Of a stretch of DNA of 34,628 nucleotides, positions 1 to 34,628 are shown piece by piece. Source of the stretch: a virus (taxonomy: Duplodnaviria > Heunggongvirae > Uroviricota > Caudoviricetes); the IMG/VR virus record IMGVR_UViG_2558860472_000005, positions 1-34,628 of that record. One strand, 5' to 3'. The notes beneath the pieces were generated by a model. That model was not told where the DNA came from, made no database searches, and worked only from the letters and a program-made list of their open reading frames with translations. The position numbers and the translations under genes are program-made. Every line of letters starts with the position of its first letter. Within the stretch, counting starts at the first letter, position 1.

Positions 1-720
1 TTATAATTTAGCAAGCTCGTCAATCAATTGTGGGTTCTTTGACATAAAAGCTACATATGAGCTTCCTATCGTAGTGAGTTTGTAACCAGCATCACTTTCA
101 TAAATGAGTTTATTGCTTACTGGATACGAAATATATTTGATCCAATCCCAATCTGCGAAAGCTTCTTTATTATGATTTTTTGTTTTTTCAAAGAACTGAA
201 TAGCATCTTCTTTGCGGATATAACCACCATTGCTAGCAATTGTATAAAATAAGTCATATTGTGAGCGGAATAATACCTTGTTTATTTCAAAGTATCTTAC
301 AGCACTTTGCAAAAGAGATATTTCTCGTGCCAATAAATCAATTTTAATTTCATTGTCAGTATCTAGATCAGATGCTTGTTTCAATATGATTTGATATAAT
401 TCTTCACTGAATTCAGTTTTAAATTGTTCATGGTGTATTCTTATAGCTTCAATGCTCGTATTCTTTTGTAAGCTCGCCAAATTAGAATTTGAAGATTCTA
501 ATACTTCTGCTGTTTGTTTCTCTGCTATGAATTTTGCCGATATACCCGATAAAGTCGCGGATATTTCTGATAGCGTATTTTTAGAAAAAAAAGAACTGAC
601 AACTTCAAAAATTCGAGTTCGGAATCTGAATCCGATGATAAGAACAACAACTGGCCATGCAATGCTTTTTATCAGTTCAACGATTAGTTTCGGTGACCAA
701 CTACATACTAAATCTTCCAT
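1..720 (-). CDS. Hypothetical 239-aa protein with an N-terminal transmembrane helix. AT-rich cargo gene lying outside (left of) the integrase.
   Basis: Complete minus-strand ORF with ATG at 720-718 and stop at 3-1. Hydrophobic segment IAWPVVVLIIGF near the N-terminus. GC content is clearly below the phage backbone. Its position left of int is analogous to the lit/ymfE cargo slot of e14-like elements (from memory). No domain recognised. Confidence 0.45.
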   Translation of the reverse strand: MEDLVCSWSPKLIVELIKSIAWPVVVLIIGFRFRTRIFEVVSSFFSKNTLSEISATLSGISAKFIAEKQTAEVLESSNSNLASLQKNTSIEAIRIHHEQFKTEFSEELYQIILKQASDLDTDNEIKIDLLAREISLLQSAVRYFEINKVLFRSQYDLFYTIASNGGYIRKEDAIQFFEKTKNHNKEAFADWDWIKYISYPVSNKLIYESDAGYKLTTIGSSYVAFMSKNPQLIDELAKL

Positions 721-919
721 TATCGCTCCTTTTACCTTAACTCTTATTGTGAAGTATCGCGTTTAAAAGCATGGCATTTCTGTTTGTTGCCTCACTTTCG
801 GTTATGCAAAATATAATACCTGAAAGATGTGAGTATCCCTACAATAGCCTGTTTTTGGCACATGCCTGTTTAGGTCTGTACCATAGCAATGCAAGGATAA
901 AATCTGAATTAATGCAATT

Positions 920-2104
920 TTAACCAGTTTTGATTTCCCCGTGTGGAACGACAATCCAATTAATGTGGTTTTGAGTGTAAATCTTAGTCGACTGAGCGTC
1001 GCTATGTGCCATTCGTCCTTGGGGATCGATACCCTGCTGATCGAAAAGATGCGCTGCCAGAGCTCTGATTTCATGAAAGGTTGGTCTTTCATCCATCGGT
1101 AGATTGTCGCATAAACCTAGCTTGTCTCGCGTTGCTGAAAACGATCGACTCAAATAGTCTGGTGCAACTTGTGTCGGATGTGAAACCTCTTTGCTTCGTT
1201 TAACTTGGCGTTCTGGGATTCTGTGAACGACAAACGGACTAGCCACATTATCTCGGCTATCGTCAATTATCCGTTTCAACTCTTCACCAATTGGTATTGC
1301 AACGTGTGACGCCTCTTTTTTTTGCACTTTTTGCCTGTGGATGTAAAGCGTCCCATATATGCCATTTTGTGGTTGTTCGAACCAGACACATCCACATATA
1401 CCGTCTTTAGGTTCGCGAATTGAGTAACGGATTCGCGATACTTCGAGTCGTGCATGTGTAGTTTGCAATGCTAGGTCCATTGCTGTTCTTAACCATGGTG
1501 CAGCGGCCTGCCTGATAGCTATAAAATGCTCGAGTGACAGGCGCCGTCTTTTCTTCTCATCAGTCCTACGCATTTTTTTTCTGATGGCCGGGTTATCCAG
1601 CATTAGTGATTCATCGACCGCATAAGAGAACAACTTTTTAAGAAAGCTGACCTTTCTGTTCTGCACATTTGCGGATGCGCTGGCATGATATTTGTTGATG
1701 TAGGTATTAACGTGTTCAAGTTCGATATCGCATGCCGGAACATTTACGAAAAACGCTTTTACGCGTAGAGCGTCATTTTTCCAGTCATCTAAGGTGCTCT
1801 GGGAAGGACGTTCGTCTTCGATAATCCGGGTCATTATGTGATCAACATGTTCAGCAAATGGTTTTGCTTCTCCGATAACACCGCCAGATTCTCTAATAAG
1901 ATTTTCTACTGATGGAGATAATTCTGCTCTCATCCTCAGGTTGTACTCTCTGGCGATTGCAATGGCTATTGCCCTATCCTTACCTATATTTTTCTTCTTT
2001 CCAGTAATAAGTGTGAATTTATAAACACCTCGATCTTTATCAAAAATCAGATAATCAGGAAGATGTCTGTATTCTTTTTTACGTGGCCTTGCCGCCATGG
2101 TCAC
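920..2104 (-). CDS. int: Site-specific tyrosine recombinase, lambda Int family (prophage integrase)
   Basis: The 394-aa protein aligns by eye along its whole length with lambda Int. The N-terminal arm-binding region is R-R/K-x-LP-x-LY/I, followed by GKxxxLGxDRxxAIxxA. The C-terminal catalytic region PTFHEIRALAAHLF...GHSDAQSTKIYTQ carries the conserved H-x-x-R and the Tyr nucleophile context. The stop overlaps the xis start (ATGA), as in lambda xis-int. Confidence 0.9.
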   Translation of the reverse strand: MTMAARPRKKEYRHLPDYLIFDKDRGVYKFTLITGKKKNIGKDRAIAIAIAREYNLRMRAELSPSVENLIRESGGVIGEAKPFAEHVDHIMTRIIEDERPSQSTLDDWKNDALRVKAFFVNVPACDIELEHVNTYINKYHASASANVQNRKVSFLKKLFSYAVDESLMLDNPAIRKKMRRTDEKKRRRLSLEHFIAIRQAAAPWLRTAMDLALQTTHARLEVSRIRYSIREPKDGICGCVWFEQPQNGIYGTLYIHRQKVQKKEASHVAIPIGEELKRIIDDSRDNVASPFVVHRIPERQVKRSKEVSHPTQVAPDYLSRSFSATRDKLGLCDNLPMDERPTFHEIRALAAHLFDQQGIDPQGRMAHSDAQSTKIYTQNHINWIVVPHGEIKTG

Positions 2105-2310
2105 CCCTCGTTTATTAACTTGCGAACAGCTTGACTAACCATTGAGTCGACTCCCCATTTTTCTGTTTCGCAGACAAAAACAGAACCGTCCACGATGCGT
2201 CCCATGAGTAGACCGTTCTCGACCCAACGTTTTATCGTTCGGTTGTCAGGAATTGAGCCATTAGAGAATTCACGGCGTCCCCATTGGCTCGCTTTCATTA
2301 GTTTTGCCAT
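2101..2310 (-). CDS. xis: Excisionase (Xis-like, about 69 aa)
   Basis: Small basic ORF immediately upstream of and overlapping int. The Trp-containing helix-turn motif IKRWVENGLL is typical of Xis/AlpA-like excisionases. The ATG at 2310 is preferred over the upstream in-frame start because a GGAG lies 9 nt upstream. Confidence 0.6.
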   Translation of the reverse strand: MAKLMKASQWGRREFSNGSIPDNRTIKRWVENGLLMGRIVDGSVFVCETEKWGVDSMVSQAVRKLINEG

Positions 2311-2371
2311 GGCTGTTTCTCCACTTAGCCCGCTGCACTCGGGCAGTAATATCAAATTCCAGTCCTGATAA

Positions 2372-2587
2372 TTAATTTTGTTCTCTGGTTGCTACCTGTT
2401 TTATTGGCCTGATGCTGTCCAGGATCAGACGGCGACGCATGTTTGGCGCACCCCAACGGTAACCAGTCTTTTTGTCGTAGGATTCACAACGTCCGGCAAC
2501 CCAGGACGTTTCAGTGGAATGTAATTTCATCCGCTTTTCACCGTCTCGGGTGATAACAATTCCTGTATGAGTTTTTATCACGCTCAT
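2372..2587 (-). CDS. Hypothetical 71-aa protein of the early-left operon
   Basis: ORF translationally coupled (ATGA overlap) to the upstream DUF551-like gene. No recognisable domain. Confidence 0.4.
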   Translation of the reverse strand: MSVIKTHTGIVITRDGEKRMKLHSTETSWVAGRCESYDKKTGYRWGAPNMRRRLILDSIRPIKQVATREQN

Positions 2588-2946
2588 TTCTTAGTCTCCG
2601 GTGCTTTCGGCATTACTGCCCAGTGAGTGATATTGACATTTTCAAGGTCCCCGACCTGAAATGTCCGCTGCCATTCTCCGGTTTCTTTTTGCCCCCATGT
2701 GTACCAGAGAGAACGCCAGCCAATCAGCCAGCCTTCTCCACTAGCATCAAATAACAGAACACTTTCATTTGCTGGTGGCAGTTCAGCTGACACTGGTATT
2801 ATTTTGTTTTCCAGTGCCGCACATTTAGCTTCAAGCGCGTTGAATTTACGTACTAGGTACTCAGCATTTGTTTCGTTCACTTTCAGATCTCGCGGTACAC
2901 ATTTCCCGCGAAGAAACCCTTCCATTTCGAAAACATTCATGCGCAT
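2584..2946 (-). CDS. DUF551-like phage protein (120 aa)
   Basis: The C-terminal half (LLFDASGEGWLIGW...ITHWAVMPKAPE) resembles the DUF551 signature (...THWMPLPEPP), which is common near int in enterobacterial prophages. Assignment is from memory of the family. Confidence 0.45.
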   Translation of the reverse strand: MRMNVFEMEGFLRGKCVPRDLKVNETNAEYLVRKFNALEAKCAALENKIIPVSAELPPANESVLLFDASGEGWLIGWRSLWYTWGQKETGEWQRTFQVGDLENVNITHWAVMPKAPETKK

Positions 2947-3473
2947 TTGCGTAACTCCGATAACTCGTTAAAACGTTCCATAAACATCCCGTAGGCCTGG
3001 CCCGGTGCCAGTGGAATCACGTTGAACATCTCTGTTGCCGGGATGCCTTCCAGTACAGGCCAGAAAGAGCCATCATCAAGCCCGAGATCGCGGCGTTCGG
3101 TTGCCAGCATGATGAGATCGGCATATTTCACAGGCGTGCTCATAACCGGGGGTAACCCGTATTTTTCACGGATTACGGCGTCTATTTTTTCTTCCATCCG
3201 TTTATAGTCAGGAAGAAGGCGTTTCAGTGGAGCCGGGATGTCCTGGCAATACGCTTCTGTTGCATCATGCATTAACGCTTCAAAAGCAAATTCCTGCGGT
3301 ACCAGCTGGCTGCAAAGCACCGCATGTTGGGCGACGCTGTAGAAGTGTGAAAGATGTCCTGCAAAGCGACAGATATTTGAAAGGGAAACCGCGATATCGT
3401 TAATAACGATGTCGTCTTTATTTATCCTGTCATAATAAAAATGCTTCCCGGAAAAAGTTTTAATAAATGACAT
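2937..3473 (-). CDS. HD-domain metal-dependent phosphohydrolase (YfbR/5-prime-deoxynucleotidase-like)
   Basis: The spacing of SVAQHAVLCS ... ALMHDATEAY ... D matches the H..HD...D metal-binding motifs of HD-superfamily hydrolases. A start at the ATG at 3473 is preferred (GGAG 8 nt upstream). The ORF track extends to a GTG at 3500. Confidence 0.6.
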   Translation of the reverse strand: MSFIKTFSGKHFYYDRINKDDIVINDIAVSLSNICRFAGHLSHFYSVAQHAVLCSQLVPQEFAFEALMHDATEAYCQDIPAPLKRLLPDYKRMEEKIDAVIREKYGLPPVMSTPVKYADLIMLATERRDLGLDDGSFWPVLEGIPATEMFNVIPLAPGQAYGMFMERFNELSELRKCA

Positions 3474-3559
3474 TTTGTTCTCCACGTATATGCGCTGCAC
3501 CGCGCTGAATTCGGGTAAAAGGAAGCCCTCACCGTCCGGCGATTATTGAGTCAATTACA

Positions 3560-3900
3560 TTTCCATAAATGCCCCCGTAGGGGCGGTTAGTTTCTCCACA
3601 AAACAGAGAAGAACACCTGTGGTGGCAGCCGCCCGGATGGATTGGGTTATGAGCCCGTCGTCCGATGATGCTCTTCTCTGTTTTGTAAAAAGGACGGTAC
3701 CAGCCGGAAGCAAGGGTACAAGCTGGTACCGCCAAGACAACACACAGCATAAAGTTGTGGTGCCGGGTGCCTCCCGGTGCCTGGCGAAGGTTGTACACCA
3801 GACGGGTGGGTATCCACAGAAGGTCGACTGTCAGCCTCAACCTTAACCCGCGTGCGCTGAGCCGCATTCACCACAACGCTAAGGATTCTCTCTGGTTGAA
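3560..3900. other. GC-rich, highly structured non-coding region (candidate leader or ncRNA and left operator region)
   Basis: About 350 nt with no credible ORF; only mutually overlapping ORFs of odd composition on both strands. There is a perfect 15-bp inverted repeat, ACAAAACAGAGAAGA at 3598-3612 and TCTTCTCTGTTTTGT at 3672-3686. A 9-bp stem GGTACCAGC / GCTGGTACC lies at 3696-3730. A 5-bp hairpin GCCCC-GTA-GGGGC lies near 3571. It also contains GGTACA/GGTACC motifs that match the OR operator half-sites. Confidence 0.3.
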
Positions 3901-3957
3901 AATACTTAGCTGTTATGTGCCTGCTTTTAGCCACATCAGGCGAGGTGGACCTGGTTA

Positions 3958-3990
3958 TTCCCCAACAACAAGGATTCGGTATAATCTGGA
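3958..3990 (+). promoter_or_regulatory. Candidate sigma70 promoter of the micropeptide/2TM operon
   Basis: Perfect -10 hexamer TATAAT at 3980-3985 with a weak -35 (TTCCCC). It is flanked by direct repeats CCCAACAACAAGG (3961-3973) and CCCAACAACAGG (3994-4005), which could be a regulator binding site. Confidence 0.3.
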
Positions 3991-4017
3991 TATCCCAACA
4001 ACAGGTAGGAAGGAAAT

Positions 4018-4101
4018 ATGTACGTAGATAGCAATGAAAAATTTCATGTTCCGGTAAATCAGAGACCAGCACCGATCCCTGAGCCGAAACCTGAAATGTA
4101 A
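4018..4101 (+). CDS. Proline-rich micropeptide 1 (27 aa), MYVDSNEKFHVPVNQRPAPIPEPKPEM
   Basis: Strong SD AGGAAGGA 5 nt upstream of the ATG. The stop lies 10 nt before the start of the 2TM gene. It is paralogous to peptides 2 and 3 through a shared HxPxxxRPxPxPEPKP core. Confidence 0.4.
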   Translation: MYVDSNEKFHVPVNQRPAPIPEPKPEM

Positions 4102-4111
4102 GGGAATAGAG

Positions 4112-4591
4112 ATGACTCGAGACGATCTAGCATTCGATATTCATTATTCTTTCTTTCTTGAGAAAATGAATTACACCCTTTTAAATCGGATAGACAAGAG
4201 CATAACTCTTGTTCTCATTGTCTTGGGCTTTTCTGTTTTTGCGCCATATAGCAATATGTTTATTTTTGGCGCATCTGTAGCTATTTTGTCGGTGCTTCAA
4301 TTGGTATACCAATTTGGGCAGGAAGCTGGCTTATCAAAGGAACAGATGCGACAGTATAAAAGGTTGATTGTTGAGTTTTCCTCCCTTTCTGATGACGAAC
4401 TACGCACTCGGTTTTTAAAGGTTCAAGACGCTGATAGTAATCCATGGAGATCTTTACAAGATGCTGCGTTCAAACGGACCTGTATTGCGCTGGGACGTGT
4501 TGATGAGTCAGAAATATCATTCATGCATAGCGTTATCGCATGGTTTGCTGGAGATTTGCCTCGGTCAAAAAGGTGTAATAATGACAAATAG
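4112..4591 (+). CDS. Small two-TM membrane protein (159 aa) with a cytoplasmic C-terminal domain of about 90 aa. Possible pore/effector-like protein.
   Basis: Two adjacent hydrophobic helices (ITLVLIVLGFSVFAPY and MFIFGASVAILSVLQLVY) followed by a charged helical domain. It is convergent to cI and ends at an intrinsic terminator. The architecture resembles 2TM effector modules of the SLATT type, but this is not verified. Confidence 0.5.
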   Translation: MTRDDLAFDIHYSFFLEKMNYTLLNRIDKSITLVLIVLGFSVFAPYSNMFIFGASVAILSVLQLVYQFGQEAGLSKEQMRQYKRLIVEFSSLSDDELRTRFLKVQDADSNPWRSLQDAAFKRTCIALGRVDESEISFMHSVIAWFAGDLPRSKRCNNDK

Positions 4592-4697
4592 AATTCCCAT
4601 AATCCCTAACCATGTACCTCCAAAGCCCAGACCACCATCACCAAAGTCACACAGGCTTTATGAGTATGAATTAATAATGGATTCTATATTGAGATGA
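4581..4697 (+). CDS. Proline-rich micropeptide 2 (38 aa), MTNRIPIIPNHVPPKPRPPSPKSHRLYEYELIMDSILR
   Basis: SD AAGGTG 6 nt upstream. It overlaps the last 11 nt of the 2TM gene. It shares an H-V-P-P-K-P-R-P-P-S-P motif with peptides 1 and 3. Confidence 0.35.
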   Translation: MTNRIPIIPNHVPPKPRPPSPKSHRLYEYELIMDSILR

Positions 4698-4701
4698 CCA
4701 A

Positions 4702-4791
4702 ATGAATGCATTTATATATACATGGAAAGAGGATCATATACCCTTAAAACCTCGTCCTTCACCGCCAGAACCGAAGCCAAAATCCCGTTAA
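4702..4791 (+). CDS. Proline-rich micropeptide 3 (29 aa), MNAFIYTWKEDHIPLKPRPSPPEPKPKSR
   Basis: Starts 5 nt after the peptide 2 stop. It aligns with peptide 1 over about 17 residues (HIPLKPRPSP-PEPKP versus HVPVNQRPAPIPEPKP). Many codon differences are synonymous (AGA/CGT Arg, CCG/CCC, CCA/CCT, GAG/GAA, AAA/AAG). Confidence 0.4.
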   Translation: MNAFIYTWKEDHIPLKPRPSPPEPKPKSR

Positions 4792-4822
4792 GTGTTGGGG
4801 ATCTCCAGATTGTTAAAGAGCG

Positions 4823-4848
4823 AAGCGTCCTATAGGGCGCTTTTTTGT
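4823..4848 (+). terminator. Intrinsic terminator ending the micropeptide/2TM operon
   Basis: Stem AAGCGTCC with loop TATA and partner GGGCGCTT (one G-U pair), followed by a T-run (TTTTTTGTTG). Confidence 0.6.
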
Positions 4849-4961
4849 TGCTAACGAATCATCCTGGACTTCATATGCCCCAGGCGGCTACTTCGTGGGC
4901 GTCCTGCCTGTTCGTTGTTTCGCTTGGGTACATTATGTATCTCAAAGGTACATTGTCAAGT

Positions 4962-4986
4962 ATAAAAAAACCTGCCGAAGCAGGTT
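4962..4986 (-). terminator. Intrinsic terminator of the repressor gene (minus strand)
   Basis: Hairpin ACCTGC-CGAA-GCAGGT preceded on the plus strand by A7, which is a U-run on the minus strand. It lies 12 nt beyond the cI-like stop codon. Confidence 0.6.
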
Positions 4987-4998
4987 CATAAACATTGA

Positions 4999-5673
4999 TT
5001 AGGCTTTGATTTTGTATCTTCTTGGTTTTCCTGAGAAAATCACTGTACCAATTATAGAGCAATTACCGTTGATCTTAATGTAAGGCTCAGGCCAGTTTGG
5101 GTTTAACGCTTTGAGATAACGCTGTGTCCCATCTTCTATCAACCTTTTGAAGGTGGTTTCACCTGTATCGTGCATCAATGCAATAACGTCGTCACCGTGG
5201 CAGGCAGGTACTTCAGGATCGACAAAAATCATGTCTCCCGGGCGGTACTCATCAATCATTGAATCACCTATCACCCGCAAGATATAAGTCATTTCCCCAC
5301 AGGGTACAGGGCAGGGATACGTTTCTGCTGTGCTCAAATCAACCTCAGAATATCCAACTTCTTTCCATGCTCCGGCCTGTACCCATGATATGACAGGGAC
5401 TAATGTGATTTGTTTATTAGTGATTGAAACATCAGGTTTTTTTGTGATGTTCGTTGTCTGGTGTTCTTGATCGAGCCATCCGACAGGCAGGTCGAAACAT
5501 CTTTCGATGTGTCGTGCCATGCTGTCACCGATATTTTTAGTAGCACCATCTCCCATAAACCTGCTGGTCTGGGTTGGCTCGCGATCAATCATAGTGGCAA
5601 AGGAAGAATTCCCGCCAACACCATCTCTCAGTTTTCTGGCGTTAGACCGCCGGATGTCATGGATTGTTTTCAT
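4999..5673 (-). CDS. cI: CI-like prophage repressor with an N-terminal HTH and a C-terminal S24 (LexA-like) autopeptidase domain
   Basis: The 224-aa protein has a C-terminal GDSM...K region (RVIGDSMIDEYRPGDMIFVD ... TFKRL) typical of S24 self-cleaving repressors. It is divergent from a Cro-like gene across an operator-rich intergenic region. Its length matches e14 CohE (from memory). Confidence 0.85.
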   Translation of the reverse strand: MKTIHDIRRSNARKLRDGVGGNSSFATMIDREPTQTSRFMGDGATKNIGDSMARHIERCFDLPVGWLDQEHQTTNITKKPDVSITNKQITLVPVISWVQAGAWKEVGYSEVDLSTAETYPCPVPCGEMTYILRVIGDSMIDEYRPGDMIFVDPEVPACHGDDVIALMHDTGETTFKRLIEDGTQRYLKALNPNWPEPYIKINGNCSIIGTVIFSGKPRRYKIKA

Positions 5674-5688
5674 AACGAAATTAAAACC

Positions 5689-5758
5689 CTTGTACCGTTA
5701 AGGTACAAGTATCTTGAAGGTTCATTTTAATCATGTAATATGTACACCGGAGGTACAT
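5689..5758. promoter_or_regulatory. Immunity-region operators and divergent promoters (PRM/PR-like)
   Basis: Two palindromes are built from the same half-site: CTTGTACCgttaaGGTACAAG (5689-5709) and aTGTACAccggagGTACAt (5740-5758). A rightward promoter lies between them, with -35 TTGAAG (5714-5719), a 16-bp spacer and -10 TAATAT. Confidence 0.5.
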
Positions 5759-5763
5759 ATTGT

Positions 5764-5964
5764 ATGAAAGCGTATTGGGACTCTTTAACCAAAGAACAGC
5801 AGGGCGAGTTGGCCGGAAAAGTTGGCTCAACACCTGGCTACTTACGGCTGGTTTTCAATGGCTATAAAAAAGCCAGTTTTGTGCTGGCTAAAAAACTTGA
5901 GCAATGCACGTCAGGTGCAATTACGAAATCTGACTTAAGACCGGATATCTATCCGAAAGATTAG
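5764..5964 (+). CDS. cro: Cro-like / YdaS-family small DNA-binding protein
   Basis: A 66-aa ORF transcribed divergently from the repressor. GGAGG lies upstream of the ATG at 5764. The ORF track begins at an upstream in-frame ATG at 5740, which sits inside the operator. Confidence 0.55.
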   Translation: MKAYWDSLTKEQQGELAGKVGSTPGYLRLVFNGYKKASFVLAKKLEQCTSGAITKSDLRPDIYPKD

Positions 5965-5995
5965 CAGAACACTTTCAATTTTTAACCACAGAACG

Positions 5996-6565
5996 ATGAG
6001 GCTAATCGTGGGTAAGCATCACTGGAAAATAGAAAAACAGCCTGAGTGGTACGTGAAAGCTGTCAGAAAAACTATCGCGGCGTTGCCGGGTGGTTACGCT
6101 GAAGCGGCTGACTGGCTCGATGTAACAGAAAACGCTTTATTCAACCGCCTTCGTGCAGATGGCGATCAGATTTTCCCGCTGGGATGGGCAATGGTTTTAC
6201 AGCGTGCTGGTGGCACTCACTTCATTGCTGATGCTGTGGCGCAGTCTGCAAATGGCGTCTTTGTGTCTCTTTCTGACGTCGAGGATGTGGACAACGCCGA
6301 TATTAACCAGCGTCTGCTGGAAGTCATTGAACAGATCGGCAGTTATTCAAAACAGATTCGTTCAGCAATCGAAGACGGTGTAGTGGAACCGCATGAGAAG
6401 ACAGCAATTAACGACGAGCTGTATCTCTCAATTTCGAAGCTGCAGGAGCATGCAGCACTTGTCTACAAAATTTTTTGCATTTCAGAAAGTAATGACGCCC
6501 GCGAGTGTGCAGCTCCGGGCGTCGTGGCGTCGATTGCTTCTGGTTGTGGAGAAACTAACGCATGA
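5996..6565 (+). CDS. CII-position regulatory protein (YmfL-like, 189 aa)
   Basis: It occupies the cII slot after cro. Size and position match e14 YmfL (from memory). No firm domain call. Confidence 0.45.
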
Positions 6566-6900
6566 ACAGTTTAACAACACACTACCGTCGCTCGCAACTG
6601 ATTGCGCTTCCTGTACCGGGTGGAAAAGCGAAGGTGGAATATTGCTATGCAGTGAATGTACCAGGTGACAGGGAAATTGTAACCCACAGCTTTGCAGAGT
6701 GGGCTGTGGGTGATTTCAACCGGCAGAAGGAGACAGTCCTTTGCGACAAGTTAACCGCTGGTTCAAAGATCACTACGGAGTGCCCGTCAGAGTCATTCGT
6801 TGGGAGCCGGAAACACAACGGGTTATCTACCTCCGCGAAGGTTATGAGCATGAATGCTTCAGTCCGCTCGAACAGTTTCGTCGTAAATTCAGGGAAATAG
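6562..6900 (+). CDS. Hypothetical protein (YmfM-like, 112 aa as called). The 3-prime region has a more protein-like alternative frame.
   Basis: ATGA overlap with the upstream gene. The frame shifted by -1 from about 6714 to 6920 encodes the protein-like tail [58 protein letters not shown]. It has no start of its own and ends inside the next gene's start region. Confidence 0.4.
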
Positions 6901-6909
6901 AGGTCGGTC

Positions 6910-7851
6910 ATGAGCACTAAATTAACCGGCTATGTATGGGATGGTTGCGCTGCATCAGGCATGAAGTTATCCAGCGTGGCAATTATGGCCCGCCTGGCTG
7001 ATTTCAGTAATGACGAAGGTGTGTGCTGGCCATCAATTGAAACCATTGCCCGTCAGATTGGCGCGGGGATGAGTACCGTCAGAACGGCTATCGCACGGCT
7101 GGAAGCAGAAGGCTGGTTAACGCGTAAGGCGCGTCGCCAGGGTAACCGCAATGCGTCGAATGTTTATCAGCTTAACGTTGCGAAGCTTCAGGCAGCGGCA
7201 TTTTCTCAACTGTCAGATTCTGACCCGTCAAAATCTGACGCATCAAAATCTGACCCGTCAAAATTTGATGCGTCGAAATCTGGCAAAAAAGCGGGTTTTC
7301 ACCCGTCAGAATCTGGCGGGGATCCGTCAGTAAAATCAAAACATGATCCGTCAGATAAAAAACCTTCTCGTCCGGACGCTTCGCAACCGGACACGCAGAC
7401 GGCTGAACAGGATTTTTTAACTCGCCATCCTGATGCGGTTGTATTCAGCCCTAAAAAGCGCCAGTGGGGAACGCAGGATGATTTGACCTGCGCACAGTGG
7501 CTCTGGAAAAAAATCATCGCCCTGTACGAGCAGGCCGCCGAATGTGACGGCGAGGTGGTTCGTCCCAAAGAACCGAACTGGACAGCCTGGGCAAACGAAA
7601 TTCGCCTGATGTGTGTGCAGGATGGTCGTAATCATAAACAAATCTGCGAGATGTACAGCCGCGTCAGTCGCGATCCGTTCTGGTGCCGTAACGTGCTCAG
7701 CCCGTCGAAGCTGCGGGAAAAATGGGATGAGCTTTCCCTGCGCTTATCGCCGTCCGTCAGCACGTACACCGAAAAACGCGAAGACCCGTACTTCAAATCC
7801 AGTTACGACAACGTGGACTACAGCCAGATCCCGGCAGGATTCAGGGGGTGA
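6910..7851 (+). CDS. Replication initiator, lambda O-like replisome organiser with an internal iteron array
   Basis: The N-terminal winged-helix-like region (SVAIMARLADFSNDEGVCWPSIETIARQIGAGMSTVRTAIARLEAEGWL) is followed by a low-complexity linker encoded by the DNA iterons. The gene follows the cro/cII block, as lambda O does. Confidence 0.65.
   Translation: MSTKLTGYVWDGCAASGMKLSSVAIMARLADFSNDEGVCWPSIETIARQIGAGMSTVRTAIARLEAEGWLTRKARRQGNRNASNVYQLNVAKLQAAAFSQLSDSDPSKSDASKSDPSKFDASKSGKKAGFHPSESGGDPSVKSKHDPSDKKPSRPDASQPDTQTAEQDFLTRHPDAVVFSPKKRQWGTQDDLTCAQWLWKKIIALYEQAAECDGEVVRPKEPNWTAWANEIRLMCVQDGRNHKQICEMYSRVSRDPFWCRNVLSPSKLREKWDELSLRLSPSVSTYTEKREDPYFKSSYDNVDYSQIPAGFRG
7213..7362. repeat. Iteron array (putative ori) inside the replication initiator gene
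   Basis: About seven direct repeats of a 15-bp unit: CCGTCAAAATCTGAC, GCATCAAAATCTGAC, CCGTCAAAATTTGAT, GCGTCGAAATCTGGC, CCGTCAGAATCTGGC and others. At protein level they give SDPSKSDASKSDPSKFDASKS. Lambda ori lies in O in the same way. Confidence 0.6.
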
Positions 7852-8342
7852 TCATGAGTCTGTTAAATGACGTTCAGAAATTCATTGAAGCCCATCCTGG
7901 GTGTACTTCCGGAGACATTGCGGATGCTTTTGCAGGTTACTCACGGCAGCGCGTTCTGCAGTCTGCAAGCAAGTTACGTCAGAGTGGGCGTGTGGCTCAC
8001 CGTTGTGAAGGAGATACACGCAGACATTTCCCGCGCCTGACTGAGAGAGCGCAGGAGCCGGAACCACAACCAGTTCGTGAAACCAGACCTGTGCGCAATT
8101 TCTATGTCGGCACTAACGATCCCCGGGTGATTTTGTGCCTGACCCGCCAGGCTGAAGAACTGGAGTCAAGGGGCTTATACCGTCGTGCTGCAACCGTGTG
8201 GATGGCGGCATTCCGTGAAAGCCACTCCCAGCCAGAACGAAACAATTTTCTGGCGCGTCGTGAGCAGTGCTTACAGAAAAGCAGCAAGCGCGCTGCATCG
8301 GGTGAAGAGTGGTATCTGTCAGGGAATTACGTGGGGGCGTAA
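7848..8342 (+). CDS. PerC-family-like transcriptional regulator (164 aa)
   Basis: The C-terminal motif AEELESRGLYRRAATVWMAAF matches the PerC-family signature GLWRRAAxxW (from memory). ATGA overlap with the upstream gene. Confidence 0.45.
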   Translation: MIMSLLNDVQKFIEAHPGCTSGDIADAFAGYSRQRVLQSASKLRQSGRVAHRCEGDTRRHFPRLTERAQEPEPQPVRETRPVRNFYVGTNDPRVILCLTRQAEELESRGLYRRAATVWMAAFRESHSQPERNNFLARREQCLQKSSKRAASGEEWYLSGNYVGA

Positions 8343-8668
8343 TGACGACGTTAACTCAATGCCAGCAGCAGGTGCTGGATATGCTGATTTCTTATCAGAA
8401 AGAGCGTGGCTTTCCGCCAACCAATCAGGAGGTGGCAACCATGGTGGGATACCGTTCGGTGAATGCAGCGGTGGAGCATCTTCGCGCACTGGAGAAAAAA
8501 GGCCTCATCACGATAAAGCGTGGCGTGGCACGGGGGATAACGCTTCATACCGCTGTGAAGGACGACGACAGCGAGGCGGTCGGGATTATCCGCGCACTGC
8601 TTGCCGGTGAGGAAAACGCCAGGCTGCGTGCAGCCCACTGGTTACATGAGAGGGGCCTGAAAGTATGA
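8342..8668 (+). CDS. LexA N-terminal DNA-binding-domain-like protein (108 aa)
   Basis: The winged-helix region (QQQVLDMLISYQKERGFPPTNQEVATMVGYRSVNAAVEHLRALEKKGLI) resembles the LexA DNA-binding domain. No S24 domain is present. The TAATG start overlaps the upstream stop. Confidence 0.45.
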   Translation: MTTLTQCQQQVLDMLISYQKERGFPPTNQEVATMVGYRSVNAAVEHLRALEKKGLITIKRGVARGITLHTAVKDDDSEAVGIIRALLAGEENARLRAAHWLHERGLKV

Positions 8669-9054
8669 AGCTGATTCTGCCTTTTCCGCCCAGCGTGAAC
8701 ACGTACTGGCGACACCCCAACAAAGGGGCGTTTGCTGGTAAGAGCCTGATAAGCGCGGCGGGGCGCAAATTCCAGAGCGCGGCGTGTGCAGCAATAGTTG
8801 AGCAGTTACGTCGTCTGCCAAAACCAACGTCGGCACCTGCTTCAGTGGAGATCGTGTTGTTTCCACCGGATAACCGGATCCGCGATCTGGACAACTATAA
8901 CAAGGCGCTGTTTGACGCCCTGACCCACGCGGGTGTGTGGGAGGACGACAGTCAGGTGAAAAGAATGCTGGTGGAGTGGGGGCCGGTTATCCCGGAAGGG
9001 AAGGTCGAGATCACTATCAGTAAGTACGAGAAAACGGCGGGTGCAGCCGCCTGA
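8665..9054 (+). CDS. rusA: RusA-family Holliday junction resolvase
   Basis: N-terminus MKLILPFPPSVNTYW and conserved D-x-D-N-x-x-K (RDLDNYNKALFDALT) are typical of RusA. Confidence 0.85.
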   Translation: MKLILPFPPSVNTYWRHPNKGAFAGKSLISAAGRKFQSAACAAIVEQLRRLPKPTSAPASVEIVLFPPDNRIRDLDNYNKALFDALTHAGVWEDDSQVKRMLVEWGPVIPEGKVEITISKYEKTAGAAA

Positions 9055-9073
9055 TTAAGAGGAGAAACGAAGT

Positions 9074-9871
9074 ATGAATAATCTGATGGTCATTGATGGT
9101 ATTGAAGTTCGTCGTGATGCTTATGGGCGTTACAGCCTGAACGATCTGCACAGGGCTGCCGGTTCTCAGGATAAGCATAAGCCTGCATTTTGGCTCCGCA
9201 ATGAGCAAACCGAACGTTTAATAAGCGAGTTGCAGATTTGCAACTCGGTCAATATAGAGCCAGTTAACGTTAGTCGTGGCGGAAATAACCAGGGGACGTA
9301 TGTCTGCAAAGAACTGGTGTATGCCTATGCAATGTGGATCAGCCCGTCATTCCATCTGAAGGTGATCCGTACTTTCGATATGGTAACCAGCGCACCGGAA
9401 AAATTATCCGGGCAGGCTGCTGACAAGATGCAGGCTGGTGTAATTCTGCTGGACTTTATGCGTCGGGAGTTAAACCTGTCTAACTCATCTGTGCTTGGTG
9501 CCTGTCAGAAACTCCAGGAGGCTGTTGGCTTACCGAATCTGGCACCGCGCTATGCCATTGATGCTCCTGCTGACGCGCCTGATGGCTCAAGTCGCCCCAC
9601 GCTGTCGCTGAGTGCACTGCTGAAACAGTATGGTATCCGCCTTACGGCTAATCAGGCATATCACCAGATGGTGAAGCTGGGGATCGTCGAGCAGCGCGAA
9701 CGATACAGCCGTACCTCGATTAACAACATCAAAAAATTCTGGTCGCTGACAGCGAAAGGCTGCATGTTCGGCAAGAACATCACCAGTCCCGCAAATCCGC
9801 GCGAGACGCAGCCGCATTTCTTCGAATCCCGATTCCCTGAGCTGTTAAAGCTGCTCGATACCGTTCATTGA
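9074..9871 (+). CDS. KilA-N domain protein (265 aa)
   Basis: The N-terminal 100 aa (IDGIEVRRDAYGRYSLNDLHRAAG ... GTYVCKELVYAYAMWISPSFHLKVIRTFD) match the KilA-N DNA-binding domain. The C-terminal half is unassigned. Confidence 0.65.
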   Translation: MNNLMVIDGIEVRRDAYGRYSLNDLHRAAGSQDKHKPAFWLRNEQTERLISELQICNSVNIEPVNVSRGGNNQGTYVCKELVYAYAMWISPSFHLKVIRTFDMVTSAPEKLSGQAADKMQAGVILLDFMRRELNLSNSSVLGACQKLQEAVGLPNLAPRYAIDAPADAPDGSSRPTLSLSALLKQYGIRLTANQAYHQMVKLGIVEQRERYSRTSINNIKKFWSLTAKGCMFGKNITSPANPRETQPHFFESRFPELLKLLDTVH

Positions 9872-9872
9872 G

Positions 9873-10868
9873 GTGACTGTGAGAGCACTACTGACCCCTG
9901 AAATTGCCCCGCGTATGGGGATCGTATTGTTCAGACCAGGTTCAGAGCTGATGCCCCTGTTTATGCAGGGGCGTGTCCTGCTGGAGCCTGAGCCGGAACG
10001 TTATTCATCTTTCGCCAGTGGTGCCGTTCCGGCGGCATCACAACCGCTGGCGGATGATCCTGCCGTTCGGGCCGTGTTCCGCAATGAGGCAGTGATCCGT
10101 CGTGCTGGTGGCGTGGAATGTCTTGAAAGCTGGTTACTTCGTGAAAAAAGCTGTCAGTGGCCTCATTCCGACTGGCATAGCGAGAACATGACAACAATGC
10201 GACACGCGCCGGGCGCAATCCGTCTGTGCTGGCACTGTGATAATCAGCTGCGCGATCAGTTCACGGAACGGCTGGAATCAATGGCAACGGATAACTGTGC
10301 CCGCTGGGTGTTGTCTGTTGTGCGTCGGGATCTCGGTTTTGATGATAGTCACGTTGTGACAATGCCGGAACTGTGCTGGTGGCTGATTCGTAATGATCTG
10401 GCGGATGCCTTACCGGAAAGTGCAGCCCGTAAGGCACTGAGATTACCGAAGCCTGTTGTGCCGTCTGTTACCCGGGAAAGTGACCTTGTGCCTTCGGTTC
10501 CTGCCACCAGCATCATCCAGGATAAAGCGAAAAAGGTGCTGGCGCTGAAAGTGGATCCGGAGTCGCCGGAGTCTTTTATGTTACGCCCTAAACGTCGCCG
10601 CTGGGTTAACGAAAAGTACACGCGCTGGGTTAAGACGCAGCCGTGTGCATGTTGTGGAAAGCCTGCTGATGATCCCCACCACCTGATAGGTCACGGTCAG
10701 GGTGGAATGGGTACAAAAGCGCATGACCTCTTTGTGTTGCCTTTGTGCAGAAAGCATCACGACGAGCTGCATGCGGATACTGTGGCATTTGAAGATAAAT
10801 ATGGCTCTCAACTGGAGCTGATATTTCGTTTTATCGATCGTGCGCTGGCAACTGGCGTGCTGGCCTGA
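9873..10868 (+). CDS. DUF968-like phage protein with a C-terminal Cys/His HNH-like motif
   Basis: The C-terminus [43 protein letters not shown] matches the conserved metal-binding module of DUF968 proteins in the nin region of lambdoid prophages (from memory). The start is uncertain: GTG at 9873 or 9879. Confidence 0.5.
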
Positions 10869-10885
10869 TTTTGTGGAGAAAGTTG

Positions 10886-11257
10886 ATGCGTGATATTCAA
10901 ATGGTTCTTGAACGTTGGGGTGCATGGGTGGCAAATAATCACGAGGATGTCACTTGGTCGTCTATTGCTGCAGGATTTAAAGGACTAATCCCTTCAAAAG
11001 TAAAATCCCGCCCGCAATGTTGTGACGATGACGCGATGATCATTTGTGGGTGTATGGCTCGCCTGAAAAAGAACAACAGCGATTTGCACGATTTATTAGT
11101 GGATTACTATGTAGGAGGTATGACATTTATGGCGCTTGCCCGTAAACATGGGCGTTCTGATTGCTGGGTTGGGCGTTTATTGCAAAAAGCGGAAGGAGTA
11201 GTTGATGGTATGTTGATAATGCTAGATATTGAATTGGAAATGGAACGTAAAATTTAG
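10886..11257 (+). CDS. Late-gene antiterminator Q (QuuD-type, PF06530-like)
   Basis: [14 protein letters not shown]...[32 protein letters not shown] closely matches my memory of the DLP12 QuuD antiterminator. GGAG lies upstream of the ATG at 10886. Confidence 0.7.
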
Positions 11258-11486
11258 TTATGTTATGAATAAATAAATGCTAATGATTTTTGTAAGATAG
11301 CTCATTTTATGTCCATAGGTGATGTATGCATTAATATGATTAATTTGTCTCCTTATAAAAATAAGATTATGTAAATAATAACAAAGGGTGACATTATTAA
11401 GTGTTGCTTTTTCTTAGTAAGTTGTTATCCTACTTAAGGTTGAATGATATTGTATCGAATAAAGTTGCTTATATAGAATTATTTTT

Positions 11487-12014
11487 ATGTTATGGCTTAT
11501 TGAGTTAGTTAATAGGATGATTGAATCAATGCTTTCAAATGTAATTTTAAGTGGAGCTATGTCCACGTTATTGGCTGCATTTCTAATTTTTGTGTTTAAG
11601 GAGTATATAAAAAGGCCACCTAATTTTTCAGGGGTGTTTGAGATCGAGTGTAAAACGCTAAAATCATCATATAATTCATATGTAAACCTAACTACATTCT
11701 ATACATTAGTGTTGATTTGTGATAATAACACTATAGAAGGACATATTGAAAAAATAAAAGATATCGAAAATGATGGGTATGAAAGAAAATATATTGGCGT
11801 GCATCGCAATATTGGCGATGTCAATGGTGTAATTAAAAGAAATTACTTAAGACCTAACCATGCTTCGTTGAATATAAAAATGCATGGTGATAAGAGGGAT
11901 TATACTATTATGCTATATTTTAAGAAGGTGAATACGAAAAATATGAAAGGAACTTTTTTATCTACTGCTGCAGATTCTTCTGGAGATGTTAAGTGGCAGC
12001 GAAAAAATTTTTAA
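11487..12014 (+). CDS. Hypothetical membrane-anchored protein (175 aa), first gene of a very AT-rich moron
   Basis: N-terminal TM helix (VILSGAMSTLLAAFLIFVF) followed by a soluble domain with no recognised motif. It overlaps the downstream GT51-like gene by 22 nt. GC is far below the backbone. Confidence 0.45.
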   Translation: MLWLIELVNRMIESMLSNVILSGAMSTLLAAFLIFVFKEYIKRPPNFSGVFEIECKTLKSSYNSYVNLTTFYTLVLICDNNTIEGHIEKIKDIENDGYERKYIGVHRNIGDVNGVIKRNYLRPNHASLNIKMHGDKRDYTIMLYFKKVNTKNMKGTFLSTAADSSGDVKWQRKNF

Positions 12015-12637
12015 TTTATTTACTGTCGTTGCCATATTTAATAATGGCTTCGATTATCATAAAGCTTAAAGTTAAAAGTATAATTGATGATTATGAGAAA
12101 TGTACTACTTATATTTACTGTAACTCGAAGAAATATAATAACATTTCTCCTGTTATGATTGATATATTAAGGTTAGCAGAGGATCATCGACAATTATTGC
12201 ATAGAGGGATTGACCCCATTGCAATCATTAGAACTTTTTATCTGAGGATATTTAAAAATATACACCAAGGAGCGAGCACTATAGAACAGCAGTTTGTGAG
12301 AACTATAACTAAAAGATACGAAAAAACAATACGTAGAAAGATAAGAGAGCAGATATTGGCTATATTGATTAGAAATGTATCAACTCCAGATGATATATGT
12401 AAGTGTTATCTTTCTTGTTGTTACTATGGCTATGGAACTTATGGGATAGATAATCTTTTAAAAAAGAAACAAAATATCAGTGATTTTGATATTGTTGCAA
12501 TGATTAAATATCCATTCAGGGGAGAAGTTGTTTCAGTTACAGAGGAACGATTTAAACATAGGTCGCTCTATCTTTCCACTTTATATAAATTAAATGCACA
12601 AAGGGATATGATTTTTTTGCGAAAATATAGTGGGTGA
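11993..12637 (+). CDS. GT51-family peptidoglycan glycosyltransferase homolog (MtgA/PBP transglycosylase-domain-like), membrane-anchored, 214 aa
   Basis: N-terminal TM helix, then the GT51 signature motifs in order. Motif I and II: AEDHRQLLHRGIDPIAIIRTFYLRIFKNIHQGASTIEQQFV, compared with EDxxFxxHxGxD ... GGSTITQQLVKN. Motif III: RKIREQILAILIRNVSTPDDICKCYLSCCYYGYGTYGIDN, compared with RKxxExxxAxxxExxxSKxxILExYLNxxYFGxGxYG. Distal motifs DIVAMIKYP and RSLYLSTLYK follow. Both catalytic Glu positions are present. GTG start with GGAG 7 nt upstream. Confidence 0.6.
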   Translation: MAAKKFLIYLLSLPYLIMASIIIKLKVKSIIDDYEKCTTYIYCNSKKYNNISPVMIDILRLAEDHRQLLHRGIDPIAIIRTFYLRIFKNIHQGASTIEQQFVRTITKRYEKTIRRKIREQILAILIRNVSTPDDICKCYLSCCYYGYGTYGIDNLLKKKQNISDFDIVAMIKYPFRGEVVSVTEERFKHRSLYLSTLYKLNAQRDMIFLRKYSG

Positions 12638-12659
12638 TTATGTTAAGTGTATTTTATTA

Positions 12660-12700
12660 TGTGTCAAAAAGTTTAGTCATCTCTGCTTAATGTATAATCG
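12660..12700 (+). promoter_or_regulatory. Candidate late promoter (pR-prime-like)
   Basis: TGTATAAT at 12692-12699 (TATAAT 12694-12699 with an adjacent TG). It lies about 170 nt upstream of a strong intrinsic terminator, comparable to the lambda pR-prime/6S/tR-prime layout. Confidence 0.3.
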
Positions 12701-12834
12701 TGAATGTTTTTATTCAGATTTTATGCATGTCAAGTTGATGAGTGCCGTCGACATAAGATATGGGGATAATGAATAGTTTACAATCGTAAATAATAGAATA
12801 TCCTGTTAAAAGTGGTTACTTCTCCACGCAGCTT

Positions 12835-12866
12835 AAACCCGCCGTCGAGCGGGTTTTGTCGTTTCT
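12835..12866 (+). terminator. Intrinsic terminator (tR-prime-like) upstream of the lysis cassette
   Basis: Stem AAACCCGC with loop CGTCGA and partner GCGGGTTT, followed by TGTCGTTTCT. Confidence 0.6.
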
Positions 12867-13008
12867 GGGTCTGGGGATTCCTTGGTCCTAGCCTATCCCG
12901 CAGTTATCCATTAACTCGGCTTCTTTGACGTTTCCGCTTCTGATTTGCGGTACATGATGTTTCCTCAATTTGCACCTGCTGTATCAGCGAGGTGAGAGAT
13001 AACTACAA

Positions 13009-13335
13009 ATGCCTCATAACCCAAATACCTGGCTGGAGTTGGTCCAGAGCTGGTGGCGTGGAGACACACCGCTGGGCGCAGTGATTATGTCGATCGTTAT
13101 GGCTGGTTTACGTATTGCCTATTTTGGCGGCGGTGGCGGATGGAAACGAAAAACACTCGAAATTTTGCTCTGTGGCGCTCTGACGCTGACATTTGCATCC
13201 GCTCTTGAGTATGTCGGATGGCCTAAATCACTTTCTGTTGCCATTGGTGGTGGTGTTGGGCTGATCGGTGTCGATGCTATTCGTGGGGCAGCAATGCGAG
13301 TAATCGGTAACAAATTTGGTAGCTCGAAGGAGTAA
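13009..13335 (+). CDS. Holin, lambda S-family (class I)
   Basis: The 108-aa protein has three hydrophobic segments and a charged C-terminus. It aligns by eye with lambda S (IGAILAFAMAYLRGRYNGG ... versus LGAVIMSIVMAGLRIAYFGGGG...). Confidence 0.8.
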   Translation: MPHNPNTWLELVQSWWRGDTPLGAVIMSIVMAGLRIAYFGGGGGWKRKTLEILLCGALTLTFASALEYVGWPKSLSVAIGGGVGLIGVDAIRGAAMRVIGNKFGSSKE

Positions 13336-13338
13336 TTT

Positions 13339-13815
13339 ATGCAGGCACTAAATTCCCAGCGTAAAGCTTTCCTTGATATGGTGGCATGGTCAGAAGGAAC
13401 GGATAACGGGCGACAACCGACACGTAACCACGGTTATGACGTTATTGTTGGTGGTGAACTGTTTACTGATTACTCCGATCATCCTCGCAAACTTGTCACG
13501 CTAAACCCCAAACTCAAATCAACAGCCGCCGGACGTTACCAGCTTCTTTCACGTTGGTGGGATGCTTACCGTAAACAGCTTGGTTTGAAAGACTTCTCCC
13601 CCAAAAGCCAGGACGCTGTGGCATTGCAGCAGATTAAAGAACGTGGCGCTTTACCGATGATTGATCGTGGTGATATTCGTCAGGCTATCGACCGTTGCAG
13701 CAATATCTGGGCTTCGTTGCCGGGCGCTGGTTACGGTCAGTATGAACATAAAATTGGTGACCTGATTGCCAGGTTTAAAGAGGTTGGCGGGGTGGTAAAT
13801 GAAGTTGAGCTATAA
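13339..13815 (+). CDS. Endolysin, lambda R-type lytic transglycosylase
   Basis: Near-identical to my memory of lambda R across the catalytic core (NSQRKAFLDMVAWSEGTDNGRQPTRNHGYDVIVGGELFTDYSDHPRKLVTLNPKLKSTAAGRYQLLSRWWDAYRKQLGLKDF...). Confidence 0.9.
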   Translation: MQALNSQRKAFLDMVAWSEGTDNGRQPTRNHGYDVIVGGELFTDYSDHPRKLVTLNPKLKSTAAGRYQLLSRWWDAYRKQLGLKDFSPKSQDAVALQQIKERGALPMIDRGDIRQAIDRCSNIWASLPGAGYGQYEHKIGDLIARFKEVGGVVNEVEL

Positions 13816-14260
13816 GCTAGTTATCGCTGCTTTCTTCGTTACTATTATTGGTTCTTTCATCTGGTCAGCGAATCATTACCACAATCAAGCCATTGAATAC
13901 AAAAAGCAGCGCGACGAAAACGCTATGGCATTACATTCGGCTATGGCGACGATCTCTGATATGCAGAAGCGTCAACGTGACGTAGCTGAACTTGACGCCA
14001 GATACACAAAGGAGCTTGCTGATGCTAACACGACTCTCGAAAGTCTCCGTACTGATGTCTCTGCTGGTCGTAAGCGCTTGCAATTCGCCGCCACCTGTGC
14101 AAAGTCAACGACCGGAGCCAGCGGCATGGGCTATGGAGAAAGTCCAAGACTTACAGCTGATGCTGAACTCAATTATTACCGCCTCCGAAGTGGGATCGAC
14201 AAGATAACTGCACAGGTTAACTACTTGCAGGAGTACATCAAGACACAGTGCCAGAAATGA
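13799..14260 (+). CDS. Spanin inner-membrane subunit Rz
   Basis: N-terminal TM helix and coiled-coil periplasmic domain. It aligns with lambda Rz (DMQKRQRDVAELDARYTKELADA...). It overlaps the endolysin stop. Confidence 0.85.
   Translation: MKLSYKLVIAAFFVTIIGSFIWSANHYHNQAIEYKKQRDENAMALHSAMATISDMQKRQRDVAELDARYTKELADANTTLESLRTDVSAGRKRLQFAATCAKSTTGASGMGYGESPRLTADAELNYYRLRSGIDKITAQVNYLQEYIKTQCQK
14022..14207 (+). CDS. Spanin outer-membrane lipoprotein Rz1 (embedded in the +1 frame of Rz)
   Basis: The signal peptide with lipobox LVVSAC is followed by the proline-rich segment NSPPPVQSQRPEPAAW. GGAG lies 7 nt upstream of the ATG at 14022. The ORF track starts at an upstream TTG. Confidence 0.7.
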   Translation: MLTRLSKVSVLMSLLVVSACNSPPPVQSQRPEPAAWAMEKVQDLQLMLNSIITASEVGSTR

Positions 14261-14332
14261 ATCTATAGATGACACTCCACGTTCGTATAAGATAATGCTA
14301 AATTACTATTAGCTTAATCACAGGAGACGGAC

Positions 14333-15196
14333 ATGGAAAGAGGTGTGGTATTTAGTGCATGCGAATTACTTAAAACCGAGGATGGAAAAGGCATCCGTAC
14401 AGGTAAATGGATTAGTCAATTAGAAATAAACTATCTATGTCTTTATTGGGATAAACTAGTTTCACCCACTAATAATATTATACATACAGCATTAAATAAC
14501 GAGGATGAATTAGAAAAATGTGGATTGCTAACCAGACCGGTATATAGACATCATGGTTGTTTTGATGGCCAATATATGGCGGATTTTTATGCTGAAACTC
14601 ATGCCAAAACAATAGATATACTTAGGCATGCGGATTCTTCTGTCGATTGGCGCATGCATTTTTTAAGTGACCAAATAAACTTGGTGCCTGAATTATCTAG
14701 AACCTCAGAAGTGATACGTTTTGAGCTAGCAAATTTATTACCCGTTCCCACAGAAGATGTGCACCTACATGATATTCTTGATTTCAAGGAAAGAAGAAAA
14801 CCTGAATTAATCGCTTTACATGAATATCTTGATGAGCTTTACTTGGAAATAAAACGTTCTGGTGATATCAATCTTCAGAAAGCAAAAGCTCTTTCTAATC
14901 TTAAACAAGCAATAAAGGATATCGAACGCTTAAATTGTGAAGTGTGGAAAAGTCCAATAAAATTTAGCATCTCTACTTCTTTTGAGTTCGATTTTTCACA
15001 AATATTTAGTCTGGCGGGAACTGTTTTATCTATGTCAGTAGATTATCCTTATAATGTTATTGGAGGGGTAAGTAGTTTGGCTTGTTTTTTGGGAGGATGC
15101 ATAAAAATAAAGCCGCAATTTCAACAAGTGTTATCATTAGGTAATGATAAATTAGTTTACATAAGCAAAGGAAAATCGGAGGGTATTATTTCCTGA
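14333..15196 (+). CDS. Hypothetical 287-aa protein, an AT-rich moron between the lysis cassette and the packaging genes
   Basis: Clean ORF with AGGAG 7 nt upstream. GC is well below the backbone. No recognised domain. It occupies the classic post-Rz moron slot (bor/lom position in lambda). Confidence 0.5.
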   Translation: MERGVVFSACELLKTEDGKGIRTGKWISQLEINYLCLYWDKLVSPTNNIIHTALNNEDELEKCGLLTRPVYRHHGCFDGQYMADFYAETHAKTIDILRHADSSVDWRMHFLSDQINLVPELSRTSEVIRFELANLLPVPTEDVHLHDILDFKERRKPELIALHEYLDELYLEIKRSGDINLQKAKALSNLKQAIKDIERLNCEVWKSPIKFSISTSFEFDFSQIFSLAGTVLSMSVDYPYNVIGGVSSLACFLGGCIKIKPQFQQVLSLGNDKLVYISKGKSEGIIS

Positions 15197-15215
15197 TTTT
15201 TGATTCTCATAATCA

Positions 15216-15623
15216 ATGAATGTTTTTTGTGAATATACTTATTTTAACCCTATAAATAATCAAGGTAATAAAGTGCCTCCTCGTATCCCGAAAGCCTGCC
15301 GTGCTCGAGGTTGCCGTAATACCACCACAGACCCGTCAGGCTACTGCGAAAGCCACAAAAGCGAAGGCTGGAAGCAATACAAGCCAGGCCAGTCCCGACA
15401 CCAGCGCGGTTATGGTTCGAAATGGGATGTTATCCGTGAACGTGTGCTCAAGCGTGACAAAGGCCTGTGTCAGTTGTGTTTGCGTGCCGGTGTGGTGCGT
15501 GAGGCGAAAACCGTTGACCACATCATCCCTAAAGCACATGGCGGCACTGATGCCGACAGTAATCTGCAGAGTCTGTGCTGGCCGTGTCATAAGGCGAAGA
15601 CGGCCCGTGAACGGTTGAAGTAA
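15216..15623 (+). CDS. HNH endonuclease (packaging-associated)
   Basis: The C-terminal motif CQLCLRAGVVREAKTVDHIIPKAHGGTDADSNLQSLCWPCHKAKT is a canonical HNH motif. It lies immediately upstream of the terminase genes, as in HK97-like cos phages. The true start may be the GTG at 15273 (AAGG upstream). Confidence 0.8.
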   Translation: MNVFCEYTYFNPINNQGNKVPPRIPKACRARGCRNTTTDPSGYCESHKSEGWKQYKPGQSRHQRGYGSKWDVIRERVLKRDKGLCQLCLRAGVVREAKTVDHIIPKAHGGTDADSNLQSLCWPCHKAKTARERLK

Positions 15624-15748
15624 GAACCAGTTCCCACTGCCAGAGGGGAGGGGCGGGTCAAATCCCTGTGACCTGACGTCTTCCGGACTGCCCGCCCCAT
15701 CGTTTTTTTATACCCGCGAAAAATGAAATTTAACCAGGAGTGCCGCAT

Positions 15749-16243
15749 ATGGCTGGAACGGCGGGGCGTTCCGGGCGTCGCCCCAAGCCAACGGCGCGCA
15801 AGGCGCTGGCCGGAAACCCCGGCAAGCGAGCCCTGAACAAAGATGAACCTGTTTTTACGCCCATCAAAGGTGTTGAGCCACCGGAGTGGTTCGCTGAAGA
15901 AGATCTCCCTCTCGCCACGATCATGTGGCAACTGACAACCAAAGAACTCTGCGGTCAGGGCCTGCTGTGCGTGACTGACTTGGCGGTACTTGAGCGGTGG
16001 TGCGTGGCCTACGAGTTCTGGCGACGTGCCGTGAAAAATATTGCCAGACAGGGCAACACCATCACCGGTGCAATGGGTGGCATGGTCAAAAATCCGGAGC
16101 TGACCGCCAAGAAAGAACAGGAGTCCGAGATGAGCAGCACGGGGGCAATGCTCGGACTCGACCCCAGCAGCCGCCAGCGTCTGATTGGCCTGGCGGGGCA
16201 GAAGAAAGCCACTAACCCGTTTCTGAAAATCATCGAATCATGA
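15749..16243 (+). CDS. Terminase small subunit (P27-family-like)
   Basis: AGGAG lies 9 nt upstream of the ATG at 15749. The protein is basic at the N-terminus and acidic at the C-terminus. Its stop overlaps the large terminase start (ATGA). Confidence 0.7.
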
Positions 16244-17973
16244 GCCGGAAATCTTACCCCAACGTAAATGCTGCCAATCAGTATGCCCGTGATGTCGTGC
16301 GCGGAAAGATTGTGGCCTGCCAGTTTGTGATTCAGGCCTGCCAGCGCCATCTTGATGACCTGATGGCGGAAAAAAGTAAGTCGTTTCGTTACCGCTTCGA
16401 CAAGGACCTGGCTGAACGGGCCGCCAAATTTATTCAGCTGTTGCCGCACACCAAGGGTGAGTGGGCATTCAAGAGGATGCCCATCACGCTGGAGCCGTGG
16501 CAGCTCTTTGTGATCTGCTGTGCGTTTGGCTGGGTCAATAAAGGGTCCCGGCTGCGCCGCTTCCGGGAGGTGTATACCGAAATCCCCCGTAAGAACGGCA
16601 AATCGGCAATCTCTGCCGGTGTCGCCCTGTATTGTTTTGCCTGTGATAACGAGTTTGGCGCGGAAGTGTATTCCGGTGCCACGACAGAGAAACAGGCGTG
16701 GGAAGTCTTTCGTCCGGCGCGACTGATGTGTAAACGCACACCCATGCTTACGGAAGCGTTCGGGATTGAGGTTAACGCCTCAAACATGAATCGTCCGGAG
16801 GATGGCGCGCGGTTTGAACCGCTGATCGGTAACCCCGGTGATGGATCATCACCCCACTGTGCGGTGGTGGATGAATATCACGAGCACGCCACCGATGCGC
16901 TTTACACCACGATGCTTACCGGGATGGGGGCGCGACGTCAGCCACTGATGTGGGCCATTACTACTGCCGGGTACAACATTGAAGGGCCGTGCTACGACAA
17001 GCGGCGGGAAGTTATCGAGATGCTCAACGGCTCGGTACCCAACGATGAACTGTTCGGGATCATCTATACCGTTGACGAAGGTGACGAATGGACCGACCCG
17101 CAGGTGCTGGAAAAAGCCAATCCAAATATTGGGGTGTCGGTTTACCGTGAGTTTTTGTTAAGTCAGCAACAGCGTGCGAAAAATAACGCCCGTCTGGCAA
17201 ACGTCTTTAAAACAAAACACCTCAATATCTGGGTGTCGGCGCGTTCGGCGTATTTCAACCTGGTGAGCTGGCAGAGCTGCGAGGATAAATCACTTACCCT
17301 TGAGCAGTTCGAGGGGCAGCCGTGCATTCTGGCCTTTGACCTGGCGCGTAAGCTGGATATGAACAGCATGGCGCGACTTTATACCCGCGAGATTGACGGT
17401 AAAACGCATTACTACAGTGTGGCCCCGCGTTTCTGGGTACCGTATGACACGGTGTACAGCGTCGAGAAAAATGAAGATCGCCGGACCGCCGAACGCTTTC
17501 AGAAATGGGTGGAAATGGGCGTCCTGACCGTTACCGATGGTGCAGAGGTGGATTATCGCTACATCCTCGAAGAGGCCAAAGCGGCGAACAAAATCAGCCC
17601 GGTCAGCGAGTCACCCATCGACCCCTTCGGGGCGACCGGGCTCTCACATGACCTTGCTGATGAAGACCTGAATCCCGTCACTATCGTCCAGAACTTCACC
17701 AATATGTCCGATCCGATGAAAGAGCTGGAAGCAGCGATTGAATCGGGACGTTTTCATCATGACGGCAATCCCATCATGACCTGGTGTATCGGCAACGTGG
17801 TCGGCAAAAACATGCCGGGTAACGATGATGTGGTGAAACCCGTCAAAGAGCAGGCGGAAAACAAAATTGACGGTGCAGTTGCGCTGATTATGGCGGTTGG
17901 CAGAGCCATGCTGTACGAGAAAGAAGACACGCTGTCTGACCACATTGAGTCCTACGGGATCCGCTCGCTTTAA
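16240..17973 (+). CDS. Terminase large subunit (ATPase/nuclease)
   Basis: The 577-aa protein has an N-terminal ATPase region (Walker-like [18 protein letters not shown]) and a C-terminal nuclease region. It occupies the canonical position between TerS and portal. Confidence 0.9.
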
Positions 17974-17984
17974 CTGAGGTAATT

Positions 17985-18167
17985 ATGATCATGCTGATTC
18001 TCGCGCCTCTGGTGGGCGTGCTGGGTGCGCTTTTGCTGGCATATGGTGCCTGGCTGATTTATCCCCCGGCGGGTTTTGTTGTTGCCGGGGCGCTGTGCCT
18101 GTTCTGGTCGTGGCTGGTGGCGCGATATCTCGATCGTACACAGCTGTCTGTCGGCGGAGGTAAATAG
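17985..18167 (+). CDS. Small hydrophobic two-helix membrane protein (60 aa)
   Basis: GAGG SD upstream. Backbone-like GC content. Two hydrophobic segments. Function unknown. Confidence 0.35.
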
Positions 18168-19408
18168 TGTTCTTTTCGGGATTATTTCAACGAAAAAGTG
18201 ACGCGCCGGTGACCACGCCAGCAGAGCTGGCGGATGCCATCGGGTTGTCATACGACACCTATACCGGAAAGCAGATCAGCAGCCAGCGGGCCATGCGACT
18301 GACGGCGGTTTTTTCCTGCGTCAGGGTGCTGGCAGAGTCGGTCGGGATGTTGCCCTGCAATCTGTATCACCTGAACGGCAGCCTGAAAGAGAGGGCCATC
18401 GGCGAACGTCTGCATAAGCTGATCTCCACGCATCCCAATGGCTATATGACGCCGCAGGAGTTCTGGGAGCTGGTGGTCACCTGTCTGTGCCTGCGGGGAA
18501 ACTTTTACGCCTACAAAGTGAAAGCATTTGGCGAAGTGGCTGAACTGCTGCCCGTCGATCCCGGCTGTGTGGTACCGAAGCTTAACAGTAGCTGGGAGCC
18601 GGTCTATCAGGTCACATTCCCGGATGGCTCCACGGATGTACTGAGCCAGGAGGATATCTGGCATGTGCGCACGCTGACGCTGGACGGACTGGTGGGGCTG
18701 AATCCCATCGCCTATGCCCGCGAGGCAATATCGCTGGCGGCAGCGACCGAAGAGCACGGGGCCAGACTGTTCAGCAATGGCGCGGTGACGTCGGGTGTGT
18801 TGCGTACAGAGCAGACGCTGTCAGATCAGGCTTATGAGCGCCTGAAGAAAGATTTTGAGGAGCGTCACACCGGGCTTGGCAATGCTCACCGCCCGATGAT
18901 CCTTGAGATGGGGCTGGATTGGAAGTCGATGGCGCTGAACGCCGAGGACAGCCAGTTCCTGGAAACCCGCAAGTTTCAGCTTGAAGAAATCTGTCGTCTG
19001 TTCCGGGTGCCGTTGCACATGGTGCAGAACACCGATCGCGCCACCTTCAACAATATCGAAGAGCTGGGGCTGGGATTTATCAACTATTCACTGGTGCCGT
19101 ATCTGACCCGCATCGAGCAGCGGATCAACACCGGACTGGTTCGAAAAAGTAAGCAGGGCGTTTATTACGCCAAATTTAACGCCGGGGCGTTACTGCGCGG
19201 GGATATGAAGTCCCGTTTTGAAGCCTACGCCACCGGGATCAACTGGGGAATTTACTCTCCCAATGACTGCCGCGACCTGGAAGATATGAATCCGCGTCCC
19301 GGTGGGGATGTCTATCTCACACCGATGAATATGACCACGAAACCCTCCGATGGCAGTAAAGCCGGTAAGCAGAAGGATAACGCCAATGCAGACGAAACAA
19401 CGTCTTGA
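18167..19408 (+). CDS. Portal protein (HK97 family)
   Basis: The 413-aa protein follows TerL. GGAGG lies 7 nt upstream of the GTG start. The conserved portal core (e.g. LRGNFYAYKV, WHVRTLTLDGLVGLNPIAYAREA) fits the HK97-type portal family. Confidence 0.85.
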   Translation: MFFSGLFQRKSDAPVTTPAELADAIGLSYDTYTGKQISSQRAMRLTAVFSCVRVLAESVGMLPCNLYHLNGSLKERAIGERLHKLISTHPNGYMTPQEFWELVVTCLCLRGNFYAYKVKAFGEVAELLPVDPGCVVPKLNSSWEPVYQVTFPDGSTDVLSQEDIWHVRTLTLDGLVGLNPIAYAREAISLAAATEEHGARLFSNGAVTSGVLRTEQTLSDQAYERLKKDFEERHTGLGNAHRPMILEMGLDWKSMALNAEDSQFLETRKFQLEEICRLFRVPLHMVQNTDRATFNNIEELGLGFINYSLVPYLTRIEQRINTGLVRKSKQGVYYAKFNAGALLRGDMKSRFEAYATGINWGIYSPNDCRDLEDMNPRPGGDVYLTPMNMTTKPSDGSKAGKQKDNANADETTS

Positions 19409-20036
19409 TGTACCGCTGAGTCTGAAATCTGTCAGTGACTCCGGTGAGTTTGAAGGGTATGGCTCCGTCTTTGGTGTAAAGGACAGCCACGATGATGTGG
19501 TGATGTCCGGGGCATTTGCTGCTTCCCTGCGGGCGTGGAGTGACAGAAAAGCGTTACCTGCGCTGCTCTGGCAGCACCGCATGGATGAACCCATCGGTGT
19601 TTACACCGAAATGAAGGAAGACGATGTCGGGCTTTACGTCAGGGGACGGTTGCTTATTGATGATGATCCCCTCGCAAAACGCGCACATGCACACATGAAG
19701 GCCGGTTCGTTAACCGGCCTTTCTATTGGGTACGTCCTGAAAGACTGGGAATACGACCGGAGCAAAGAAGCCTTTCTGCTGAAAGAAATCGACCTCTGGG
19801 AAGTCAGCCTGGTGACGTTCCCGTCTAACGACGAGGCGCGGATCAGCGACGTCAAGAACGCACTGGCCCGCGGGGAAATCCCCGAACAGAAAAAAATCGA
19901 AAGAGTCCTGCGTGATGTCGGACTCTCCCGTACCCAGGCCAAAGCATTCATGGCCGGGGGCTATGGCGCACTGTCCCTGCGCGACGCTGAGGATGTGGGC
20001 TCTGCACTGAATGCACTGAAAAATCTGAACTTCTAA
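19386..20036 (+). CDS. Prohead maturation protease (HK97 S78-family-like)
   Basis: Located between portal and major capsid. The start at ATG 19386 is preferred (AAGGA 7 nt upstream). The ORF track starts at an in-frame ATG at 19350, inside the portal gene. Confidence 0.75.
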   Translation: MQTKQRLDVPLSLKSVSDSGEFEGYGSVFGVKDSHDDVVMSGAFAASLRAWSDRKALPALLWQHRMDEPIGVYTEMKEDDVGLYVRGRLLIDDDPLAKRAHAHMKAGSLTGLSIGYVLKDWEYDRSKEAFLLKEIDLWEVSLVTFPSNDEARISDVKNALARGEIPEQKKIERVLRDVGLSRTQAKAFMAGGYGALSLRDAEDVGSALNALKNLNF

Positions 20037-20050
20037 TCAGGAGAAATACG

Positions 20051-21256
20051 ATGGCGGTTGATATTAAAGATGTCGAACAGGTCGCGCAGGAGCTGCAGCA
20101 GAAGTTTGACGACTTCAAAGCAAAGAACGACAAGCGCGTGGATGCGATTGAGCAGGAAAAAGGTAAACTTGCCGGGCAGGTGGAAACCCTGAACGGGAAA
20201 CTCAGCGAGCTGGAAAATCTCAAAAGCGACCTTGAAAAAGAGCTGCTTGAGCTGAAACGTCCGGCAGGTGGTGCGCAAAATAAACTGGCCACCGAGCATA
20301 AAGAAGCGTTTGTGGGCTTCCTGCGTAAAGGCCGTGAAGATGGTCTGCGCGATCTGGAGCGCAAGGCATTGCAGGTGGGCACCGATGAAGACGGTGGCTA
20401 TGCCGTGCCGGAAGCACTGGATCGCAACATTCTCACCCTGCTGAAAGATGAAGTGGTGATGCGCCAGGAAGCCACGGTGATCACTGTTGGCGGTTCCGAC
20501 TACAAAAAACTGGTGAATCTGGGCGGCACGGCTTCCGGATGGGTGGGCGAGACTGACGCGCGCTCCCAGACTGCCACCTCAAAACTGGGACTGATTGAAC
20601 CTTTCATGGGGGAAATCTACGGCAACCCGCAGGCCACCCAGAAAATGCTGGACGATGCCTTCTTCAACGTGGAGGCCTGGATCAACAGCGAGCTGGCAAC
20701 CGAATTTGCCGAACAGGAAGAAATTGCCTTTACCTCAGGCGATGGCACCAAGAAGCCGAAAGGGGTCCTGGCGTATGAATCCACTGATGAAACCGATAAG
20801 GTCCGGGCGTTCGGCAAACTTCAGCATATTGTATCCGGCGAAGCGACGGCGGTGACCGCAGACGCCATTATCAAACTGATTTACACGCTGCGTAAGGCAC
20901 ACCGCACTGGCGCGAAGTTCATGATGAACAACAACAGCCTGTTTGCCATCCGTCTGCTTAAAGACAGCGAGGGTAACTATCTGTGGCGTCCGGGGCTGGA
21001 ACTGGGGCAGCCGTCCTCTCTGGCGGGTTACGGTATCGCTGAAAACGAACAGATGCCGGATATCGCCGCTGATGCGAAAGCCATTGCATTTGGTAACTTC
21101 AAACGGGGTTACACCATCGTTGACCGTATCGGCACCCGCATTCTGCGTGACCCGTACACCAATAAACCGTTTGTCGGTTTTTATACCACCAAGCGCACCG
21201 GCGGGATGCTGGTCGATTCGCAGGCCATCAAACTGCTGAAGATTGCAGCGGCGTAA
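20051..21256 (+). CDS. Major capsid protein (HK97 fold) with an N-terminal coiled-coil delta/scaffold domain
   Basis: The 401-aa protein has about 100 aa of N-terminal coiled coil (EQVAQELQQKFDDFKAKNDKRVDAIEQEKGKLAGQVETLNGKLSELENLKSDLEKE), followed by an HK97-like capsid domain. Confidence 0.85.
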   Translation: MAVDIKDVEQVAQELQQKFDDFKAKNDKRVDAIEQEKGKLAGQVETLNGKLSELENLKSDLEKELLELKRPAGGAQNKLATEHKEAFVGFLRKGREDGLRDLERKALQVGTDEDGGYAVPEALDRNILTLLKDEVVMRQEATVITVGGSDYKKLVNLGGTASGWVGETDARSQTATSKLGLIEPFMGEIYGNPQATQKMLDDAFFNVEAWINSELATEFAEQEEIAFTSGDGTKKPKGVLAYESTDETDKVRAFGKLQHIVSGEATAVTADAIIKLIYTLRKAHRTGAKFMMNNNSLFAIRLLKDSEGNYLWRPGLELGQPSSLAGYGIAENEQMPDIAADAKAIAFGNFKRGYTIVDRIGTRILRDPYTNKPFVGFYTTKRTGGMLVDSQAIKLLKIAAA

Positions 21257-21305
21257 TCACTCAGGGGCGCGGAACCGCGCCCCCTGTTCTGACGGGTGAA
21301 GAATC

Positions 21306-21506
21306 ATGATCCTGAAACAAGATCTGAAATGGTCACCGGACGGTATGCGTGTTGAGGTCATTCGGGCCGGTGAGTATGACGACGGGGCGCTTCCTGCCCG
21401 GGTGCAGGAGATTGCACTTCAGGCCGGGTTAGCAGAGCGCGGAATCAGTGCAAAAAGCAGTAAAGCGGCAAAAGAGAAAAAAGCCACGACCAGTAAAGAG
21501 GGCTGA
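21306..21506 (+). CDS. Small head-associated hypothetical protein (66 aa)
   Basis: ORF with an SD, located directly after the capsid gene. Lys/Ala-rich tail. Confidence 0.4.
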   Translation: MILKQDLKWSPDGMRVEVIRAGEYDDGALPARVQEIALQAGLAERGISAKSSKAAKEKKATTSKEG

Positions 21507-21508
21507 GT

Positions 21509-21832
21509 ATGCTTCTGACAATGGAAGAGATTAAAGCCCAACTCCGGCTGGATGAGGATTTCGATGCTGATGACCGCCATCTGCAACTGCTGGCCTGTGC
21601 GGCACAAAAGCGGACGGAAACGTATCTGAACCGGAAGCTCTATGCACCGGATGAAACCATTCCGGACAGCGATCCGGACGGGCTGCACCTGCCGGATGAT
21701 ATTCGTCTGGGGATGCTGATGCTTATCAGCCATTTTTACGAAAACCGCTCGTCGGTTACGGAAGTGGAGAAACTCGACATGCCGCAGAGTTTTGGCTGGC
21801 TTGTCGGCCCGTACAGGTACTTTCCGCAATGA
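21509..21832 (+). CDS. Head-tail connector (gp6-like)
   Basis: Position and size of HK97 gp6-type head-tail connector proteins. Starts MLLTMEEIKAQLRLDED. Confidence 0.55.
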   Translation: MLLTMEEIKAQLRLDEDFDADDRHLQLLACAAQKRTETYLNRKLYAPDETIPDSDPDGLHLPDDIRLGMLMLISHFYENRSSVTEVEKLDMPQSFGWLVGPYRYFPQ

Positions 21833-22239
21833 AAATTCGTCAGGCGCAGACCAGCGCAACCTACATTCTGCCGGACCCCGGTGAACTGAATAAACGCGTC
21901 CTGATCCGCCTGCGGGTGGATATGCCCGCGGATAACTTTGGCGTGGAGCCTCAATACCCGGTTACGTTCCGGACATGGGCGAAGGTTATCCAGACCAGTG
22001 CCACCACCTGGCAGGAAACCGCGCAGACCGGGGACGCCATCACCCATTACATCACCATTCGTTACCGCCGGGGGATCACCGCTGATTATGAGGTGGTCTG
22101 CGGTGACAGTGTGTACCGGGTGAAACGTCAGCGCGATCTGAACGGGGCGCGGCGCTTTCTGCTGCTGGAGTGTACGGAGCTGGGCGAATGTAGGCAGAGT
22201 CACGGAGGCAACAATGACGACTTCCTTTTTGCACGTTGA
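21829..22239 (+). CDS. Head closure / head-tail adaptor protein
   Basis: Overlapping start. Position and size match the head-closure step. Confidence 0.5.
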   Translation: MKIRQAQTSATYILPDPGELNKRVLIRLRVDMPADNFGVEPQYPVTFRTWAKVIQTSATTWQETAQTGDAITHYITIRYRRGITADYEVVCGDSVYRVKRQRDLNGARRFLLLECTELGECRQSHGGNNDDFLFAR

Positions 22240-22720
22240 TTTTCAGCAGCCCGCGGAGATGCGCTTTAACCGCGCCCGTGTCCGGCGGGCGTTTGTCACG
22301 ATTGGTCAGCGTCATATGCGTGATGCCCGTCGGCTGGTGATGCGCCGTGCGCGGTCGGCACCGGGTGAAAACCCCGGTTATCAGACCGGACGCCTGGCTC
22401 GTTCAATTGGTTACATGGTACCCAGAGCCAGTAAACATCGCCCTGGTTTTATGGCACGTATAGCCCCTAACCAGCGTAATGGAGAGGGAAACCGCCGTAT
22501 CATCGGTGATTTTTATCCGGCTTTTTTGTTCTATGGCGTGAGGCGAGGGGCAAAGCGTCGTCGCAGCCATCATCGTGGTGCATCCGGTGGCAGCGGCTGG
22601 CGACTGGCTCCACGTAATAACTTCATGGTGGAAACGCTTGAAAAGAACCGCAGCTGGACACGCTATTTTCTGGCGCGGGAATTGCGTAAATCACTGAAGC
22701 CGGAGCGACGACACAGATGA
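22214..22720 (+). CDS. HK97 gp10-family virion morphogenesis protein
   Basis: The motif GENPGYQTGRLARSI is typical of the HK97 gp10-like family (from memory). Confidence 0.55.
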   Translation: MTTSFLHVDFQQPAEMRFNRARVRRAFVTIGQRHMRDARRLVMRRARSAPGENPGYQTGRLARSIGYMVPRASKHRPGFMARIAPNQRNGEGNRRIIGDFYPAFLFYGVRRGAKRRRSHHRGASGGSGWRLAPRNNFMVETLEKNRSWTRYFLARELRKSLKPERRHR

Positions 22721-23277
22721 AACTGACGCCTGTTATTGCTGCACTGCGTGCCCGCTGTCCGTATTTTGAAAACCGGGTTGCAGGCGCGGCCCAGTTCAAA
22801 AATCTGCCGGAGGTCGGAAAGCTGAAACTCCCGGCGGCATATGTTGTACCGGGTGATGATTCTCCGGGAGAAAACAAAAGCCAGACCGACTACTGGCAGG
22901 AGCTGAAAGAGGGTTTCTCCGTGGTTGTCATACTGAGTAACGGGCATGATGAGCGCGGTCAGTTTGCCTCGTATGATGTGGTGGACGATGTCCGGCAGAT
23001 GCTCTTTAAGGCTCTGCTGGGCTGGAACCCGGAGGCGTGCGGTAACCCGATTACCTATGACGGCGGCACGCTGCTGGATCTGAATCGTCATGAGCTGATT
23101 TATCAGTTCGATTTTTCGGTCATCAGCGAGCTGACCGAAGACGATACCCGCCAGCAGGATGATCTGAACAGTCTGGATGAACTGCAAACGCTGGCGATTG
23201 ATGTTGATTATCTCGAGCCCGGTAACGGGCCTGACGGCGATATCGAACATCACACCGAAATAACCCTTCCTTCCTGA
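22717..23277 (+). CDS. Tail completion / terminator-like protein (Mu-like tail module)
   Basis: ATGA overlap with the upstream gene. It lies between the head-completion genes and the sheath. Acidic C-terminus. Confidence 0.45.
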   Translation: MKLTPVIAALRARCPYFENRVAGAAQFKNLPEVGKLKLPAAYVVPGDDSPGENKSQTDYWQELKEGFSVVVILSNGHDERGQFASYDVVDDVRQMLFKALLGWNPEACGNPITYDGGTLLDLNRHELIYQFDFSVISELTEDDTRQQDDLNSLDELQTLAIDVDYLEPGNGPDGDIEHHTEITLPS

Positions 23278-23285
23278 GGATCCTC

Positions 23286-23456
23286 ATGTTTGTCAAACCT
23301 GTTAAAGGGCGGTCAGTTCCTGACCCTACCCGCGGCGACCTTTTGCCCGCCGAAGGGCGAAATGTTGACGAGAACAACTACTGGCTGCGCCGTGAAGCAG
23401 CGGGTGATATCCGGCGCGTGAATAAAAAGGTGAATACCGATGACGATAAGCTTTAA
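23286..23456 (+). CDS. Small protein preceding the tail sheath (DUF2635-like, 56 aa)
   Basis: MFVKPVKGRSVPDPTRGDLLPAEG... is below the 60-aa track cutoff. It overlaps the sheath start, as the small conserved ORF upstream of Mu-like sheath genes does. Confidence 0.4.
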   Translation: MFVKPVKGRSVPDPTRGDLLPAEGRNVDENNYWLRREAAGDIRRVNKKVNTDDDKL

Positions 23457-24936
23457 CACCATTCCGTCGAATACGCTGGTTCCGCTGTTTTATGCGGAAA
23501 TGGATAACCAGGCGGCGAATACTGCACAGGACAGCGGGGCATCGTTGCTGATTGGTCACGCCAATAACGGTGCAGAGATTGTTGCCAACAGTCTGGTGCT
23601 GATGCCGTCGGCAGACTATGCACGCCAGATTTGTGGTGCGGGAAGTCAGCTGGCGCGTATGGTTGAGGCTTATCGCCAGACCGACCCGTTTGGCGAGCTG
23701 TATGTGATTGCCGTTCCGGAAGCCACAGGCGCGGCGGCAACGGTTACGCTGACGGTGACCGGGGCGGCAACCGAAACCGGCACGGTGAATGTTTATGTGG
23801 GACGTACCCGCGTGCAGGCACCGGTGACCAACGGCGATAACGTCACGACGATTGCCAGCAGTATCCAGGATGCCATTAATGCCGTCCCGGCCCTGCCGTT
23901 TACGGCCTCATCTTCGGCAGGCGTGGTCACGCTGACCGCGCGTCATAAGGGGCTTTGCGGGAATGAAATTCCTGTCAGCCTCAATTACTACGGCTTTGGT
24001 GGGGGCGAAGTGCTGCCAGCGGGCGTACAGATTGCTGTGGCGACGGGGAGCGCCGGAACGGGCGCTCCGGTTCTCACCGGCGCGGTGGCTGCAATGGCGG
24101 ATGAGCCGTTTGATTATATTGGCCTGCCGTTCAACGACACGGCCTCCGTTAACACGCTGGTGACAGAGATGAACGATACCAGCGGTCGCTGGAGCTATGC
24201 GCGTCAGCTGTATGGTCATGTGTATACGGCAAAGATCGGCACGCTGTCAGAACTGGTGACCGCAGGTGACCAGTTTAACCAGCAGCACATTACCCTGGCG
24301 GGATACGAAAAAGAGACCCAGACGCCTGCCGACGAGCTGGCGGCAAGCCGTACCGCCCGCGCAGCGGTGTTTATTCGCAACGATCCGGCACGTCCCACGC
24401 AGACCGGTGAGCTGGTGGGTATGCTGCCTGCGCCGAAGGGGAAACGGTTCACGATGACCGAACAACAGACCCTGCTGTCTCATGGCGTGGCAACGGCGTA
24501 TGTCGAAAGCGGGGTGCTGCGCATTCAGCGTGATGTCACCACGTACAGGAAAAACGCTTACGGTGTTGCGGATAACAGCTACCTCGACAGCGAGACGCTG
24601 CATACCAGCGCGTATGTGCTGCGCAAACTGAAATCCGTCATTACCAGTAAGTACGGGCGTCACAAGCTTGCCAGCGACGGTACCCGCTTTGGTCCCGGTC
24701 AGGCGATTGTCACACCGGCGGTGATCAAAGGGGAACTGCTGGCAACCTACCGTCAGCTTGAGCGTGCGGGGATCGTGGAAAACTACGAACTGTTTAAGCA
24801 GTACCTGGTTGTGGAGCGTGATGCCAGCGATCCGAACCGCCTGAACACGCTGTTCCCGCCTGACTATGTTAACCAGTTGCGTGTCTTTGCCGTGGTTAAC
24901 CAGTTCCGTCTTCAGTATTCAGAGGAGTCTGCATAA
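23440..24936 (+). CDS. Contractile tail sheath protein (Mu gpL-like)
   Basis: The 498-aa protein has AAGGTG upstream and is followed directly by a roughly 118-aa tube protein. This is the typical myovirus sheath-tube pair. Confidence 0.8.
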   Translation: MTISFNTIPSNTLVPLFYAEMDNQAANTAQDSGASLLIGHANNGAEIVANSLVLMPSADYARQICGAGSQLARMVEAYRQTDPFGELYVIAVPEATGAAATVTLTVTGAATETGTVNVYVGRTRVQAPVTNGDNVTTIASSIQDAINAVPALPFTASSSAGVVTLTARHKGLCGNEIPVSLNYYGFGGGEVLPAGVQIAVATGSAGTGAPVLTGAVAAMADEPFDYIGLPFNDTASVNTLVTEMNDTSGRWSYARQLYGHVYTAKIGTLSELVTAGDQFNQQHITLAGYEKETQTPADELAASRTARAAVFIRNDPARPTQTGELVGMLPAPKGKRFTMTEQQTLLSHGVATAYVESGVLRIQRDVTTYRKNAYGVADNSYLDSETLHTSAYVLRKLKSVITSKYGRHKLASDGTRFGPGQAIVTPAVIKGELLATYRQLERAGIVENYELFKQYLVVERDASDPNRLNTLFPPDYVNQLRVFAVVNQFRLQYSEESA

Positions 24937-25292
24937 TGGCCCGTATCGGGGGAACCTGTTATTTCAAAATTGACGGTCAGCAGCTATCGCTGACCGGCGG
25001 CATTGAGGTGCCCATGAACAGGACGGTCAATGATGACATCATCGGCCTGGACGGTTCAGTGGACCGCAAGGAAACTCACCGTGCGCCTTATGTCAAAGGG
25101 ACCTTCAAGGTGCCGAAGAATTTTCCGGTGAGCAAAATCACCTCGTCTGATGAGATGACCATCACTGCCGAGCTGGCGAACGGTCAGGTCTATGTATTGT
25201 CGTCCGCCTGGCTGCACGGCGAAGCGAACCATAATGCCGAAGAAGGCACGGTTGATCTTGAGTTCCACGGTGAAGAAGGGGATTACCAGTAA
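24936..25292 (+). CDS. Tail tube protein
   Basis: The 118-aa protein is start-coupled (ATAATG) to the sheath gene. Confidence 0.7.
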   Translation: MARIGGTCYFKIDGQQLSLTGGIEVPMNRTVNDDIIGLDGSVDRKETHRAPYVKGTFKVPKNFPVSKITSSDEMTITAELANGQVYVLSSAWLHGEANHNAEEGTVDLEFHGEEGDYQ

Positions 25293-25561
25293 TGAAAGAG
25301 CTTGAGTTAAAGAAACCGATTATCGCTCATGGTGAGACACTCTCCGTACTGGAGTTTGATGAACCCACCGGGAAGGATGTCCGCGAGCTGGGGTATCCCT
25401 ACCAGATGAATCAGGATGAGTCCGTCAGACTTCTGGCGCATGTGGTGTCGAAATACATTGTGCGGCTGGCGAAAGTGCCGCAAAGCTCTGTCGACCAGAT
25501 GTCTCCGGCAGACCTGAATGCAGCGGCGTGGCTTGTGGCTGGTTTTTTCCTCCAGGCCTGA
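25292..25561 (+). CDS. Tail assembly chaperone (G-like), zero-frame product
   Basis: The 89-aa acidic protein lies immediately upstream of the tape measure gene. It contains a canonical slippery heptamer near its 3-prime end. Confidence 0.6.
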   Translation: MKELELKKPIIAHGETLSVLEFDEPTGKDVRELGYPYQMNQDESVRLLAHVVSKYIVRLAKVPQSSVDQMSPADLNAAAWLVAGFFLQA

Positions 25562-25710
25562 CGGCTGAATACCTCACTGATCGCTTCTTTGACTGCGCCA
25601 GCTACTGGCGCATTAATCCCTTCGAATTGCTGAATATGCCGATCAGTGAAATTCCCTTGCTGGTCAGTCAGGCAAACAGGATAGAGCAGGAGAAACGCAC
25701 ACATGGCTGA
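25528..25710 (+). CDS. -1 frame extension of the tail assembly chaperone (GT-like fusion product via programmed frameshift)
   Basis: An ORF in the -1 frame starts inside the chaperone gene and ends just inside the start of the tape measure gene. The heptamer T-TTT-TTC at 25543-25549 lies in the zero frame of the upstream ORF. Confidence 0.55.
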   Translation: MACGWFFPPGLTAEYLTDRFFDCASYWRINPFELLNMPISEIPLLVSQANRIEQEKRTHG

Positions 25711-27538
25711 ATTTGAGCTTAAGGCGTTGATCACCGGTGTCGACAGGCTTTCTCCCGCGCTGTCGAAAATGCAAAAGAAAATCCGGGGATTTAAACGCCA
25801 GGCGGAAGAAGCGTCACAGGGTGGGCTGGCGCTTGGTGGCGGACTGGCAGCGGGGCTGACGCTTTCCCTGAAATCTTATGCCGATCAGGAAAACGCCGCT
25901 ACCGGGCTGAAAGTCGCCATGATGGATGCGAACGGCGAGGTTGGAAAGAGCTTTCAGGACATCAATAAACTGGCTATTGGCCTGGGTAACCAGCTACCCG
26001 GTACAACGGCTGATTTCCAGAACATGATGCAGATGCTGGTGCGTCAGGGGATCCCGGCAGAAAACATTCTGGGTGGTGTGGGTAAAGCGACAGCTTATCT
26101 TGCGGTACAACTGAAAAAAACACCGGAAGCGGCTGCCGAGTTTGCCGCAAAGATGCAGGATGCTACCGGAACGGCCTCAGAAGACATGATGGGGCTGTTC
26201 GACACAATTCAGAAGGCGTTTTATCTGGGCGTTGACGACACCAACATGCTGTCATTCTTCACTAAAACCAGCTCTGTTCTGAAGATGGTGAATAAGGACG
26301 GTCTTCAGGCTGCACAGAGTCTTGCCCCCATCAGTGTCATGATGGATCAGATGGGGATGAACGGGGAGTCGGCAGGTAATGCCCTGCGAAAAGTTATCCA
26401 GTCCGGATTAAGCGTTAAGAAAATCAGGGACGTCAATAAAATCATGGCCCGCCAGAAACTCGGGGTACAGCTCGATTTTACTGATGGCAAAGGGAGTTTT
26501 GGTGGTCTTGATAACATGTTTAAGCAACTGGCAAAGTTGCGAAAACTGACCGACGTTAAGCGAACAGGCGTACTTAAGGCAATATTTGGTGATGATGCCG
26601 AAACCCTTCAGGTGGTCAATGCACTAATCGATAAAGGAAAGGATGGCTACGATCAGATCCAGCAGAAGATGAATAAACAGGCCAGCCTGAATAAACGTGT
26701 TCAGGCACAGCTTGGTACGCTGTCCAACCTGTGGGAGGCAATGACGGGGACCGCAACTAACGGCCTTGCGGCTATTGGCGGCGCATTTTCTGGTGACGCC
26801 AAAAATATCACGCAATGGCTGGGGGAGTTGGGGGAAAATTTCACGAAGTTTGCGGATGAAAATCCCCGGGTTATTCGCGGCGTCGTCGGGCTTGCTGCCG
26901 GTCTTGCGGTTCTGAAACTGGGATTGATGGGCGTGGGCAGTGCCATCAGTATTGTCAGCAGGATTATGTCGATGACGCCGATTGGCGTGATTGCGACGGC
27001 GATAGCCCTGGCTGCGGGATTAATTATCACTAACTGGGATGTTGTCGGACCTTATTTCAAGAAGCTCTGGGAAACCATTAGTCCTTATTTTGAGGCTGGC
27101 TGGGAACTTCTGAAGAAGGTTTTTGCCTGGTCGCCGCTGGGGATGGTGATCAATAACTGGGGACCGGTTGTTAAGTGGTTTCAGGATATGTGGGATAAGC
27201 TGAAGCCGATTATTGAATGGTTTACCGACAGTTCCGGTGACACGGTCGATGCCATTAACTCGGCGCAGTGGGGCGCGGGTGCTTATGATGCTTATGGGAC
27301 GGGAATACCGGCGCGGGGATACACACCTTATCCGGCGGTAGATCTGGCTCAGGCAAACAACGCCTCCGATGCCACAGGCCCGAATCCCTTCATGATTAAC
27401 AAAGCTTCTGCGCCAAAAGTTGACGGTGAGATCAAGGTCTCTTTTGTGAATTCGCCTCCGGGTATGCGGGTTATGGAAACGCGATCCAGCGGTTTTGATA
27501 TGAATCACGATGTTGGCTATACGCATATTGGCAGATGA
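25703..27538 (+). CDS. Tail tape measure protein
   Basis: The 611-aa protein is alpha-helical and Ala/Gly/Leu-rich with a hydrophobic Gly-rich segment (GVVGLAAGLAVLKLGLMGVGSAISIV). AGGAG SD upstream. Confidence 0.85.
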   Translation: MAEFELKALITGVDRLSPALSKMQKKIRGFKRQAEEASQGGLALGGGLAAGLTLSLKSYADQENAATGLKVAMMDANGEVGKSFQDINKLAIGLGNQLPGTTADFQNMMQMLVRQGIPAENILGGVGKATAYLAVQLKKTPEAAAEFAAKMQDATGTASEDMMGLFDTIQKAFYLGVDDTNMLSFFTKTSSVLKMVNKDGLQAAQSLAPISVMMDQMGMNGESAGNALRKVIQSGLSVKKIRDVNKIMARQKLGVQLDFTDGKGSFGGLDNMFKQLAKLRKLTDVKRTGVLKAIFGDDAETLQVVNALIDKGKDGYDQIQQKMNKQASLNKRVQAQLGTLSNLWEAMTGTATNGLAAIGGAFSGDAKNITQWLGELGENFTKFADENPRVIRGVVGLAAGLAVLKLGLMGVGSAISIVSRIMSMTPIGVIATAIALAAGLIITNWDVVGPYFKKLWETISPYFEAGWELLKKVFAWSPLGMVINNWGPVVKWFQDMWDKLKPIIEWFTDSSGDTVDAINSAQWGAGAYDAYGTGIPARGYTPYPAVDLAQANNASDATGPNPFMINKASAPKVDGEIKVSFVNSPPGMRVMETRSSGFDMNHDVGYTHIGR

Positions 27539-27590
27539 CGGAACCAGATATAATTTGTCTTTAAGTTTGTTATCAACTGAAGGGAAATCT

Positions 27591-27968
27591 ATGGGTCTGT
27601 TACATGCCATTATAGGTAATGCCGGTGAAATTAATGCATCAGATGCACAACAGGAATTAGGGGCTGTTTTAGGTGAGGGAGAAAATGTCGAACTTGCCTA
27701 TAAACTCATTCGTGACCAAATTATTCTGACTAACAGAAGGTTAATTTTTATTGATAAGCAGGGTGTCACAGGGAAAAAAGTAGAGTATCGTTCGATTCCT
27801 TATAAATCTGTGACAAACTTTTCTATTGAAACCGCCGGGCATCTTGATCTTGATGCTGAAATGAAGATCTGGATTTCTGGTATTGCAGAACCGATAAAAA
27901 AACAGTTCAGTAAAGGAGCAAACATTTATAAATTGCAGGCTCATCTGGCTCAAAAAATAGCAGGGTAA
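27591..27968 (+). CDS. Bacterial PH-domain-like (bPH_2/YdbT-like) moron protein, 125 aa
   Basis: AT-rich insert with its own TATAAT (27549-27554, with TTGGCA -35) and its own intrinsic terminator (27995-28016). The sequence VELAYKLIRDQIILTNRRLIFIDKQGVTGKKVEYRSIPYKSVTNFSIE looks like a bacterial PH fold (from memory). Confidence 0.5.
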   Translation: MGLLHAIIGNAGEINASDAQQELGAVLGEGENVELAYKLIRDQIILTNRRLIFIDKQGVTGKKVEYRSIPYKSVTNFSIETAGHLDLDAEMKIWISGIAEPIKKQFSKGANIYKLQAHLAQKIAG

Positions 27969-27994
27969 ACCTTACATTAATTTATGTCTTTCAT

Positions 27995-28016
27995 GCCCAC
28001 TTCGGTGGGCTTTTTT
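27995..28016 (+). terminator. Intrinsic terminator after the bPH-like moron
   Basis: GCCCAC-TTCG-GTGGGC followed by T6. Confidence 0.6.
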
Positions 28017-28031
28017 ATATCCGGAGTTTAT

Positions 28032-29360
28032 ATGACGTGGAAAGACAGGCTTCAGGACGCGTCATTTCGCGGTGTGCCGTTTAAGGTTGAAGAAGAAAGT
28101 GCGGGAACAGGTCGCCGTGTGGAAACACACGAATATCCGAACCGCGACAAACCCTATACCGAAGATCTGGGAAAAGTCACTTTCCGCCCGTCCATCACGG
28201 CTTATGTGGTGGGCGATGACTGCTTTGACCAGCGCGATCGCCTGATTGACGCGCTGAATAAACCCGGTCCCGGCACGCTTGTCCATCCGACTTACGGTGA
28301 GCTGAAAGTCTGTGTTGACGGGGAAGTTCGGGTCAGCACATCGAAGAGTGAAGGGCGTATTGTCCGCTTTGACCTGAAGTTTGTCGAAGCGGGAGAACTC
28401 TCTTACCCCACTTCAGGTGTGGCGACGGCGCAGACGCTGATGTCATCCTGTTCTGCACTGGATGACTGCATCAGTGACAGTTTCAGTGGTTTCAGTATCG
28501 ATGGCGTGGCGGATTTTGTGCAGAACGACGTCGTCGGTAATGCCAGCACAATGCTTGGGTATGTTTCTGATGCGATGAAAGTGGTGGATTCTGTCGTATC
28601 GGATGCCGCCAGACTGTTGCAGGGGGATATCTCGGTACTTCTGCCTCCGCCATCGTCAGGCAAAAACTTCGTTGAGCAGGTGCAGAAAATGTGGCGTACC
28701 GGGAAACGCCTTTATGGTAACGCCAGCGACCTGGTCACCATGATCAAGACGCTTTCCGGTGTCAGCCTTGGCAGCGATCTGCAACCGCGCGGCGTCTGGA
28801 AAACGGTCAGTAAAACCACCGCCAAGGCTACGCAGCAGCGTAACGTGGTTGCCAGCACCCTTCGTACGACCGCAATCAGCGAAGCGGCGTATGCCATCAC
28901 CCGATTGCCTGCGCCAACAACTTCCGCGGTGATGCAGAATGCCGCAGTGGGGCAGTCAACAACACCCGCGCAGAGCACCGGCTGGCCTTCCGTCACGCAT
29001 CCGGCACTGAACAATGCACCGGCGGTGAAAAACACGGTTGACCTGCCAACGTGGGAAGAACTGACTGACATTCGCGACACACTGAATACGGCAATTGATA
29101 AGGAGTTGTCCCGTACAACCAGTGATGCGCTGTTTCTGGCACTGCGCCGGGTGAAAGCAGATCTGAATGCGGATATCAACACGCGCCTTGAACAGTCTGC
29201 ACGGATCATTCAGCGCACGCCGGATGAGGTCTTACCCGCGCTGGTGCTGGCGGCGACCTGGTTTGATAACGCGGCGCGTGACGCGGACATTATCCGGCGT
29301 AATGCCATTACGCATCCCGGCTTTGTGCCGGTGATCCCTCTGAAGGTGCCAGTGCAATGA
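28032..29360 (+). CDS. DNA circulation protein (Mu gpN-like)
   Basis: The N-terminus MTWKDRLQDASFRGVPFKV...ETHEYPNRDKPYTEDLG is characteristic of Mu N-family tail proteins. CCGGAG SD upstream. The ORF track starts earlier at an in-frame ATG inside the terminator. Confidence 0.75.
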   Translation: MTWKDRLQDASFRGVPFKVEEESAGTGRRVETHEYPNRDKPYTEDLGKVTFRPSITAYVVGDDCFDQRDRLIDALNKPGPGTLVHPTYGELKVCVDGEVRVSTSKSEGRIVRFDLKFVEAGELSYPTSGVATAQTLMSSCSALDDCISDSFSGFSIDGVADFVQNDVVGNASTMLGYVSDAMKVVDSVVSDAARLLQGDISVLLPPPSSGKNFVEQVQKMWRTGKRLYGNASDLVTMIKTLSGVSLGSDLQPRGVWKTVSKTTAKATQQRNVVASTLRTTAISEAAYAITRLPAPTTSAVMQNAAVGQSTTPAQSTGWPSVTHPALNNAPAVKNTVDLPTWEELTDIRDTLNTAIDKELSRTTSDALFLALRRVKADLNADINTRLEQSARIIQRTPDEVLPALVLAATWFDNAARDADIIRRNAITHPGFVPVIPLKVPVQ

Positions 29361-30436
29361 ACGATAACGTCACGCTACGGGTAAATGGCCGGGAGTGGAA
29401 TGGCTGGACATCGGTGCGCATCGGTGCCGGTATTGAACGGCTGGCGCGGGATTTCAGCGTGGAGATCACCCGCCAGTGGCCGGGAGATGAGGGTATCACC
29501 ACGCTTCAGCCGCGCATTAAAAATGGTTCAAAAGTGGAAGTGCTGATTGGTGATGAGCTGGTGATCACCGGCTGGGTGGAGGCGACCCCCGTTCGTTACG
29601 ATGCCCGTTCGGTCAGCACAGGTATTGCCGGACGTAGTCTGACTGCTGACCTGATTGACTGTGCAGCCGAACCGACACAGTTTAACGGACGATCGCTGGT
29701 ACAGATTGCGCAGGCGCTTGCTGCGCCTTTCGGCATTGAGGTGGTGAACAGCGATGCGCCGTCGGGTGTTATTCCGGATGTCCAGCCTGATCACGGTGAA
29801 ACGGTGATCGAGGTGATCAACAAAATACTCGGTCAGCAGCAGGCGCTGGCTTATGACGACCCGCACGGCAGGCTGGTGATTGGTGGTATTGGCTCAACGC
29901 GGGCACATACCGCGCTGGTACTTGGGGAAAACATCCTTTCCTGTGATACGGAGAAGAGTATCCGGGAGCGGTTTTCAGTTTACCAGGTGGCGGGGCAGCG
30001 TGCCGGAAACGACGATGATTTCGGTGAGGCCACCACCACCGCGCTGCGGGCCCGCACAGAGGACGCATTTATTGCCCGTTACCGTCCGATGTATATCAGG
30101 CAGACAGGGCAGGCTACGGGGGCAGGCTGTATTGCCCGTGCGGACTTTGAAGCCCGACAACGGGCGGCGCGGACGGATGAAACCACCTATGTGGTGCAGG
30201 GCTGGCGACAGGGTAACGGTACGCTGTGGCAGCCTAACCAGCGGGTGATTGTCTTTGATCCGGTCTGTGGTTTCGACAATACCGAACTGCTTGTTTCGGA
30301 AGTCACGTTTACTCAGGACCAGAACGGCACCCTGACGGAAATCCGTGTCGGCCCGCCTGATGCTTATCTGCCTGAACCCGAAGCCCCCGGCGCGCGGAAA
30401 AAGAAAAAAGCCAGAGTACAGGAGGACCCGTTCTGA
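29357..30436 (+). CDS. Baseplate hub / tail protein (Mu gpP-like)
   Basis: The 359-aa protein follows the N-like gene with an ATGA overlap. Order and size are as in Mu-like baseplate modules. Confidence 0.65.
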   Translation: MNDNVTLRVNGREWNGWTSVRIGAGIERLARDFSVEITRQWPGDEGITTLQPRIKNGSKVEVLIGDELVITGWVEATPVRYDARSVSTGIAGRSLTADLIDCAAEPTQFNGRSLVQIAQALAAPFGIEVVNSDAPSGVIPDVQPDHGETVIEVINKILGQQQALAYDDPHGRLVIGGIGSTRAHTALVLGENILSCDTEKSIRERFSVYQVAGQRAGNDDDFGEATTTALRARTEDAFIARYRPMYIRQTGQATGAGCIARADFEARQRAARTDETTYVVQGWRQGNGTLWQPNQRVIVFDPVCGFDNTELLVSEVTFTQDQNGTLTEIRVGPPDAYLPEPEAPGARKKKKARVQEDPF

Positions 30437-30984
30437 TGAGGACGATTGAAGCCATGCAGCGACAACTCCTCGGCCTGATTGGGCGGGCCGTGGTGAAAAG
30501 CATCAGTGCCGCCACGAAATGTCAGACCGTGGATGTGTCCCTGATTGCCGGTGAACCCAAAGCCGGGGTTGAACATCTTGAACCCTACGGTTTTACCGCA
30601 AGGGCAAACAGCGGTGCGGAAGCGGTGGTGTTGTTTCCGGATGGCGACCGTTCTCATGCGGTGGTTGTTACGGTGTCGGACCGTCGCTACCGCCTGAAAG
30701 GGCTGCAGACTGGGGAGGTGGCTGTCTATGACGATCAGGGGCAGTCCGTGACGCTGACCCGGGAGGGGATCGTGGTGGACGGTGCAGGTAAAACGATCAC
30801 GTTTCGCAATGCGCCTAAGGCACGTTTTGAAATGGGCCTGGAAGTGACAGGACAGGTGAAAGACCTGTGCGACTCCGGCGGCACCACCATGTCAGCGATG
30901 CGGCTTGCCTATAACGGGCATCGTCACAGAGAGAACGGTCAGGGCAGTAACACCGACAAACCTGATAAAGCGATGGAGGCATGA
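30436..30984 (+). CDS. Baseplate assembly protein V / spike (gpV-like)
   Basis: The 182-aa protein has an OB-fold-like N-terminus (VDVSLIAGEPKAGVEHLEPYGF) and a C-terminal NGHRHRENGQGS motif typical of gpV spike proteins. Confidence 0.7.
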   Translation: MRTIEAMQRQLLGLIGRAVVKSISAATKCQTVDVSLIAGEPKAGVEHLEPYGFTARANSGAEAVVLFPDGDRSHAVVVTVSDRRYRLKGLQTGEVAVYDDQGQSVTLTREGIVVDGAGKTITFRNAPKARFEMGLEVTGQVKDLCDSGGTTMSAMRLAYNGHRHRENGQGSNTDKPDKAMEA

Positions 30985-31409
30985 TGGAACTGTGGCTGAC
31001 GGTGAACGGTAAACGCACCTGCGCCAGCGCACCGCTGGATCCGCTGACCCGCGCCGTGGTGATTTCCCTGTTTACCTGGCGGCGGGCGGAGCCTGATGAC
31101 AACGCCGACGTCCCGATGGGATGGTGGGGGGATACCTGGCCTGCGGTACAGAATGACCGTTACGGCTCCCGACTGTGGCTGCTTCAGCGCAGCAAACTGA
31201 CCAATCAGCTGGTGCAGACGGTAAGGGGGTATATCCGCGAATGCCTGCAATGGATGATTGATGACGGCGTGGTGTCCCGTATTGATCTGGATATCCGCCG
31301 CACCGGGATTAATGAACTGGGTAACAGTATCACTCTCTGGCGTCGTGACGGACCGGTAATGATTTCTTTTGATGATCTGTGGAGTGCGATAACGCATGGC
31401 GGACAGTGA
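30981..31409 (+). CDS. Baseplate protein, GP46 family (Mu gp46-like)
   Basis: The 142-aa protein is overlap-coupled and occupies the position between V and J-like genes. Confidence 0.6.
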   Translation: MMELWLTVNGKRTCASAPLDPLTRAVVISLFTWRRAEPDDNADVPMGWWGDTWPAVQNDRYGSRLWLLQRSKLTNQLVQTVRGYIRECLQWMIDDGVVSRIDLDIRRTGINELGNSITLWRRDGPVMISFDDLWSAITHGGQ

Positions 31410-32454
31410 ATTTCAGCGCCCGACGCTGGCAGAAAATATCAGTATGCTCCGTAACGATTTATTCGCCAGGCTGGACGTCAGCGACACGCTCCGGCGCATG
31501 GATGAAGACGTGCGGGCAAAGGTGTATGCGGCGGCGCTGCATACGGTTTACGGGTACATCGATTATCTGGCAATGAACATGCTGCCTGACCTGTGCGATG
31601 AGTCCTGGCTGGCGCGACATGCTGCGATGAAACGGTGTCCGCGCAAGGGGGCCACGACTGCCAGCGGGTATATGCGCTGGGAAGGCGTCAGCGATGGCCT
31701 GAAGGTGACCGCCGGGAGTGTTATTCAGCGCGATGACCTGGTTCAGTACACGGCAACTGCCGATGCAACCAGCGCCGGTGGTGTCTTGCGCGTGCCGATC
31801 GCCTGCTCAAGTGCAGGCGCGGTCGGTAACGCTGACGACGGTACGTCATTAATCCTGGTCACGCCGGTTAATGGTCTGCCGTCTTCCGGCGTGGCAGACA
31901 CTCTGACAGGTGGATTTGATACTGAAGATCTGGAAACGTGGCGCGCCCGCGTCATTGAGCGGTATTACTGGACGCCTCAGGGCGGGGCTGACGGGGACTA
32001 TGTTGTCTGGGCTAAAGAAGTGCCCGGCATTACCCGCGCATGGGCATACCGTCACTGGATGGGAACGGGGACTGTCGGTGTGATGATTGCCAGCAGTGAC
32101 CTGATTAATCCCATTCCGGAAGAATCAACGGAAACGGCGGCAAGACAACATATCGGGCCACTGGCCCCGGTGGCAGGCTCTGATTTGTATGTGTTCAGGC
32201 CGGTGGCGCATACGGTGGATTTTCATATCCGTGTGACGCCAGATACACCGGAAATACGGGCTGCCATCACCGCGGAGTTGCGTTCGTTCCTGTTGCGTGA
32301 TGGTTATCCGCAGGGAGAACTGAAGGTGTCGCGTATCAGTGAAGCGATTTCCGGTGCGAACGGGGAATACAGCCATCAATTGCTTGCACCGGCGGAAAAT
32401 ATCTCCATTGCAAAAAATGAACTGGCGGTTCTGGGGACGATTTCATGGACGTGA
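31396..32454 (+). CDS. Baseplate J-like protein (Mu gp47 / JayE-like)
   Basis: The 352-aa protein precedes the YmfQ-like gene. Size and context are as for baseplate J family proteins. Confidence 0.75.
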
Positions 32455-33029
32455 CAAACGATGATTACATCCGTCTGTTGTCGGCACTGCTGCCGCCCGG
32501 TCCGGCGTGGTCAGCCAGCGATCCGGCGATTGCCGGTGCGGCACAGTCATTAACCCGCGTTCATCAGCGTGCGGATGCCCTGATGCGGGAGCTGGATCCG
32601 CGCACCACCACCGAACTGATAAATCGCTGGGAGCGTCTGTGCGGCCTGCCGGATGAATGTATTCCCGCAGGAACACAGACCCTTCGCCAGCGTCAGCAAC
32701 GACTGGATGCGAAGGTTAACCTGGCGGGCGGCATCAATGAGGATTTTTACCTTGCACAGCTTGCTGCCCTGGGCAGACCAGACGCCACCATCACGCGATA
32801 CGACAAAAGCACGTTCACCTGCTCATCGGCCTGTACTGACGCGGTGAATGCGCCGGAATGGCGGTATTACTGGCAGGTCAACATGCCAGCCGCCACCAAC
32901 AGCACCTGGATGACATGTGGCGATCCCTGTGATTCCGCGCTGCGTATCTGGGGCGACACCGTCGTCGAATGTGTGCTTAACAAACTCTGCCCTTCGCATA
33001 CCTACGTAATTTTTAAATATCCGGAGTAA
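32445..33029 (+). CDS. YmfQ-like tail protein (DUF2313; Mu gp48-like)
   Basis: The 194-aa protein has the same length as e14 YmfQ (from memory) and the same position before the side tail fibre. Confidence 0.6.
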
Positions 33030-33032
33030 TCC

Positions 33033-33803
33033 ATGCATCGTATAGACACGAAAACCGCGCAGAAGGATAAGTTCGGCGCGGGTAAGAACGGTTTTACCCG
33101 TGGTAACCCCCAGACTGGCACGCCTGCCACCGATCTGGATGATGACTACTTTGACATGTTGCAGGAGGAGCTTTGCAGCGTGGTGGAGGCATCCGGTGCC
33201 AGCCTGGAGAAGGGGCGGCACGATCAGTTGCTTACCGCACTTCGCGCGCTGCTGTTAAGCCGCAAGAATCCGTTTGGCGATATCAAATCGGATGGCACGG
33301 TGAAAACGGCTCTCGAAAACCTTGGTTTGGGAGAAGGTTCGGCATTACCCGTTGGTGTGCCTGTTCCGTGGCCTTCCGCCACTCCGCCAACAGGCTGGCT
33401 GAAATGCAACGGTGCGGCATTTTCTGCTGAAGAATACCCGGAACTGGCAAAGGTTTACCCGACAAATAAATTGCCTGATTTACGCGGTGAGTTTATTCGT
33501 GGCTGGGATGACGGACGTGGTATTGATGCTGGACGAGCTTTATTGAGCATTCAGACAGGGATGCTGGAAAAGCACCGCCATATTGTTGTAGCCAATGATG
33601 GTTATGACACACAAGATGAATGGGAACTGGCTACGATTTTCAAAAAAACATACACACAAGGACGGGGGCTTGATGCCACAAATACAGGAGGGAGTCTGAT
33701 CCCATCACCGACACTTCATTCACGAGGGAGTATCGGTAATACTGGCGGGAGTGAAACCCGTCCACGAAATATTGCATTTAACTATATCGTGAGGGCTGCA
33801 TAA
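33033..33803 (+). CDS. Side tail fibre protein (Stf-like), containing the left crossover site of an invertible segment
   Basis: The 256-aa protein is followed by a tail fibre assembly gene. An internal 26-bp Hin/Gin/Pin-type recombination site lies at 33310-33335. Confidence 0.7.
33310..33335. other. Candidate DNA-invertase crossover site (hix/gix/pix-like)
   Basis: cTCTCGAAAACC-TT-GGTTTGGGAGAA. The two 12-bp half-sites are in inverted orientation around a 2-bp core. They match the Hin/Gin family half-site TTxTCxxAAACC. Confidence 0.45.
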
Positions 33804-34405
33804 TGGATAACGCTGTATTAAATAGCGAGCTTATTGCCACGAAGGCGGGGAATATTACCGTCTATAACTATGATTGTGAAACTCGGGAATATATTTCCAC
33901 ATCAACTGAATATCTTGCTGTGGGTGTCGGTATTCCGGCATGTTCCTGTCTGGAGGCACCTGGCATATACAAGGCTGGTTATGCAATTTGTCGCTCTGTG
34001 GATTTAAATTCATGGGAATATATGCCAGACCATCGCGGTGAAATCGTCTATAACACCGAAACGGGAGACGCCAAAGAAATCACAGCTCCGGGTGATTACC
34101 CCGAAAATACAACCACTATCGCCCCGTTAACGCCATACGATAAATGGGATGGTGAGAAATGGGTGACCGATACTGAGGCACAGCATTGCGCCGCAGTAGA
34201 CGCGGCAGAAGCACAGCGTCAGTCACTGATTGATACTGCAATGGCTTCCATCAGTCTGATTCAACTGAAATTGCAGGCCGGGCGGAAGCTGACGCAGGCA
34301 GAAACCACCCGACTTAACGCTGTGCTGGATTACATTGACGCGGTGACGGCAACAGATACCAGCACCGCGCCGGATGTCATCTGGCCTGAACTGCCGGATG
34401 CGTAG
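33803..34405 (+). CDS. Tail fibre assembly protein (Tfa)
   Basis: The C-terminal motif DTSTAPDVIWPELPDA is typical of Tfa chaperones. ATAATG start coupling with the fibre gene. Confidence 0.75.
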   Translation: MDNAVLNSELIATKAGNITVYNYDCETREYISTSTEYLAVGVGIPACSCLEAPGIYKAGYAICRSVDLNSWEYMPDHRGEIVYNTETGDAKEITAPGDYPENTTTIAPLTPYDKWDGEKWVTDTEAQHCAAVDAAEAQRQSLIDTAMASISLIQLKLQAGRKLTQAETTRLNAVLDYIDAVTATDTSTAPDVIWPELPDA

Positions 34406-34628
34406 GCCATTCAATATCTGGCGCACCGGAAGTATCGACCAGTTCCAGTGCGTCCAGGTAATCCAGCCACAAATTATATTGCGCCAGTTCGTCACCTTTC
34501 AGACGACCAATAGCCGCTTTACCAGGCCATTGTTTACTGTTCATATAATCGTTGGCCTGATTAATCAATTGCTGCTTCTCCAATTCGGCTGCAGCAATTT
34601 GTTCCTCATGTGTTGGTGGTGGAATTTC
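34377..34628 (-). CDS. Alternative tail fibre assembly protein (Tfa-prime), C-terminal part; the gene continues beyond the window edge
   Basis: Minus-strand ORF convergent with and overlapping the plus-strand tfa. Its C-terminus DTSGAPDIEWPTHP is homologous to the plus-strand Tfa C-terminus. The reading frame stays open to position 34628. Confidence 0.65.
   Translation of the reverse strand, partial: EIPPPTHEEQIAAAELEKQQLINQANDYMNSKQWPGKAAIGRLKGDELAQYNLWLDYLDALELVDTSGAPDIEWPTHPAVQAR

Follow-up and report, generated by a model that had tools for sequence, protein, structure and literature searches.

Position and strand of the element

The window, meaning the whole 34,628-nucleotide stretch of DNA that was analysed, carries between positions 3530 and 3900 a non-coding, highly folded RNA leader that heads the leftward early operon of the prophage. 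Its sense strand is the minus strand, the same as that of the yfdR–xis–int early-left operon: the U run of the terminator sits on the minus strand only, read on the plus strand, 11 G-U pairs of the minus-strand helices would turn into A-C mismatches, and the U-G pair that closes helix H1 is kept in 54 of the 55 sequences compared. The features of the region, 5′ to 3′ on the minus strand, are as follows.

4926–4959, minus strand: probable pL with OL, comprising a −35 TTGACA, a −10 CATAAT and the operator ATGTACC-N5-ATACAT between them
4854–4915, minus strand: conserved 62-nt structured RNA directly downstream of pL, a separate element
3912–3948, minus strand: box A, CCACCTCGCCTGATGTGGCTAAAAGCAGGCACATAAC, a conserved upstream box adjoining the first helix of the RNA
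3878–3910, minus strand: hairpin P0, GCUAAGUAUUUUC/GAGAAUCCUUAGC, directly 5′ of the core, from an inverted repeat and the MFE fold
3754–3877, minus strand: STnc100/PasD-type core of 124 nt, from the match to Rfam RF02076, covariation and alignment with PasD1
Parts of the core, minus strand: P1 (3877–3869 with 3762–3754), H1 (3865–3850), a variable H2 region, H3 (3803–3779) and the invariant hairpin H4 (3777–3763)
3838–3844, minus strand: pseudoknot strand X, AAGGUUG, pairing with Y in the H3 loop
3787–3793, minus strand: pseudoknot strand Y, CAACCUU, inside the H3 loop
3734–3751, minus strand: single-stranded linker UAUGCUGUGUGUUGUCUU, unpaired in the MFE and centroid folds, a candidate base-pairing seed
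3685–3733, minus strand: intrinsic terminator C, a 13-bp stem (3733–3693) followed by CUUUUUAC, with a U5 run at 3691–3687
3592–3692, minus strand: hairpin D, whose stem of about 26 bp takes in the U tract of the terminator and whose 50-nt apical region is structured
3586–3599, minus strand: GUGGAGAAACUAAC box, which recurs after the core in several lineages
3571–3584, minus strand: hairpin E, GCCCC-UAC-GGGGGC, just upstream of the translation start region of the first downstream gene

An earlier, sequence-only reading had described this stretch as GC-rich and highly structured, and both properties are borne out. The G+C content is 0.52–0.58 in the stretch against 0.39–0.49 in the flanks, and the minus strand folds at −90.5 kcal/mol over 3912–3684 (z = −3.3) and at −58.2 kcal/mol over 3700–3560 (z = −5.6), with none of 200 shuffles as good in either case. 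The repeats listed in that reading were recovered in slightly altered form: its perfect 15-mer sits inside a longer inverted repeat with 18-nt arms (3598–3615 and 3669–3686, 94% complementary, 53 nt apart), its 9-bp stem is in fact a perfect 10-bp inverted repeat (3695–3704 with 3722–3731), and its GCCCC-GTA-GGGGC hairpin is found at 3570–3585. A perfect 9-bp long-range repeat, 3754–3762 with 3869–3877, had been missed.

A divergent relative of STnc100 and PasD

STnc100 and PasD, two prophage small RNAs, are the known relatives of this element, which has diverged from them and had gone unannotated; the earlier guess at a structured RNA or "prophage sRNA" was near the mark. The Rfam and covariation check that had been proposed, once run, yielded covarying helices and a minus-strand match to the full STnc100 model (RF02076, model positions 1–206; 39.6 bits, E = 5.6e-7). 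The match surfaced only in the E-value mode of the search; at gathering thresholds Rfam gave no match anywhere in the window, and the score of the core falls short of the curated gathering score of 47 bits. Sub-threshold matches to the same family are found at the same place in SfV (39.5 bits), phiES15 (40.6 bits) and ST64B (35.1 bits).

The invariant 21-mer ACCGGGAGGCACCCGGCACCA and the UGGUGAAU motif are common to the window, the canonical copies and PasD1, and the 21-mer of the window is identical to more than 180 copies from many genera. In the core, P1 carries the conserved UGGUGAAU at its junction, CACCA comes after the invariant hairpin CCGGGAGGCACCCGG, and H1 has STnc100-type geometry, with 5–6 bp, a bulged A and a U-N-N-G-C loop. 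Three H1 pairs are switched from CG to GC between the canonical and leader subfamilies. The leader copies form a distinct subfamily in which the H1 helix has been rebuilt by compensatory changes, and the element is best read as a leader-embedded new variant of a known RNA family, with a function that we infer.

Across 55 sequences, the covariation score (RNAalifold with pair counts) was 0.209, compared with 0.066 in shuffles, and none of 500 shuffles reached it. P1 and H1 are supported by covariation, P1 at its outer pairs, while in H1 every cell of the helix is paired throughout this comparison. Covariation also supports an H-type pseudoknot, X:Y, which does not appear in the Rfam consensus structure line and is found in PasD1 as well. 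The X:Y duplex of the window has an energy of −8.5 kcal/mol. The 123 unique cores yield 70 different complementary X:Y helices of 5 bp or more, and cognate pairs are more stable than non-cognate ones (permutation p ≤ 2e-4). Compensatory versions of X/Y include AAGGCUG/CAGCCUU in phiES15 and, in three further loci, UGGUUAG/CUAACCA (L103), UGGUUAA/UUAACCA (L036) and GACUGACA/UGUCAGUC (L215). Since a per-sequence shuffle test is weak here (p ≤ 0.05 in 35% of sequences), it is the ensemble, with its many different complementary pairs, that carries the case for a pseudoknot. For mutational work, concrete targets are offered by the invariant hairpin and by the covarying pseudoknot.

Elements flanking the core

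Box A hardly varies between the window, SfV, K-12 e14, Cronobacter phiES15 and Lelliottia L135, whereas the flanks differ. It was not called as a promoter in a sigma-70 scan and may be either a weak promoter or part of the RNA. A sigma-54 promoter at box A was considered and rejected: in the window the GG-GC spacing is suitable, but SfV and e14 have a 1-nt insertion that disrupts it. Box A may resemble a sigma-32 or a weak sigma-70 promoter. At the position of P0, ST64B, phiES15, L135, L136 and L142 carry a hairpin of different sequence or an extension of P1 of about 20 bp. A sigma-70-like promoter adjoins P1 in 1 of 88 unique leader-type copies, compared with 38 of 98 canonical copies; the leader subfamily has no recognisable promoter of its own, unlike canonical STnc100/PasD. 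Lacking such a promoter and, in some genera, a terminator, it is therefore a leader element. As for the features of a stand-alone gene, the window has a terminator after the linker, and no promoter was found at P1.

On the 3′ side, the conserved single-stranded stretch of the linker is UGCUGUGUGU in the window, and UUGCUGUGU(G/U)U is kept directly upstream of four unrelated terminators, those of the E. coli type, ST64B, phiES15 and L215. A search of the window for a target of this candidate seed matched only the seed itself. The hairpin of terminator C folds at −23 kcal/mol and contains the perfect 10-bp inverted repeat; ST64B, phiES15 and L215 carry different terminators at its position. A terminator lies within 130 nt in 75 of the 88 unique leader-type copies, and in several genera a core without a terminator lies 25–70 nt upstream of an SD-AUG.

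Of 5426 complete E. coli genomes, 2766 carry hairpin D, which in transcripts that read through is a candidate site for RNase III-type processing. In ST64B its stem has undergone a compensatory G>A / C>U change, and its apical hairpin varies between CUGCCACCGCAG, CUGUGGCCACAG and GCUGUUACAGC. Independent compensatory changes in D are few, and covariation support is thin because the diversity of this module is low, with three types in the collected loci. The GUGGAGAAACUAAC box recurs together with C and D, and also without them in Buttiauxella (L180, L181) and Pantoea (L151, L159, L223). The stems of hairpin E vary by lineage (CGACC/GGUCG, GGCGG/CCGCC, UGGCAG/CUGCCA), and the hairpin is always present.

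The left promoter and its proximal RNA

Directly after the terminator of the repressor gene (4987–4968), a promoter scan located TTGACA-16-CATAAT at 4959–4932, with 11 of 12 matches. Perfect copies of the operator TGTAC-N7-GTACA occur only at OR (5691–5707 and 5741–5757), with a one-mismatch copy at pL (4936–4952); counted window-wide with up to two mismatches, its matches are not in excess (13, compared with 10.1 in shuffles). The sequence-only reading had placed the left operator and pL within 3530–3900. That repressor-binding DNA should make up this stretch can be virtually dismissed: GTAC-containing motifs are indeed present at 3695–3731, but the operator pattern has no match in 3530–3900, the operator-bearing promoter lies 1 kb away at 4959–4932, and the core is kept among phages with different repressors (ST64B, phiES15, L090). 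The supposed GGTAC operator half-sites build both arms of the intrinsic terminator hairpin.

The corrected position of pL/OL reveals a second, uncatalogued RNA after pL that is common to many temperate phages. Conservation of this 62-nt RNA (4915–4854) behind the repressor gene extends to 51 phage records of 11 genera. It shows compensatory changes in 10 of 14 pairs (RNAalifold consensus of 8 sequences) and has no match in Rfam. It occupies the position that putL holds in HK022; a search for homology to putL found only the short common words ACGAAC and CAGGAUGA. If the phage uses an RNA antitermination signal, this RNA is a better candidate for it than the core. In keeping with the earlier remark that no N-like gene is evident, Pfam scans gave only a Q-type antiterminator, at 10871–11257.

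Distribution and genomic context

In SfV, ST64B, phiES15, mEp460, Kati and PhiR29_2 the element is always flanked by the repressor/pL on one side and the first early-left gene on the other, in one constant orientation. The same position and orientation are seen in K-12 e14 and in the loci L090, L180 and L181, and SfII and SfIV also have the element in this interval. It is absent from K-12 CPS-53, which carries yfdP/Q/R. The core with hairpin P0 is present in 1876 of 5426 complete E. coli genomes (about 35%). Annotation pipelines miss the element or call it a hypothetical protein, and the K-12 e14 copy, on the minus strand of NC_000913.3 at 1201069–1201500, is annotated as the gene ymfH.

Few prophage sRNAs of pathogenic E. 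coli are as abundant as the STnc100/PasD RNAs. The present locus shows that their fold also occurs as a promoter-less leader before an early-left operon (xis/int and others), a form found in phages of the SfV, ST64B, phiES15 and e14 types. The stand-alone and leader classes suggest how phage sRNA genes may arise from operon leaders or become them.

Proposed mechanism

The account that we consider probable is a minus-strand structured leader of the yfdR ... xis, int operon, built around a pseudoknotted STnc100/PasD core, that would work by release of a transcript. The element would be made only when leftward transcription from pL (4959–4926) is derepressed, and pL transcripts would run antisense through a plus-strand moron (4018–4843) before reaching it. 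A fraction of them would end at terminator C, at the U run 3691–3687, and so release an RNA with a folded body, single-stranded UGCUGUGUGU and a hairpin-plus-U tail. This predicted anatomy is that of an Hfq-dependent base-pairing sRNA, like the relatives PasD and EcOnc27. Terminator C would double as a barrier before yfdR, xis and int, and polymerases reading through it would make the 26-bp hairpin D, a likely RNase III-type site, and hairpin E before the first gene. Read-through might occur on induction, since one study places ymfH-xisE-intE of K-12 e14 in an SOS response cluster with ymfJ and ymfL (PMC2634741) and another assigns it to the YmfT iModulon (PMC12132413).

The homology, strand, helices, pseudoknot, terminator, conserved position and lack of coding are established by the comparisons above; the source of transcription, the release of an sRNA, Hfq dependence, processing at D and any partner of the invariant core are proposals. 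Several points bear on this account. Synthesis from pL is uncertain because the element lies about 1 kb from the promoter, beyond a convergent moron, and conserved box A (3948–3912) could be an unrecognised promoter, which counts against the pL-driven model. In the lineages that have no terminator, the sRNA-release step does not apply as stated. A base-pairing sRNA scaffold would need neither an H4 of such extreme invariance nor so elaborate a pseudoknotted junction, and this hints at a further function of the core, for example with a protein or ligand partner.

Alternative explanations

Less likely, though a serious alternative, is an autonomous sRNA gene, in which box A would be a promoter (possibly for an alternative sigma factor) for an sRNA of about 220 nt that is made in the lysogen independently of pL and ends at C. 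Box A is almost invariant and always adjoins the first helix in E. coli, Cronobacter and Lelliottia phages, and it is kept although the upstream genes of those phages differ; canonical members are driven by promoters of their own and are plentiful in cells that have not been induced (PMC8550237), and the convergent moron would hinder pL transcripts. No sigma-70-like promoter was detected, however, the best hexamers (CTGATG-16-CATAAC) being poor, and many lineages lack a terminator. The core is kept without box A in ST64B, L090, L180 and L181, and in L090 it directly follows a pL-like TTGACA-18-TACATT promoter beside the repressor gene. We regard as somewhat more doubtful still a conditional attenuator, in which the core would sense a conserved host protein, RNA polymerase or a metabolite and gate terminator C or a translation start. 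An aptamer-like build speaks for it, with a closing P1, a multi-helix junction, a pseudoknot and a 21-nt segment invariant across many genera, as do the position in a 5′ leader without its own promoter, followed by a terminator or by an SD-AUG 25–70 nt later, and a GUGGAGAA box with a likeness to the 5′ strand of P1, whose place opposite the 3′ strand it could take. On inspection, however, no consistent mutually exclusive pairing of the core with the four terminator types was found, and the alternative GUGGAGAA/CACCACAA helix shows no covariation; the downstream genes are heterogeneous, and the canonical relatives are stand-alone, efficiently terminated sRNAs, some of them in tandem arrays. 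For the E. coli type, a plausible antiterminator helix can be drawn between terminator C and the core; it is not reproduced in ST64B, and the idea was set aside as unsupported. Were an attenuator to operate, it would be a riboswitch-like checkpoint on prophage commitment in about one-third of E. coli genomes, ymfH included, through which the state of the cell would gate xis/int and kil-type early-left genes.

The sequence-only reading had proposed an antitermination element such as the HK022 put RNAs, in which the RNA would bind polymerase in cis and confer resistance to terminators across the early-left operon. In favour of this, the element heads a long operon whose terminators lie further on, a conserved host partner (RNA polymerase, for example) would suit an element that does not vary among phages with differing regulators, and Pfam scans found no N-like gene. 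We nevertheless judge this explanation improbable, as its size and fold (a 124-nt, P1-closed, pseudoknotted core), the roughly 1 kb that separates it from pL, and the behaviour of the related PasD and STnc100, discrete sRNAs that terminate efficiently right after the core, all disagree with it; there is no sequence similarity to putL, and a different conserved RNA lies in the putL position. A protein-coding gene, the YmfH-like "hypothetical protein" of annotation pipelines, is scarcely credible. A 112-aa ORF is open on the minus strand at 3867–3529, PGAP places a frameshifted hypothetical protein here, the K-12 copy is annotated ymfH, and many E. coli copies keep the frame open into yfdP, over 226 aa. 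From the same AUG, which lies in H1, the ORF nevertheless spans anything from 7 to 226 aa across lineages and ends after 7–9 codons in ST64B; close relatives differ by one-nucleotide indels and by a 20-nt terminator insertion, and the substitutions are compensatory within RNA helices. Pfam and PHROG searches gave no family for the ORF that starts in H1, in line with the earlier view that none of the overlapping ORFs on the two strands, of which five cover the stretch, is a credible coding frame.

Comparison with known systems

The closest known system is STnc100 (RF02076; EcOnc27, or sRNA103, downstream of stx2B), reported as an Hfq-binding sRNA (PMC12711010). The element shares with it P1 with UGGUGAAU, H1, H3 with the pseudoknot, the identical 21-nt H4 segment, a linker followed by an intrinsic terminator, and carriage by prophages. 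It differs in its sub-threshold score (39.6 against 47), in three inverted H1 pairs, in its linker sequence and in having no promoter at P1, and it sits in the early-left leader, whereas STnc100 lies in the late region downstream of Q/stx. PasD1 and PasD2 (EcOnc13, EPEC E2348/69) belong to the same superfamily (bioRxiv 10.64898/2026.05.13.724894) and likewise have P1, H1, H3 and the pseudoknot; their proposed seed, too, lies in the linker that leads into the terminator. Both are sRNAs of about 172 nt, stabilised by Hfq, and each ends at its terminator (PMC8550237); expression and Hfq association have been assayed in such relatives of the element (PMC8550237, PMC5331693, PMC12711010). In contrast to the window element, the H4 of PasD is degenerate, its genes lie near Q and the lysis genes and are expressed in uninduced cells, and its seed is CUUGUGAG where the window linker has UGCUGUGUGU.

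That a phage leader cut short by a terminator can act as an sRNA has a precedent in StxS, from the pR′ leader of Stx phages: a promoter-proximal terminator gates the genes and releases a regulatory sRNA (PMC7547250), as we infer for the present locus. The sequence and fold of StxS are unrelated, its operon is a late one and its promoter is constitutive. The HK022 putL and putR elements are likewise cis-encoded structured RNAs that head an early operon upstream of terminators, and a put RNA has about 74 nt, with two adjacent stem-loops and a triplex, and starts at +1 of pL (PMC9378689). The window core, in contrast, has 124 nt, a P1-closed junction and a pseudoknot, lies far from pL and is without sequence similarity to put.

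In lambda, the terminator tL1 lies early in the leftward operon and must be overcome for expression of xis and int, and the N leader and sib carry RNase III sites in hairpins. Terminator C is placed early in the leftward operon like tL1, and hairpin D resembles the N leader and sib as a long perfect hairpin in a leader, at which cleavage is putative. Unlike lambda, the prophage has no N gene and no lambda-type boxB. A boxA-like sequence, CGCTCTTTAACAA, lies at 4822–4810, outside the 3530–3900 stretch.

Prophage setting and non-coding character of the region

An SfV/e14-type lambdoid prophage of E. coli makes up the window, and in it the region 3530-3900 lies between yfdR and a plus-strand moron.

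Genes around the region
920-2104, minus: int, early-left operon
minus: xis-like small genes and a DUF551 gene, early-left operon
2937-3476, minus: yfdR-type 5'-deoxynucleotidase, early-left operon
4018-4843, plus: moron between the early-left genes and the repressor gene, with its own TATAAT box (about 3981-3986) and terminator (4822-4843)
4999-5673, minus: S24 LexA-like repressor
rightward of the repressor gene, plus: Cro-like, CII-like, replication and Q genes (Q, 10871-11257)

By inverted-repeat search, we recovered all of the repeats described in the sequence-only reading, with arms at 3598-3615 / 3669-3686 (18 nt, 94% complementary) and 3695-3704 / 3722-3731 (10 bp, perfect) and a small GC hairpin at 3571-3584, together with a long-range 9-bp pair that it had missed (3754-3762 / 3869-3877). 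The overlapping ORFs on both strands and the elevated G+C were likewise found as described. Minus-strand folding energies fell below those of dinucleotide shuffles at 3912-3684 (z = -3.3) and 3700-3560 (z = -5.6).

The region had also been held to be non-coding, and our data agree. An AUG within H1, a helix of the structured RNA described below, opens the 112-aa ORF; among homologues, the ORF from this AUG spans 7 to 226 codons, and 1-nt indels and a 20-nt terminator insertion separate close relatives. Pfam gave no match for any local ORF, and PHROG none for the 112-aa ORF. A protein gene here is scarcely credible. PGAP labels the site 'frameshifted hypothetical protein'. In K-12 e14, a copy of core, terminator and hairpin D with 96.6% identity is overlapped by the gene ymfH (locus L257 5070-5381 = NC_000913.3 1201069-1201380), which therefore probably does not encode a protein. 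Hairpin H4, otherwise invariant, is damaged in this e14 copy, where it lacks 1 nt and carries a G>A substitution.

A leader-embedded relative of STnc100 and PasD

Parts of the leader element (all on the minus strand)
3948-3912: box A
3910-3878: hairpin P0
3877-3754: core
3751-3734: linker UAUGCUGUGUGUUGUCUU
3733-3693: terminator C, followed by CUUUUUAC
3692-3592: hairpin D, with the U tract of the terminator inside its stem
3599-3586: GUGGAGAAACUAAC box
3584-3571: hairpin E
3476: yfdR start codon

At curated thresholds, Rfam gave no match for the element. In E-value mode, the single match was RF02076 (STnc100), full-length on the minus strand at 3907-3684, with 39.6 bits and E = 5.6e-7, below the gathering score of 47; the equivalent sites of SfV, phiES15 and ST64B give the same sub-threshold match. 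STnc100 is a family of prophage sRNAs present in multiple copies; EcOnc27/sRNA103, an Hfq-binding sRNA, overlaps a copy that lies 75 nt downstream of stx2B, and one copy in EDL933 has been confirmed by Northern blot (PMC12370729, PMC12711010, PMC5331693). A 2026 preprint ties the family to the EPEC sRNAs PasD1 and PasD2 (10.64898/2026.05.13.724894).

We aligned the element with PasD1 from E2348/69 and with canonical STnc100 copies from many Enterobacterales genomes. The alignments revealed a shared plan comprising, from 5' to 3', the 5' strand of closing helix P1 ((G/C)(A/U)UGGUG), a junction AAU, H1, a variable region, H3, the invariant ACCGGGAGGCACCCGG hairpin H4, the P1 3' strand (CACCA(C/U)), a linker and a terminator. 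The element adds to the known STnc100/PasD family a new variant that is embedded in a leader, and the earlier suggestion of a prophage sRNA fits this Rfam match and these alignments. H1 reads GCGGC-UCAGC-GC-A-CGC in the window's subfamily and CCCCC-UNNGC-GG-A-GGG in canonical copies, with three pairs inverted and the geometry unchanged, which probably explains much of the Rfam score shortfall.

The mapped 5' end of PasD1 falls at GCAUGGUG, and -35/-10 hexamers lie just upstream in 38 of 98 canonical copies; positions 1-30 or so of the RF02076 model therefore probably describe promoter DNA, not RNA. The 21-mer ACCGGGAGGCACCCGGCACCA occurs at 120 loci at least in species-representative genomes. 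Superficieibacter and Enterobacter genomes carry canonical copies in tandem, two or three units to an array at intervals of about 220-270 nt (L154 6323-7018; L165 2787-3238; L191 1903-2346; L150 3418-3847), and at four other loci (L144, L174, L182, L195) such copies adjoin isrI or tRNA genes.

Core structure, pseudoknot and strand

From 55 non-redundant cores, RNAalifold recovered P1, H1 and H4, and pair counting found 93% of cells paired. The covariation score was 0.209, against 0.066 in shuffles; none of 500 shuffles reached it, and all slid controls were lower. An extra helix, missing from the printed RF02076 consensus structure line, joins the segment right after H1 (X) to the H3 loop (Y) and so creates a pseudoknot of the H type. 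The window's strands are AAGGUUG (3844-3838) and CAACCUU (3793-3787), which pair at -8.5 kcal/mol. The 123 unique cores contain 70 distinct X:Y helices with at least 5 complementary bp, and their H3 stems take 87 different forms; cognate X/Y pairs are more stable than non-cognate ones (permutation p <= 2e-4). Close relatives show paired changes (AAGGUUG/CAACCUU versus AAGGCUG/CAGCCUU; UGGUUAG/CUAACCA versus UGGUUAA/UUAACCA), and PasD1 has the pseudoknot as AUGAUC/GAUCAU.

The minus strand is fixed by the U run of the terminator, by 11 G-U pairs that would become A-C mismatches on the other strand, and by the H1 closing pair, which is U-G in 54 of 55 sequences.

The box UUGUGGAGAAAC after hairpin D (3586-3599, minus) is almost identical to the P1 5' strand plus junction, UUGUGGUGAAUG (3866-3877). 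This box could pair with the P1 3' strand CACCACAA; it may be what is left of a second tandem copy, or else serve as an alternative pairing partner.

Position, spread and leader status

The repressor gene flanks the element on one side and the first early-left gene on the other, all three oriented alike. This placement recurs in SfV, SfII, SfIV, ST64B, phiES15 and mEp460, in Kati and PhiR29_2, which are viable phages, in K-12 e14 and in many viral contigs; at some loci, a small ORF or opposite-strand moron is interposed. The element is widespread, with core plus P0 in 1876 and hairpin D in 2766 of 5426 complete E. coli genomes. It is currently either unannotated or mis-annotated as protein.

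Canonical STnc100/PasD copies are free-standing genes, with a sigma-70-like promoter abutting P1 in 38 of 98, whereas only 1 of 88 unique leader-type copies has one; that exception (L090) adjoins the repressor gene, and its promoter resembles pL itself. Prophages of Buttiauxella, Lelliottia, Pseudescherichia (MAG) and Scandinavium carry the core without terminator, sometimes with P1 lengthened to about 20 bp, and an SD-AUG follows 25-70 nt downstream. Pantoea copies also lack a terminator and have about 100 nt of further hairpins before the next AUG. Because promoters are nearly absent and terminator-less cores stand upstream of an SD-AUG, we place the window's subfamily among leader elements rather than among free-standing genes.

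After the core, the E. coli, Salmonella, Cronobacter and L215 lineages carry four unrelated terminator sequences, with UUGCUGUGU(G/U)U conserved directly ahead of all four. This pattern points to selection for termination and for a single-stranded UUGCUGUGU(G/U)U stretch. The linker-plus-terminator 3' anatomy matches that of Hfq-type sRNAs, and PasD has a proposed seed at the matching position, in the linker before its terminator (PMC8550237).

In one viral contig (L110), an apparent complete tRNA gene (by eye), ending ...GGTTCGATTCCATTACTCTCCGCCA, replaces the terminator about 130 nt downstream of the core. At L103 and L036, the gene after the core encodes a DnaB-type helicase, not yfdP/Q/R.

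The probable pL promoter and a second structured RNA

A minus-strand TTGACA-16-CATAAT promoter (4959-4932) directly follows the repressor terminator (4987-4968) and carries an operator motif between its hexamers. TGTAC-N7-GTACA occurs as two perfect copies in OR and as a one-mismatch copy at 4936-4952; a pattern search found none in 3530-3900. The promoter with its operator (4926-4959) is probably pL, so the left operator/pL previously assigned to 3530-3900 is misplaced, and the chance of an operator region there is virtually nil.

Just downstream lies a 62-nt structured RNA (4915-4854, minus) with no Rfam family. Conserved copies follow the repressor gene in 51 phage records (11 genera); the hosts include Escherichia, Shigella, Salmonella, Citrobacter, Klebsiella, Yersinia, Pectobacterium and Aeromonas, and a T5-like Providencia phage is also among the records. 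An RNAalifold consensus of eight sequences showed compensatory changes in 10 of 14 pairs. It occupies the position of HK022 putL, without recognisable homology, and is a candidate nut/put-type antitermination element.

Proposed function of the leader element

In K-12, ymfH-xisE-intE is assigned to an SOS response cluster with other e14 early genes and to the YmfT iModulon (PMC2634741, PMC12132413); transcription therefore does cross the element there on induction, although this e14 copy has a damaged H4. The analysis establishes what the element is homologous to, its strand, helices and terminator, where it lies and that it does not code. Beyond this, we infer, as the best reading and with somewhat better than even confidence, a leader that yields a terminated sRNA. 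On induction, leftward transcripts would traverse the leader, and a fraction would stop at terminator C, releasing a folded sRNA in which a UGCUGUGUGU stretch is exposed and which ends in a U tail. Terminator C would also shield yfdR, xis and int against weak or stray transcription. Read-through RNA would form hairpin D, whose 26 bp would suffice for RNase III, and, before the first gene, hairpin E. The same logic has been shown for StxS in a late operon (PMC7547250).

An autonomous sRNA gene driven by box A would resemble the canonical copies but sits poorly with the near-absence of promoters in the subfamily, and we consider it unlikely. Less likely still is a conditional attenuator whose invariant core senses a factor; its case is that the invariance of the 21-mer across genera and the pseudoknotted junction seem to exceed the needs of a base-pairing scaffold, the main point that the terminated-sRNA leader leaves without explanation. 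The put-like antiterminator proposed before is most improbable, as the 62-nt RNA, not the leader element, holds the putL position; if early antitermination uses an RNA signal here, the 62-nt RNA is the better candidate. Of the original interpretation, the non-coding, prophage sRNA-like part thus stands, and the OL/pL and put parts fall away.

The moron and neighbouring elements

The moron sits between pL and the early-left leader as an insertion that runs the other way. Its coding content is a 27-aa peptide, a 159-aa protein (phrog_6315, without a Pfam match) and perhaps a further small ORF; hydrophobic stretches in the 159-aa protein suggest, by eye, possible membrane segments. Buttiauxella prophage L162 has a homologue of this protein at the same place and PhiR29_2 a different opposite-strand gene. 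This position has the look of a hot spot for moron insertion.

Downstream of the 62-nt RNA, the leftward transcript carries a boxA-like CGCTCTTTAACAA (4822-4810, minus) after the hairpin at 4822-4843, the moron terminator, matching at 4843-4810 the rrn-type order of hairpin, then boxA. In Providencia phage PR1, CGCTCTTTAAAAA comes right after the copy of the pL-proximal RNA.

Rfam found no C4 antisense RNA or isrK in the window; in SfV, ST64B and mEp460, both score above threshold inside an annotated antirepressor/regulator gene, right of the immunity region (L002 226-414; L003 409-597; L005 324-512).

What the first reader, a model, noticed from the sequence alone, without database searches (positions are those of the whole stretch)
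3958..4860. Lysogen-side mini-operon: three paralogous proline-rich micropeptides flanking a two-TM membrane protein
Directly visible is a compact plus-strand operon convergent to the repressor gene. It has its own TATAAT (3980-3985) and an intrinsic terminator (4823-4848). It encodes pep1 (27 aa, 4018-4101), a 159-aa 2TM protein (4112-4591), pep2 (38 aa, overlapping the 2TM stop) and pep3 (29 aa). The three peptides share the core H-V/I-P-x-x-x-R-P-x-P-x-P-E-P-K-P. Pep1 and pep3 match in about 12 of 17 positions while their codons differ synonymously at several sites (AGA vs CGT for Arg, CCG/CCC, CCA/CCT, GAG/GAA, AAA/AAG). That pattern points to selection on the peptide sequence rather than repeat DNA. 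Pep1 and pep2 carry strong SDs. Poly-proline peptides of this type recall ribosome-stalling leader peptides and proline-rich ribosome-targeting peptides (apidaecin/oncocin-like PRP motifs; pep2 TNRIPIIPNHVPPKPRPPSP loosely resembles apidaecin GNNRPVYIPQPRPPHPRL). The 2TM protein has the architecture of a small pore-forming effector. The location is next to the immunity genes, the same place as lambda rexAB/sieB. The strand and the AT-rich composition fit a lysogen-expressed exclusion or abortive-infection module of a kind I do not recognise.
Basis: partly seen in the sequence, partly recalled or inferred. Interest (0 to 1): 0.8.

Follow-up and report, generated by a model that had tools for sequence, protein, structure and literature searches.

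The report
Prophage membrane protein with proline micropeptides
Next to the repressor gene of an E. coli prophage sits a small, unannotated operon: a two-helix membrane protein flanked by three related histidine/proline-rich micropeptide genes. The peptides are clearly kept by selection across many phages, and the module is probably a lysogen-expressed anti-phage or membrane device of a kind not yet described.

Summary
All four ORFs exist at the stated coordinates.

- **Conservation.** In 58 related prophage loci (36 distinct peptide sets) the 2TM gene has a Pro-rich micropeptide ORF ending 7-21 nt upstream. One locus has only a 14-codon remnant. One to three further peptide ORFs lie downstream, each with its own start codon and nearly all with a Shine-Dalgarno (SD) sequence.
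- **Selection.** The shared core is H-Φ-P-(P)-K/R-x-R-P-P-x-P. It uses all four Pro codons and six Arg codons. Orthologue dN/dS is mostly 0.00-0.17.
- **Linkage to the 2TM family.** In IMG/VR this motif appears as a small ORF only beside this 2TM family. Pectobacterium carries a natural 2TM-peptide fusion. Distant 2TM homologues (about 30-35% identity; Fels-2, Yersinia, Providencia and other phages) keep the coupled upstream peptide.
- **Genomic setting.** The cassette fills a swappable cargo slot with a shared 5' element, inverted repeat and terminator, antisense to the pL transcript.
- **The 2TM protein.** It belongs to phrog_6315 (function unknown). Its architecture is SLATT-like, but every SLATT HMM match is below threshold.

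Function is inferred, not shown. My preferred reading is a lysogen-expressed membrane effector gated by its peptides. The apidaecin-like and polyproline-stalling readings fail their defining features. I found no literature on this module.

The parts
3920..4014 (+). Conserved 5' element of the cargo slot (backbone, not cargo). It contains CCTGC...CAGGC (3920-3942), a direct repeat CCCCAACAACA-AGGA (3960-3974) and TCCCAACAACAGGTAGGAAGGA (3993-4014; its GGA tract is the pep1 SD), and TATAAT at 3980-3985.
   Evidence: The element is nearly invariant across 16 diverse loci, while the coding DNA diverges to 53% protein identity. It is also present in SfIV, PhiR29, Kati and other phages that carry a different cargo. 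RNAalifold gives no convincing plus-strand structure. TATAAT is GTTAAT in relatives.
3983..3996 (.). Left arm of the inverted repeat that brackets the cargo (AATCTGGATATCCC).
   Evidence: It pairs with 4798-4811 at 93% complementarity. The same inverted repeat is found in L084, L019 and L062, and around SfIV gp36. L019 shows a compensatory change (ATACCCC/GGGGTAT).
4018..4101 (+). pep1, the class A (upstream) micropeptide: 27 aa, MYVDSNEKFHVPVNQRPAPIPEPKPEM, net charge -1. Its stop codon lies 10 nt before the 2TM ATG.
   Evidence: ORF with SD AGGAAGGA. An upstream coupled peptide is present in 35 of 36 cassette variants (the remnant in L067 is shown). It is also present in 6 of 6 distant clades, including Fels-2 (MSDSDNFHVLPRPAPAPKPEPGQDKK). 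Orthologue dN/dS is 0.00-0.17, with one low-divergence exception.
4112..4591 (+). 159-aa inner-membrane protein. It has a helical hairpin (H3-43, H50-87) with two TM segments at the tip, plus three short cytoplasmic helices. It belongs to phrog_6315.
   Evidence: phrog_6315 match at E=2.8e-51. No Pfam or PADLOC family. AF2 pLDDT 80. 78 close homologues and 255 clusters at 50% identity. Only sub-threshold SLATT, DUF4231 and TIGR04402 hits. No relative in the PDB.
4581..4697 (+). pep2, the class B micropeptide: 38 aa, MTNRIPIIPNHVPPKPRPPSPKSHRLYEYELIMDSILR, net charge +3. Its ATG lies inside the last codons of the 2TM gene (+1 frame).
   Evidence: ORF. Orthologues (MS[KR]P..P..HVPP[KR]PRPP.P) start between -28 and +16 nt relative to the 2TM stop in almost every locus, each with an SD. 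The peptide is fused in frame to the 2TM C-terminus in three Pectobacterium assemblies.
4702..4791 (+). pep3, a further downstream micropeptide: 29 aa, MNAFIYTWKEDHIPLKPRPSPPEPKPKSR, net charge +3. It starts 5 nt after the pep2 stop.
   Evidence: ORF. Second and third downstream peptides with the same core occur in many loci. In some loci they are fused to class B in one ORF (L002, L056, L066, L027).
4798..4811 (.). Right arm of the slot inverted repeat (GGGATCTCCAGATT).
4812..4850 (.). Bifunctional end of the slot. On the plus strand it is an intrinsic-terminator-like hairpin (4822-4843) followed by a T-run. On the minus strand the same hairpin is followed by CGCTCTTTAACAA (4824-4812), which matches the rrn-type boxA in 12 of 13 positions.
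   Evidence: Terminator scan. Exact GCTCTTTAA on the minus strand at 4813-4821 (a 9-mer alone is within chance). The element is shared with phages that carry other cargos (about 1000 E. coli genomes and SfIV match only query positions 836-903). The boxA/nutL reading is my inference.
4932..4959 (-). pL-like promoter (TTGACA-16-CATAAT) just downstream of the repressor gene. Its transcript would run antisense through the cassette.
   Evidence: The promoter scan gives 11 of 12 matches. GGTACA-type operator-like repeats occur here and at pR. The repressor gene cI/ymfK lies at 4999-5673(-).

Best explanation
**What it is (shown).** This is a horizontally exchanged cargo cassette in a fixed slot of SfIV/e14-like temperate phages, between pL/nutL and the early-left genes and next to the repressor gene. 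It encodes an inner-membrane 2TM hairpin protein of family phrog_6315 and a family of paralogous cytoplasmic His/Pro-rich micropeptides of 21-38 aa. The peptide ORFs are closely spaced with the 2TM gene or overlap it, which suggests translational coupling. One acidic or neutral peptide lies immediately upstream, and one to three basic peptides lie at and after the 2TM stop.

**How it most likely works (inferred).**
1. In the lysogen the cassette is transcribed from the slot's own weak promoter. Antisense pL transcription silences it when the prophage itself goes lytic.
2. The 2TM protein oligomerises in the inner membrane with both termini in the cytoplasm.
3. The peptides, as polyproline-II ligands, bind its cytoplasmic helical domain in roughly fixed stoichiometry and gate or restrain it, in an antitoxin- or subunit-like way.
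4. When an infecting phage perturbs this balance, the membrane is permeabilised or DNA entry is blocked. The result is abortive infection or superinfection exclusion.

The upstream peptide plus the 2TM protein is the ancestral two-gene core. The downstream peptides are an expansion specific to the Enterobacterales clade.
For: **The peptide genes are real.**
- Every peptide ORF has a start codon (ATG in all but two) and nearly all have an SD, across 36 distinct cassette variants.
- The invariant P3, P8 and P11 use all four Pro codons, R7 uses six Arg codons and H uses both His codons.
- dN/dS is 0.00-0.17 for most orthologue pairs, with dS above 1 in many.

**The peptides are exclusively linked to this 2TM family.**
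- A degenerate DNA scan of IMG/VR for H-[VIM]-P-P-x-P-R-P-P gave 51 hits. Forty were in 2TM cassettes and 11 were off-frame hits in high-GC contigs.

**A physical or functional link is indicated.**
- Stops and starts are coupled: the upstream stop lies 7-21 nt before the 2TM ATG, and the class B ATG usually lies inside the 2TM 3' end.
- A natural in-frame fusion of 2TM and class B exists in three Pectobacterium assemblies, with the internal SD and ATG retained.
- Peptide-peptide fusions occur in L002, L056, L066 and L027.

**The pairing is ancient.**
- A coupled upstream His/Pro peptide accompanies 2TM homologues of only about 30-35% identity. These are in Fels-2, Yersinia vB_YenM_42.18, Providencia PSTNGR2lys, EKP1 and two IMG/VR clades.

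**The membrane architecture fits.**
- AF2 gives a hairpin with two TM segments and cytoplasmic helices at pLDDT 80.
- There are weak SLATT_5, SLATT_4 and DUF4231 hits, and some relatives are named SLATT in UniRef.

**The genomic logic points to lysogen expression.**
- The module is always convergent with a cI-type repressor of varied immunity.
- It lies antisense to a pL-like promoter, and antisense to neighbouring lytic genes in four unrelated phages.
- It has its own terminator.
- The slot carries alternative cargos in about 980 other E. coli genomes and in SfIV.
Against: - No experiment or expression data exist for this module.
- No PADLOC or defence-family hit was found for any component.
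- The alternative cargos of the same slot are also of unknown function, so a 'defence hotspot' is not demonstrated.
- SLATT HMM matches are all below threshold, and distant family members give none.
- AF2 of the natural fusion does not dock the Pro-rich tail (pLDDT 45-62).
- The promoter is weak and ill-defined. TATAAT is lineage-specific.
- Part of the acidic C-terminus of the upstream peptide may be conserved only because its GA-rich codons form the SD of the 2TM gene.
Confidence: 0.4

Rival explanations
1. The small ORFs are cis-acting regulatory ORFs. Slow translation of Pro-rich stretches (EF-P-dependent or arrest-peptide-like) in the upstream ORF would set how many ribosomes re-initiate on the 2TM gene. 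The downstream ORFs would modulate mRNA stability, Rho access or the 5'-3' inverted-repeat pairing. On this view the peptides themselves have no function once released.
For: The upstream ORF stop lies 7-21 nt before the 2TM ATG, within or next to its SD, in all loci. Many copies contain APP, PPP or PPE motifs. The pep3 stop (4791) lies 7 nt before the right arm of the inverted repeat. The acidic tail codons double as the SD.
Against: pep1 of this window and the Fels-2 peptide have no consecutive prolines. The residues conserved are His, a hydrophobic residue and Arg, as well as Pro, with free synonymous change. dN/dS is low over whole peptides, including their N-termini. Downstream copies have no gene to regulate. 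The in-frame fusion to the 2TM C-terminus in Pectobacterium argues that the peptide acts as protein. No RAPP or RAGP motif is present and there is no N-terminal force-sensing segment.
Confidence: 0.15
2. The peptides are the effectors: phage-encoded, intracellularly made analogues of proline-rich antimicrobial peptides that bind the ribosomal exit tunnel or PTC, or DnaK. They would shut down translation during superinfection, or kill non-lysogens after release. The 2TM protein would serve as immunity factor, anchor or release factor.
For: The core [H]-Φ-P-(P)-[K/R]-P-R-P-P-x-P resembles apidaecin Y-I-P-Q-P-R-P-P-H-P and oncocin Y-L-P-R-P-R-P-P. This is a comparison from memory of published sequences. 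Class B peptides have net charge +3 to +4, within the +2 to +4 range of active Api variants. Api-like peptides are inhibitory when expressed inside E. coli (PMC11347161).
Against: The Api residues that tolerate almost no change (R17 and L18 at the free C-terminus) are absent. The PRPP-to-C-terminus distance varies from 2 to 23 residues. The ancestral upstream peptide is acidic or neutral, which is outside the active charge range. There is a one-residue insertion relative to both PrAMP cores. Constitutive lysogen expression of a translation inhibitor would be costly. The 2TM fusion would tether the peptide to the membrane.
Confidence: 0.1
3. The module is a lysogenic-conversion or phage-physiology device unrelated to defence. 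For example, the 2TM protein with its small subunits could alter envelope physiology, ion homeostasis or stress tolerance of the lysogen. Alternatively it could be an addiction (toxin-antitoxin-like) module that stabilises the prophage.
For: The moron position and lysogen-side orientation are the same as for the defence reading. There is no match to any known defence family. The layout of a small labile-looking peptide upstream of a potentially toxic membrane protein resembles toxin-antitoxin gene order.
Against: Nothing specific argues against it. The reading is disfavoured only by the prior that variable cargo next to immunity regions, antisense to lytic transcription, is often anti-phage (established knowledge: lambda rexAB and sieB, BTP1 bstA).
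Confidence: 0.2
4. The small ORFs are chance ORFs or remnants of a decayed larger proline-rich gene, or the similarity reflects repeat DNA.
For: None beyond their small size and lack of annotation.
Against: They are conserved with start codons and SDs across 36 variants and in distant phages, with strong purifying selection and synonymous turnover. No DNA repeat links the copies.
Confidence: 0.01

Closest known systems
SLATT-domain 2TM effectors (SMODS/SLOG-associated 2TM; partners of CBASS-like, RT/DRT and TIR systems)
   Same: It is a protein of about 150 aa with a two-TM helical hairpin flanked by cytoplasmic helices. It is carried on mobile elements. A few relatives are labelled SLATT in UniRef, and there are weak SLATT_5, SLATT_4 and DUF4231 hits.
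   Different: No HMM match reaches threshold, and distant members give none. There is no nucleotide-generating or nucleotide-sensing partner, RT or TIR nearby. The only conserved partners are micropeptides.
Lambda RexAB and lambda/P22 SieB (lysogen-expressed membrane abortive-infection/exclusion genes beside the immunity region)
   Same: The position next to cI and pL is the same, as are the membrane-protein component and presumed expression in the lysogen.
   Different: There is no sequence relationship (no PADLOC RexAB hit). Orientation is opposite to cI and antisense to pL. The partner is a set of 21-38-aa Pro-rich peptides rather than a RexA-like sensor. Function is untested.
Proline-rich antimicrobial peptides (apidaecin, oncocin, Bac7)
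   Same: They are short, unstructured, cationic and rich in PRP/PRPP, with a preceding aromatic-or-His plus hydrophobic pair. The charge of class B fits the active Api range.
   Different: These peptides are made inside the bacterium by a phage. They lack the Api C-terminal R-L pharmacophore, have an extra residue in the core, and have variable C-termini. The ancestral member is acidic.
Regulatory leader / arrest peptides (polyproline-EF-P leaders; SecM, ApdA/ApdP RAPP type; TnaC)
   Same: The upstream ORF is tiny and ends within or next to the ribosome-binding site of the downstream membrane-protein gene. Many copies contain PP(P).
   Different: PP is not universal. No RAPP or RAGP motif is present. 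Paralogous copies lie downstream of the regulated gene. One copy is naturally fused to the protein.
PHROG family phrog_6315 (unknown function)
   Same: The 2TM protein matches full-length at E=2.8e-51.
   Different: The PHROG entry carries no function and does not include the micropeptides.

Membership tests
SLATT domain (Pfam SLATT_1-6 / NCBIfam SLATT_x) | Significant match to a SLATT profile HMM | tested here: not met
   The window protein gives no hit. Among 30 close relatives the best results are Pfam SLATT_5 at E=0.034 (1 member), NCBIfam SLATT_5 at E=5e-4 (2 members) and SLATT_4 at E=0.06 (3 members), all below the curated cut-offs. None of 60 distant relatives matches.
SLATT domain | Two-TM helical hairpin flanked by N- and C-terminal cytoplasmic helices, about 150 aa | tested here: met
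   The AF2 model has pLDDT 80 with helices H3-43, H50-87 and three short helices. Hydropathy peaks centre on residues 36-44 and 56-60.
SLATT domain | Operon or fusion partner that makes or senses a nucleotide signal (SMODS, SLOG, TIR, RT) | tested here: not met
   The neighbours are the repressor, an sRNA-like region and early phage genes. In distant phages the neighbours are ordinary lytic genes on the other strand.
SLATT domain | Profile-profile or structural match to a bona fide SLATT member | not testable with these tools
   The afdb50 library was unavailable. The PDB holds no informative relative. No SLATT seed alignment was available for hhalign.
Type II PrAMP (apidaecin-like RF trappers) | C-terminal pharmacophore P11-R12-P-P-H-P-R17-L18-COOH, with R17 and L18 essentially invariant (PMC11347161) | tested here: not met
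   The best case is ...PRPPAPKG-COOH (L019-L023). Window pep2 continues for 18 residues after PRPPSP. Spacing to the C-terminus varies from 2 to 23 residues.
Type II PrAMP (apidaecin-like RF trappers) | Net charge +2 to +4 | tested here: inconclusive
   Class B, pep2 and pep3 are +3 to +4. The upstream class A peptides are -3 to 0 in most lineages.
Type I PrAMP (oncocin/Bac7-like) | Binding of the Y-L-P-R-P-R-P-P core in the exit tunnel/PTC | not testable with these tools
   There is only pattern resemblance, with a one-residue insertion (H-V-P-P-K-P-R-P-P). The oncocin sequence was recalled from memory.
EF-P-dependent polyproline leader | Consecutive prolines (PPP/PPX stall motifs) in every functional copy | tested here: not met
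   Window pep1 and the Fels-2 upstream peptide contain no PP. Most other copies do.
Translation-arrest peptides of the SecM/ApdA type | RAGP/RAPP arrest motif plus an N-terminal secretion or TM segment | tested here: not met
   No such motif is present, and the peptides are hydrophilic and 21-38 aa long.
Phage moron (independent lysogen-expressed cargo unit) | Own terminator, orientation independent of flanking lytic operons, and presence/absence polymorphism among related phages | tested here: met
   Terminator. Antisense to the pL-like promoter and to neighbours. Different cargos occupy the same slot in SfIV and about 980 E. coli genomes.
Phage moron | Own functional promoter active in the lysogen | tested here: inconclusive
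   TATAAT at 3980-3985 lacks a -35 and is GTTAAT in relatives. The promoter scan did not call it. No expression data are available.
phrog_6315 | Full-length HMM match | tested here: met
   E=2.8e-51, residues 2-151 against profile positions 3-152 of 152.
Known anti-phage defence systems (PADLOC-DB 2.0) | HMM match of any component | tested here: not met
   No hit at E<=1 for the 2TM protein or any of the three peptides.

The most novel reading that the evidence does not exclude
Temperate phages encode a previously unrecognised class of gene-encoded polyproline-II micropeptides. In one version these are dedicated cytoplasmic ligands that gate a phage-borne membrane pore, forming a peptide-gated suicide or exclusion channel with the peptide set acting as a tunable lock. 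In the other version they are endogenous PrAMP-like binders of the ribosome or DnaK, deployed from within the cell. Either version would be a new effector-regulator principle in phage-phage conflict and a natural source of intracellular Pro-rich inhibitory peptides.
Probability: 0.2. Interest if true: 0.9.

Novelty: new variant of a known kind. Interest (0 to 1): 0.7.

Why it matters
This is a widespread family of micropeptide genes that is strongly selected yet essentially unannotated. It occurs in E. coli, Salmonella (including Fels-2 of strain LT2), Klebsiella, Enterobacter, Pectobacterium and other prophages. It is always tied to one family of membrane proteins of unknown function, at a position where phages keep lysogen-benefit genes.

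If the peptides gate a membrane effector, this adds a new sensor/regulator logic to prophage-encoded immunity. It would also be a case where proteins of 21-38 aa are the key components.

If the peptides act on the ribosome or chaperones, phages would have evolved PrAMP-like molecules independently.

The system is small (about 0.8 kb), sits in genetically tractable hosts and can be tested directly. The shared cargo slot, with its conserved 5' element, bracketing inverted repeat and terminator/boxA, is a handle for finding more such cargos.

Tried and rejected
- **Family scans.** Pfam and NCBIfam scans of 30 close and 60 distant relatives gave only sub-threshold SLATT, DUF4231 and TIGR04402 hits.
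- **AF2 of the natural fusion.** I modelled the Pectobacterium 2TM-peptide fusion to see whether the tail docks. The tail pLDDT was 45-62, which is uninformative.
- **Distant-homologue locus search.** The search for related loci with the distant-only alignment failed for lack of a conserved stretch. Single distant proteins worked.
- **RNA structure in the 5' element.** RNAalifold gave -3.45 kcal/mol and essentially no covariation on the plus strand, so I rejected a structured 5'-UTR motif.
- **Defence-hotspot test.** The alternative cargos of the slot (WP_000559922, WP_000500990, WP_000357060, SfIV gp36) have no Pfam or PADLOC family. The slot therefore cannot be called a proven defence hotspot.
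- **Peptides in other contexts.** I searched for the peptide motif elsewhere in IMG/VR. Only chance off-frame hits in high-GC contigs turned up.
- **N-terminal fusions.** I found no fusions of the upstream peptide to the 2TM protein.
- **Transcript evidence.** Rfam scans of the Fels-2, Yersinia and Providencia loci found no known sRNA overlapping the module.
- **Literature.** I searched SLATT with proline-rich and prophage, the protein accession, STM2733, STM2734 and STM2735, and small proline-rich peptides with anti-phage terms. No paper describes this module.
- **Readings considered and rejected.** Spanin (Rz1-like Pro-rich lipoprotein): there is no lipobox or signal peptide, and the module is not in the lysis cassette. 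Holin: wrong location. Decayed Pro-rich gene: refuted.


Full report
**1.

The window is an SfIV/e14/CPS-53-like E. coli prophage. It carries an integrase, yfdR, a cI-like repressor (ymfK, 4999-5673, minus strand), a cro-like gene (ymfT) and ymfL.

| ORF | Coordinates | Length |
|---|---|---|
| pep1 | 4018-4101 | 27 aa |
| 2TM protein | 4112-4591 | 159 aa |
| pep2 | 4581-4697 | 38 aa |
| pep3 | 4702-4791 | 29 aa |

- The ATG of pep2 overlaps the 2TM stop region.
- A terminator-like hairpin follows at 4822-4843.
- The motif H[VILMA]P...[RK]P.P occurs in all six frames of the 34.6-kb window only at pep1 and pep3. It appeared in none of 5000 shuffles of the region.
- PGAP annotates only the 2TM gene, as hypothetical protein WP_000196297.1.
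- The three peptides are absent from a collection of 15 billion proteins.
- 52 of 5426 complete E. coli genomes carry this exact cassette.

**2. The small ORFs are genes selected at the protein level**

The 2TM protein has 78 close homologues in Enterobacterales: Escherichia, Salmonella, Klebsiella, Enterobacter, Citrobacter, Cronobacter, Leclercia, Pectobacterium, Brenneria and Sodalis. I fetched 65 IMG/VR loci and 3 genome loci and analysed 58 of them, plus the window.

Every locus has Pro-rich small ORFs flanking the 2TM gene. Across 36 distinct peptide-set variants:
- Each peptide ORF has its own start codon, ATG in all but two, and nearly all have a Shine-Dalgarno sequence.
- One peptide ends 7-21 nt before the 2TM start. 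The only exception is L067, which has a 14-codon remnant.
- One to three peptides follow the 2TM gene. The first usually starts inside the last codons of the 2TM gene.

The shared core is H-Φ-P-(P)-[K/R]-[P/Q]-R-P-P-x-P. Over 63 distinct core DNA sequences, the invariant prolines use all four Pro codons, the Arg uses six codons and the His uses both.

Pairwise dN/dS of orthologous peptide ORFs is 0.00-0.17 for most pairs, with dS often above 1. The exceptions are one pair at 0.29 and two low-divergence pairs at 0.62. This rules out chance ORFs, repeat DNA and a decayed larger gene.

**3. The peptides belong with the 2TM protein**

- A degenerate DNA scan of IMG/VR for H-[VIM]-P-P-x-P-R-P-P returned 51 loci. 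Forty are 2TM cassettes. The other 11 are off-frame matches in contigs of 54-73% GC.
- In three Pectobacterium assemblies the first downstream peptide is fused in frame to the 2TM C-terminus (…LPTEKESK-MAKPPVDGHIPPRPRPPAPPKAQN). The internal SD and ATG are retained.
- Elsewhere two peptide cores are fused into one ORF (L002, L056, L066, L027).
- The 2TM family is large: 255 clusters at 50% identity.
- In six distant lineages (about 30-35% identity) the downstream peptides are missing, but a coupled upstream micropeptide remains:
  - Fels-2 of Salmonella LT2: MSDSDNFHVLPRPAPAPKPEPGQDKK, very like window pep1.
  - Yersinia vB_YenM_42.18 and its IMG/VR relatives: …FH[IV]LHKP[AE]PPE…
  - L072: …HMLHKHIPDD…
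  - L079: …SHVPRIVPPKP…
  - Providencia PSTNGR2lys: …NHLNPKPIRPTPPPP…
  - EKP1: …TPTPPPPT…

So the upstream peptide plus the 2TM protein is the ancestral core. The basic downstream peptides are an expansion in the SfIV-like clade.

**4. The 2TM protein**

- It matches phrog_6315 (function unknown) at E=2.8e-51. It matches no Pfam or PADLOC family.
- AF2 (pLDDT 80) gives a long helical hairpin (H3-43, H50-87). The two hydrophobic segments form its tip, and three short helices follow. By my reading of the flanking basic residues, both termini should be cytoplasmic.
- This is the SLATT-type architecture, and a few relatives are named SLATT in UniRef.
- All SLATT, DUF4231 and TIGR04402 HMM hits are below threshold. 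Distant members give none.
- I therefore describe it as SLATT-like in architecture, and membership is unproven. No nucleotide-signalling partner is nearby.

**5. Genomic setting: a cargo slot**

- The cassette always lies convergent with a cI-type repressor, but of very different immunity types (26-99% identity). The same repressor occurs with different cassette variants.
- Phages SfIV, PhiR29, Kati and others share the DNA up to about window 4003 and from about 4805 onwards. In between they carry an unrelated gene, for example SfIV gp36.
- About 980 further E. coli genomes share only the right-hand end and carry other hypothetical cargos.
- The following therefore belong to the phage backbone, not to the operon:
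  - The conserved 5' element at 3920-4014, with a direct repeat CCCCAACAACA-AGGA that co-varies between its two copies in L019 and L040.
  - A 14-15-bp inverted repeat that brackets the cargo (3983-3996 and 4798-4811). It has a compensatory change in L019 and is also present around SfIV gp36.
  - The terminator.
Relatives have GTTAAT, and there is no good -35.
- On the minus strand a strong pL-like promoter (4959-4932, 11 of 12 matches) lies just beyond the repressor terminator. Operator-like GGTACA repeats occur there and at pR.
- The 'terminator' hairpin read on the minus strand is followed by CGCTCTTTAACAA, a 12-of-13 match to the rrn boxA. This looks like nutL and is my inference (one search gives the exact 9-mer).
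- Early lytic transcription should therefore run antisense through the cassette.
- In Fels-2, the Yersinia phage, the Providencia phage and EKP1 the module likewise lies on the strand opposite to the neighbouring lytic genes.
- This consistent geometry is the main argument for expression in the lysogen and silencing during the phage's own lytic growth. It remains an inference.

**6. Mechanism**

Shown:
- The peptide genes are real and under selection.
- The peptides co-occur exclusively with this 2TM family.
- Stops and starts are closely spaced or overlapping.
- Natural fusions exist.
- The 2TM protein has a predicted membrane hairpin architecture.
- The genomic position is that of a moron.

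Inferred (confidence about 0.4): the peptides bind the cytoplasmic domain of an oligomeric 2TM protein as polyproline-II ligands and gate or restrain it. The module would then protect the lysogen by abortive infection or exclusion.

Points against this reading:
- There are no expression or phenotype data.
- No component hits a known defence family.
- The other cargos of the slot are also of unknown function.
- AF2 of the natural fusion does not dock the tail.

Rival readings:
- **Cis-regulatory ORFs (0.15).** Coupling geometry and frequent PP motifs favour this. Against it: pep1 and the Fels-2 peptide have no PP, His, Φ and Arg are conserved, paralogues lie downstream of the gene, and a protein fusion exists.
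- **PrAMP-like effectors (0.1).** The core resembles the apidaecin and oncocin cores, and class B charge is +3 to +4. But the Api pharmacophore (R17-L18 at the C-terminus; PMC11347161) is absent, the spacing to the C-terminus is variable, and the ancestral peptide is acidic.
- **Lysogenic conversion or addiction unrelated to defence (0.2).**
- **Artefact (0.01).**

**7. Novelty**

I found no paper on this module. The 2TM family is catalogued only as a PHROG of unknown function. The peptides are annotated only sporadically: a 33-aa Pectobacterium protein, and the 38-aa Providencia and 48-aa EKP1 phage ORFs.

I rate it a new variant of a known kind, namely a prophage moron with a small membrane effector. 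The distinctive feature is a conserved family of His/Pro-rich micropeptide partners. That feature could prove to be a new principle (probability about 0.2). Interest: 0.7.

Noticed in passing
window 3684-3907 (-): There is a sub-threshold match to the prophage sRNA family STnc100 (RF02076; 39.6 bits against gathering 47; E=1e-6; full-length model), immediately left of the cargo slot. A 2026 preprint links STnc100 to the PasD prophage sRNAs. PGAP places a 'frameshifted hypothetical protein' pseudogene over the same stretch in strain GE3, which may be a misannotation of this RNA.
   Followed up: partly
window 3983-3996 and 4798-4811; also L084, L019, L062, L071 (SfIV): A 14-15-bp inverted repeat brackets the cargo whatever the cargo is. 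L019 shows a compensatory change. The repeat could pair the 5'-UTR with the 3' end of the mRNA, or serve as recombination or protein-binding sites for cargo exchange. It remains unexplained.
   Followed up: partly
window 3960-3974 and 3993-4014: The direct repeat CCCCAACAACA-(n)-AGGA occurs twice, about 33 nt apart, and the second copy supplies the SD of pep1. Both copies change together (CAACAACA to CAACAGTCA) in L019 and L040. The first copy contains ACAAGGAU, the core of the CsrA SELEX consensus (recalled from memory), so CsrA or another factor may control the slot.
   Followed up: no
window 4812-4843 (-) and 4932-4959 (-): A pL-like promoter is followed, on the minus strand, by a hairpin and CGCTCTTTAACAA (rrn-type boxA, 12 of 13). 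This is a nutL-like arrangement. The plus-strand 'terminator' of the cassette would then double as an antitermination site for the early-left transcript. The statistical support for the 9-mer alone is weak.
   Followed up: partly
L137 (Fels-2, NC_010463.1) 2387-2935 (+): In the Fels-2 record the 152-aa 2TM homologue and its 26-aa upstream peptide are not annotated. Instead a minus-strand ORF (STM2733.1) is annotated across the same DNA, which is probably spurious.
   Followed up: partly
L001 (E. coli GE3) 2978-5394: An ISEc23 (IS66 family) element is inserted between yfdR and the sRNA/cargo-slot region in strain GE3, which otherwise carries a 100% identical cassette.
   Followed up: no
L062 1963-1994 and 3018-3049: The 32-nt start of the slot's 5' element (TGCCTGTCTTTTCACCACATCAGGCTC.GTGG) is repeated just downstream of the cassette. 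This suggests that two cargo slots can sit in tandem.
   Followed up: no
L140 (phage EKP1, OM284015.1): The 4.4-kb region around the module has 50% GC, which seems high for a phage listed with Elizabethkingia as host. It also contains lambdoid-type lysis and antitermination genes. I only noted this.
   Followed up: no
window pep1 3' end and equivalents (e.g. L076, L084): The acidic C-terminal codons of the upstream peptide (GAC GAG GAG TAA; AAG GAA GAT) form the SD of the 2TM gene. Part of that peptide's 'conserved acidic tail' may therefore reflect a nucleotide constraint.
   Followed up: partly

Follow-up and report, generated by a model that had tools for sequence, protein, structure and literature searches.

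The AT-rich insert between the antiterminator gene Q and the late promoter of a lambda-like prophage (Caudoviricetes; IMG/VR record IMGVR_UViG_2558860472_000005) carries two overlapping genes, which encode a GT51-family glycosyltransferase-like protein and a membrane-anchored β-barrel partner. Rather than building wall, the cassette probably serves as an anti-phage or toxin-type module that has not been described before, and we judge the chances to be about even that the insert represents a self-contained, horizontally mobile conflict or defense cassette directed at the cell envelope. An earlier note, made from the sequence of the window (the whole stretch of 34,628 nucleotides analyzed here), had offered several functions for the pair, i.e., wall remodeling in lysogens, a decoy or inhibitor of host penicillin-binding proteins (PBPs), a two-component defense module, and a lysis-timing module. 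Among these, the two-component defense module fits the evidence best.

The insert occupies positions 11258–12776. GC content is 0.27–0.31 over approximately 11150–12800 and 0.5–0.58 on both flanks (GC profile), which bears out the earlier description of the region as an AT-rich moron. Its left edge is formed by the backbone gene Q (10871–11257, plus strand; PF06530, E = 2.9e-51), and homology to a sibling prophage with a 95%-identical Q stops at the Q stop codon; homology to sibling prophages picks up again at 12776–12799. The right edge is formed by the late promoter/terminator unit of the phage backbone (12777–12856, plus strand; block 12776–12857), in which promoter and terminator scans revealed a −35 element (TTTACA, 12777–12782), a −10 element (TATCCT, 12799–12804), and a terminator hairpin (12835–12856) followed by a T-run. 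This block is kept in two sibling prophages of the same Q family, there too behind unrelated cargo, and upstream of the holin gene it is common to more than 2100 E. coli genomes. Q and the conserved promoter/terminator unit thus place the pair between Q and pR′/tR′, as had been proposed. The suggestion that this site is a cargo slot agrees with the content of related prophages: the Q-to-pR′ interval holds other, unrelated minus-strand cargo in sibling prophages (L015 and L109), and the insert combines foreign composition, bounds in conserved backbone, and alternative cargo in siblings. In a sibling E. coli prophage, the same slot is filled by the PADLOC candidates PDC-M53A/B. Like the pair described here, PDC-M53 is a two-gene cassette; however, its proteins are unrelated, are encoded on the opposite strand, and lack an envelope-enzyme signature.

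Within the insert, the genes are preceded by an AT-rich 5′ leader (11258–11486, plus strand; GC 0.27–0.30), in which the cassette promoter is presumed to lie; a promoter scan of the plus strand of this leader returned no σ70 site scoring ≥9/12. No terminator was detected between Q and the gene pair by the terminator scan, and an Rfam search of the region matched no RNA family. The AT-rich 3′ tail (12638–12776, plus strand; GC about 0.30) overlaps a 48-aa ORF (12630–12776) that is unsupported. The cassette measures 1.2 kb, PGAP annotation of identical prophages in E. coli yields both CDSs as well, and the complete insert was found in 3 of 5426 complete E. coli genomes. Both genes are co-oriented with the early-right operon; Q immediately precedes them, and the holin, endolysin, and Rz genes follow shortly downstream. 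The endolysin is a λ lysozyme (1AM7, E = 2.8e-96), i.e., a lytic transglycosylase acting on glycan strands.

The GT51-like gene (11993–12637, plus strand) has a GTG start and encodes 214 aa, with a hydrophobic helix at the N-terminus ahead of a complete GT51 domain. The Pfam model PF00912 scored 83.4 bits against a gathering cutoff of 27 (E = 1.6e-23) in a match that spans only profile positions 17–126 of 178; the C-terminal third is divergent, yet it is present in the structural model and keeps the motif-5 arginine. Comparison with PBP1a from the PDB by phmmer (E = 3.9e-15) aligned motifs 1–4 without large gaps, so that the motif alignment underlying the earlier assignment survives pairwise comparison. 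The AlphaFold2 model (pLDDT 91, pTM 0.87) displays the lysozyme-like bilobal α-helical GT51 fold, with a Foldseek probability of 1.0 to 3nb6, 2oqo, 3vmt, 3hzs, 3dwk, and 5hlb and TM-scores reaching 0.69 in comparisons with the glycosyltransferase domain of Aquifex PBP1a and with S. aureus MGT. Profile search and predicted structure therefore both place the protein in the GT51 fold, and the claim of a complete motif set including both catalytic glutamates holds, as all five motifs were found (E63-D64…H70-G72-D74; G93-x-S95-T96-I97-x-Q99-Q100; R115-K116-x-x-E119; Y139…G146; R190). Residues E63, D64, G93, S95, T96, Q99, Q100, R115, K116, E119, and R190 are invariant among family members at 30–40% identity. 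Six of them (E63, D64, R115, K116, E119, and R190), which the pattern used for the family scan had left out, are kept in all 43 type-1 and all 23 type-2 sequences as well as in six of seven fusions, the exception being one E119D. Such invariance suggests selection for catalysis, and judged from these comparisons, homology to GT51 is far above chance.

GT51 enzymes are extracytoplasmic wall polymerases and antibiotic targets (moenomycin). The window protein has the same fold and the same five motifs as MtgA and the glycosyltransferase domain of class A PBPs (GT51, PF00912), and the catalytic glutamates as well as the RK…E and R pyrophosphate-binding residues are common to both. However, it scored only 44.9 bits against the MtgA equivalog model TIGR02070 (cutoff 182.65) and stayed far under each of the cutoffs of the PBP1a, PBP1b, and PBP1c models. 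The earlier note was therefore right about a GT51 homolog, whereas an MtgA or PBP orthologue is not what the gene encodes. Motif 2 reads STI(E/D)QQ, with an acidic residue, in the clade of the window protein and STITQQ in MtgA and PBPs; by sequence, the protein is a member of a distinct clade marked by this motif and no MtgA/PBP orthologue. Further differences from MtgA and PBPs are that the clade is always encoded in a mobile pair or in a fusion with a barrel or nucleotidyltransferase (NTase)-like protein, and that it has relatives without export signal or transmembrane (TM) helix.

The two genes are tightly linked. The partner gene ends at 12014 and the GT51-like gene starts at 11993, which confirms the overlap of 22 nt noted before. 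Read directly, the sequence of the translational-coupling junction (11982–12014, plus strand) contains a GGAG (11982–11985) located 7 nt upstream of the GTG start, and the start itself sits within conserved K-W-Q codons of the partner. Of 49 distinct junctions, 44 put the GT gene in the −1 frame of the partner, and about 30 have the GT start exactly 22 nt ahead of the partner stop. Programmed −1 frameshifting to a fusion protein was considered as an alternative, as the window overlap contains A-AAA-AAT; because this heptamer is not conserved at other junctions, simple translational coupling is preferred. The partner lies directly upstream of the GT gene in 40 of 80 genome loci examined and in 6 of 13 viral loci, and at least eight natural partner–GT fusions exist (L049, L084, L086, P0296, P0341, P0342, P0346, and P0357), which provide Rosetta-stone evidence for a physical cooperation of the pair. 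A third conserved gene was not found in 43 loci, the flanks of which are unrelated. By its gene layout, the pair is a self-contained, translationally coupled module and not a stray polymerase.

The partner gene (11487–12014, plus strand) encodes 175 aa and corresponds to the membrane-anchored, co-oriented upstream protein of the earlier note. The protein comprises an amphipathic helix, one TM helix (about residues 19–41), and an eight-stranded β-barrel with invariant Arg and Glu residues. Most homologs have an N-tail of 5–12 residues and a single TM helix; K/R residues number about 0 in its N-terminal flank and about 3 in its C-terminal flank, a distribution that points to a cytoplasmic orientation. 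Among natural soluble structures, the CBASS effector Cap15 matches the partner best, with streptavidin and designed barrels scoring equal to Cap15. The eight-stranded barrel is a generic fold. A Pfam scan of 50 partner homologs returned no match to S-2TMβ at E ≤ 10 and nothing consistent, and the partner family profile retrieved nothing at E ≤ 10 from PDB sequences, Cap15 included; S-2TMβ membership is suggested only by some UniRef names, which the sequence search did not reproduce. S-2TMβ proteins are defined by two TM helices, and Cap15 oligomerizes and permeabilizes the membrane. As in these effectors, i.e., Cap15 of CBASS and OptE of Panoptes, the C-terminus of the partner forms an eight-stranded soluble β-barrel. 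In contrast to their two-pass N-terminal TM element, the partner mostly has one TM helix; their operon partner is a CD-NTase/SMODS or mCpol nucleotide synthase, whereas the adjoining gene is the GT51-like one at all type-1 loci; and profile similarity to the partner is not detectable. In fold, the partner resembles Cap15/OptE effectors; the sequence comparisons do not show homology.

Two lines of evidence bear on the side of the membrane that the enzyme faces. In the fusions, barrel and GT domain are joined without an intervening hydrophobic helix (KD19 0.6–1.4), and in a sister clade (type 2), a soluble GT51-like protein is paired with a soluble NTase-like protein, neither of which contains any hydrophobic segment whatsoever. 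The type-2 partner yielded a weak match only to Polbeta NTase (E = 0.058) and no match in the PDB; its assignment as an NTase rests on a GS…DxD motif and is therefore tentative. The hydrophobic helix of the window protein spans 20 residues (KD19 2.07), with a KK N-tail and balanced flanking charges, and unfused members may have a periplasmic orientation. Helix and KK N-tail look like an ordinary signal anchor. A signal-peptidase site at the conserved Pro of this helix was rejected, as the same LP…FSR motif is internal in the fusions. Taken together, the fusions without a second TM helix and the soluble type-2 clade point to a GT51-like enzyme that may face the cytoplasm, which would argue against wall remodeling and against a periplasmic PBP decoy. 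The step from a TM anchor to a periplasmic wall polymerase, as taken in the earlier note, is doubtful for the same reasons. To our knowledge, no canonical or characterized GT51 enzyme faces the cytoplasm, all of them being extracytoplasmic.

GT genes of the family type were found at no fewer than 482 species-level loci in several phyla, and the carriers are prophages, a P4-like satellite, a conjugative plasmid (IncF), and small chromosomal islets. The cassette is cargo of the P4-like satellite, where it adjoins ParE/Phd and AbiEi/AbiEii, lies beside the integrase in a P2/186-like prophage, adjoins ParE/Phd in Marinomonas, and is inserted in a V-ATPase operon at one locus. DUF4160 also counts among the toxin–antitoxin-type neighbors, and restriction–modification, PDC, AbiEi, AriA-like, and GajB-like neighbors occur at about 10 of 37 loci; housekeeping genes lie on the flanks of many loci, and the association with defense islands is partial. 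The partner was not found in any of 50,697 deposited phage genomes, and the other viral occurrences sit outside the lysis region. A phage-specific reading is not upheld by this distribution, as most occurrences of this mobile cassette lie outside phages. A jumbo-phage protein of 744–749 aa (L103–L108) was set aside as a different, weakly related GT51-containing protein outside the family, and the N-terminal domains of three long GT-containing proteins (L091, L095, and L085) were not recognized by Pfam. Neither protein of the pair was matched in PADLOC-DB v2.0.0 at E ≤ 1, and NCBIfam and PHROGs returned nothing informative for either beyond generic GT51. No literature on the gene pair was found, including by protein accession and in the main text and supplements of DefensePredictor.

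For the defense cassette, we propose the following mechanism. The barrel protein would be a single-pass inner-membrane protein with its β-barrel in the cytoplasm, like Cap15 and OptE, and the two proteins would form a roughly 1:1 inner-membrane complex that acts as an abortive-infection or toxin–antitoxin-like module. In the resting state, one protein would hold the other in check, and phage infection or loss of the element would set envelope-directed killing free. Killing could proceed in a Cap15-like manner, with the barrel protein oligomerizing and permeabilizing the membrane, or the GT51-like enzyme could polymerize or sequester undecaprenyl-pyrophosphate-linked precursors (lipid II) at the cytoplasmic face and thereby starve wall synthesis. 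In this scheme, we infer complex formation, the cytoplasmic orientation of the enzyme, the defense role, the assignment of sensor and effector, and the substrate. Cutting the lipid II supply is a proven means of lysing E. coli, and colicin M and single-gene lysis proteins hydrolyze lipid II or inhibit MraY, MurA, or MurJ. Colicin M, φX174 E, Qβ A2, and phage M LysM would be functional analogs only if the GT51-like enzyme consumes or traps lipid II; their folds and chemistry are unrelated to it. A bolder reading, which we regard as unlikely, is that the cassette would be the first member of a new, widely distributed class of conflict systems whose GT51-family enzyme acts at the cytoplasmic face of the membrane. 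The enzyme might then be a suicide effector that polymerizes or traps undecaprenyl-pyrophosphate-linked wall precursors, or, by analogy to Panoptes, its constitutively formed lipid-linked product might hold a Cap15-like pore-former inactive. Abortive infection would be set off when a phage interferes with the lipid II pathway, e.g., through amurin-type lysis proteins or through host shut-off, and the NTase-like partner of the sister arrangement would tie the enzyme to nucleotide-based regulation.

The intact GT51 catalytic motifs and fold would equally suit an accessory peptidoglycan synthase with its regulator, i.e., a periplasmic MtgA-like polymerase with an N-terminal anchor and a partner that serves as membrane regulator or activator. 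Such a pair would remodel or reinforce the lysogen wall, with effects on, e.g., β-lactam tolerance, receptor access, or superinfection exclusion. The hydrophobic N-terminal helix with its basic N-tail is indeed like that of canonical GT51 proteins, and one alignment extends over the TM region of S. aureus MGT. We nevertheless consider this explanation quite unlikely, as the protein scores far under all PBP and MtgA equivalog cutoffs, the fusions place the GT domain on the same membrane side as the predicted-cytoplasmic barrel without a second TM helix, and the sister clade is soluble, lacks a signal sequence, and has a soluble NTase-like partner. Moreover, enterobacterial members contain four to nine cysteines without even-number bias, which is atypical for exported proteins, and occurrence in sporadic mobile islets beside toxin–antitoxin or defense genes is unlike that of a housekeeping-type synthase.

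A similarly low probability is assigned to a pure addiction module of the toxin–antitoxin-like type, which would only stabilize its carrier elements and have no anti-phage role. Either a lipid II-depleting GT or a membrane-permeabilizing barrel would be the toxin, neutralized by the other protein. The compact, overlapping, and tightly coupled two-gene layout fits such a module, and so do the neighboring toxin–antitoxin pairs (ParE/Phd, DUF4160), the presence on a plasmid, prophages, and a satellite, and the type-2 pair of GT and NTase-like protein, which recalls MNT-/AbiEii-type toxin–antitoxin logic. However, both proteins show high conservation and also occur as stable fusions, and a single-chain toxin–antitoxin would be unusual because classical logic needs a labile antitoxin. 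Since many toxin–antitoxin modules also defend against phage, this explanation overlaps with the preferred one. The least probable is an accessory role in phage lysis or the lytic cycle, in which the pair would be expressed with Q on induction and tune wall-precursor supply or lysis timing. It would account for the co-oriented position between Q and the holin, endolysin, and Rz genes, for the missing terminator between Q and the pair, and for an endolysin that acts as lytic transglycosylase on the same glycan strands. On the other hand, the pair lies upstream of pR′ and outside the Q-dependent late transcript, sibling prophages carry unrelated minus-strand cargo in this slot, the other viral loci are not in the lysis region, and none of the deposited phage genomes contains the partner. 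Because most family loci lie outside phages, the lysis-timing role raised in the earlier note is unlikely as a core function.

The preferred reading, i.e., an envelope-directed conflict or defense cassette, draws attention to a conserved GT51 clade that has intact catalytic residues, is encoded only in mobile two-gene cassettes or fusions, has a partner similar to the suicide effector Cap15, and has a probable cytoplasm-facing orientation, all of which would be new. With the Q-to-pR′ interval, a cargo slot has been defined for this lambdoid prophage group, and it is a useful place to find further systems, as a sibling phage carries a PADLOC defense candidate there. Being small and from E. coli, the cassette is directly testable. 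If it acts in defense or abortive infection, the lipid II/undecaprenyl-phosphate cycle would join the processes that are monitored or sabotaged by immunity modules, and the Cap15/OptE effector family would reach beyond nucleotide signaling.

The two co-oriented reading frames described in the earlier note were recovered at 11487–12014 (+; 175 aa, the partner) and 11993–12637 (+; 214 aa, the GT protein), and the 22-nt overlap between them was borne out by the sequence. The second frame starts with GTG, with GGAG located 7 nt upstream, and in identical E. coli prophages both coding sequences are called by PGAP, as 'hypothetical protein' and 'transglycosylase domain-containing protein', respectively. 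GC content is 0.27–0.31 over ~11150–12800 compared to 0.5–0.58 in both flanks, as had been claimed for the insert. Within the overlap (11993–12014), A-AAA-AAT followed by TTTTTAA, read in the frame of the partner, resembles a slippery site, and a −1 shift at this site would join both frames into one product; the heptamer is not kept in other junctions and was rejected as probably a by-product of AT-richness. A 48-aa reading frame at 12630–12776 (+), unannotated by PGAP, overlaps the end of the GT gene inside the AT-rich tail of the insert.

The 214-aa protein clearly belongs to the GT51 family. It matched Pfam PF00912 with 83 bits (E = 1.6e-23; cutoff 27) over profile positions 17–126 of 178, and the GT domains of crystallised PBP1a proteins aligned to it without large gaps (E = 3.9e-15). 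When its AlphaFold2 model (pLDDT 91, pTM 0.87) was compared using Foldseek, GT51 structures alone reached a probability of 1.0, including the Aquifex PBP1a GT domain, S. aureus MGT and PBP2, and E. coli PBP1b. The ordered GT51 motifs reported before likewise held up: all five are invariant in an alignment of 37 family members with 30–40% identity, including the catalytic glutamates E63 and E119 and the basic residues R115, K116, and R190 of motifs 3 and 5. The MtgA equivalog model, which needs 182.65 bits, scored the protein at 44.9 bits.

Upstream of the pair lies the antiterminator gene Q (10871–11257; PF06530, E = 2.9e-51), and downstream follow a λ-family holin, an endolysin, and Rz. The endolysin matches λ lysozyme (PDB 1AM7, E = 2.8e-96), which is a lytic transglycosylase. 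Two sibling E. coli prophages with the same Q family served for comparison with the window. Homology is lost at the Q stop codon and returns from 12776–12799, and an 82-bp block (12776–12857) is common to all three prophages. It contains a −35 element (TTTACA, 12777–12782), a −10 element (TATCCT, 12799–12804), and a GC-rich hairpin (12835–12856) followed by a T-run, and we read it as the pR'/qut/tR' unit. Since both siblings carry other cargo between Q and this unit, the pair sits in a cargo slot outside the Q-dependent late transcript, which confirms its proposed location between Q and pR'. In the prophage of strain 04-00955 (L109:812–2423, −), the slot holds two genes matching the PADLOC candidates PDC-M53A and PDC-M53B (E = 1.3e-31 and 1.7e-54), and it therefore takes defence-type cargo. 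The complete insert was found in three of 5,426 complete E. coli genomes. The strain 190 prophage has a second cargo slot, which separates the pR'/tR' unit from the holin gene and corresponds to where Stx phages carry their stx genes; here it holds an orphan type II DNA methyltransferase gene (L015:4537–5589, +; PADLOC MTase_II, E = 3.3e-152). The window carries a second AT-rich cargo gene directly 3' of Rz (14333–15196, +; GC 0.32–0.36), encoding a 287-aa DUF6236 protein (PF19749, E = 1.8e-31; phrog_23128, with no function assigned there). PADLOC gave no match for this protein, whose gene may be a further moron or a candidate for defence closing the lysis cassette.

Both proteins have homologues (~190–245 aa for the GT protein, mostly 164–182 aa for the partner) that co-occur far outside E. 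coli, in further Enterobacterales (Leclercia, Yersinia, and Pectobacterium), other Proteobacteria (Pseudomonas, Allochromatium, Marinomonas, and betaproteobacteria), and additional phyla, including Acidobacteriota, Binatia, and Fibrobacteres. When one genome per species was scanned, relatives carrying the family-specific motif G[AG]STI[ED]QQ were encoded at 482 loci or more, and the pair was present on six of 13 matching viral contigs. For the partner family, an exhaustive profile search returned 891 clusters (50% identity) at E ≤ 1e-3, 413 of them at E ≤ 1e-10. Among 80 retained loci, the partner gene lies immediately 5' of the GT gene in 40 (type 1), both are fused into a single chain in three, and a nucleotidyltransferase (NTase)-like gene follows the GT gene in 22 (type 2); the other 15 have the partner elsewhere in the locus, encode long PBP-like proteins, or are cut or unresolved. 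No third conserved gene was detected among 43 loci, and flanks are unrelated between lineages. Relative to the partner, 44 of 49 distinct junctions place the GT gene in frame −1. In ~30 of these 49, its start codon lies exactly 22 nt ahead of the partner stop and is embedded in the conserved C-terminal K-W-Q codons of the partner (aA ATG GCa), and the remaining junctions are mostly 4-nt overlaps (ATGA or TTGA). The junction is an ancient translational coupling. Three 455–669-aa proteins (L091:8618–10498, L095:8501–10510, and L085:9233–10600) carry a C-terminal family-type GT51 domain (~150 bits) behind N-terminal regions of 250–480 residues in which Pfam recognised nothing, and may represent a third architecture. 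Jumbo-phage proteins of 744–749 aa, encoded at ~9725–12049 of each of six loci (L103–L108; IMG/VR contigs of 244–325 kb), matched the GT51 profile of this family weakly (51–58 bits) and were rejected as family members; they may be PBP-like or virion-associated.

All GT proteins of type 1 (43/43) and type 2 (23/23) keep the catalytic and pyrophosphate-binding residues unchanged, as do six of seven fusions, the lone exception being E119D. As the scan pattern contained motif 2 only, selection appears to maintain catalysis on a pyrophosphate-linked substrate in each of the three arrangements.

The partner had no match in any sequence library scanned. Its AlphaFold2 model (pLDDT 92) comprises an amphipathic helix, one TM helix, and an eight-stranded up-and-down β-barrel, and in this predicted structure it shares architecture and fold with the S-2TMβ membrane effectors Cap15 (CBASS) and OptE (Panoptes). 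S-2TMβ proteins consist of a nucleotide-binding barrel fused to a two-pass TM element; a cyclic dinucleotide activates Cap15 and represses OptE, and membrane disruption is the growth-inhibiting state (PMC12657218). In contrast, the partner usually has a single TM helix, profile-level sequence similarity is absent, and no nucleotide synthase is ever adjacent in type-1 loci. Across 50 homologues, the N-tail of 5–12 residues contains ~0 K/R, compared to ~3 directly after the TM helix. N-out/C-in proteins, like the Pf3 coat protein, show the same asymmetry, and we therefore place the barrel in the cytoplasm, as for Cap15 and OptE.

To our knowledge, all characterised GT51 enzymes are extracytoplasmic. 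The N-terminal TM anchor noticed previously corresponds, in the window protein, to a signal-anchor-like hydrophobic helix of 20 residues with a KK N-tail; however, the family as a whole favours a cytoplasm-facing domain. In at least eight natural fusions (loci L049:3348–4559, L084:268–1470, and L086:4213–5403; proteins P0296, P0341, P0342, P0346, and P0357), the TM helix and barrel come first, followed by a linker helix and the GT domain. The segment matching the GT N-terminal helix is non-hydrophobic in every one of them (KD19 maximum 0.6–1.4 versus ~2 in unfused proteins), and with no hydrophobic helix between the fused domains, barrel and GT domain must share a membrane side. Type 2 comprises 23 loci from Bacteroidota, some Pseudomonas, Scandinavium, and one viral contig (L055:9959–11207, L064:10001–11252, L089:9932–11191, L102:4486–5740, and 19 more). 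Here, the GT51-like protein (188–214 aa) lacks any hydrophobic or signal segment (KD19 ≤ 1.1), and the overlapping downstream gene encodes a soluble ~228-aa protein in which a GS…G…SD(L/M)D motif is invariant; this motif is typical of Pol-β-type nucleotidyltransferases and tentatively suggests such an enzyme, with a weak Pfam Polbeta match (E = 0.058). Unfused type-1 GT proteins have balanced or slightly C-positive flanking charges, and Enterobacterial members contain 4–9 cysteines without favouring even numbers. Given three independent observations, namely the fusions without a second TM helix, the soluble sister clade, and the charges and cysteines, the GT51-like domain more likely faces the cytoplasm across the family, and may do so in the window protein.

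The cassette behaves as mobile cargo. In Pectobacterium, it is part of the cargo of a P4-like satellite, next to ParE/Phd and AbiEi/AbiEii. In Yersinia, as on viral contigs L100 and L101, it lies immediately beyond the integrase of a P2/186-like prophage, and in Marinomonas it adjoins RHH and ParE/Phd genes. It is further carried by an IncF NDM-4 conjugative plasmid and found in small islets flanked by housekeeping genes. In Allochromatium vinosum (CP001896.1; L009:6001–7913), the cassette and a DUF4160 gene split a V-type ATPase operon, separating the A subunit gene from the B subunit gene, a clear case of its insertion behaviour. When the 278 ORFs located no more than 4 kb from the pair in 37 loci were scanned with PADLOC, ~10 loci gave strong matches, comprising type I, II, and IIG restriction-modification, PDC-S05, PDC-S23, PDC-S32, CARF, NERD+UvrD, AbiEi, and AriA/PtuA- and GajB-like proteins. 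This link to defence islands is suggestive and not universal.

The two proteins are obligately paired, translationally coupled, and sometimes fused. From this, the intact catalytic residues, the mobile, islet-like distribution, and the occupancy of defence slots, we infer a conflict module acting on the cell envelope, and rate a defence or conflict role at roughly even chances. Its most likely form would be an abortive-infection or toxin–antitoxin-like system with both proteins complexed at the inner membrane; a pure addiction module is plausible and overlaps with this explanation. The GT51-like enzyme could be the killing component, polymerising or trapping lipid II or other Und-PP-linked precursors at the cytoplasmic face and thereby starving wall synthesis; its gate would be the barrel protein in type 1 and the NTase-like protein in type 2. 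Colicin M and amurin-type lysis proteins cause such starvation through other chemistry. Alternatively, by analogy with OptS/OptE, a constitutively made enzyme product might block oligomerisation of the Cap15-like barrel, which phage interference with the precursor pathway would release. Both versions fit the data, and either one taken singly is rather doubtful.

The earlier note had mainly framed the pair as a biosynthetic polymerase remodelling the wall, which corresponds to an accessory periplasmic synthase plus regulator. GT51 fold and motifs agree with this; however, the fusions, the soluble sister clade, the low MtgA score, and the distribution do not, and it is probably wrong. A lysis-timing module is unlikely as well: the pair lies upstream of pR', family members occur mostly outside phages, none of 50,697 deposited phage genomes encodes the partner, and other viral occurrences are away from lysis genes. 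What stands from the earlier interpretation is the GT51 call, the slot, and, as the best of its options, the defence module.

The domain call is already in RefSeq ('transglycosylase domain-containing protein'). In the part of the journal literature covered, we found no account of the GT protein being paired with a Cap15-like barrel protein, of the fusions or the conservation of the 22-nt coupling, of the sister arrangement with an NTase-like partner, or of the probable cytoplasmic orientation, and neither protein is represented by a model in PADLOC v2. The cassette can be classed with membrane-effector two-gene defence or toxin cassettes, and there is a realistic chance that it represents a GT51 enzyme working from the cytoplasm inside an immune module. 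The Q–pR' slot is a cargo hotspot, and mining it across lambdoid prophages would be worthwhile.
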